Shown one piece after another: positions 1 through 35,511 of a stretch of DNA of 35,511 nucleotides. The notes under the pieces are model-generated. The model saw only the letters and a program-made list of their open reading frames with translations. It made no database searches and was not told the origin of the DNA. Source of the stretch: Planctomycetota bacterium. Its GTDB lineage: Bacteria; Planctomycetota; Planctomycetia; Pirellulales; Lacipirellulaceae. The stretch covers positions 1-35,511 of the forward strand of contig JBCCXZ010000039.1 of NCBI GenBank assembly GCA_039190745.1. The letters are read 5' to 3'. The stretch's first letter is position 1, and each line of letters starts with the position of its first letter. The position numbers and the translations under genes were made by a program.

Positions 1-260
1 ACCGCGTCGAGGAGCGGGAGGTCCAGGATGCCGCTGCCGCAGCCCACGCTGAGCACCCGCAGCGGAGAGGCTCCGGTGAACTCCTCTGCGACGAGGCGCG
101 CAAGCCACTCGAGGATTTGGAGCTGCTGGTTGCTGGAACGCTCGAAGCACTCGTGGGAGCGGTCGAAACGGTCGTCGGGGAGTCGTTCTACAGCAGGCGC
201 ATCGCGGAGGTTTTGGAGGAGTTCATCGAGAAGCGTCGTCGCGGGAGTCGTGGAAGGCAT
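1..260 (-). CDS. Class I SAM-dependent methyltransferase, N-terminal part (runs off window start)
   Basis: Not in the ORF track. Manual translation from ATG at 260 gives MPSTTPATTLLDELLQNLRDAPAVERLPDDRFDRSHECFERSSNQQLQILEWLARLVAEEFTGASPLRVLSVGCGSGILDLPLLDA, which contains SAM motif I (VLSVGCGSG). Confidence 0.8.
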   Translation of the reverse strand, partial: MPSTTPATTLLDELLQNLRDAPAVERLPDDRFDRSHECFERSSNQQLQILEWLARLVAEEFTGASPLRVLSVGCGSGILDLPLLDA

Positions 261-322
261 TATCCCCGAGGGTGTTGGGGCTCGTTGCGGAGAGAACTTA
301 AGCGCCCCAGCGTAAGGCCTGC

Positions 323-337
323 GCAAGGCGGATGCCA
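323..337 (-). promoter_or_regulatory. Sigma54-type -24/-12 promoter candidate for the methyltransferase
   Basis: Minus strand reads TGGCATCCGCCTTGC, with exact GG-N10-GC spacing, about 60 nt upstream of ATG 260. Confidence 0.6.
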
Positions 338-506
338 GCCGCGCTGCCCGTCAATTCCGCCTCGGCTTGTTCGGTTAGTCACTTGCACGCTTCGCAGACT
401 CGCATTTCTTCTTGACGTCCTGTGCGGCAAGGCAAGGTTAGGCGCGTAAATCAGCTGTCACCTCGCGGCTAACGGGCGATGGCCCTGCACAACTAACACG
501 CTGCGT

Positions 507-1298
507 TCAAGCCTTCTGGCAGTTGTCGCATGCGTAAACGGTGCGGGACGCCAGCTCCCACACCCCGATCGGACCGTCGCACTTGGGGCAGTGCGACTTC
601 TTGTAGACGAGCAGCCGTTCGTCGCGTCGCATGCGGCCGCGCGGTTTTCCCACCTCGTCAGGGTCGGCGATGATGATGCGGTTGTAACGGACTCCGATCG
701 CGAGCAGCTCTTCGAGCTTCTCCCACATTTGTGTGAACAGGCCCTGGGAGATTGCTCTGCCCGGGGTCTCCGGGTGGATGCCGAGCAGGAACAGCACCTC
801 GCTGCGGTAGATGTTGCCGACTCCGGCGATGACGGATTGATTCAGGAGGAGGCTGCCGATCGCCGCCCTGCTCTTGCCGATGCGGGCCCAGGCTTTCTCT
901 GGGTCTGAGTCTTTACGAAGCGGGTCTTCGCCGAGACGCTCTCGCACGGCCGCCCAGGCTTTCTTGGTCAACAGTTCGCAACGGTTGGGCCCGTTGAGAT
1001 CGAAGGAGTGGTCGTCGCCGATCACCCGCAGCCTCACCTGGCCCCTCGGTTCGGGCGGCGGCGACGGGTGGCGATGGAACTTGCCGTACAATCCCAGGTG
1101 GATGTGGAGCAGCGTGCCTCCTGACCAACGGTAGAGCAGGTGCTTGCCGAAGGCGTCGACGGCTTCGAGCGTACGCCCGTCGAGTTTCTTGGCGCCGTCG
1201 ACGAAACGGCCTTGCGGGGAAGAGACACGCAGAGACCGTCCGCAGAAGTCGCGGGAGTGGTCGCGGGCGACCCGGTGGATGGTGTGGCCTTCGGGCAT
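507..1298 (-). CDS. nei: Fpg/Nei family DNA glycosylase/AP lyase (endonuclease VIII-like)
   Basis: N-terminal MPEGHT, GKHL, HLGLYG, H2TH motif LLNQSVIAGVGNIYRSEVLF and C-terminal zinc finger CPKC...CDNCQ. Confidence 0.92.
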   Translation of the reverse strand: MPEGHTIHRVARDHSRDFCGRSLRVSSPQGRFVDGAKKLDGRTLEAVDAFGKHLLYRWSGGTLLHIHLGLYGKFHRHPSPPPEPRGQVRLRVIGDDHSFDLNGPNRCELLTKKAWAAVRERLGEDPLRKDSDPEKAWARIGKSRAAIGSLLLNQSVIAGVGNIYRSEVLFLLGIHPETPGRAISQGLFTQMWEKLEELLAIGVRYNRIIIADPDEVGKPRGRMRRDERLLVYKKSHCPKCDGPIGVWELASRTVYACDNCQKA

Positions 1299-1423
1299 TG
1301 GGTTGGCGCCAGAGAGAAACCCAAGCCGCGAGCGGCTTGAAAGAGAGCACAGCTACAGTCACGGCTCCGGCGCCGCGGGCGAACGTTAACCGCAATGCAC
1401 ACGCGGAGGAGCGAGCGGGCGGG

Positions 1424-1870
1424 CTAGAGCTGGTAGACCTCTTCTTCGCGCGGGAAGCCGCAGCGTCCGACTTCGGAAGTCTTTTGCGCCACGAGCTCGG
1501 CGATGGTCTTGGATTCCAGCAACTCGTACATCCGGGCCAAGGTTCGGTCGATCTCAGAGTGCAGCGGGCAGAGCTTGTTGTGCCCCGGGACGCCGAGGGG
1601 GCAAGACTCGATGCGTTTCAGCGAATCGACCGCGCCGACAATGTCGAGCATCGTGAGTTCGACGGGGGACCGCGTTAACGAGATACCGCCCCCGGTGCCT
1701 TGTTGCGTGGAGATCAACTCGGCGTCCCGCAGCTTGTTGAGCACCTTCCGCAGGTACGGCGCGTTGATCTTCGTGGCCAAAGCAATGACGGGGATAGTGC
1801 TCATGTGGCTGGGGCATGAAGCCAGGAAAGCAGTCGCCCGCAATGCGTATTCAGCGGTTTGAGAAAACAG
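1424..1870 (-). CDS. Rrf2 family transcriptional regulator (probable CTG start)
   Basis: Frame extends past the ORF-track TTG (1843) to give (M)FSQTAEYALRA. Winged HTH YLRKVLNKL...QGTGGG and CPLG-x3-H-x3-CPLH. GGAG lies 7 nt before the CTG at 1870. Confidence 0.9.
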   Translation of the reverse strand: MFSQTAEYALRATAFLASCPSHMSTIPVIALATKINAPYLRKVLNKLRDAELISTQQGTGGGISLTRSPVELTMLDIVGAVDSLKRIESCPLGVPGHNKLCPLHSEIDRTLARMYELLESKTIAELVAQKTSEVGRCGFPREEEVYQL

Positions 1871-1890
1871 AGGGAATCTCCAGATGGCGT

Positions 1891-1914
1891 AAACCGTACC
1901 TTGACATACTCTTT
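1891..1914. promoter_or_regulatory. Imperfect inverted repeat, candidate Rrf2 operator
   Basis: AAACCGTA-CCTTGACA-TACTCTTT (arms match at 6 of 8 positions). It encloses the TTGACA and lies just upstream of the rrf2 start. Confidence 0.4.
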
Positions 1915-1928
1915 TTTCGAGATAGATT
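1901..1928 (+). promoter_or_regulatory. Sigma70-like promoter candidate for the oxidase operon
   Basis: TTGACA (1901-1906), 16-nt spacer, TAGATT (1923-1928). Confidence 0.45.
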
Positions 1929-1980
1929 CGATGGGAACTTGGCTCGCAAAGAATCGCTGCCTCGATTAGAAATTTTGTCG

Positions 1981-2002
1981 TCTTGTCTCATATGAAACAA
2001 GA
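1981..2002. promoter_or_regulatory. 22-bp near-perfect palindrome, candidate transcription-factor site
   Basis: TCTTGTCTCATATGAAACAAGA has one mismatched pair and is AT-rich within GC-rich DNA. Confidence 0.55.
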
Positions 2003-2108
2003 GTTGTTCGCCGCAAGTCGCGGCTCAGCGGCGCTGGGAATCACTTCTCAGCACGGTTGGAATGAGGGCAACACTTTGAATGGCGGCGCCCCTTTCATTG
2101 AGGGCAAT

Positions 2109-3287
2109 ATGGCGGTTGTGCCTTTTTCCGCTCAACGTCTTCCGCTCGCATTTCTCTTGGTTTGCTTAGCAGCGGTCGGCTGCCGCCCCGCTGTCCCGCC
2201 GAGTTTCTCGGCCGGTGAGGCGGTGGTGAACCTGACCGCTGATATCGAAGATCCGGAGGAGCTGGAGCTCTACACCGAACTCCAGGTCGAGATCGGCCGC
2301 GAGCTGCGTAGATGGTGCGGCACGCCCGAGAAGATCAAGCTGCTCGGCGAGGAGCACGACCTTGAAGCGGAGGCGCGGCTCAAGCTCGGGTACCAGGTCT
2401 ACGACCGGTACTGCACCCAGTGCCACGGCGTGAACGGCGACGGCAACGGCCCGGCCGCAGGCTCGTTGAACCCGAAGCCCCGCAACTACACCAAGGGCGT
2501 CTACAAGTTCACCTCGACCCCCTACGGCAGCAAGCCGCGTCACTCGGACCTGGTGCTGACCATCAAGCGGGGGGTGACGGGCACCTCGATGCCGTCGTTC
2601 GACCGCTTCTCCAAGGAAGAACTCGAGGCGGTGACCGACTACGTCTTGGCCCTCACGCACCGGGGCGAGTTGGAGCAAGAGCTCGCGAACATCGCCTACG
2701 ACGAGGGGGAGCTGCTGCCCGAAGAAGACATGCAAGACGTCGTCGACACGATTCTGGAGCCTTGGCGCGAGGCGGCCGACCAGCTTGTGATGCCGGCAAC
2801 GCCGATGCCGCCCATGACCGAGGCTACCGTCCGCGCCGGACACGAGGCGTTTCTCGGAAAGGCTTGCAACCGGTGCCACGGGAAGTTTGGGCGAGGGGGC
2901 TCGATGGGCGGCGTCGAGGTCGGGTTGGACGCCTGGGGGAACAAGGCCGCGGCCGCCGACCTCTCGTCGGGCATGTTCCACGGGGGCGACCGGCCGATCG
3001 ACATCTACCGACGCATCTACTCTGGCATCAACGGGACACCCATGCCGGCGTTCGAGACTGTGTTTCGCGACGACCCGGACGCGATCTGGCACATGGTCCA
3101 CTTTATCAAGGCGACCGGCGACCGACGCAGGCAAGGCCTGGCGCCGCTGGGCGAGTCCGACCTGCCGCCCCAATCGGCCGCGTCGGAGAGCGAGGCCGCC
3201 CAGCCCCCAGCGGACGACGCCGAGCCGGCTGAGGTTGAAGGGGAAGAGTCGGAAGAACCAGAGACTAGCGACCCGGCAGCCGCCTAG
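2109..3287 (+). CDS. Di-heme c-type cytochrome, predicted lipoprotein
   Basis: CTQCH and CNRCH with distal Met motifs TSMPSF and TPMPAF. From ATG 2109 the signal ends in lipobox-like LAAVGC. Acidic low-complexity C-terminal tail. Start choice is inferred. Confidence 0.88.
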   Translation: MAVVPFSAQRLPLAFLLVCLAAVGCRPAVPPSFSAGEAVVNLTADIEDPEELELYTELQVEIGRELRRWCGTPEKIKLLGEEHDLEAEARLKLGYQVYDRYCTQCHGVNGDGNGPAAGSLNPKPRNYTKGVYKFTSTPYGSKPRHSDLVLTIKRGVTGTSMPSFDRFSKEELEAVTDYVLALTHRGELEQELANIAYDEGELLPEEDMQDVVDTILEPWREAADQLVMPATPMPPMTEATVRAGHEAFLGKACNRCHGKFGRGGSMGGVEVGLDAWGNKAAAADLSSGMFHGGDRPIDIYRRIYSGINGTPMPAFETVFRDDPDAIWHMVHFIKATGDRRRQGLAPLGESDLPPQSAASESEAAQPPADDAEPAEVEGEESEEPETSDPAAA

Positions 3288-3309
3288 GTTCCAACGGTTT
3301 AGGGGTGTT

Positions 3310-3942
3310 ATGGAAAACGACGCCAGACAGACCGAACTCGACGAGCTGCGTCAGCGCGTTGCTGTGCTGGAGTCCCAGATCGCGGCGGAAACCGAGCACA
3401 CGCCGTTCCGACCGAAGGACTACTACCTGGCCTACTACGCCAACTCCGGGTTCATGCTTGGCAGCATCGGTGCGATGGCCAGCCTGCTGTTCAACGTGGT
3501 CGGTTCGGTGCTCACGGGCCGGGCCCCGCTGGAGATCATCCGCACGTACCTGACCTTCCCGCTGGGCGACCGGGCCTTCGAGCTCCCGCCCGAGCAGAAC
3601 GGGCTGATGCTTGCCATTGGTTGCTGCCTGTACATCGGCACCGGCATGGTGCTGGGCGTTCCGGTGTACTTGGCGCTCGCTAAGTGGGCCTCGCAGAAGG
3701 CGTTGCCGGCGCGATTGGTTGTGGCGACGTTCGTGTCGCTCCTGATCTGGGTTATCAACTTTTACGGGCTGCTCTCCTGGTTGCAGCCCGCCGTCATCGA
3801 CATGTCCCCCGAGAACTTGATCCTGGAGAGGATCCCTCCCTGGGTTGCCGCGGCAACGCACTTGGTTTTCGGCTGGACGATCGCCTTGGTTTACCCGCTC
3901 GGTGAGTACGAGCCCTACCGGCGAGTCACGGATACGCAATGA
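3310..3942 (+). CDS. Hypothetical integral membrane protein (about 4 TM, N-terminal coiled coil)
   Basis: MENDARQTELDELRQRVAVLESQI followed by hydrophobic helices. Stop overlaps the ccoN start (ATGA). Confidence 0.8.
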   Translation: MENDARQTELDELRQRVAVLESQIAAETEHTPFRPKDYYLAYYANSGFMLGSIGAMASLLFNVVGSVLTGRAPLEIIRTYLTFPLGDRAFELPPEQNGLMLAIGCCLYIGTGMVLGVPVYLALAKWASQKALPARLVVATFVSLLIWVINFYGLLSWLQPAVIDMSPENLILERIPPWVAAATHLVFGWTIALVYPLGEYEPYRRVTDTQ

Positions 3943-5372
3943 ACGACCCAACGGATAATGCCACGCAACCCGCCTCTGACCAGCCGCAAGGCCCCGAGGG
4001 GGTCGAGTCGCTGCAGGACTACCTCGTCGAGGAGCGGCTCGTCTGCTGGTATTTTGTGGCCGCGCTGGGCTACTTGTTCATCTCGATGCTGGGCGGCTTT
4101 CTGATGGCTTTCCAGCTGGTGCAGTGGAACCCGTTTCAAGACTACGAGTACCTCTCACCCGGCCGCTGGCGGATGGTGCACACCAACGCGATCGCGTACG
4201 GCTTCTTGGCGAACAGCTTCCTGGGCGCCCTGCATTGGGCCGTCCCTCGGCTGACCCTGAAGCCAGTCCTCAATAAAGCATTGAGCTATTTTATTTTTGC
4301 CGCTTGGCAGGTTGTGGTGCTCGCGACCGCCGTGGGCCTCATCCTTGGGCAGGCCCAGGGCGTGGAGTGGGGCGAGACGCCGGTGTGGATCGATCCGCTC
4401 GCTCTCGCCGGCCTCGCGCTGGTTGCGGTCAACTTTATGGCGCCCATCATCCAGACCAAGGGGCCGCTTTACGTCACCCTTTGGTATTTCATGGCCGCGT
4501 TCGTGTGGACCTTCCTCACCTACGCGATGGGCAACTTCGTCCCCGAGTACTTCGTCTCCGGCACCAGCGCCGGGGCGATCGCGGGCCTGTTCATCCACGA
4601 CTTGGTCGGCTTGTTCGTCACGCCGCTGGCGTGGGGGCTGATGTACTACTTCGTGCCGATCCTGCTGAAGAAGCCGATTTGGAGTCACGGCCTGTCGTTG
4701 GTCGGTTTTTGGGGGCTGGCGTTCTTCTACCCGCTCAACGGCATTCACCACTTCCTGTACACGCCGATCCCCGACTTCTTGGAGTACGGGGCCATCGTCG
4801 CCACGGTGGCGGTGGAATTCGTGGTGACGACCGTGATCATCAACTTCTTTGGCACTCTGTGGGGGACCGGGCGTGCGGTGGTCACGAACCTGCCCATCCG
4901 CTGGTTCTACACCGGAATGGTGTTGTACTTCGTGACCTGTGCCCAATGTGCGATGCAGGTGACCCGCACGTTCCAGAAGCTGATCCACTTCACCGACTGG
5001 GTCGTGGGGCACGCCCACCTCGTGATGTTCGGAGTGTTCAGCATGTGGTTCTTCGGCATGATGACCTACCTGTTCCCGCGTCTGCTAAAGCAGTCGTGGT
5101 ACAGCCGGTCGCTGTGCGAGTGGCACTACTGGCTTTCGACCGTCGGGATCGGGGTGATGTTCATCGACCTCGTGCTGGCGGGTGTCTTCGAGGGCTACTT
5201 CTGGGCGTCGCTCCAGCCGTGGGAGGCCTCGACCGACGGCGCCCACGCGTTCTGGGTGACCCGCGTCTTCGCGGGGCTGGCGATCTTCGCCGGGCAGCTC
5301 GCTTTCATTTACAACCTGTTCATGACCTGGGTGCTCTCCAAGCGGGGCGCCAACCAACGGGCGGCGGCGTAG
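3939..5372 (+). CDS. ccoN: C-family (cbb3-type) heme-copper oxidase subunit I, divergent
   Basis: About 12 TM helices. GRWRMVHTN (H81), EWGE, IHDLVG (H220), MYYF, FYPLNGIHH (Y264, H270, H271) and WVVGHAH (H358, H360). Confidence 0.92.
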   Translation: MNDPTDNATQPASDQPQGPEGVESLQDYLVEERLVCWYFVAALGYLFISMLGGFLMAFQLVQWNPFQDYEYLSPGRWRMVHTNAIAYGFLANSFLGALHWAVPRLTLKPVLNKALSYFIFAAWQVVVLATAVGLILGQAQGVEWGETPVWIDPLALAGLALVAVNFMAPIIQTKGPLYVTLWYFMAAFVWTFLTYAMGNFVPEYFVSGTSAGAIAGLFIHDLVGLFVTPLAWGLMYYFVPILLKKPIWSHGLSLVGFWGLAFFYPLNGIHHFLYTPIPDFLEYGAIVATVAVEFVVTTVIINFFGTLWGTGRAVVTNLPIRWFYTGMVLYFVTCAQCAMQVTRTFQKLIHFTDWVVGHAHLVMFGVFSMWFFGMMTYLFPRLLKQSWYSRSLCEWHYWLSTVGIGVMFIDLVLAGVFEGYFWASLQPWEASTDGAHAFWVTRVFAGLAIFAGQLAFIYNLFMTWVLSKRGANQRAAA

Positions 5373-5406
5373 ACGCCCCGCGCAGCAATCCTGTTTGGCA
5401 GCATCT

Positions 5407-6069
5407 ATGTTTGAGAGTAAATCCGGCATCCTGTTGATCGGCGGCTTAGGGTTCTTCCTCTTCGCGTTCCTCTCGAACGCGTTGGTGCCGATCTTGCTGT
5501 ACCAAGACCTCCCGGAGAAGACGGTCGAAGAGCTCGCTACGAACCAGAACCTGATCTACCAGTTCGAAGACCTGAAGATGCGGTTCCCCGAGCAGTTCGA
5601 GAAGTACTTCGGCGAGCCGAATCAGGTGAACCTCGTGGAGGCGCTCGAGCTGGGCCGCGACATCTACACCGGCGAGGGCTGCTGGCACTGCCACAGCCAG
5701 TTTGTGCGGCCGGTCTCCAACGAGAGCGCCCGTTGGGGCAAGGTCTCTTCGTCCGACGAGTACCAGAACGAGCTGCAGCGGCCCGTCTTGTGGGGCACCC
5801 GCCGCGTGGGGCCCGATCTCAGCCGCGAGGGCGGTCGCCGGGGCAGCGACTGGCACGCCGTGCACTTCCACAACCCGCGGACGCTCTCGCCGGGTTCGCC
5901 CATGCCCAAGTACCCCTGGTTCTTCGACGACAACGACCCCGACAAGCCCAACAAGCGCGGCCTCGCGATCATCACGTACATCCAGTGGCTCGGGTCGTGG
6001 CTCGAAGAGTACCCGCTGTACGAAGACTACGTGCCGCTGGACGACCAGGTGCGCAACCCGCTGGAATAA
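5407..6069 (+). CDS. ccoO: cbb3-type oxidase subunit II (mono-heme c)
   Basis: N-terminal TM, GRDIYTGEGCWHCHSQFVRP, WGTRRVGPDL, PGSPMPKY. Confidence 0.92.
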   Translation: MFESKSGILLIGGLGFFLFAFLSNALVPILLYQDLPEKTVEELATNQNLIYQFEDLKMRFPEQFEKYFGEPNQVNLVEALELGRDIYTGEGCWHCHSQFVRPVSNESARWGKVSSSDEYQNELQRPVLWGTRRVGPDLSREGGRRGSDWHAVHFHNPRTLSPGSPMPKYPWFFDDNDPDKPNKRGLAIITYIQWLGSWLEEYPLYEDYVPLDDQVRNPLE

Positions 6070-6105
6070 GAACGCCCTAGAAGGTTCCCCCCCAGGAGAC
6101 ACCTC

Positions 6106-6423
6106 ATGCTGAAAGACATCGCGGTAGGCGTCATGGCCGTGGTTGTGATCGGCTTCTGCGCCTTCGGCTTCGGCAGCAAGTTTGTCGAGTTCGTCTACCT
6201 GGTGCGTTCTGACGACCCCTTGGCCCGGGACGGCATCTTCGCGGTCGCCCCGCTGTCGAACTACCTGCTGGCGAGCGCGGGCTTTTTGTGTTTGCTAGGT
6301 TGGGCCACCATCCACGGGATGTTCCACAACATCGAACGCCCCAAGCACACCATGCTCGTCGACGATGAGCGGCTCGACGCCGCCGACTCCAGCACGCCGT
6401 TCAGCAACTCTGTGATCCAGTAA
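6106..6423 (+). CDS. Small membrane protein with CcoS/FixS-like C-terminal half
   Basis: Two TM segments. WATIHGMFHNIERPKHTMLVDD resembles the CcoS pattern WA-x3-GQFDDxExPxxRILxDD. GGAG SD upstream. Confidence 0.65.
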   Translation: MLKDIAVGVMAVVVIGFCAFGFGSKFVEFVYLVRSDDPLARDGIFAVAPLSNYLLASAGFLCLLGWATIHGMFHNIERPKHTMLVDDERLDAADSSTPFSNSVIQ

Positions 6424-6486
6424 CCGCGGCCTGCCGTTCCGATAGCAGACCCTTCGCGAGAACCCGCCGCACCCGAAAGGCGCCAC

Positions 6487-6693
6487 GTGAGCGACTACCT
6501 AGACACCGCCGCCGAGGATGTGCCGGTCGACCACAGCCCGGCCAAGATCGAGCACCGCTGGCATAGCTACGTCGGCAACAGCATCCCGTGGTACGTGCGG
6601 CTGATATGGCTGGGTTTCTGGGCATACGCAATCTACTACACCATCGTGTACCTGTTCCCGGCGCTCCAGGCCGAGATCGTTTCGCCGCCGTGA
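6487..6693 (+). CDS. Small single-TM protein resembling the CcoP N-terminal (FixP_N) segment
   Basis: EHRWHSYVGNSIPWYVRLIWLGFWAYAIYY compared with CcoP GHxWDGIxEYxNPLPxWW...Y. No CxxCH. Stop overlaps the ATPase start (GTGA). Confidence 0.65.
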   Translation: MSDYLDTAAEDVPVDHSPAKIEHRWHSYVGNSIPWYVRLIWLGFWAYAIYYTIVYLFPALQAEIVSPP

Positions 6694-8930
6694 CCCCAAC
6701 CGCCGACGCCGAAGGCCGCCGCGAACGGTACTGCTCGCTCTGCGGGCTTCCGATCGCACGCACGTTCACGTTCACCGGCGACACCGGTCAGGATGCGTCC
6801 GACGAGGAAGCGGCCTACTGCTGCTCCGGCTGCCGCACCGTGGCCGACGTCGAGTCGGCCGGCGCAGAGACCGGCTCGTCCGCCCGCGGCATGATCCGCA
6901 TCGGCCTCGGCGTATTCTTCACCATGAATGTCATGGTCTTCTCGATGGCGCTCTGGAGCGAGAATCTTTACGCGGCGGGCGATTTCGAGACGCCGCTCGC
7001 TGAGACGCTCCGCGGGCTCTTCCGCTGGGGCAGCCTGCTGTTCGCGGCGCCGGTGCTGCTGCTGCTGGGCGGGCCCATCGCCGTCGGCGTCTGGCAGGCG
7101 CTCCGGCGGGGCGAGATCACCACCGACCTGCTCATCCTGTTTGGTGTGGCGGCCTCTTACGCCTACTCCGTGGCCTCGGTGCTCCGCGGGTCCGGCGACG
7201 TCTACTGCGAGGTCGGCTCGATGGTGCTGCTGTTCGTCTCCATCGGCCGGTGGATGGAGGCGAAGGGCAAAGTCCGGGCCAGCCAATCGCTCGACGCGCT
7301 GGCGTCGCTCTTGCCGGAGACCGTCCGCATCCGCAACACCCAAGGCAACTACGAAGAACGCCCCCGGGGCGAAGCGAAGGCCGGCGACGCGGTCCGTGTC
7401 CTCCCGGGCGAACGGCTGCCGGTCGACGGCACGGTGCTCTCGGGCGAGGCGCAGGTCGATCAGCAGGTCGTCACGGGCGAGTCACGCCTGGTCGAGAAGC
7501 AGCCGGGCGACGCCGTCTACAGCGGCACGCTCAACACTGACGGCGACCTTCGCGTGAGGGTGACCGCCGGCGACGGGCAGGAAACGGTGTCGCGGATGCT
7601 GGCGATGGTCTGCGAAGCGCGGCTCGCCAAAGGCCGCCACCAGCAGATCGCCGACCGCGTCGCGGCGTGGTTTGTCCCGGTGGTGTGCGTGGTCGCGCTG
7701 CTCGCCGGCTGGCGGCAATCGGCTGGCGGCGAGTGGCAGGACGGCATCCTCACGGCGCTTTCGGTCGTGGTGATCGCGTGCCCCTGTGCGTTGGGGCTCG
7801 CCACGCCTCTGACGATCTGGACCGCGCTCGGCCGCGCAGCCCCCGCCGGGGTGCTGTTCCGCAGCGGGGCCGTCATCGAGAAGCTGGCCGCAGTGCGGAC
7901 CGCGTGTTTCGACAAGACCGGCACGCTGACGACCGGCCTGCCGACCGTGAGCCGCGTGCATGTTTTTGGTGAAGATCGCTCCGAGGAAGTGTTTGCAGCG
8001 GCCGCGGTTCTGTCCGCAGGTTCCACGCACCCGGTGTCGCGCGCAGTGGCTGAGTTGGTCGGAGCGACCGGTTCCGCAGCCGCCTCTGAGTTTGGGGAAT
8101 CGCCGGTGAAGACGATCGCCGGGCGGGGGCTGGAAGCGGACATCGAGGGCCTCGGCCGCGCACTTCTGGGCAGCCGCAAGCTCATCGAGGAGCGGGGGCT
8201 CGAACCGCCGGCAATCGCCGCAGCGCACGAGGACTCTGCCAACCGATTGCATTGGCTCGCCCTCGACGGACAAGTCCTCGCCGCGTTCGAGACCAGCGAA
8301 TCGCTGCGTCCCGAGGCGGCCGCCGCGCTCGACCGGTGCCGAGAACTGGGGCTCCAACTCCAGATGCTTAGCGGCGACGAGTCGGCCAGCGTACAAGCGG
8401 TGGCGGAGCAGGTCGACCTGCGGTCGGCCGGAGACCAACTGCCCGAAGACAAACTCGAGGCCGTCCGCCGGCTCGCCGGCAGCGGAGCCGTAGCGATGGT
8501 CGGCGACGGCCTGAACGACGCCCCGGCATTGGCCGCAGCAGACGTCGGCGTGGCGCTGGGCTGTGGGGCCGACCTTTCCCGCGACGCGGCGGGCGTGTGC
8601 CTGCTCTCGGATGACCTGGCCCGCTTCCCTTGGGCCGTGGAGCTCGCCCGCCGCACGGTGCGCACGGTCAAACAGAACCTGTTCTGGGCGTTCGCTTACA
8701 ACTGCATCGGAGTCGGGCTCGCGGCCAGCGGCCGGCTCAATCCCGTTTGGGCCGCGGCGGCAATGGTTGTGAGCAGCCTGCTGGTGGTCGGCAACTCGTT
8801 GCGGCTGTCGACTTTCCCCGATTGCCATTCGTCAGCAGACCAGGCGGATGGGAAGGCTGTGCCCGGGATGGAATGGAACAGCGACAAACCGAGCCCGTCG
8901 GCCGCCCCGCTCGCGGAGGCCACGGCGTGA
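6690..8930 (+). CDS. ccoI: Heavy-metal (Cu) P1B-type ATPase, CcoI/FixI-like
   Basis: TGES, CPC, DKTGT, HP, GDGLNDAP, YN and MxxSS motifs. N-terminal CSLC...CCSGC. GTG 6690 is coupled to the upstream stop. Confidence 0.88.
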   Translation: MTPTADAEGRRERYCSLCGLPIARTFTFTGDTGQDASDEEAAYCCSGCRTVADVESAGAETGSSARGMIRIGLGVFFTMNVMVFSMALWSENLYAAGDFETPLAETLRGLFRWGSLLFAAPVLLLLGGPIAVGVWQALRRGEITTDLLILFGVAASYAYSVASVLRGSGDVYCEVGSMVLLFVSIGRWMEAKGKVRASQSLDALASLLPETVRIRNTQGNYEERPRGEAKAGDAVRVLPGERLPVDGTVLSGEAQVDQQVVTGESRLVEKQPGDAVYSGTLNTDGDLRVRVTAGDGQETVSRMLAMVCEARLAKGRHQQIADRVAAWFVPVVCVVALLAGWRQSAGGEWQDGILTALSVVVIACPCALGLATPLTIWTALGRAAPAGVLFRSGAVIEKLAAVRTACFDKTGTLTTGLPTVSRVHVFGEDRSEEVFAAAAVLSAGSTHPVSRAVAELVGATGSAAASEFGESPVKTIAGRGLEADIEGLGRALLGSRKLIEERGLEPPAIAAAHEDSANRLHWLALDGQVLAAFETSESLRPEAAAALDRCRELGLQLQMLSGDESASVQAVAEQVDLRSAGDQLPEDKLEAVRRLAGSGAVAMVGDGLNDAPALAAADVGVALGCGADLSRDAAGVCLLSDDLARFPWAVELARRTVRTVKQNLFWAFAYNCIGVGLAASGRLNPVWAAAAMVVSSLLVVGNSLRLSTFPDCHSSADQADGKAVPGMEWNSDKPSPSAAPLAEATA

Positions 8931-9652
8931 TCGAGATCCCGCTGATCTTCGTCGGAGGGCTCCTCGGCTCGGCGCACTGCATCGGCATGTGCGGCCCGCT
9001 GGCGGTGGCGCTGAGCGCCTCGGCCCCGTCCGGCGCCGGGCTGTTTGGTCGTCAGCTCTTCTTCAGTTTCGGCCGTGTGTTTACGTACGCTTGCTGCGGC
9101 GCGGCCGCGGGGTTCGGCGGAGCCTGGGCCGCTTCGCCGACGCAGGCTTACGCGGTGCCGCAGGCGTGGCTGGCGATCGCCGCCGGCACGGCGCTGATCC
9201 TGATGGGCCTGGTCACCGCGGGCGTCTTGCCGAAGCCGGCCCTCCGCGCGCTCGGCGAATCGCCCTGCACCGCCGCCGCGTGGCTGAAGACCTTCCTCGC
9301 CGCTCCCGGCTGGTTCGGGCCGTTTCTGGCCGGCATCTTCACCGGCTTCATCCCCTGCGGGCTGGTCTACGCGTTCCTGCTCAAGGCCGGCAGTTCAGGC
9401 GGGGTGTGGCAGGGTTGGCTGACGATGGTCGCCTTCGGGCTCGGCACGCTGCCGGTGATGCTGCTGGTCGGCTACGGCGGCTCGTTCCTGTCGGCGGGCC
9501 GACGGGCCCGCATCTTCCGGGTCGCCGCTTGGTGCATCGTCGCCACCGGCCTGATCTCCGTCGCCCGCGGCGCCTATCAGCTGGAACCGATCGCTGCGGG
9601 TTCGCAGCCGGCCTGCCCGCTCTGCGAAGAGGCGGAAGACTCCGGCAAGTAA
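8927..9652 (+). CDS. DsbD_2 / TauE-SafE family membrane protein (cbb3 assembly associated)
   Basis: HCIGMCGP, GRVFTY, GFIPCGLVY, MVAFGLGTLP. GTGA overlap with the ATPase. Confidence 0.88.
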   Translation: MIEIPLIFVGGLLGSAHCIGMCGPLAVALSASAPSGAGLFGRQLFFSFGRVFTYACCGAAAGFGGAWAASPTQAYAVPQAWLAIAAGTALILMGLVTAGVLPKPALRALGESPCTAAAWLKTFLAAPGWFGPFLAGIFTGFIPCGLVYAFLLKAGSSGGVWQGWLTMVAFGLGTLPVMLLVGYGGSFLSAGRRARIFRVAAWCIVATGLISVARGAYQLEPIAAGSQPACPLCEEAEDSGK

Positions 9653-9668
9653 CTTGCCCGACAGAGAG

Positions 9669-10073
9669 TCAAAGCGGAGGCTCTTGCACCGTGAGCACCG
9701 CGGCCGCGATCCCGACGCCCAGCACGTTGAGGATCGCGATCAGCAGGCCGACGCCGTAGAGGGTTTGCACGCCGGTATCCGGCTTGGCTTTGGCCGCTGC
9801 GCCGGAACGCTTCCGTCGCCAACTCGCGATCACGCCGCACACCCAACTCCAGTGGAGCATCACGTGCAGCAGGATCCCGGCCGCAAACAAGCAAAGCGTT
9901 GCGAACTGCAAGCTGCTCCACCACTCCAGGTCGCGGCCCCAGAGGGTCCAGCCGAGCGACTGCGACGCGGGAGGGAACACGAAGCGGATAATAAGCGACA
10001 CCCAACTCATACCAAGAAACACGACTAACAGCAGCGTGTCGAGCCAGAAGTTGATGGTCGTGCGAGAGGGCAT
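9669..10073 (-). CDS. DUF4405-like small membrane protein
   Basis: INFWLD...W...LLHVMLHWSW with 3 TM segments. Start taken at ATG 10073. Confidence 0.7.
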   Translation of the reverse strand: MPSRTTINFWLDTLLLVVFLGMSWVSLIIRFVFPPASQSLGWTLWGRDLEWWSSLQFATLCLFAAGILLHVMLHWSWVCGVIASWRRKRSGAAAKAKPDTGVQTLYGVGLLIAILNVLGVGIAAAVLTVQEPPL

Positions 10074-10219
10074 GTTCGTTAGGGAGTCAACGGCCGGAGG
10101 AGAAATCGGGGATGTCAGCTGGGCTTTTTGCACTGCAGTGGCAGGAAAGGAAAGCCAACTTGCAACTGCCCGGGGCTCACCCGCTTACCGCACCCGTTGG
10201 GCCAGTTAAAAGTTCCATT

Positions 10220-12007
10220 CTACACATCCGGCCCACGATTTCTGCGGCCTACGACGATCGCGGCGACGGCCACGCAAACAATCCCGATCGCAATCAGGCT
10301 TCCCGCATTGAAGGGTCCGCGTGCGTCTCCCCAAACGATCGCGTAGCCAAGTGCCCCGGCAAACACAGCGTAGTACAGGAAAACAAGCATCGTCTTGCGG
10401 ATGACCAGGCCCTCGCGACCGACGAGGCCGACGACCGCCGATGCGGCTACAACGTTGTGGACGCAGATCGTGTTACCGGCGGCCCCGCCCACCGCCTGCA
10501 GGGCGACGATCCAAGTCGGGTCGGCCCCGATCTCTTCCCCTACGCCGTACTGGAATAGTGAGAACATCATGTTGCTTACCGTGTTGCTTCCCGCGACCGC
10601 GGCGCCGACCCCGCCGATGAGCGGCGACACCAGCGGCCAGGCGTCGCCCACGAGTTTGGAGACGCCCTTGGCCAGCGCGATCGGCATCTCTGGGTAGCCC
10701 TCCCCGCCGTCGCCGCTGTTCAGGAACACCTGCACCATCGGCACGGTAAACACCAACGCTACCGACGCCGCAGCCACGGTTCGGATCGAGCGGCTCACCG
10801 CCCGAGCCGCACGGGCCGTTGGAACGCGGTGCATGGCTACGACGATCAACGAGACGAGCACAAAAACGGAGCCGGGCAAATACAGCGGTTGGATCGAATC
10901 ACCGATGTTCGTCCCCAAGATGTCGCGGACAGGGACCTGAATCCCGAGCAACCATCCCTTGAGCGGAAGGTCGGGCAGCCGGGTGAGCACCAGCAGGGCG
11001 GCGACTAGCAGGTAAGGAGACCAAGCCAACCAGAGCGACATCTCGTCACCCTGCTCCGCGGCGGGTTCTTCGCCGACCGAACCGCCCGCGTTCCAGTCGT
11101 CTTGCCAGCCTTCTCTCGGGCCGAAATCCCAGGGCGCCCGCTCTTCCGGCAAGAACCAGCCTTTCTTCGCGGCGGGAGCAACAAGGGCGAGCCCGATGAG
11201 TGCGCCCAAGATCGACGGGAACTCGGGCCCCAGGAACACAGCGACCAACAGGTAGGGAGCGGTCATTGCCACAGCGGCGAACAGTGCAAACCTCCAAATG
11301 GCCAACCCATCCCGGAAGCTGCGGCTCGGCCCGTAGAACTTGGTCAGTAATGAGACCAGCGCTAACGGCACGAGCGTGCCGACGACCGCGTGCAGCAATG
11401 CGACCTTGACTCCGATTGTGTGTTGGAGCGCCGTCGCGCTGGAGAACCCTTCCGCTGCGGCGAAGTCTGCCAGCGTGCCCGCCCCTTTGAGGCCGTCGGT
11501 GACCCCGACCAGGATCGGCGTGCCGCAGGCCCCGAACGAGACCGGGGTGCATTGGATGATCATGCCCGCCGTGACAGCGGCCATAGCGGGGAACCCTAGG
11601 CCGACCATCAAAGGGACCGCGATCGCCGCCGGCGTGCCGAACCCCGCGGAGCCTTCGATGAACGCTCCGAACAGCCACGCGATGATGATTGCCTGCACCC
11701 TCCTGTCGGGCGTGATGTCCCGGAAGCTGCGTTTGATTCTCCTCAGGGCGCCGGACTCGTCGAGCGTGTTCAGCAGCAGGACCGCGCCCAGGATGATGAA
11801 CAGTAACTTGCCCGTGATGATCAGGCCTTTGATGCTCGCTGCAGCTACCCGTACCGCTGGTACGTCCCAAACGAACAAAGCTAACGCCGCAACCACGAGG
11901 TAACAGACGGGCATCGCCCGGCTGGCGGGCCACTTCAGCAGCACTAGCAGCACCCCGACTGAAGCGATTGGGAGTAGCGACAACAGTGCGAGCACTTCGA
12001 CACTCAT
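10220..12007 (-). CDS. lctP: L-lactate permease (LctP family)
   Basis: [58 protein letters not shown]. Polytopic membrane protein. Confidence 0.9.
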
Positions 12008-12201
12008 CAACGCGGTCCTCGATGATTACGACCAGATCACTGGAAGGACGAGGCAGTTGGAAAACTAGCGGTGCGGCTAGCCGTTCCTGGGGTCGTCCGC
12101 TCTGAGGCGATCTATGAGACAAATTAACAGCAAAGTCTGACGCCCGCCGTGGTCGACCGCAACACGTGGCGGCGTTTCCCGTTGGCAGCCTAGCGAGGGC
12201 C

Positions 12202-12230
12202 TTGACACCAATAAGGTTTATATATAAATT
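12202..12230 (+). promoter_or_regulatory. Sigma70 promoter of marR with overlapping operator
   Basis: TTGACA-N17-TAAATT. The palindrome TTTATATATAAA (12217-12228) overlaps the -10. Confidence 0.7.
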
Positions 12231-12272
12231 ATATGCATAGCGTGTAAATGCCCAGCCGAAGAACTATTTGCC

Positions 12273-12743
12273 ATGCCTCTGCAAGCCGAGCTGAAAAAAC
12301 AAAGGCCGTTCGAGAGCCCCGAGCAGGAAGCGGCGCTGAACGTGCTCCGCACCAGCGATTGGATCGAGAACCGCATCGGCAGGCTGCTCCGTGATTTCGG
12401 CCTGACCAATTCGCAGTACAACGTTCTGCGGATCCTCCGGGGAGCTGGCGGGCCGTTGCCGTCCCTGGAAGTGGCGGACCGGATGATTCGGGTAGTCCCT
12501 GCAATTACAGGATTGATTGACCGACTTGAAAAGCAGGGCCTGGTTTCGAGGCGGCGTTGTTCCGAGGACAGACGCGTTGTCTACATCGAGATCGCCCGCG
12601 AGGGGAAGAAACTCCTGGCGAAGATCGACAAGCCGCTCGCGGAGCTCCACATTGGGCTGTTGGGCCACCTCTCGAAGTCCGACCAGAGGCAACTGAGCAA
12701 CCTGCTGGAGAGGGCGCGGCAATCGAAGCTCTACTCCGAGTGA
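12273..12743 (+). CDS. MarR family transcriptional regulator
   Basis: LTNSQYNVLRIL...ITGLIDRLEKQGLVSRRRCSEDRRVVYIEI. Confidence 0.92.
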   Translation: MPLQAELKKQRPFESPEQEAALNVLRTSDWIENRIGRLLRDFGLTNSQYNVLRILRGAGGPLPSLEVADRMIRVVPAITGLIDRLEKQGLVSRRRCSEDRRVVYIEIAREGKKLLAKIDKPLAELHIGLLGHLSKSDQRQLSNLLERARQSKLYSE

Positions 12744-12778
12744 ACCGGATGCCGTAGCCGAGCGTACACCTAAAATAG

Positions 12779-12790
12779 TTGACATGTAAA
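12779..12790. promoter_or_regulatory. Second MarR operator candidate upstream of pirin
   Basis: TTGACATGTAAA, matching the site at 12217-12228 (shared TTkAyATrTAAA). Confidence 0.6.
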
Positions 12791-12818
12791 TAAAAAGCTG
12801 CCCCAAGGAACCACTCGC

Positions 12819-13517
12819 ATGATCACCACACGGAAAGCTGCAGACCGCGGCCACGCCGACCACGGCTGGCTCAACACCTACCACACCTTCTCGTTCGGCG
12901 GCTACCGCGACCCGGCGCACCAGCAGTTCCGGGCCCTGCGGGTGATGAACGAAGACCGTGTCCAGCCGGGGCAAGGCTTCGGCGAGCACCCGCACAACGA
13001 TATGGAAATCATTACGTACGTCCTCGAAGGCCAACTCGAGCACCGAGACTCGATGGGTAACGGCGAGGTGCTCCACGCCGGCGAACTGCAGCGGATGACC
13101 GCCGGCACGGGCATAACGCACAGCGAGTTCAACCCTTCGGGCGAAGAACCGGTCCACTTCTACCAAATCTGGCTTTTCCCCGAGCGTAGGGGTTTGGAGC
13201 CCAGCTACGAGCAGAAGCGGTTCGCCGCCGACGGGCGGGAGAATCAGTTCCGGCTGGTCGCGTCGCCGGTAGGGGAAGACGGCTCTCTGCGGATCCGCCA
13301 GGATGCGAAGATCTCTCTTGCTACACTCGACGCGGGCACTGAGGTGCGTTACCCGATCCCGGAGGGCCGCCACGCTTGGCTGCAAGTGATTCGGGGAGAA
13401 GTGGACTTGAACGGCGTCGCTCTGCAAACCAGCGACGGTGCGGCGGTCAGCGACGAGTCGCTCCTTAGTGTTGCCGCCCGTGGAGACGCAGAGGTGATGC
13501 TGTTTGACTTGGAATGA
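12819..13517 (+). CDS. Pirin family protein (YhhW-like bicupin)
   Basis: RGHADHGWLNTYHTFSF, GFGEHPHNDMEIITYV, HRDSMGN, MTAGTGITHSE, QIW. Confidence 0.93.
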   Translation: MITTRKAADRGHADHGWLNTYHTFSFGGYRDPAHQQFRALRVMNEDRVQPGQGFGEHPHNDMEIITYVLEGQLEHRDSMGNGEVLHAGELQRMTAGTGITHSEFNPSGEEPVHFYQIWLFPERRGLEPSYEQKRFAADGRENQFRLVASPVGEDGSLRIRQDAKISLATLDAGTEVRYPIPEGRHAWLQVIRGEVDLNGVALQTSDGAAVSDESLLSVAARGDAEVMLFDLE

Positions 13518-13568
13518 TCTTGGGAACTTACGAACCCAGTAGCTATCAAATCCTATAAGGAAATTGGA

Positions 13569-13997
13569 ATGAACGTTTCTTGGCAAGGCGCGGCGAGTCT
13601 CGCGGCTCGGTTGATGATCGCCGGGATCTTCGTGATGAGCGCCGTGGGGAACAAGATCCCCAATTTCAGCGGGGTTGCGGAGGTGATGGCCGGTGAGGGC
13701 GTGCCGGCGCCGAAGGTCGCGCTCGCAGGTGCGATCGCTTTTTTGGTGGTCGGCGGGCTGTCGCTCGCGGCCGGCTATCGGGCCCGTATCGGGGCGGGCC
13801 TCTTGCTGGTCTTCCTCGCGTTGGCGACTTACTACTTTCATGATTTCTGGAACTTCGACGGCCCCGAGAAGCAGGGGGAGATGATCCAGTTCCTGAAGAA
13901 CGTTTCGCTGATGGGCGGCCTGTTGTTCATCGTCGCGAACGGGGCGGGCGGGATGAGCCTCGACGCCCGCAGCGCGGCGGTCGACACGGACGGCTGA
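13569..13997 (+). CDS. DoxX family membrane protein
   Basis: ARLMIAGIF...FHDFW...FLKNVSLMGGLL...GAGGMSLD. Confidence 0.9.
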   Translation: MNVSWQGAASLAARLMIAGIFVMSAVGNKIPNFSGVAEVMAGEGVPAPKVALAGAIAFLVVGGLSLAAGYRARIGAGLLLVFLALATYYFHDFWNFDGPEKQGEMIQFLKNVSLMGGLLFIVANGAGGMSLDARSAAVDTDG

Positions 13998-14075
13998 TGT
14001 GCTCCACTGTTGGCTCTTACGCATTAGTTGCTTGACTGGAATCAACGGAATCCAACCGAACACGGGAGAGATACG

Positions 14076-14819
14076 ATGGCTCTGAAGATCGACGGCGTGG
14101 TCGCCCTGGTGACCGGCGCGAATCGCGGGATCGGCAAAGCGATTACCGACACGCTGCTGAAGCACGGGGCTTCGAAGGTGTACGCGGCGGTGCGCGACCC
14201 AGCCTCGGCGCAGCCGCTGGTCGATGCGCACGGGGAGAAGGTCGTGCCGATCGAGTTCGACCTGAGCAAGCCGGAGCAGATCGCGGCTGCGGCCGGGGCG
14301 GCGCCGGACGCCCAGCTGGTGGTGAACAACGGCGGGGTGCTGAAGAACGAGACGCCGCTGTCGCCGACGGCGTTCGATGCTCTGGATTTCGAGCTTGGCG
14401 TCAATGTGTACGGTTTTTTGCGGACGGCCCAGGCGTTTGCTCCGGTGCTGAAGGCCAACGGGGGCGGGGCGTTGGTGCAGCTCAACTCGGTGGTGTCCCT
14501 GAAGAGCTTCCCGCAGTTCTCGACGTACTCGGCTTCGAAGGCGGCGTCTTATTCGCTGACGCAGTCGCTGCGTGAGTCGCTGGCCGAGCAGGGCACGCAG
14601 GTGGTGAGCGTGCACCCGGGGCCGATCGCGACCGACATGGGCCACGAAGCGGGCTTGGACGAGGTTGCGGAGCCGCCGGAGCTGGTGGGCGAGGCGATCG
14701 TCGAGGCGCTTGAGAGCGGCGCCTTCCACGCTTACCCCGACACGATGGCGAAGCAGATCGGCGGCGCCTACGCGGGGTTTGCGGAGGCGGTGGTGCTGGC
14801 GGAGATGAGCGAGGGCTGA
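14076..14819 (+). CDS. SDR family NAD(P)-dependent oxidoreductase
   Basis: [32 protein letters not shown] before ATG 14076. Confidence 0.92.
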
Positions 14820-14859
14820 GGGTTTTGTCCGTCAACTAGGTTTTGGCTCGGATTCGGGT

Positions 14860-14907
14860 ACACGCGGCGATACGCCAAAAGTCGGGCGTATTGTCGCGTG
14901 TTCTTTT
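14860..14907 (+). terminator. Intrinsic terminator candidate after the marR operon
   Basis: 17-bp stem ACACGCGGCGATACGCC / GGCGTATTGTCGCGTGT (two G-U pairs), 8-nt loop, followed by TCTTTT. Confidence 0.6.
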
Positions 14908-15033
14908 GGGTTGGGCCTCCGTTGACGGGGGTTGGCTGAGATGGCGGGGGACTAAAGGGTTGGGGGTTTGCGTTCGGGGGTGCAGAGTTTTTTCGGATGA
15001 AACTACTTCACGGAGCGGGGGTGCGGGGCCCTA

Positions 15034-15050
15034 GCCGAGCGTAGCTCGGC
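15034..15050. repeat. Short REP-like hairpin GCCGAGC-GTA-GCTCGGC
   Basis: Perfect 7-bp stem just after the protease stop. TAGCCGAGCGTA also occurs at 12755-12766. Confidence 0.4.
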
Positions 15051-15052
15051 GG

Positions 15053-16276
15053 CTATTTTTGGATTGTAAGGTCGCGGTTACGACGGGTTCCTCGCAGGAA
15101 CGCTGCTACGACAATCAGCGTCGCGGCGGCGGGTTCGGGGACGGGGGTGATGGGGGTGATCGTGCCGGTGTACTGCTTCTGCCAGACGAGGACGTCGGCC
15201 AGGTCGGTGTCTCCGTCGCCGTCAGCGTCGCCGTTGCCGTTGATAGTGAACCAGTTGCCCCAGCGGGTGAGGTCGTCGGCGTCGACGTCGCCGTCCTGGT
15301 CGTAGTCTGCCTCGGCAAAGGTGGGGGGCGGAGCGACGGTCCAGCCGATGTCGGTCAGTGAGGCGGCGTCGAGCGTGGTAAGCAGCTTTCGCGTGCCCTG
15401 GGTGACGGTGGGGTCCATCAGCGTTTCTTGGGTGATGCTTGTGCCGTAGACGGTGCTGCTCACGCCTTCGGCCCAGTGCGCGCAGCCGTCGTCGAAGGGG
15501 TCGCAATCGAGGGGGACATTGCCGCCGAACTCGGCGACGGAGGCTGGGCCGGAGTACTCTTCGGTGACGGTGTTCACCCAGGTGTCCCACTGGTCAGCGA
15601 GGCCGATGCCCACGACGTGGCCGAGTTCGTGGAGTGCAACGGAGAAGAGGTCGCTCTCGCCGGAGCTGGGCTGGGTTGTGTGGTCGTAGTGCCAGTTGGT
15701 GCTGCTGTCACTGTCGAAGGTCATGGCCCCGCCCCAGCGGGCGAAGCCGGAGGTCTCGCCGCGTGTGGTAACGGCATTGGAAAAGTCGTCGGTGATCTGG
15801 TTCAGTTGATCAATTTCTTCGGAGGTGAATCCGCCGCTCGGCGTGCTGCTCCAGCCGAATCCGCCGGGGCCGCCGCGGCCCAATGTGCTGCCGCCGAGCG
15901 ATCGTGCGCCGACGTACACGCGGTACTCGTCTGCTGCGAATGTGTCGTCGTTGATGAAGGCAGTGGAGCCCGTGCTCGGGTTGGAGAAACTGTGCGTCCA
16001 CTGCCAAGTCACGGAGCCGTTGAACTGCTGGCTGAAAAACGGGGCCGGCGTGCTGATCCCGGTAAAGCTGTCTTCGAGCAAGTCGGTGTAGAAAGCGGCG
16101 GCGGCTTCAACGGCTGCTGCGGCCTGGGCTCCGGCGGCGGCGCCGTCGGGGTTGTTGGCTCCGAAAAAGTTGCTGGTGTCGTACGTGTAGTCGATGACGA
16201 GGTTGACGGCGCTTGCGGGTGCGGCGGCGAGGAGCGCGCAGCAGCAAACAACGAGGCGGGCGGCGTGCCTAGGCAT
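15053..16276 (-). CDS. Secreted zinc metallopeptidase with dockerin-like repeats and PEP-CTERM
   Basis: Signal peptide ending ASA. HELGHVVG, AHW and ETLMDP. ADYDQDGDVDADD and GDADGDGDTDLAD repeats. VPEP, hydrophobic stretch, then RR tail. Confidence 0.85.
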   Translation of the reverse strand: MPRHAARLVVCCCALLAAAPASAVNLVIDYTYDTSNFFGANNPDGAAAGAQAAAAVEAAAAFYTDLLEDSFTGISTPAPFFSQQFNGSVTWQWTHSFSNPSTGSTAFINDDTFAADEYRVYVGARSLGGSTLGRGGPGGFGWSSTPSGGFTSEEIDQLNQITDDFSNAVTTRGETSGFARWGGAMTFDSDSSTNWHYDHTTQPSSGESDLFSVALHELGHVVGIGLADQWDTWVNTVTEEYSGPASVAEFGGNVPLDCDPFDDGCAHWAEGVSSTVYGTSITQETLMDPTVTQGTRKLLTTLDAASLTDIGWTVAPPPTFAEADYDQDGDVDADDLTRWGNWFTINGNGDADGDGDTDLADVLVWQKQYTGTITPITPVPEPAAATLIVVAAFLRGTRRNRDLTIQK

Positions 16277-16512
16277 GTTGTTTCTCCGTGTTCCGTGGGG
16301 AGCGGAGCGGGCGGGGTGGAGAGTGTCCTGAAGAGTGCTCCGCGTAGGAGGGCAGCCTACCCGAGGCGGTGGCCACTGGCCAGAGTTTTTGTGCGGAGGC
16401 GGCAGAGGCGTGATTTGGGCGTGCATGCACTGGGTTCGAGTGGAACCGGCGCAGACCGCCTGGTAGGTATCAAATAGGCTCCCCCCGCTGCACCGCATCA
16501 CCGGGGAGAATC

Positions 16513-17274
16513 ATGGACCGCCGATTCCTCGCTATCTCGCTTTCGCTGACACTGGGTTTCGCCTGCGAGGCGGCGGCGGTGAAGATCTATTTCGAGGGCC
16601 AATCGAGTAGCTCTTACTTCGACCGTGTTTCTGGTCACTTCTGCTTCGAGATTCCACCTGAACTCGCTTATTGGATCCGGTCGGACTGGGTAAACACCAC
16701 CACTCAGACTAACGGTTTCCTAGCCCTTGAACTGGCGGCTTCGTCTTTGATTTCCTTCGAACTAGAGCTTGAACTGGCTGATTCCCTGGCGTCGATGACC
16801 CTATCCGACACAAGCGGGATGGCCGCCGTTACCCGCCTCTATGGTAGTCCTACTTATGCGAATGAGTATCAGGGCAACAACACTCACTTCTCGATCGAAG
16901 TCGGGGACTATGCAATAGACCTTGGTAAGGAATCAAGGAGCGGTGAACCGTGGAAGTTGTGGGATATCGTGACGTGGGCAGAGTTGACCATTGATTACAC
17001 CACGGACGGTCAGACGCCTTTCGAGTCGTTGCTCCCTCCTGACGCCGATCTGCTGCGTGACGCAACCATCTCACTCAGGCATGCTGCCCCGACTCGAACG
17101 ACGCTCAACTACACTACGCTTGGCCCGAGCGGAGCTCTCATCGATTACGAGTTTTGGGAGTGGAGCAGCGTCGAGCTAACGCAGTTTCTCGTCGTTCCGG
17201 AGCCTTCAACCTGGTGCGCTGCAGTCACCTATCTGATGCTTCTCGCTCGGCGGAGCCGCGTCAGGCGGGCTTAG
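16513..17274 (+). CDS. PEP-CTERM sorting domain protein of unknown function
   Basis: GGGGAG SD, signal peptide and C-terminal VVPEPSTW...LLARRSRVRRA. Confidence 0.8.
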   Translation: MDRRFLAISLSLTLGFACEAAAVKIYFEGQSSSSYFDRVSGHFCFEIPPELAYWIRSDWVNTTTQTNGFLALELAASSLISFELELELADSLASMTLSDTSGMAAVTRLYGSPTYANEYQGNNTHFSIEVGDYAIDLGKESRSGEPWKLWDIVTWAELTIDYTTDGQTPFESLLPPDADLLRDATISLRHAAPTRTTLNYTTLGPSGALIDYEFWEWSSVELTQFLVVPEPSTWCAAVTYLMLLARRSRVRRA

Positions 17275-17448
17275 CTAGGCCGCAGTCGGCCAAGATGCCA
17301 GTGCCACCCTTGGGCATGCCCACGCTGTCAATCGAGGGGTTTTTCCGGCCGTTTTTGACTCTGCCATGGGGCGACCTAGGCTTGGTTGGACCTCTGCGCG
17401 CAGTGCCCGCAGGGGCGTGTTCCAGAGTTGGCCTGGGGAGAGTCTGCG

Positions 17449-18387
17449 ATGAAGCGTTGGACTGTTGTGGTGAGCACTCTGACGGCGGCGCTGTTATTGG
17501 GCGCGGGGGTGACGGCCAACCCCGAAAGGTCGGTGTCGGTCGACGAGCTGGCGGGGCTGCGGTCGGACTTGGAGTTTCAGGTCCGCACGGCGTACCGGTT
17601 CGACGTGCCGGCGCGGAACGCGCGGTTGGCGGCTTTGGAAGACGCGGACCGTGTGTGGCAGGAGTCGCCGCAGACGGAGGGCGACCGTCGGTTGATGGCC
17701 GCATGGCTGCGGGGGGCGATCGGGGCGTCGATGCCGGGGTCGCGGGCGGCGTTGCCGGAGCTGCCGGGGTTTAGTCTGCGGGCGGTTGAGGAGGCGGTCG
17801 TTCAGTCGCCGGTTATTGAAGCGCCGATTGAGACGCCGGTCGCGGCGGAGTCCCCTGCCCCGCCGGTTGTGTCTTCTGCTGATGCGGCGCCGACCGTGGC
17901 GGCACGAGTTCTTCCTGAGGCGCAGGGTCCGCCGGTTGGTACCGGGGCGGCCCTGACGGTGGTTCGGTCGGCTGCGACGGCAGTGACTCCGACGGCTCAT
18001 GCTGAACCTGTCGTTCGTGGGGAGGAACCTGTCGGTCGGACCGACGATGCGAGCAGCCTGCTCGTCTCGGCGAAGCGGTCGGCGGTGGGGCTGAACCTTG
18101 GGGAGCTGACCGTGCGGGTGGCGACGTACCACGACCTGCTGGACGAGATCGAAGCGATGGTTGCGGACGCTTCGGCGTGGGACGCGGGGGCGGTGGGGTC
18201 GGTGCGTCGGTTGGCGAAGCGGGCGCGAGCGGAGCACCGGTTTGCGACGCTGTACTACGGAGTTCTCACGGCCGAGGAGCGCGACCGGGTGCTGCGGCCC
18301 CGCGACCCGGAGAGCGTGTTCCGGGCCGCTGCCGAGGCGGTGAAGCAGTGGCGGGCTTTGCAGGACCGCGACTTCTTGGCGCCGTAA
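17449..18387 (+). CDS. Hypothetical secreted protein with Pro/Ala/Val-rich linker
   Basis: GGGGAG SD before ATG 17449. Signal-like MKRWTVVVSTLTAALLLGAGVTA, then two helical regions separated by a low-complexity linker. Confidence 0.7.
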   Translation: MKRWTVVVSTLTAALLLGAGVTANPERSVSVDELAGLRSDLEFQVRTAYRFDVPARNARLAALEDADRVWQESPQTEGDRRLMAAWLRGAIGASMPGSRAALPELPGFSLRAVEEAVVQSPVIEAPIETPVAAESPAPPVVSSADAAPTVAARVLPEAQGPPVGTGAALTVVRSAATAVTPTAHAEPVVRGEEPVGRTDDASSLLVSAKRSAVGLNLGELTVRVATYHDLLDEIEAMVADASAWDAGAVGSVRRLAKRARAEHRFATLYYGVLTAEERDRVLRPRDPESVFRAAAEAVKQWRALQDRDFLAP

Positions 18388-18448
18388 CGGTCTTTCCTTA
18401 GTGCAGAGCAGGGCCGGCGAGAAGGCGCTGCCGTTTGGTCGGGCGGGT

Positions 18449-18457
18449 TGGTACAAT
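18449..18457 (+). promoter_or_regulatory. Extended -10 element (TGnTACAAT), probable leaderless transcript
   Basis: TG-G-TACAAT ends 7 nt before ATG 18465 and no SD is present. Confidence 0.6.
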
Positions 18458-18464
18458 CCGCGGC

Positions 18465-19841
18465 ATGACGCTACTCATCAAGAACGGCACGGTGGTGACG
18501 GCCGCCGAGACCTACGCCGCGGACGTGTTGTGCGAGGGCGAGACGATCGCCGCGATCGGGCCCGGGCTCGAGGCCCCCGAGGGCGCCGAGGTTGTGGACG
18601 CCACGGGCAAGTACGTGATGCCGGGGTTTATCGACCCGCACGTACACATCTACTTGCCCTTTATGGGCACGTTTGCGAAGGACACGTACGACTCGGCGAG
18701 TCGGGCGGCCCTGGTGGGCGGCACGACGACGCTGATCGAGATGTGCTGCCCGAGCCGGCAGGAGGACCCGCTGGAGGGTTACGACCTGTGGCGTTCCAAA
18801 GCGGAGGGCGTGAGCGCGTGCGACTTCACCTTCCACATGGGGGTCACCCGGTTCGACGACGACACGCCGGCGAAGCTGAAGCGGATTGTCGACGACGGGG
18901 TGACGAGCTTTAAGGTGTTCCTGGCGTACAAGGGCTTCTTCGGGGTCGACGACGACGAGCTGTATCGGACGCTGAAGCTTGCGAAAGAGCTGGGCGTGGT
19001 GGTGACCGCGCACTGCGAGAACGAAACGCTGGTGGCGGAGCGACAGCGTGAGTTGTTGGCCGCGGGGAAGACGGGGCCGGAGTGGCACGAACCGTCGCGG
19101 CCGGCGTCGGTCGAGGCGGAGGGCGTGCACCACCTGGCGGCGTTCGCCGAGCAGACCGGCGCGAGCGTGTACGTGGTGCATACCAGTTGCCGGCCGGCGG
19201 TGGAGGCGGCGCTGGCGGCGCGGGCGCGGGGAGTGGACATCACGCTCGAGACGGTGATTCCCTATCTGGTGCTCGACAACACGTATGCCGAGAAGCCCGA
19301 CTTCGAGGGGGCGAAGTACGTGATGTCGCCGCCGATCCGTTCGGCGGAGCATCAAGACTACCTCTGGGGGGCGCTCGCGGACCGGACGGTGAGCACCGTG
19401 GCGACCGACCACGCTCCGTTCGACTTCGCCGGTCAGAAAGAGATGGGGCGGGAAGACTTTACGCTGATCCCCAACGGCATCCCGTCAGTGGAAGATCGGG
19501 CGAACCTGCTCTTCACGCACGGGGTGCAGCGGGGGCGGTTCGACCTGACGACGTTTGTCGACGCGGCGAGCACGCAGGCGGCGAAGGCGTTTGGGCTGTA
19601 CCCGCGGAAGGGCGAGGTGGCCGTGGGCTCCGACGCCGACCTAGTGGTGTACGACCCCGAGTGGCGGGGGGCGATCTCCGCCGAGACGCACCTGATGGAC
19701 ACCGACTACAGCGCGTTCGAAGGCTGGGAGCTGCAGGGGCGGCCGTCGTTGGTGACGGTCCGGGGCAAGGTGATGGCCCGCGACGGGGCGTTCGTCGGCG
19801 AGCTGGGGCACGGGCAGTTTTTGAAGCGGGAGCCGCAATGA
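18465..19841 (+). CDS. hydA: Dihydropyrimidinase / D-hydantoinase
   Basis: MPGFIDPHVH, GGTTT, SFKVFLAYK, AHCEN, YVVH, YVMSPP, TDHAPF, IPNG. Confidence 0.92.
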   Translation: MTLLIKNGTVVTAAETYAADVLCEGETIAAIGPGLEAPEGAEVVDATGKYVMPGFIDPHVHIYLPFMGTFAKDTYDSASRAALVGGTTTLIEMCCPSRQEDPLEGYDLWRSKAEGVSACDFTFHMGVTRFDDDTPAKLKRIVDDGVTSFKVFLAYKGFFGVDDDELYRTLKLAKELGVVVTAHCENETLVAERQRELLAAGKTGPEWHEPSRPASVEAEGVHHLAAFAEQTGASVYVVHTSCRPAVEAALAARARGVDITLETVIPYLVLDNTYAEKPDFEGAKYVMSPPIRSAEHQDYLWGALADRTVSTVATDHAPFDFAGQKEMGREDFTLIPNGIPSVEDRANLLFTHGVQRGRFDLTTFVDAASTQAAKAFGLYPRKGEVAVGSDADLVVYDPEWRGAISAETHLMDTDYSAFEGWELQGRPSLVTVRGKVMARDGAFVGELGHGQFLKREPQ

Positions 19842-20692
19842 GAGCGTTCCCTGCCGCGTTGCTGGTTGTATTGCTTGCGCCGGGCATCGGTGCTCTTGCC
19901 GAGACGGCAACCAAGGTTGAGGTTGTTGCGCCGCCTAGTCTGGAGTGGGAGGCCAGGTTCCAGGGTGTGGACTATGCCACGTTTACGCTCGACGCACCGC
20001 GGCCGATGGTTTGCCATGTGTTGCGGGTGGACCTGTCGGCGGACGGCGTGGCGCTGATTACCAACGACGACAACGGGGACCGGCCCGAGGAGACCGACGG
20101 AGCGAAGACCAGCACGTTTGTCGGCCAGACCGGCTGCCAAGCGGCGGTGAACGGGGCGCCGTTCTGGCCGATCCACGCCGAGGAGGGCCTGCCGCAGAAC
20201 GTGGCGGGGATTGTCATCTCCGAAGGCGAGCTGGTGTCGCCCGATTTCGAGGGGCGGCCGGGGCTGATCTACTTCGCGGACCGGAGTGCGGCGATCGGTC
20301 TGCCCGCGGAGAGCGACGACGTGGTGACGGCGGTGGGCGGTTTTTGGTCGGTGCTGCGAGACGGCGAGGTGGTCGACGTGGGTGAATCGGTGCACCCGCG
20401 CACCGCTGCGGGAGTTTCTGAAGACGGGCGAACGGTGTGGCTGCTGGTGGTCGACGGCCGGCAGCCGGGTTACAGCGAAGGGGCGCGGAGCGATGAGTTG
20501 GGTTCGATCCTCAAGTCGCTCGGCGCCGACGACGGGCTGAACCTCGACGGCGGCGGCACGACCGCCATGGCGATCGAGGGCCCCGACGGCGAGCCGGTGG
20601 TGTTCAACCGGCCGATCAACGGCGGCGTGCCGGGGCAGGAGCGGGTCTCGGCGAGCCACCTGGGCGTGCGGGCAGTGCGGCTTAAGGACTAA
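19838..20692 (+). CDS. Secreted phosphodiester glycosidase (NAGPA/DUF2233) family protein
   Basis: Signal peptide, AAVNG, HPRTAAG, VVDGRQ, NLDGGG. ATGA overlap with hydA. Confidence 0.88.
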   Translation: MRAFPAALLVVLLAPGIGALAETATKVEVVAPPSLEWEARFQGVDYATFTLDAPRPMVCHVLRVDLSADGVALITNDDNGDRPEETDGAKTSTFVGQTGCQAAVNGAPFWPIHAEEGLPQNVAGIVISEGELVSPDFEGRPGLIYFADRSAAIGLPAESDDVVTAVGGFWSVLRDGEVVDVGESVHPRTAAGVSEDGRTVWLLVVDGRQPGYSEGARSDELGSILKSLGADDGLNLDGGGTTAMAIEGPDGEPVVFNRPINGGVPGQERVSASHLGVRAVRLKD

Positions 20693-21912
20693 CGTTCGTC
20701 TGCTGCGATTCTTGCGGCTTTGGCCGACAGGTACCTGCGTACCGCCGGGTCAGCGGCTAATGCGGCGGCCTTGGTAAGGGCCTGCTCCGCCGCGGTCAGT
20801 TCTCCCCGGCGGCGGAGGAGTTCGCCGCGGACGGCCCAATAGGGTTGGAACGAAGGTAGGCGGTTGCCGGCGTCTCGCTCGAGCTGCTGAAGTTGCCGCC
20901 ATGCTTGGTCGAGATCGCCGGACTCGGCGATCGCGGCCGCGCGGCCGACGGCGGCGCCGATCGACGGGGCGAGCCCTAGCAGCACGTCGTAGAAGCCAAC
21001 AATCGAATGCCAGTTGTTTTCGCCGTTGCGGAGGCGGGCGATGCGGGCCGACTGGATCGCGGCTTCGATCTGGAACCGGCCCGGCCGGCGGGCGGCGGAG
21101 GCCTCGCGGAGCGCGGCTTCGGCCTGTTCGATCATGGCGGTGTCCCACTGGTCGCGGTTCTGCTCTTCGAGCGGGACGAATGCGCCCTCGGCGTCGATCC
21201 GGGCTGTGGCACGAGACTCGCAGTAGAGCCCCAAAGCGAGTAGGCCGCGGGGCTCGGGCTCGTTCGGCAGCAGATCGGCGGTGATTCGGGCGAGCCAGAT
21301 AGCTTCTTCGGCAAGGCGGCCGGCTGCGCCGTCGGCGTTTTTTTCGACGGCGTCGACACCGGCCGTAAGGGCGGCGTAGATCGCGGCGAGCACCGTGTCG
21401 AGCCGCGGGCCGAGCTGCTCGCCCTCGGGCGTTTCGAGCCGGATACGGGCGTCTCGGATCTTGGCCTTTGCACGGGTGAGCCGTTTCTTCAGCGCCGCGG
21501 GGCTCACGAGGAAGATGGAGGCGATCCGCTCCAACTCGACGCCGAGCACGCAACGCAGCACGAGTGGTGTGCGGGCGGCGGGGTCGATCGCCGGGTGGGC
21601 GCAGGCGAACAGCAGAGCAAGCCGCTCGTCGGGGATGGGGCCAACGGCGGGGAGGGCGTCGACAACATCGGCTTCGTCGAGTGTTTGCCGCCGTTGTCCG
21701 CGGCGGGCGTCGTCGATCAGACGCCGCCGCGCCGCGGTTAGCAGCCAAGCGTCCGGGTGCTCGGGCACACCGGTGCGGGGCCAGGTTTCGAGCGCCTTGG
21801 CGAGCGCATCAGAGACGGCGTCCTCGGCGGCGTGCAGGTCGCTGCTGGCGCGACCGACGAGGGCGACGAGTTTTCCGTACGACTCGCGGGCAGCCCGTTC
21901 AACGGCTTCCAT
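20689..21912 (-). CDS. ECF sigma factor with C-terminal TPR-like extension (ECF42-like)
   Basis: AEDAVSDA...WP..GVPEHPDAWL, IPDERLALLFACAHPAI, RLTRAKAKIR, VPLEEQ, GRFQIEAAI. Confidence 0.88.
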   Translation of the reverse strand: MEAVERAARESYGKLVALVGRASSDLHAAEDAVSDALAKALETWPRTGVPEHPDAWLLTAARRRLIDDARRGQRRQTLDEADVVDALPAVGPIPDERLALLFACAHPAIDPAARTPLVLRCVLGVELERIASIFLVSPAALKKRLTRAKAKIRDARIRLETPEGEQLGPRLDTVLAAIYAALTAGVDAVEKNADGAAGRLAEEAIWLARITADLLPNEPEPRGLLALGLYCESRATARIDAEGAFVPLEEQNRDQWDTAMIEQAEAALREASAARRPGRFQIEAAIQSARIARLRNGENNWHSIVGFYDVLLGLAPSIGAAVGRAAAIAESGDLDQAWRQLQQLERDAGNRLPSFQPYWAVRGELLRRRGELTAAEQALTKAAALAADPAVRRYLSAKAARIAADER

Positions 21913-21923
21913 AGGCGGCTTCT

Positions 21924-22295
21924 CTAGCCTTCCGACCCGGGTTCCGACCGTGGCGGCAGTAGCGGGCGGACTTCGATCTTCCCGCCGGGCGAGGGTAGCT
22001 TGGCGGCCCAGGCGAGGGCGTCGTCGAGCGAATCGACCTCGATGAGGAAGAAGCCGCCGAGTTGCTCTTTGCTGTCAGCGAAGGGGCCGTCGTGCACCTC
22101 GTGCCCCCCGGGGGCAAGGGTGACCGTGGTCGCCTTGTCGGGCGTTTCGAGCCCGGCCCCGCCGCGCATAACGCCGGCGTCGCTCACGGCTTGTGAGTAA
22201 GCCATCCAGGCGTCCCAATAGGCCGGGGCGTGTTCGGGAGAAGTCCGTTTGGCCATCTCTTCGGGTTGTTCGTGGATAATCAGTGCGTACTGCAT
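21924..22295 (-). CDS. YciI/DGPF family protein
   Basis: MQYALII...ATTV...VHDGPFADSKEQLGGFFLI...IEVRP. Confidence 0.9.
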   Translation of the reverse strand: MQYALIIHEQPEEMAKRTSPEHAPAYWDAWMAYSQAVSDAGVMRGGAGLETPDKATTVTLAPGGHEVHDGPFADSKEQLGGFFLIEVDSLDDALAWAAKLPSPGGKIEVRPLLPPRSEPGSEG

Positions 22296-22356
22296 GGGGG
22301 GTTTCTCATTGCGATGTGGTTTGTGTCGGGCGCCGCGGCGGGCGCCTCTACCGGGA

Positions 22357-22383
22357 GACGAACGGGGAACGGGCGGGGGGACA
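22357..22383 (-). promoter_or_regulatory. Candidate ECF (ECF42-type) autoregulated promoter
   Basis: Minus strand TGTCCC-N17-CGTC, about 60 nt upstream of the YciI start. Confidence 0.55.
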
Positions 22384-22542
22384 CGATTCTGAGAGAAATC
22401 CGTCAGATGGTCAAAAGAGGGCCTCTCGGCCTGCCTTTGTGGGCCGTCGGCGGGTAGGGGCCGCGGTCTGTGGCCTATGTTTGAGGGCAGCATTCTCTCG
22501 CCCTCGCCGGGCAGCCTTCGAACCCACCCGAGGCCCGACGCG

Positions 22543-23349
22543 ATGATTCTCAAGTTCCTTAAGCGTTGCTTCTTGGCTTGCGTTCTGTTGGCGACGGTCG
22601 CCGCGGGGGCGGTGATCGGTTGCGTGGTGCTGGCCTGCACTTCGCCGGGTTTCTACAAGGTTGCCCTCTCTGAACCTGCTGATGCGGCGGACGCCCGGGC
22701 CGCGATGGCCGAGGTCGAGCGGACTTTTCGGTCGCTCGAGATGTTTCTGAAACTCGACGGGGACAACTACGACGCACTGCAAGCGCTGCCGGAGGAGGCC
22801 TTCGCTCCGAAGAGAGATCCGAACAGCAAGACTGAGGGCGAGGTGCTCGCGGCGCTGAACACGCTGCGGGATTCTGAGTTGGTCACGCGCGACACGTTCA
22901 CGTTTTCGCTGACCGAGCGGCAGCTCAACGCTTTCTTGAGCGAGGAGATCGGTGCGCAGGACAAGGACGTGCGGGAGCCGCGCGTCTCGCTGGAGGGCGG
23001 CCTGGTGCGGTGCGGGGCGACGGTGGCGACGCCCGCGGGCGATCTGGTGTTGTCTCTGGACGGCGAGCTTTCGAAGTCGGAGCGGACGAGCCTCGATTTC
23101 GAGCTGCACGCGGCTCGCGTGGGGCGGTTGCCGCTGCCCGCGGGGAGGCTGCTCAAACTGTTTGCGCAGACGAACCCTCGGCTGCCGCGGGGCGTGCGGC
23201 TCGACGTGAGCGGCGCCAGGCCGGTGCTCTCGGTCACGGCGATGCCCACGCGGAGCCAGTTGCAGATTGATTCCGTGCGGATCGCCGGGGGGGCGTTGCA
23301 CATGGTAGTGCGTCGCACGGGCGTGGCGGTTGTGGCCGCCGCGGATTGA
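22543..23349 (+). CDS. Hypothetical membrane-anchored protein
   Basis: N-terminal TM followed by a soluble beta-rich domain (FTFSLTERQLNAFL...ARVGRLPLP). Start uncertain (22477 is an alternative). Confidence 0.7.
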   Translation: MILKFLKRCFLACVLLATVAAGAVIGCVVLACTSPGFYKVALSEPADAADARAAMAEVERTFRSLEMFLKLDGDNYDALQALPEEAFAPKRDPNSKTEGEVLAALNTLRDSELVTRDTFTFSLTERQLNAFLSEEIGAQDKDVREPRVSLEGGLVRCGATVATPAGDLVLSLDGELSKSERTSLDFELHAARVGRLPLPAGRLLKLFAQTNPRLPRGVRLDVSGARPVLSVTAMPTRSQLQIDSVRIAGGALHMVVRRTGVAVVAAAD

Positions 23350-23469
23350 GGAGTGGGCGGTGCTAGCGGTTATGCGATCGCCGTTGCTGGCGTTGTTGTT
23401 GCGGCATAACCTACCGTGACCGAGCGGCCCGCTCGGGCTAGAGCATTCAGGACACGAAGGTGTAGCGCT

Positions 23470-24093
23470 ATGGAAGGCGTGTTCGACAAAATCTACCGCA
23501 CGAACGAATGGAACGACGGTTCGGGCCAGGGTTCGGTGATCAAGCACGTGCGCGGCTACGCGCGGTTCCTCGAGCGGTTTGTCCACGAGCGGGGCGTGCG
23601 TTCGGTGGTCGACATGGGCTGCGGCGACTGGCAGTTCTCGCGGACCATCGACTGGGGCGGCGCCAACTACCACGGCTTCGACGTGGTCGCCTCGGTGATC
23701 GAGCAGAACCAACGCGAGTACGCACGCGAGGGCGTGCGGTTCTCCCACTACTCGGGTGACGCGGCGGAGCTGCCGACGGCCGATCTGTTGATCGTGAAGG
23801 ACGTCCTGCAGCACCTGTCGAACGAACAGGTGCACGGCGTGCTGCCTCACCTGGGCCGGTACCGCTGGGCGCTGCTGACGAACTGCGTGGACCCCCGCGG
23901 GGAGACGGTCAACGGCGACACCGAAGACGGCGGCTTCCGTTACCTCGACCTCCGCCGAGCGCCGTTCCACCTGGACGCGGAGGAGGTGTACGAGTTCTCG
24001 AAGCGGATGTTCCCGCTGAGGCGGTTGGTGCAACGGCCGCGTTGGCGGAAGCGTGTGCTGCTGGCGGAGAACGCGGGTGCGGAGGCGGCTTGA
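23470..24093 (+). CDS. Class I SAM-dependent methyltransferase
   Basis: FDKIY..NEW..GSGQGS, VVDMGCGDW, YHGFDV, KDVLQHL. Confidence 0.88.
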   Translation: MEGVFDKIYRTNEWNDGSGQGSVIKHVRGYARFLERFVHERGVRSVVDMGCGDWQFSRTIDWGGANYHGFDVVASVIEQNQREYAREGVRFSHYSGDAAELPTADLLIVKDVLQHLSNEQVHGVLPHLGRYRWALLTNCVDPRGETVNGDTEDGGFRYLDLRRAPFHLDAEEVYEFSKRMFPLRRLVQRPRWRKRVLLAENAGAEAA

Positions 24094-24110
24094 AGTTGCC
24101 AGCCGAGCGC

Positions 24111-24129
24111 CTAGCCCTGGCTGGGCTAG
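24111..24129. terminator. Hairpin between convergent genes
   Basis: CTAGCCC-TGGCT-GGGCTAG, with no clear U tract. Confidence 0.3.
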
Positions 24130-24133
24130 CTGT

Positions 24134-25309
24134 TCAGCGCACTGATCGCCGCTTTGATATGAGGGCTCCGAAAGCGACCAGTCCCAACACAAGAGCGCTT
24201 GGTTCGGGGATGGTTGCGGCCTCGATAAAGTCGAGGTAGCGGCTGACGAGCATCCCGCCCCCGATGGAATCGAACGTGCCGTTGGCACTGCCAAACGAGT
24301 TGATGCCGAAGACGGTCAACTCCTCCGCTTGGACGATGCCGTCGCCGTCGTCGTTCCAGATAAAGCTGGGGCCGCCGGAGTCGCCCGGCCCGACCGTCGT
24401 CTCGACCTCGTTCCCGAGTGTGGAGAGGCCGTCGATCCCCGTGCCGACGGGGCCGTCGAAGTCCCACAGGTAGGCCTCGGGCTCTGTGAACGGCGCCTCG
24501 TCGTCGGCGAAGAACTGAGAGGCCAGGTTCTCGCCGGTACGCTTGACGAAAAAATCAGCCGCGGAAGTCCCGCCGGAGATACCGTCACCCGTCTCTCCGT
24601 AACCGACCATCGTGACCTGCGTGATGAATTGAAACGGCTGGTCGTCCAGATCGTACACCGGGATGCCCGCTGGGATCGGCGCTGTAAGCTCGATCACGGC
24701 AATGTCGTCGTTGAGCGAAGGGGCGGTTTCGCTTGCCGGGGCGTTGACGTTCAGGAAGCCGTTCCAATCCGGGTGGAGGATGGCCTGCGCGACGGCACGG
24801 AGCGTTGCGCCGGCGACGTTAGAGCCGGGGTTGTTTTCGTTGAACACGACTACGGTGTTCTGGATGTCGACATCAACGGCGCCGTCGCCGGTTTCGTTGC
24901 CGAACTGGTCTTCGCCGCCGAAGAGGTCGAGGCAATGGGCGGCGGTCAGGACGTGTCGAGGGCTGATCGCGACGCCGGAGCAGAGGACTGCGCCGCCGCT
25001 GAGCAAGGGGATGCTGATGCTCACAACGCCGGCGAAGGGGGAGTCGGGCACGTTCGGGTCGACGTGCATCGCCGGGGAATCGGGCGGAGAACCGTTGGGG
25101 TCGCCGACGATCACCAGGGGCGAGAATGCCGTCGTGTCGCCGGAATACGGTGCCGGCGACAGATCGAGCTGCTCTGCCCACGCCTGGCAGGGCGATAGCA
25201 CCGCTAGGGCTGCGACAAGCAATAGCTTAAGGGAAGAGTTGTCCTTTAAGCCGAGGGCTCGGGAAGAGCGCACTGCTGCGCCGTAAACCGACTGGGGAGT
25301 GGGAGTCAT
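24134..25309 (-). CDS. Trypsin-like (S1) serine protease with PEP-CTERM
   Basis: Signal peptide. Catalytic triad motifs LTAAHC, DDIAVIEL and GDSGGP. C-terminal IPEPS, TM, then KRR. Confidence 0.9.
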   Translation of the reverse strand: MTPTPQSVYGAAVRSSRALGLKDNSSLKLLLVAALAVLSPCQAWAEQLDLSPAPYSGDTTAFSPLVIVGDPNGSPPDSPAMHVDPNVPDSPFAGVVSISIPLLSGGAVLCSGVAISPRHVLTAAHCLDLFGGEDQFGNETGDGAVDVDIQNTVVVFNENNPGSNVAGATLRAVAQAILHPDWNGFLNVNAPASETAPSLNDDIAVIELTAPIPAGIPVYDLDDQPFQFITQVTMVGYGETGDGISGGTSAADFFVKRTGENLASQFFADDEAPFTEPEAYLWDFDGPVGTGIDGLSTLGNEVETTVGPGDSGGPSFIWNDDGDGIVQAEELTVFGINSFGSANGTFDSIGGGMLVSRYLDFIEAATIPEPSALVLGLVAFGALISKRRSVR

Positions 25310-25658
25310 TAGCGGAACTCTCTGAGGTAGCGCCCTGGGGCGGGCGGTAGCGTTCGTGCAGCGACAAGGTGTGCGTGGCTAGCTGATTGAAGGTAGCCAT
25401 TGTGGGAAGAGCCTGGATAGACGTTCCATCGTCAGTCCGGACGGCATTGCCCGAGGATATCCGGCGTTTCGTATCGGGGCAACGAAATCAGCGGCGTGTG
25501 CTTCGTCGGAGCGTCGCAGGATACCCCAAGTGCTTGCGCCGGATGGCCGGTTCACTACGGTGTGCCGCAGACGGGGTCTTTGGTTGAAACATCTACTGCG
25601 GCGTGCGGTACTTGCAATCGACGCGAGGCGCTCGGGACACTGTGCAACCCGTTGGGCG

Positions 25659-27083
25659 CTACACGTCGTAGTACAAACAGAACTCGTACGGGTGCGGCCG
25701 GAGGGCGAGGGCGTCGACCTCGTTCTCGCGTTTGTACGAGACCCATGTGTGCAGCACGTCGTGGGTGAAGACGTCGCCGCGGAGGAGGAACTCGTGGTCG
25801 GCGTCGAGCGCGTCGAGCGCAGCGGCCAGCGAAGGCGGCGTGTGCGGGACTTTGGCCAGCTCTTCGGGCTCGAGGTCGTAGATGTCTTTGTCGAGCGGGT
25901 CGCCGGGGTGGATCTTATTCTGGATGCCGTCGAGCGCCGCCATCATCAGCGCCGAGAACGCGAAGTAGGGGTTCGCGCTCGGGTCGGGGCAGCGGAACTC
26001 GATACGCTTCGCCTTAGGGTTGGGGCTGTACATCGGGATGCGGCACGCGGCGGAGCGGTTCCGCTGGGAGTAGGCGAGGTTCACCGGCGCCTCGTAGCCG
26101 GGCACGAGCCGCTTGTAGCTGTTGGTGGTGGGGTTGGTGAACGCGAGCAATGCCGGGGCGTGCTTGAGGATGCCGCCGATGGCGAACAGGGCGTCGTCGC
26201 TGAGGCCGGCGTAGCCGGGGCCGGCAAAGAGCGGCTCGCCGCCCTTCCAGAACGAGATGTGGGTGTGCATGCCCGAGCCGTTGTCGCCATAGATGGGCTT
26301 GGGCATGAAGGTGACGGTGCGGCCGTGCTTGTGGGCGACGTTGCGGACGATGTACTTGTAGAGGCAGATGTCGTCGGCCATTGTGACGAGGTTGCCGTAG
26401 CGGAGGTCGATCTCCGACTGGCCGGCGGTGCCGACCTCGTGGTGCTGGCACTCGACGTCGAGGCCGCACTCGATCATGGTCTGCATCATCTCGTTGCGGA
26501 GGTCCATCATCTTGTCGGCGGGGGGCGCCGGGAAGTAGCCGCCCTTGTGCCGGATGTGGTAGCCGAGGTTGGCCCCGCCGGTGGTGCTGTAGTTGGTGCC
26601 TCGGTTCCACTCGGCCTCTTCGCTGTCGATGTAGAAGAAGCCGCTCTGGGGCGACTGGTCGAACATGACGTCGTCGAAGATGAAGAACTCGGCTTCGGGG
26701 CCGATGTAGCAGGTATCGGCGATTCCGGTGCTCTTGAGGTAGTTGACCGCTTTGCGGGCGACGTTGCGCGGGTCGCGGGAGTAGTCCTCGCGGGTGATGG
26801 GGTCCTGCACGTTGCAGATCATGCTGACGGTGGGGAGTTCAGGGAACGGGTCGAAGACGGCCGTCTCGGGCAGCGGCACCAGCAGCATGTCGCTCTCGTT
26901 GATCGCCTGCCAGCCTCGGATGCTGGAGCCGTCGAAGCCGAGGCCGTCTTCGAAGACCTCTTCTTCGAGCTTCTCGACGGGGATGGTGAAGTGCTGCCAG
27001 GCGCCGGGGAAGTCGGTGAAGCGGAGGTCGACCGATCGCACGCCGCGTTCGCGGCACATGCCGAGTACGTCTTGGGGGGTCAT
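25659..27083 (-). CDS. glnA: Glutamine synthetase type I
   Basis: [54 protein letters not shown]. Adenylylation-site-like DIYDL. GGAG SD. Confidence 0.96.
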
Positions 27084-27181
27084 CCGTGGAAGCTCCGTGA
27101 TCGGTGTGCGGAAGAGAGGGCGACGCGTCGGCCGCCGAGCGGCTGGTGATATGGCGGCTGTTTGGGTTGTGGAACCATAAC

Positions 27182-27218
27182 AAAAAAAGGCCCCTGCCCG
27201 CCAGGAGCGGGAGGGGCC
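27182..27218 (-). terminator. Intrinsic terminator after the type II glutamine synthetase gene
   Basis: Minus strand GGCCCCT-CCCGC-tcctg-GCGGG-c-AGGGGCC-TTTTTTT. Confidence 0.8.
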
Positions 27219-27259
27219 ATAAAAGTGTTGGCTCACAACACCGATGCTGCAGGCGGGGC

Positions 27260-28249
27260 CTACGAACGGAGCGTGGTGAGGATCTCGCCGACGACCTTGT
27301 AGGGGTCGGCGTTGGAGGCGGGCCGGCGGTCTTCGAGGTAGCCCTTCCAGCCGTCGTTGACGGTGCCGACGGGGATGCGGATCGACGCGCCGCGGTCGCT
27401 GACGCCGAAGCTGAACTTGTCGATCGACTGGGTCTCGTGCAGGCCGGTGAGGCGTTGCTCGTTGTCGGAGCCGTAGCTGCCGATGTGGGCCTCGTGGCGG
27501 GAGCGGAACTTCTCGCAGATGCCCTTGATGAACTCCTCGCCGCCCTTCTCCCGGATGTCGGTGGTCGAGAAGTTAGTGTGCATGCCGCTGCCGTTCCAGT
27601 CGCCCTTGATCGGCTTGGGGTGCAGCTCGATGGAGACGCCGAACTGCTCGCCGTTGCGGTGGAGCAGGTAGCGGGAGAGCCAGAGGTCGTCGCAGGCGTT
27701 CTTGGCTCCCTTGCCGAAGAGCTGGTACTCCCACTGGCCCTTCATGACCTCGGCGTTGATGCCGGTGACCGAGAGGCCGGCGTCGAGGCAGGCGTCGAGG
27801 TGGCCTTCGACGATGTCGCGGCCGACGCAGTTGTTGATGCCGACCGAGCAGTAGTAGGGTCCCTGTGGGCCGGGGTAACCGTCCGAGGGGAAGCCGAGGG
27901 GCTTGAAGCCGCTCATGATGGTGTACTCTTGCTCGAAGCCGAGCCAGAGGTCGGGGTCGTCCTCGAAGGCGCCGCGGCCGTTGGAGACGTGTACCGAGCC
28001 GTCGGCGTTGAGCACTTCGCACAAGACGAGCGAGGCGTTGCTGCGCTGCGGGTCGTCGATCATCTTGACCGGCTTGAGGAGGCAGTCTGAGGAGTTGCCC
28101 TCGGCCTGCTCGGTGCTGGAACCGTCGAACGACCAGCCGGGGCAGTCGTCGACGCTGCCGGGCTTGGAGCCGACGATCTTGGTCTTGCTGCGGAGGCTGG
28201 CCTCGGGCTGGTAGCCGTCCAGCCAGATGTACTCGAGCTTGTAACTCAT
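27260..28249 (-). CDS. glnII: Glutamine synthetase type II (short, eukaryote-like)
   Basis: [87 protein letters not shown]. Confidence 0.92.
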
Positions 28250-28734
28250 CTTGCTAAATACTCCTCGGGAAACTCAAAGACATTGAATGCTGTTATCTGG
28301 CCGCGTCCGTGGCGCGGTTCCGCCTCGCGTCCTTGAACAAGACCGGGAGGCCCGCTGTGCGGGCGTCGCTGGGCGGGGGGGCGTTCGCCCTGTCGCGGTG
28401 GGGCAGACAAGCCCATATGGTAAGGCCGTGTTGCGGGGACGACTAGGCTCGCGCGGTCCGTGGCCCGGTTTTTTGGAACAAAAACAGAACGCGGACCGGC
28501 GGCCACCACGCCGCGGGAAGAGCCGCGCGCCCGACGGGCATTTGGGCTGTGGCAGCGGTGGTGTATTCTAGCGGTAGGCAATGTTTGCGAGACCGCCGCG
28601 TTGACCAGACCCGGAGACTCCTCCTCACCCTCCCGGGCGATTCGGCGACGGGGTTGCTGGCGGAAGACGAGAGGCTCGCAGGGTTCCGCCTGAAGCACGG
28701 CCCAACACTACGCACGGGCGAGAGCCCCCGCCAC

Positions 28735-29784
28735 ATGAACGCAGCCGGCAACAACCCGAACAGCGGCCGCCCGAATGGCGGTCGGCCGAGCGGCGACCCG
28801 GGGCGGGGCGGGCAGCAGAAACGCGGTTTCCTGCCGACCGCGGCGGACTTCACGCTCCGCGAGTCGCTGGGCGTGGGCACTGTCGGCGCCGTCTTCCGCG
28901 CCGAGAGCCCCGACATCGACCAGCCCGTGGCGGTGAAGCTGCTGCACCCCAGCGTGGCGCACGATCCCAACATCGTCGACCGCTTCCAGCGCGAGATCGT
29001 GATCATGGAGCGGCTTAACCACCCGAACATCGTCCGCAACTACGGCGGCGGCATGATGGACGGGCAGTACTTCTACGCAATGCAGCTCTTGGAGCACGGC
29101 ATGCTCCGCGACCGCATGACCGCCTACGGGAAGCTGCCTTGGGAGCTGGTCGCCGCGTACGGGGCGCAGATCGCCTCGGCGCTGCAGCACGCGCACAATC
29201 ACGGCATCATCCACCGCGACCTCAAACCGACCAACCTCTTTTTCGGCGGCGACGGCCGGCTGATCCTGGGTGATTTCGGGATCGCCCGCGACACGCACGC
29301 TGGCGACATCACGGCCGACGGCATCACGGTTGGCACGTACGCCTACATGTCGCCCGAGCAGATCTGCGCGGACAAGACGATCTCCGGCAAGGCCGACCTG
29401 TACTCGCTGGGGTGCGTGATGTACGAGATGCTCACCGGCGCACCACCGTTTACCGGGGCCAACTTCGCCCAGATCTGGGAGCAGCACCTGCACAAGCAGC
29501 CGCAGCCGGTGGCCGAGCTCGTGCCCGACTGCCCGGAGTGGCTTTCGACGATAGTGATGCAGCTCTTGGAGAAAGACCCCGAGCGGCGGCCGTTCAACGC
29601 CCGCGCGGTGCAGGGCTACCTGACCGAGAAACTGCACGACGCTTTCGGCGACGACGCAGACCGGCTCACGCAGAACCTGCCGCCGCTGGAGCCCGACGGA
29701 CCTCAGCTGCACTGGAAGCGTGCGCTCGGCGCGGTGGCGGCGGTTGGTTTGCTGATCGCGTTGCTGTGGCTCGCTCAGCAGTAG
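28735..29784 (+). CDS. Hanks-type Ser/Thr protein kinase with C-terminal TM anchor
   Basis: GVGTVG, VAVK, HRDLKPTN, DFG, GTYAYMSPE, DLYSLG and a terminal hydrophobic helix. Start inferred. Confidence 0.9.
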   Translation: MNAAGNNPNSGRPNGGRPSGDPGRGGQQKRGFLPTAADFTLRESLGVGTVGAVFRAESPDIDQPVAVKLLHPSVAHDPNIVDRFQREIVIMERLNHPNIVRNYGGGMMDGQYFYAMQLLEHGMLRDRMTAYGKLPWELVAAYGAQIASALQHAHNHGIIHRDLKPTNLFFGGDGRLILGDFGIARDTHAGDITADGITVGTYAYMSPEQICADKTISGKADLYSLGCVMYEMLTGAPPFTGANFAQIWEQHLHKQPQPVAELVPDCPEWLSTIVMQLLEKDPERRPFNARAVQGYLTEKLHDAFGDDADRLTQNLPPLEPDGPQLHWKRALGAVAAVGLLIALLWLAQQ

Positions 29785-29790
29785 GCGGGC

Positions 29791-32700
29791 CTACGGCGCG
29801 TTCGCTTGCAGGTCGGCGTCGAGGATCGTCTCGATCCGTGCCGCCGTGTCCATTAGGTGCGAGCGTGTGAGGTCGTCCATCGACAGGCCCTCGGCCTCCA
29901 AGGCGCTCTCCACGCTCTCGGCGATCTCGTGGAGGTGCATCCGGGCGAGGCTCTTCGCGTCGGCCGGGTAGCTGCCGCCCATGCCCGAGAACGAGACGTA
30001 GGCGAACAGCGCCATCATGGGATTGGGCCGCTCGCCGACGATCATCTTGCCAAGGCGTCCGAGGTGCTCGCGCTGCAGGTTGCGGCGGATGACGGAGAGC
30101 TCCAGCTCTTCCGGCGCTCCTTCCTCGCCGAACATCACCTCCGACCAGACGCTCTCGGTGAGCGTGCTGAAGAGCTCGTCCATCGCGAGGGGCTCGTCGT
30201 CTTCCTCCGCCATGAGTGCCTGATTCTGCAGGCGGTTGAGTACGGAGGCGCTGAGGCAGTGGTTCAGCGCGATCCGCTGGATCGACAGCACGGTGTTGTA
30301 CACCGGGTAGCCGCCGCCCGAGGGGGACATCATGCTCCTGCTGCCCCAGTGGTACCAGTTTTCGCTGGTGAGGCGGCGGAGCGTCTGTGGTGAGAAGTGG
30401 AAGGCGTCGTCGCTGAGGATGCGGTCGGCGATGAGCTGAAGGGCCTCGCGTTGCCGGTCGCCGGAGACAGGAGCGATTGGGTCGGGCGTTTCTTCTCCGC
30501 CGCGGTGGTGCTTGGCGACCTTCTGGCCGCCGATGTAGTTCGAGCTGAGGTACGCGGCGTTGCCGTACTGGGCGATCAGGGCCGAGAACGCCGAGCGGAG
30601 CCGGGCCCACGACTCACCGTCTTCGACCACGTTGTCGTCGAGGCCCACCAGCAGCCGGTCGGCGAGGGCCATCCGATGCTTGGCGTAGCGGAGGGGGTCG
30701 TCGCCCAAATCGTAGACGTTCACGCGGGGGTCGTTGCTGCCCCAGAGGTCTTCGTCGGTGGCGTAGGCCAGGTCGGCCTCGGGCGAGCGGGCGGCGATTT
30801 TGGCCAGCTCCTTCGCCTCGTTGCCGCGGACGGGCTTGTAGGCGTACTCGATGGCCCAGTAGTCGTAGGGGCCGATGGTGGGGCTGGCGAAGTGGCCCTG
30901 CTCCTCGGGGTCGGCGGCGATGTTGATGGGCGTGTAGTCCATCACGCTGCCGCTGAGGCCCTTCTCGCTGGTGATTGACTTGTCATTGATCTCGTCGAGC
31001 GAGAGCATGGTGCTCGCGCGGAAGTTGTGCCGCAGGCCGAGCGAGTGGCCAACCTCGTGCATGACGATTTCTTTAATCAGCTGTCTAATCAGCTCTTCGG
31101 GGATCTCGGCCGGAACGACTTTCTTTTCCTTGTCGTCCTCGGATTCTGTGCCTTCGTCGTCGTCCGCTTCAGCGTCCCCCTCGCTTTTCTCGTCTTCGGA
31201 GGCGTTGAATTGGTTGGCGGCGAACGCCAACGCCGCTAGGCGGAACTCCTGACGCTTGGCGAGGCCGTAGCTGCAGTTGGCGTGAAGGCCCGCATTGAGC
31301 CGTCGGCTGACTGCGGTTTGCAGCGGGCTCCAGCTGGAGGGCACCACGTGGGGCGCGCCGTAGGCACGGCGCCCGTGATCGTGCGGGTGGTTGTGGTGTT
31401 GGTGCATCTGTTGTGACGGCGGCGGGTTGGGCGAGCCATAAGCCTGCTTGGCCGCCAGCATCGGGCTGATCACATCGCCGACGTCCAGCGGCACGGGGCG
31501 GGCGTGTCCATTACCCTCCCCCTGCCCCGGCAGCGGCATGCCGACCATCAGGGCGTACTCCCGCTTCCAGTAGCGGATCCAGCTGGCGTCGAATACCACG
31601 TCGCCGTCGATCATCTCGCCGGTGATGGGGTCGCTGCGGAGCCCCGACATAGCGAACGTCGAGGGCGTGGTCACCCAGCGGAAGGTGCAGTAGTTGATGT
31701 CCTCGGGGTCGAACTCGTCGCCCTCTTGCTGCCAGCGGACGCCCAGGGCGTTGCGGAACCCGATCTTCTCAAACGCTTTGTTCCACTCGAGGATGCCTTC
31801 CTCGACATAGGGTCGGTACTCGTGCGGCACGGTGTTCTCGACCCACCAGACGACCTGCTTCTTGGGCGGCGAGAGCTTCGCGGCGGGGTTGGCTTTCTCC
31901 AGCCGCCAGCGGTTGATTCGGCGCTTGAAGATCGTGTCTGGGTCTTTCGAGCCGAAGTCCTTCGTGGCGTTGAGGAAGTGGCCCACCCGCTGGTCAGCCA
32001 GGCGGGGCTTGTAGCCTGGTCCGGGGCGTTTGGCGAGGCTGTAGTGCATGACGACGGTCATGCCGCGGGGATCGATGACGCCGCTGTCGAAGAAACCGCC
32101 GAAGCCCATGAACCCGCTGCGATAGGTAGCCTGGACCTGCAGCTCGATGTTGTTCTTGAAGGCTTTCACTTTGTGCCACTGCGTGCGGCTGCGGTCGAGG
32201 CTGCCCAGGCCGAGCTGGGCAAAGTCGGTGAAGAAGATGTTGTTGAGGTCGATCAGCACGCCGCCGCCGGGCGGGTTGTCGCTGACGATTGGGATCGACA
32301 TCAGCACCGAGTCGAGGTAGTTCTGCTCGACGGCGCGGCCGATGGGCGTTCCTTTGGGGGCCTCGTAGCGGACGTTCTTGCGGATGAGGAACACGCGGTC
32401 GTCGACGCGGCGGAACATGAGGACCCACTCTTCGCCGAAGTTGAGCGGCATGCCGGCCGAGGCCAGGCCCTTGGCGATGGTGATGGGCGCCAAGAGCGGC
32501 ATGTTCATCTGGCTGTTCTTGATCGCCGCGTAGACGTGGTTGTCTTTCTCGTAGAGCTTGAACAGGCCGTCGTACTGCTTGGCGCCCTCGGTGACGTCTT
32601 TGAAGTCGCGGAACTTTTTCGACTTCGAGGAGGAGCCGGCCTTCTTCGCGGCGGCGAGCTTGGCGAGCGTCGCGGCGTCGATGGTGACCGAGACGGCGCC

Positions 32701-32835
32701 GTCGCCGGTCTCTTCGGCGTGGGTGGTCAGGGGGCCGCCGGCCAGCAGCGACAAGGCCGCCAAGGCCGTGAGCAGAGCGCGCCCCACGAGGCGTGCGGCG
32801 GTAGAACAAGAGACAAGACGCTGATCGCGAGACAT
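29791..32835 (-). CDS. Large zinc-dependent metalloprotease (DUF5117/DUF4953, EcxA-like)
   Basis: Signal peptide, GILEWNKAFEKIGF, HEVGHSLGLRHNF, Met-turn SVMDY, IGPYDYWAIEYAY. GAGGG SD before ATG 32835. Confidence 0.88.
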   Translation of the reverse strand: MSRDQRLVSCSTAARLVGRALLTALAALSLLAGGPLTTHAEETGDGAVSVTIDAATLAKLAAAKKAGSSSKSKKFRDFKDVTEGAKQYDGLFKLYEKDNHVYAAIKNSQMNMPLLAPITIAKGLASAGMPLNFGEEWVLMFRRVDDRVFLIRKNVRYEAPKGTPIGRAVEQNYLDSVLMSIPIVSDNPPGGGVLIDLNNIFFTDFAQLGLGSLDRSRTQWHKVKAFKNNIELQVQATYRSGFMGFGGFFDSGVIDPRGMTVVMHYSLAKRPGPGYKPRLADQRVGHFLNATKDFGSKDPDTIFKRRINRWRLEKANPAAKLSPPKKQVVWWVENTVPHEYRPYVEEGILEWNKAFEKIGFRNALGVRWQQEGDEFDPEDINYCTFRWVTTPSTFAMSGLRSDPITGEMIDGDVVFDASWIRYWKREYALMVGMPLPGQGEGNGHARPVPLDVGDVISPMLAAKQAYGSPNPPPSQQMHQHHNHPHDHGRRAYGAPHVVPSSWSPLQTAVSRRLNAGLHANCSYGLAKRQEFRLAALAFAANQFNASEDEKSEGDAEADDDEGTESEDDKEKKVVPAEIPEELIRQLIKEIVMHEVGHSLGLRHNFRASTMLSLDEINDKSITSEKGLSGSVMDYTPINIAADPEEQGHFASPTIGPYDYWAIEYAYKPVRGNEAKELAKIAARSPEADLAYATDEDLWGSNDPRVNVYDLGDDPLRYAKHRMALADRLLVGLDDNVVEDGESWARLRSAFSALIAQYGNAAYLSSNYIGGQKVAKHHRGGEETPDPIAPVSGDRQREALQLIADRILSDDAFHFSPQTLRRLTSENWYHWGSRSMMSPSGGGYPVYNTVLSIQRIALNHCLSASVLNRLQNQALMAEEDDEPLAMDELFSTLTESVWSEVMFGEEGAPEELELSVIRRNLQREHLGRLGKMIVGERPNPMMALFAYVSFSGMGGSYPADAKSLARMHLHEIAESVESALEAEGLSMDDLTRSHLMDTAARIETILDADLQANAP

Positions 32836-32953
32836 GACATCCCCTCTGATTGGTCCGTTACAACCGGCATTGCCCGCGCCCGCCGGGATCCGCCCGGCGG
32901 CCCCTGCGGACCGGTCAACGCTGTATTCTAGCTCCGCCGATTGTGAAAAGAAG

Positions 32954-35254
32954 CTAATCAGGCAAGGAATACGGGGGGCAGGCGTCCCCGCTGTCTGGGC
33001 CCGCAGCGGGGTGCCAGCTAGGCAACGACAGGAATGCGGGTACCAGCAGCGTGCGGACGTAGAGCGTGTCGAGCAGGATGCCCAGGGAGAGGGCAAAACC
33101 CATTTCCACAATCCCCCGCATCGAGCCCGCGGTCATCGACACGAATGTGCCGGCCATGATGATGCCGCAGCTGGTGATGATCCCGCCGGTTTGGATCAAC
33201 GCGTGCCGGAGGCCCGGCAGGCGACCCAGACGGCGTTGCTCTTCGAACACCCGGCTGACCAGGTAGATGTTGTAGTCCTGGCCAACGGCCACCAGCAGCA
33301 CAAACAGGAACAGGGGCACCTTCCAGTCGAGGCCGAGGTAGCCGTCGCCGCGGAGCAGGCCGAACAGCAGGCTGGTGGCGCCGATGGTGACGAGGTAGCT
33401 CAGCAGCACGGTGGCCACGAGGTAGACGCACACGACGGGCCTGCGGAGCAGGGCCACCATCACCAGCAGCACGGCCGCGGTGACGCAGGCTTGCACGCGG
33501 TAGCGGTCGGCGGTGGTGACGGCCTTGAGGTCGCGGATGCCCGGGGTCGGACCGAGCAGCGGGAACGCGGCGTCGCTCCAAAAGGCGTCCTCCGCCTTGA
33601 GCTCCGCGAGCCGAGCCGAGATGCGGTTGCAGGTTGCGACCGCCTGCTTCGAGAACGGTTCGTCTTCGAGCAGCACGACCAATCGGGTGACGTCGCCCGC
33701 GGCGCCCGGCGCCTGCGAGACGAACGCCGCGGTCGCTTCGGGGCTGCGGCGGGCCAGCTGGGCCCAGAGCCCCATGCCGGAGACGGTCGTGCCGGGGGCG
33801 TCTCCCAGTGGTTGGTCGAGGCTGCGCACGCGGGCCACGCCGGGCGCTTCGTAGAGGGCTTTGCCGAGTTCGGCGATCGCGCGGCGGCCTTCGGTCGAAG
33901 CGAAGTCGGCGCCGTCGCGTTGGGCGAGCACAATCAGCGGGCCGATCTCGCCCGCGGGGTAGTACCGCTTCAGCAGCTCGGTGCCGCGGCGGCTGATCCG
34001 CTCGGGGCTGATCTCCGCGAGCAGATCGTAGGTGACCCCGACCGTGGCGCCGTGGAGGGCCAACGGCAACGCGGCGGCGACCGAACCCAGCAGGAGCGCC
34101 CGGGGGTAGCGGAGCACGAACTCGGCCAGCTTGTTCCAGAAGCCCGAGCCCTGTTGCTGTGCCGCGCGCAGCTGCCCGCTGGCAGCGGAGCCGAGTGTGG
34201 ACGCGAGCAGCGCCGGGGTGAGCGTGAGGCACGCCGCGAGGGTGATCGCCAGCGAGACGGCGATGCTGACGCCGCTGCCGGCGATCTTGCCGAAGTCGGC
34301 GACGGCCATCATCGCGAGCCCAACGATGGTGGTGGCCCCGCTGGCGGCTAGCGCCACGCCCACTCGCGAGAAAGCCTCTGCCGTTGCGTCGCGGGGCGTC
34401 CTGCCCTCGCCGCGGCATTCGGAGTACCGTGCCGTGAGAAAGAGGCAGTAGTCGGTGCCGGCGCCGAACAGCAGCACGACCACAAAGATGCGCGTGGTGG
34501 TGAAGACCTGAACGCTCGGCAGCCAATCTGGGGCGGTCGCCGTGAGTTCGGCCAGCAGCGGCAGCGCGGCTAGCGAGGCGGTGGCCGCGACGCCGATGGT
34601 CACCAACGGCACCAGCATCAGCCGGAGCGAGCGGTAGATCACGGCCAAAACGCAGACCACCAGTGCGATGGTCGCGGTGTGTGTGTTGCGGACGCTGTCT
34701 GCCGCGGCGGCGAGGAGGTCGCCGCCGATCGCGGCCGAGCCGGTGAGGCCGATCTCCAGGCCGGGCGGGGCGCGTTTTTGGGCGTCTTCGACCATGGCCT
34801 GAACGACTCTCAGGACACGGACGTTGTCGGTGGCCATGAAGTCGTTGGTGAGCCGCACCGCAAACCGCCGGGCGTGGTCGGTTGGGCTGCTGGGCATCCG
34901 GTCGGCGCCCTCGGCGTTCTCAGAGAGGACGCTGATGATTGGCAGGTCTGGCCGGCTGGCGATCTGCTCGCGCAGCTCGGCGAGCAGCAGCAGGTCTTCG
35001 CGGCCAAGCGGGCCGTCGACGCGACCGAACACGACCAGCAACTGGCTCCGGCCCTCCTCGCCGGGGAAGGCCGCGTCGTGCAGCGCCAAGGCGCGGGCGG
35101 TAGTTGTGTCGGCGGGCAGGTGCTGCAGATCGCCGTCGCGGGCGACTTCGTTCCACCGGGGGGCCGCGGCTTGCAGCGCAGCGGTCAGCACTAGCCAAGC
35201 CGTGATGACGGCGACCCGGTGGTCGTGCAGCGCTTGGCCGGTTTTCAGGAGCAT
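32954..35254 (-). CDS. MMPL family (RND superfamily) transporter
   Basis: Two repeats containing LFGAGTDYCLFL and AVGQDYNIYL, plus TGGIITSCGIIMAG. Start taken at MLLKTG (35254). Confidence 0.9.
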   Translation of the reverse strand: MLLKTGQALHDHRVAVITAWLVLTAALQAAAPRWNEVARDGDLQHLPADTTTARALALHDAAFPGEEGRSQLLVVFGRVDGPLGREDLLLLAELREQIASRPDLPIISVLSENAEGADRMPSSPTDHARRFAVRLTNDFMATDNVRVLRVVQAMVEDAQKRAPPGLEIGLTGSAAIGGDLLAAAADSVRNTHTATIALVVCVLAVIYRSLRLMLVPLVTIGVAATASLAALPLLAELTATAPDWLPSVQVFTTTRIFVVVLLFGAGTDYCLFLTARYSECRGEGRTPRDATAEAFSRVGVALAASGATTIVGLAMMAVADFGKIAGSGVSIAVSLAITLAACLTLTPALLASTLGSAASGQLRAAQQQGSGFWNKLAEFVLRYPRALLLGSVAAALPLALHGATVGVTYDLLAEISPERISRRGTELLKRYYPAGEIGPLIVLAQRDGADFASTEGRRAIAELGKALYEAPGVARVRSLDQPLGDAPGTTVSGMGLWAQLARRSPEATAAFVSQAPGAAGDVTRLVVLLEDEPFSKQAVATCNRISARLAELKAEDAFWSDAAFPLLGPTPGIRDLKAVTTADRYRVQACVTAAVLLVMVALLRRPVVCVYLVATVLLSYLVTIGATSLLFGLLRGDGYLGLDWKVPLFLFVLLVAVGQDYNIYLVSRVFEEQRRLGRLPGLRHALIQTGGIITSCGIIMAGTFVSMTAGSMRGIVEMGFALSLGILLDTLYVRTLLVPAFLSLPSWHPAAGPDSGDACPPYSLPD

Positions 35255-35511
35255 CGAGAGTGGCCCGGTCTCAGCGGAAGGCAGCGTGGGGGCGCCGGCC
35301 GCCCCGTCGACGTCTCGGGGGCCGGGCCCGAGCCGGGAGAAGCGGATGGTAGTCTGCGTCGTCGCGGTTTGCCACTCGGCGCACGAAAAAGGCGTGGGGG
35401 CGCCAGGCGGGCCGGCCCCCGGGTTTTGGCCCGGTGAGGGGGGTTGGTTCCCCGGTTGTGGGGGCATAATCGTTGCCGGGGGGGGCGGCGGCGGGTGGAA
35501 AAGGAACACCC

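What the first reader, a model, noticed from the sequence alone, without database searches (positions are those of the whole stretch)
2109..9652. Non-canonical cbb3-like respiratory operon with a rebuilt subunit set
Seen: eight co-oriented genes, three junctions with overlapping stop/start codons. Order is di-heme lipoprotein, unknown membrane protein, ccoN, ccoO, CcoS-like, CcoP-N-like peptide, Cu ATPase, DsbD_2/TauE protein. No full-length ccoP, ccoQ, ccoG or recognisable ccoH. Known: canonical loci are ccoNOQP plus ccoGHIS. Inference: a distinct C-family oxidase architecture in which structural and assembly parts are repartitioned and possibly controlled by the adjacent Rrf2. This is the best candidate for an undercharacterised system here; I cannot tell whether it has already been described.
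Basis: partly seen in the sequence, partly recalled or inferred. Interest (0 to 1): 0.82.

Follow-up and report, generated by a model that had tools for sequence, protein, structure and literature searches.

The report
Planctomycete oxidase with extra membrane subunit
This conserved eight-gene operon likely encodes a divergent, never-purified relative of the cbb3 oxygen-reducing enzyme in planctomycete bacteria, and one of its unnamed membrane proteins is predicted to be a new subunit, which makes this widespread but unstudied enzyme type testable in cultured strains.

Summary
Observation confirmed. All eight genes keep this order in 51 of 54 fully flanked relatives, and the genome (95% complete) has no ccoP, ccoG or ccoH. 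CcoN keeps six metal-binding histidines and the cross-link tyrosine (80/80), so it likely reduces O2. It has Gln for the canonical Glu323, and the tree rejects grouping with canonical cbb3 (AU p=6e-7).

The broad design is not new. CcoNO, a separate CcoP-like helix, CcoS, DsbD_2 and CcoI also occur in the alternative Sinorhizobium pSymA operon, in a lineage that papers call distal or 'unknown group' (membership inferred). An earlier scan note saw a split-off CcoP anchor on other DNA.

New here:
1. A Planctomycetota clade with its own active-site residues (Asp221, Glu293, Cys337).
2. A Pfam-less four-helix protein, found beside this ccoN in 17 of 17 genomes that have it, predicted to dock on CcoN/CcoO (score 0.71, best control 0.02).
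3. A ninth gene, DUF4405, present in 10/10 genomes of the subclade that lacks ccoG and in 0/27 sister genomes, 24 of which have ccoG.

Rrf2 linkage is local (5/54). No biochemistry or expression data.

The parts
2109..3287 (+). Di-heme c-type cytochrome with lipobox (Cys25); likely electron donor to CcoO, the role of the CcoP heme domains
   Evidence: Two CxxCH, each followed by a conserved Met. Lipobox regex in 51 of 73 near-clade homologues and 1 of 20 sister-clade ones. Same family is fused to CcoO in the S. meliloti alternative operon (181 bits). A 33% identical paralogue sits just upstream of coxII of the genome's aa3 operon.
3310..3942 (+). Pfam-less membrane protein ('mem'): N-terminal long helix plus about four hydrophobic helices, conserved His184 and Tyr108; predicted subunit or assembly factor
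   Evidence: No Pfam or NCBIfam family. In 17 of 301 Planctomycetota genomes, all 17 within 1.5 kb of this ccoN type. Predicted to bind CcoN+CcoO+mini-P: 0.71 against best control 0.02. Weak lead to DUF6789/DUF1440/DUF2938. Stop overlaps the ccoN start.
3939..5372 (+). Catalytic subunit CcoN of a non-canonical C-family heme-copper oxidase
   Evidence: COX1 216 bits; TIGR00780 188 bits against cut-off 583. H81, H220, H270, H271, H358, H360 and Y264 invariant in 80 of 80; Q336, G256, G216, D221, E293, C337 also 80 of 80.
5407..6069 (+). Mono-heme CcoO
   Evidence: FixO 126 bits; CWHCH and M166 invariant in 48 of 48.
6106..6423 (+). CcoS-like protein with an extra N-terminal membrane helix
   Evidence: FixS E 0.002 in the window; 5 of 7 clade relatives hit FixS at E<0.1, one over the cut-off; two hydrophobic segments.
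6487..6693 (+). 68-aa single-helix peptide ('mini-P'), likely the stand-alone membrane anchor of CcoP
   Evidence: Y28, P34, W41, F44, Y51 invariant in 48 of 48. An iterated profile reaches a canonical CcoP N-terminus only at E 0.3-1.1 among 20,368 ORFs. The same-position peptide in Phyllobacterium hits FixP_N at E 0.002. No acidic residue is conserved before the invariant Tyr.
6690..8930 (+). CcoI-type Cu-translocating P1B ATPase
   Evidence: TIGR01511 477 bits against cut-off 397; CPC, DKTGT, YN and MxxSS conserved; the only such ATPase found in the genome with this query.
8927..9652 (+). DsbD_2/TauE-type membrane protein, likely thiol or copper handling for assembly
   Evidence: DsbD_2 149 bits; conserved HCxxMCG and PCG; also beside canonical and alternative cbb3 operons.
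9669..10133 (-). DUF4405 three-helix protein with invariant HxxxH; candidate heme-b replacement for CcoG. Probable start is the ATG at 10073.
   Evidence: Pfam DUF4405 over cut-off; in 39 of 54 full loci, sometimes co-oriented inside the operon; two His invariant in 47 of 47; in 10 of 10 near-clade genomes within 6 kb of ccoN and 0 of 27 sister genomes.
1424..1870 (-). Divergent Rrf2 regulator (probable CTG start at 1870); local, not a core part
   Evidence: Rrf2 80 bits; under the NsrR and IscR cut-offs; adjacent in 5 of 54 and 6 of 65 loci.

Best explanation
The operon likely encodes a self-contained, copper-containing O2 reductase of the non-canonical (Gln323) branch of the C family, predicted to consist of CcoN, CcoO, a stand-alone CcoP-like helix and a newly recruited four-helix membrane subunit, together with its own assembly kit. 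Inferred electron path: quinol to the genome's Rieske/cytochrome b/multiheme complex, to the lipid-anchored di-heme cytochrome, to the CcoO heme, to heme b, to the heme b3-CuB site with a His220-Tyr264 cross-link, giving water. Inferred proton path: one K-type channel (T228, Y236, S253, Y264, N302, Y330 kept). Its canonical His243 is Gly and the mini-P lacks the CcoP entry glutamate, so the entrance is probably rebuilt where mem and mini-P are predicted to pack on CcoN 246-258. Inferred assembly: CcoI exports Cu, CcoS and DsbD_2 assist insertion, and the DUF4405 protein may supply the reductant that CcoG supplies elsewhere. Likely role: the low-O2 partner of the genome's aa3 oxidase. Shown: gene content, synteny, residues, tree. 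Predicted: mem docking. Inferred: all activities.
For: Six His and the cross-link Tyr in 80 of 80; Val, not Glu, at the NOR FeB position; PMC11214002 (passages) uses the Tyr as the marker of O2 reduction. Cu-ATPase and CcoS in the operon imply CuB. IQ-TREE: clade 100/99, inside a 30-row group with the S. meliloti alternative enzyme (98/93), apart from canonical cbb3 (100/100) and NOR; AU p=5.7e-7. Only two COX1-family genes in the genome and no bd oxidase found. In 34 of 37 genomes with this type, it was the only match to the CcoN query. Complex model 0.71 against best control 0.02, runs agreeing in at least 87% of contacts, partner pLDDT at least 78; this mark was reached by 116 of 157 solved and 2 of 215 mismatched pairs, counts that hold only roughly for a four-chain job with my own alignments. 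ccoG and DUF4405 are complementary across genomes; one DUF4405 protein binds heme b (bioRxiv 10.1101/2024.03.13.584918, passages).
Against: No activity or expression data. mem is missing from 20 of 27 sister genomes, so it is not essential to the wider clade. Distant mem homologues occur without any oxidase: 6 of 8 His-type loci of 5 kb or more, and one is fused to a histidine kinase. The ccoG/DUF4405 pattern is one evolutionary event, only five candidates per genome were scored, and this DUF4405 has two His where the published one has four. Mini-P homology to CcoP is weak. Glu293 lies one column from the helix Glu of NorB. High O2 affinity is borrowed from canonical enzymes that have Glu323.
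Confidence: 0.68

Rival explanations
1. Same O2 reductase, but mem is a transient assembly factor (for example a heme b chaperone using His184 with Tyr108 or His) or a docking sensor, not a stoichiometric subunit.
For: Position 108 is Tyr in 90 and His in 4 of 97 rows, and His184 is kept in all 91 rows that cover it. Distant homologues have two His, occur without oxidases and form the N-terminal domain of a hybrid histidine kinase. Absent from 20 of 27 sister genomes.
Against: The predicted interface involves three chains at once, CcoN, CcoO and mini-P, as for an assembled complex; its stop overlaps the ccoN start. A model cannot separate stable from transient binding.
Confidence: 0.17
2. The enzyme is mainly an NO reductase or NO-tolerant detoxifying oxidase that evolved inside the C family.
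For: Clade-specific intramembrane Asp221 next to a CuB ligand and Glu293 one column from the NorB helix Glu; Glu323 and Trp203 lost; an Rrf2 gene is adjacent here; C-family enzymes can reduce NO in vitro (PMC11214002, passages).
Against: Cross-link Tyr kept in 80 of 80 and no Glu at His220+3/+4; Cu-ATPase in 54 of 54 full loci; far from NorB and qNOR in the tree; no nirK found in the genome (nirS not searched); Rrf2 under the NsrR cut-off and rarely linked.
Confidence: 0.09
3. An ordinary cbb3 oxidase whose missing genes are unassembled or too divergent to detect.
For: The genome is 95.5% complete, in 125 contigs; databases label the protein cbb3 subunit I.
Against: AU test rejects it; TIGR00780 188 against 583 bits; ccoG found in 0 of 10 near-clade genomes, several 99-100% complete.
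Confidence: 0.03

Closest known systems
Canonical cbb3 oxidase CcoNOQP + CcoGHIS (P. stutzeri 3MK7/5DJQ, R. capsulatus 6XKW)
   Same: CcoN fold family, six His, cross-link Tyr, Ca-site glutamates E143/E146, most K-channel residues, CcoO, CcoI, CcoS-like and DsbD_2 genes.
   Different: 27-28% identity to rhizobial CcoN; E323Q, H243G, W203G, N208D, G324C and a Glu at 280 (P. stutzeri numbering); no CcoP, CcoG or CcoH; di-heme domain is a separate lipoprotein; extra mem and DUF4405 genes. The known small subunits CcoM and CcoH sit at helices VIII, IX and XI (PMC4742706, PMC7876108, passages), not at the predicted mem site.
Alternative cbb3-like operon of Sinorhizobium meliloti pSymA / Phyllobacterium, and the fused enzyme of Nitrospina gracilis (PMC3578206)
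   Same: Nearest named relatives: 35% identity, same starred branch, Gly203, Gln323, Gly243; operon with CcoS-like and CcoP-N-like peptides, DsbD_2 and CcoI.
   Different: There the di-heme domain is fused to CcoO and the site has His202/Tyr208; here Asp208, Glu280 and Cys324, a separate lipoprotein, mem and DUF4405. The Nitrospina sequence was not in my tree.
'Distal' cbb3 subtree (Ducluzeau et al. 2008) and 'unknown group' (Muntyan et al. 2015)
   Same: Second-hand descriptions: differ from proximal cbb3 in subunit composition (PMC8788666, PMC7029218); authentic cbb3 have a mandatory active-site Glu and an 'unknown group' lies beside them (PMC5492636). That this Glu is E323 is recalled.
   Different: Neither primary paper could be read, and none of their reference sequences was in my tree, so membership is inferred. 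They may already list planctomycete members.
cNOR / qNOR nitric oxide reductases
   Same: Superfamily, cytochrome c partner, Ca-site; a Glu in the helix after the CuB loop at a neighbouring column.
   Different: NORs have the FeB Glu and lack the cross-link Tyr; here the reverse.

Membership tests
C-family heme-copper O2 reductase | Six His ligands and the C-family cross-link Tyr | tested here: met
   80 of 80, mapped on 3mk7_A; the cross-link itself is not shown
C-family heme-copper O2 reductase | Cytochrome c second subunit, no CuA | tested here: met
   FixO domain with one CxxCH
C-family heme-copper O2 reductase | Single K-type proton channel (residue list recalled) | tested here: inconclusive
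   T215, Y223, S240, Y251, N289, Y317 equivalents kept in 80 of 80; H243 is Gly in 80 of 80
C-family heme-copper O2 reductase | O2 reduction, Cu content, proton pumping | not testable with these tools
   Needs purified enzyme
Canonical cbb3 (CcoNOQP) | TIGR00780/00781 cut-offs and monophyly with FixN/CcoN | tested here: not met
   188 against 583 and 111 against 201 bits; AU p=5.7e-7
Canonical cbb3 (CcoNOQP) | Active-site Glu323 | tested here: not met
   Gln in 80 of 80; Glu in all canonical rows
Canonical cbb3 (CcoNOQP) | Full-length CcoP, with CcoG and CcoH | tested here: not met
   Not found in the 95.5% complete genome; ccoG in 0 of 10 near-clade genomes
Distal cbb3 / 'unknown group' | Placement in the subtree defined by Ducluzeau 2008 or Muntyan 2015 | tested here: inconclusive
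   Groups with other Gln323 enzymes, but the defining papers were not held and their references were not in the tree; Gln323 enzymes do not form one clade in my tree
Nitrospina/Sinorhizobium type (PMC3578206) | Gly203 | tested here: met
   G216 in 80 of 80
Nitrospina/Sinorhizobium type (PMC3578206) | His202 and Tyr208 | tested here: not met
   Ala/Gly/Thr-type residue and Asp instead
cNOR/qNOR | FeB glutamate after the first His, and no cross-link Tyr | tested here: not met
   V223/G224 and Y264 in 80 of 80
CcoP N-terminal anchor (FixP_N), for the 68-aa peptide | Profile match to PF14715 | tested here: inconclusive
   No hit for the window peptide; E 0.004 in 1 of 16 relatives; weak reciprocal hits
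DUF4405 heme-b cytochromes | Pfam match | tested here: met
   32.8 against 26.7 bits
DUF4405 heme-b cytochromes | Four central His in one six-helix chain, as in the protein shown to bind heme | tested here: not met
   Three helices and two invariant His; a dimer was not tested

The most novel reading that the evidence does not exclude
A distinct C-family oxidase subfamily with a subunit never seen in any heme-copper oxidase: a four-helix protein recruited from a DUF6789-like family packs on the proton-entry face of CcoN and, with a stand-alone CcoP helix, rebuilds the K-channel entrance, while a heme-b DUF4405 protein has replaced the iron-sulfur cupric reductase CcoG, and Asp221, Glu293 and Cys337 give an active site with different O2/NO chemistry or ion coupling.
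Probability: 0.3. Interest if true: 0.82.

Novelty: new variant of a known kind. Interest (0 to 1): 0.6.

Why it matters
All five solved relatives found are canonical cbb3 enzymes. Yet this one non-canonical clade occurs in 37 of 301 sampled Planctomycetota genomes and is annotated simply as cbb3, so its O2 affinity and coupling are assumed, not measured. It lacks three elements central to the canonical mechanism: Glu323, His243 and full CcoP (their roles recalled). The operon is self-contained and present in cultured strains (Bythopirellula polymerisocia, B. goksoeyrii, Lacipirellula limnantheis), so it offers a direct test of how a C-family enzyme works without them. It also gives concrete functions to test for two uncharacterised membrane proteins: a new oxidase subunit and a possible CcoG substitute.

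Tried and rejected
Fold searches for mem: no Foldseek match at E<=0.001, best VIA Z 6.8 on a pLDDT 69 model; uninformative. Fold search for DUF4405: best Z 7.4, generic helical hairpins. ESM Atlas: only Planctomycetota clusters above 0.9; DUF6789/DUF2938/DUF1440 at 0.79-0.81, a lead only.

mem as the CcoG replacement: rejected, since all 7 sister genomes with mem also have a CcoG-like gene. Shared FNR or Crp box upstream: not enriched, 4 of 66 and 11 of 66 against shuffled means of 7 and 10 (consensus patterns recalled). Recent horizontal transfer: no GC anomaly, operon 66.1% against genome 64.9%. Na+ pumping: the Leu-Met pair at 234-235 resembles a motif I recall from Muntyan 2015, but the paper was not held and Glu323 is absent, so it was left open.

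Expression: no RNA holder was listed, which is no evidence either way.

Trees: the FastTree run included a long-branch degenerate paralogue (L152); it and 47 other rows were left out of the 52-row IQ-TREE set.

Literature: ten full-text searches listed no paper describing this planctomycete operon. Ducluzeau 2008 and 2014 and Muntyan 2015 were not held, supplements were not read, and most subscription papers are outside the library. PMC6431628, PMC4013037, PMC5829832 and PMC10732223 (passages) did not describe it. PMC8267372 (passages) gave only the canonical roles of CcoG, H, I and S. Scan look-ups by sequence and by relatives returned nothing.


Full report
OBSERVATION. The eight ORFs, their order and the three stop/start overlaps are as described. 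Pfam and NCBIfam give di-heme cytochrome c, no family, COX1, FixO, weak FixS, no family, Cu P1B ATPase and DsbD_2. CcoN and CcoO fall far below the canonical cut-offs (188 against 583 and 111 against 201 bits). The genome (3.9 Mb, 95.5% complete) holds two COX1-family genes, this one and an aa3 type. Searches found no ccoP, ccoG, FixP_N, FixH, FixG_C, bd oxidase or nirK, and two Sco genes.

CONSERVATION. 78 titles name Planctomycetota groups, one names Deltaproteobacteria and one is unclassified; the closest is a Lacipirellulaceae MAG. Of 54 loci with full flanks, 51 have all eight genes in this order; one each lacks the cytochrome, mem or DsbD_2. DUF4405 is present in 39 and Rrf2 in 5. In 301 Planctomycetota genomes, 37 have a CcoN at 47% identity or more: 10 near (69-100%, including this genome) and 27 sister (47-59%) (counted from its table). 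All 20 sister loci fetched keep di-heme, ccoN and ccoO; 16 show CcoS-like, 19 mini-P, 17 the ATPase and 16 DsbD_2, and later profiles or ORF listings added the remaining mini-P and some CcoS-like genes. The other 7 sister genomes were assigned by identity only.

CATALYTIC SUBUNIT. Numbering is mapped from the alignment to 3mk7_A. All six His, the cross-link Tyr (Y264), R78, E143, E146, D152 and the channel residues T228, Y236, S253, N302 and Y330 are kept in 79-80 of 80 relatives. The NOR iron-ligand Glu is absent. E323Q and H243G are shared by nearly all non-canonical rows. W203G is shared with the S. meliloti pSymA alternative enzyme, a change noted for Nitrospina and Sinorhizobium in PMC3578206 (passages). 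Cys at 324 is confined to the near and sister clades, Glu at 280 to these minus their three deepest rows, and Asp at 208 to these plus a few neighbours. An IQ-TREE analysis of 52 rows puts near and sister in one clade (100/99), inside a branch with the pSymA type (98/93), with canonical Glu323 enzymes in a separate clade (100/100). Forcing this clade with canonical cbb3 is rejected (p=5.7e-7). Gln323 enzymes as a whole are not one clade there, and the deep nodes are unstarred.

HOW MUCH OF THE ARCHITECTURE IS NEW. The pSymA and Phyllobacterium operons read ccoN, ccoO fused to a di-heme domain of the same family as the window's lipoprotein, a CcoS-like peptide, a CcoP-N-like peptide, two more small peptides, DsbD_2 and CcoI. 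The mini-P recurs after ccoO across the non-canonical rows, and in Ralstonia a similar helix heads a mono-heme cytochrome. Its homology to the CcoP anchor is plausible but statistically weak. Papers recognise a distal subtree with different subunit composition (PMC8788666, PMC7029218; passages) and an 'unknown group' beside the Glu-bearing cbb3 (PMC5492636; passages). I could not read the defining papers.

WHAT IS NEW, 1: mem (3310-3942). It has no family and is a small group: 294 clusters at E<=0.001 among 1.84 billion representatives. It was found in 17 of 301 genomes (10 of 10 near, 7 of 27 sister, 0 of 264 others), each within 1.5 kb of this ccoN. Folded with CcoN, CcoO and mini-P it scored 0.68, 0.71 and 0.75 against controls of 0.02, 0.00 and 0.00; contacts agreed in at least 87% and partner pLDDT was at least 78. 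The mark was reached by 116 of 157 solved and 2 of 215 mismatched pairs, counts that hold only roughly here. No like complex is known for mem, so a pass from memory is less likely than for the core. The model sets mem residues 41-52 on CcoN 250-258, the stretch carrying S253 and G256, and mem 95-109 on the CcoO helix, with mini-P 27-33 and 53-65 also in contact. Distant two-His homologues sit in unrelated contexts (6 of 8 long loci without cco genes), whereas Tyr108-type members are beside this oxidase in 20 of 20 long loci. This suggests recruitment from a wider DUF6789-like family.

WHAT IS NEW, 2: ccoG and DUF4405. A CcoG-like gene lies in 14 of 20 sister loci and 0 of 80 near loci. Genome-wide it is in 24 of 27 sister and 0 of 10 near genomes (five candidates scored per genome). 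The DUF4405 gene shows the reverse: 10 of 10 near genomes, within 6 kb of ccoN, and 0 of 27 sister; 11 other genomes have weaker, unlinked matches. CcoG is a cupric reductase (PMC8267372, passages) and one DUF4405 protein binds heme b (bioRxiv 10.1101/2024.03.13.584918, passages). A functional swap is a reasonable guess, but it rests on one evolutionary event and this protein has two His, not four.

WHAT IS NEW, 3: donor logic. The di-heme lipoprotein has a 33% identical paralogue directly before coxII in the genome's aa3 cluster, which follows Rieske, cytochrome b and a multiheme cytochrome gene. Each oxidase appears to have its own di-heme adaptor (inference).

REGULATION. Rrf2 is adjacent only in close relatives, and no FNR or Crp box is enriched. 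Other loci have PAS kinases, Crp-family or CBS genes nearby. Control is likely lineage-specific.

VERDICT. A real, conserved operon and a new variant of a known but uncharacterised kind. O2 reduction is likely (about 0.88 across the first two readings). A stable new subunit is predicted, not shown. Interest 0.6.

Noticed in passing
L152:6953-8347 (G098:C128): Long-branch CcoN paralogue with a ccoO that lacks both His257/His258 CuB ligands but keeps the Tyr and heme ligands; the genome also has an intact sister-clade operon.
   Followed up: no
P0269 (cluster members labelled Burkholderiales and Terriglobales): A mem-like domain (E 3e-47) forms the N-terminal membrane domain of a 1124-aa GAF-HisKA-receiver-Hpt hybrid kinase; His184 is Asn there.
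   Followed up: partly
L084 (G000:C38:14000-33999): Cluster of Rieske, split cytochrome b, a 1533-aa multiheme cytochrome with a PDZ domain, two carboxypeptidase-regulatory-like proteins, a di-heme cytochrome and aa3 genes; likely a bc-aa3 supercomplex locus.
   Followed up: partly
L141-L148: Other Planctomycetota Gln323 oxidases have CcoO fused to a di-heme domain (about 680-770 aa), and several follow 7-8-heme cytochromes of 1250-1500 aa.
   Followed up: no
L139, L140: Single-chain CcoN fusions with three heme-c motifs, 926-953 aa.
   Followed up: no
L132-L134: Deepest members of the clade have a tetra-heme donor, His instead of Glu at position 280, no ATPase or DsbD_2 in the fetched locus, and no ccoG found in the genome.
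   Followed up: partly
window 1424-1870 (-): Rrf2 probably starts at a CTG codon at 1870 behind a GGAG; it keeps two to three Cys shared with close relatives.
   Followed up: partly
L036: The only non-planctomycete title among 80 loci (Deltaproteobacteria MAG) has a rearranged operon and nests in the near clade; transfer or mis-binning.
   Followed up: no
window 507-1298, 10220-12010, 12273-13997: Flanking Fpg/Nei glycosylase, lactate permease and a MarR-pirin-DoxX cluster; they did not appear among the conserved neighbours.
   Followed up: no
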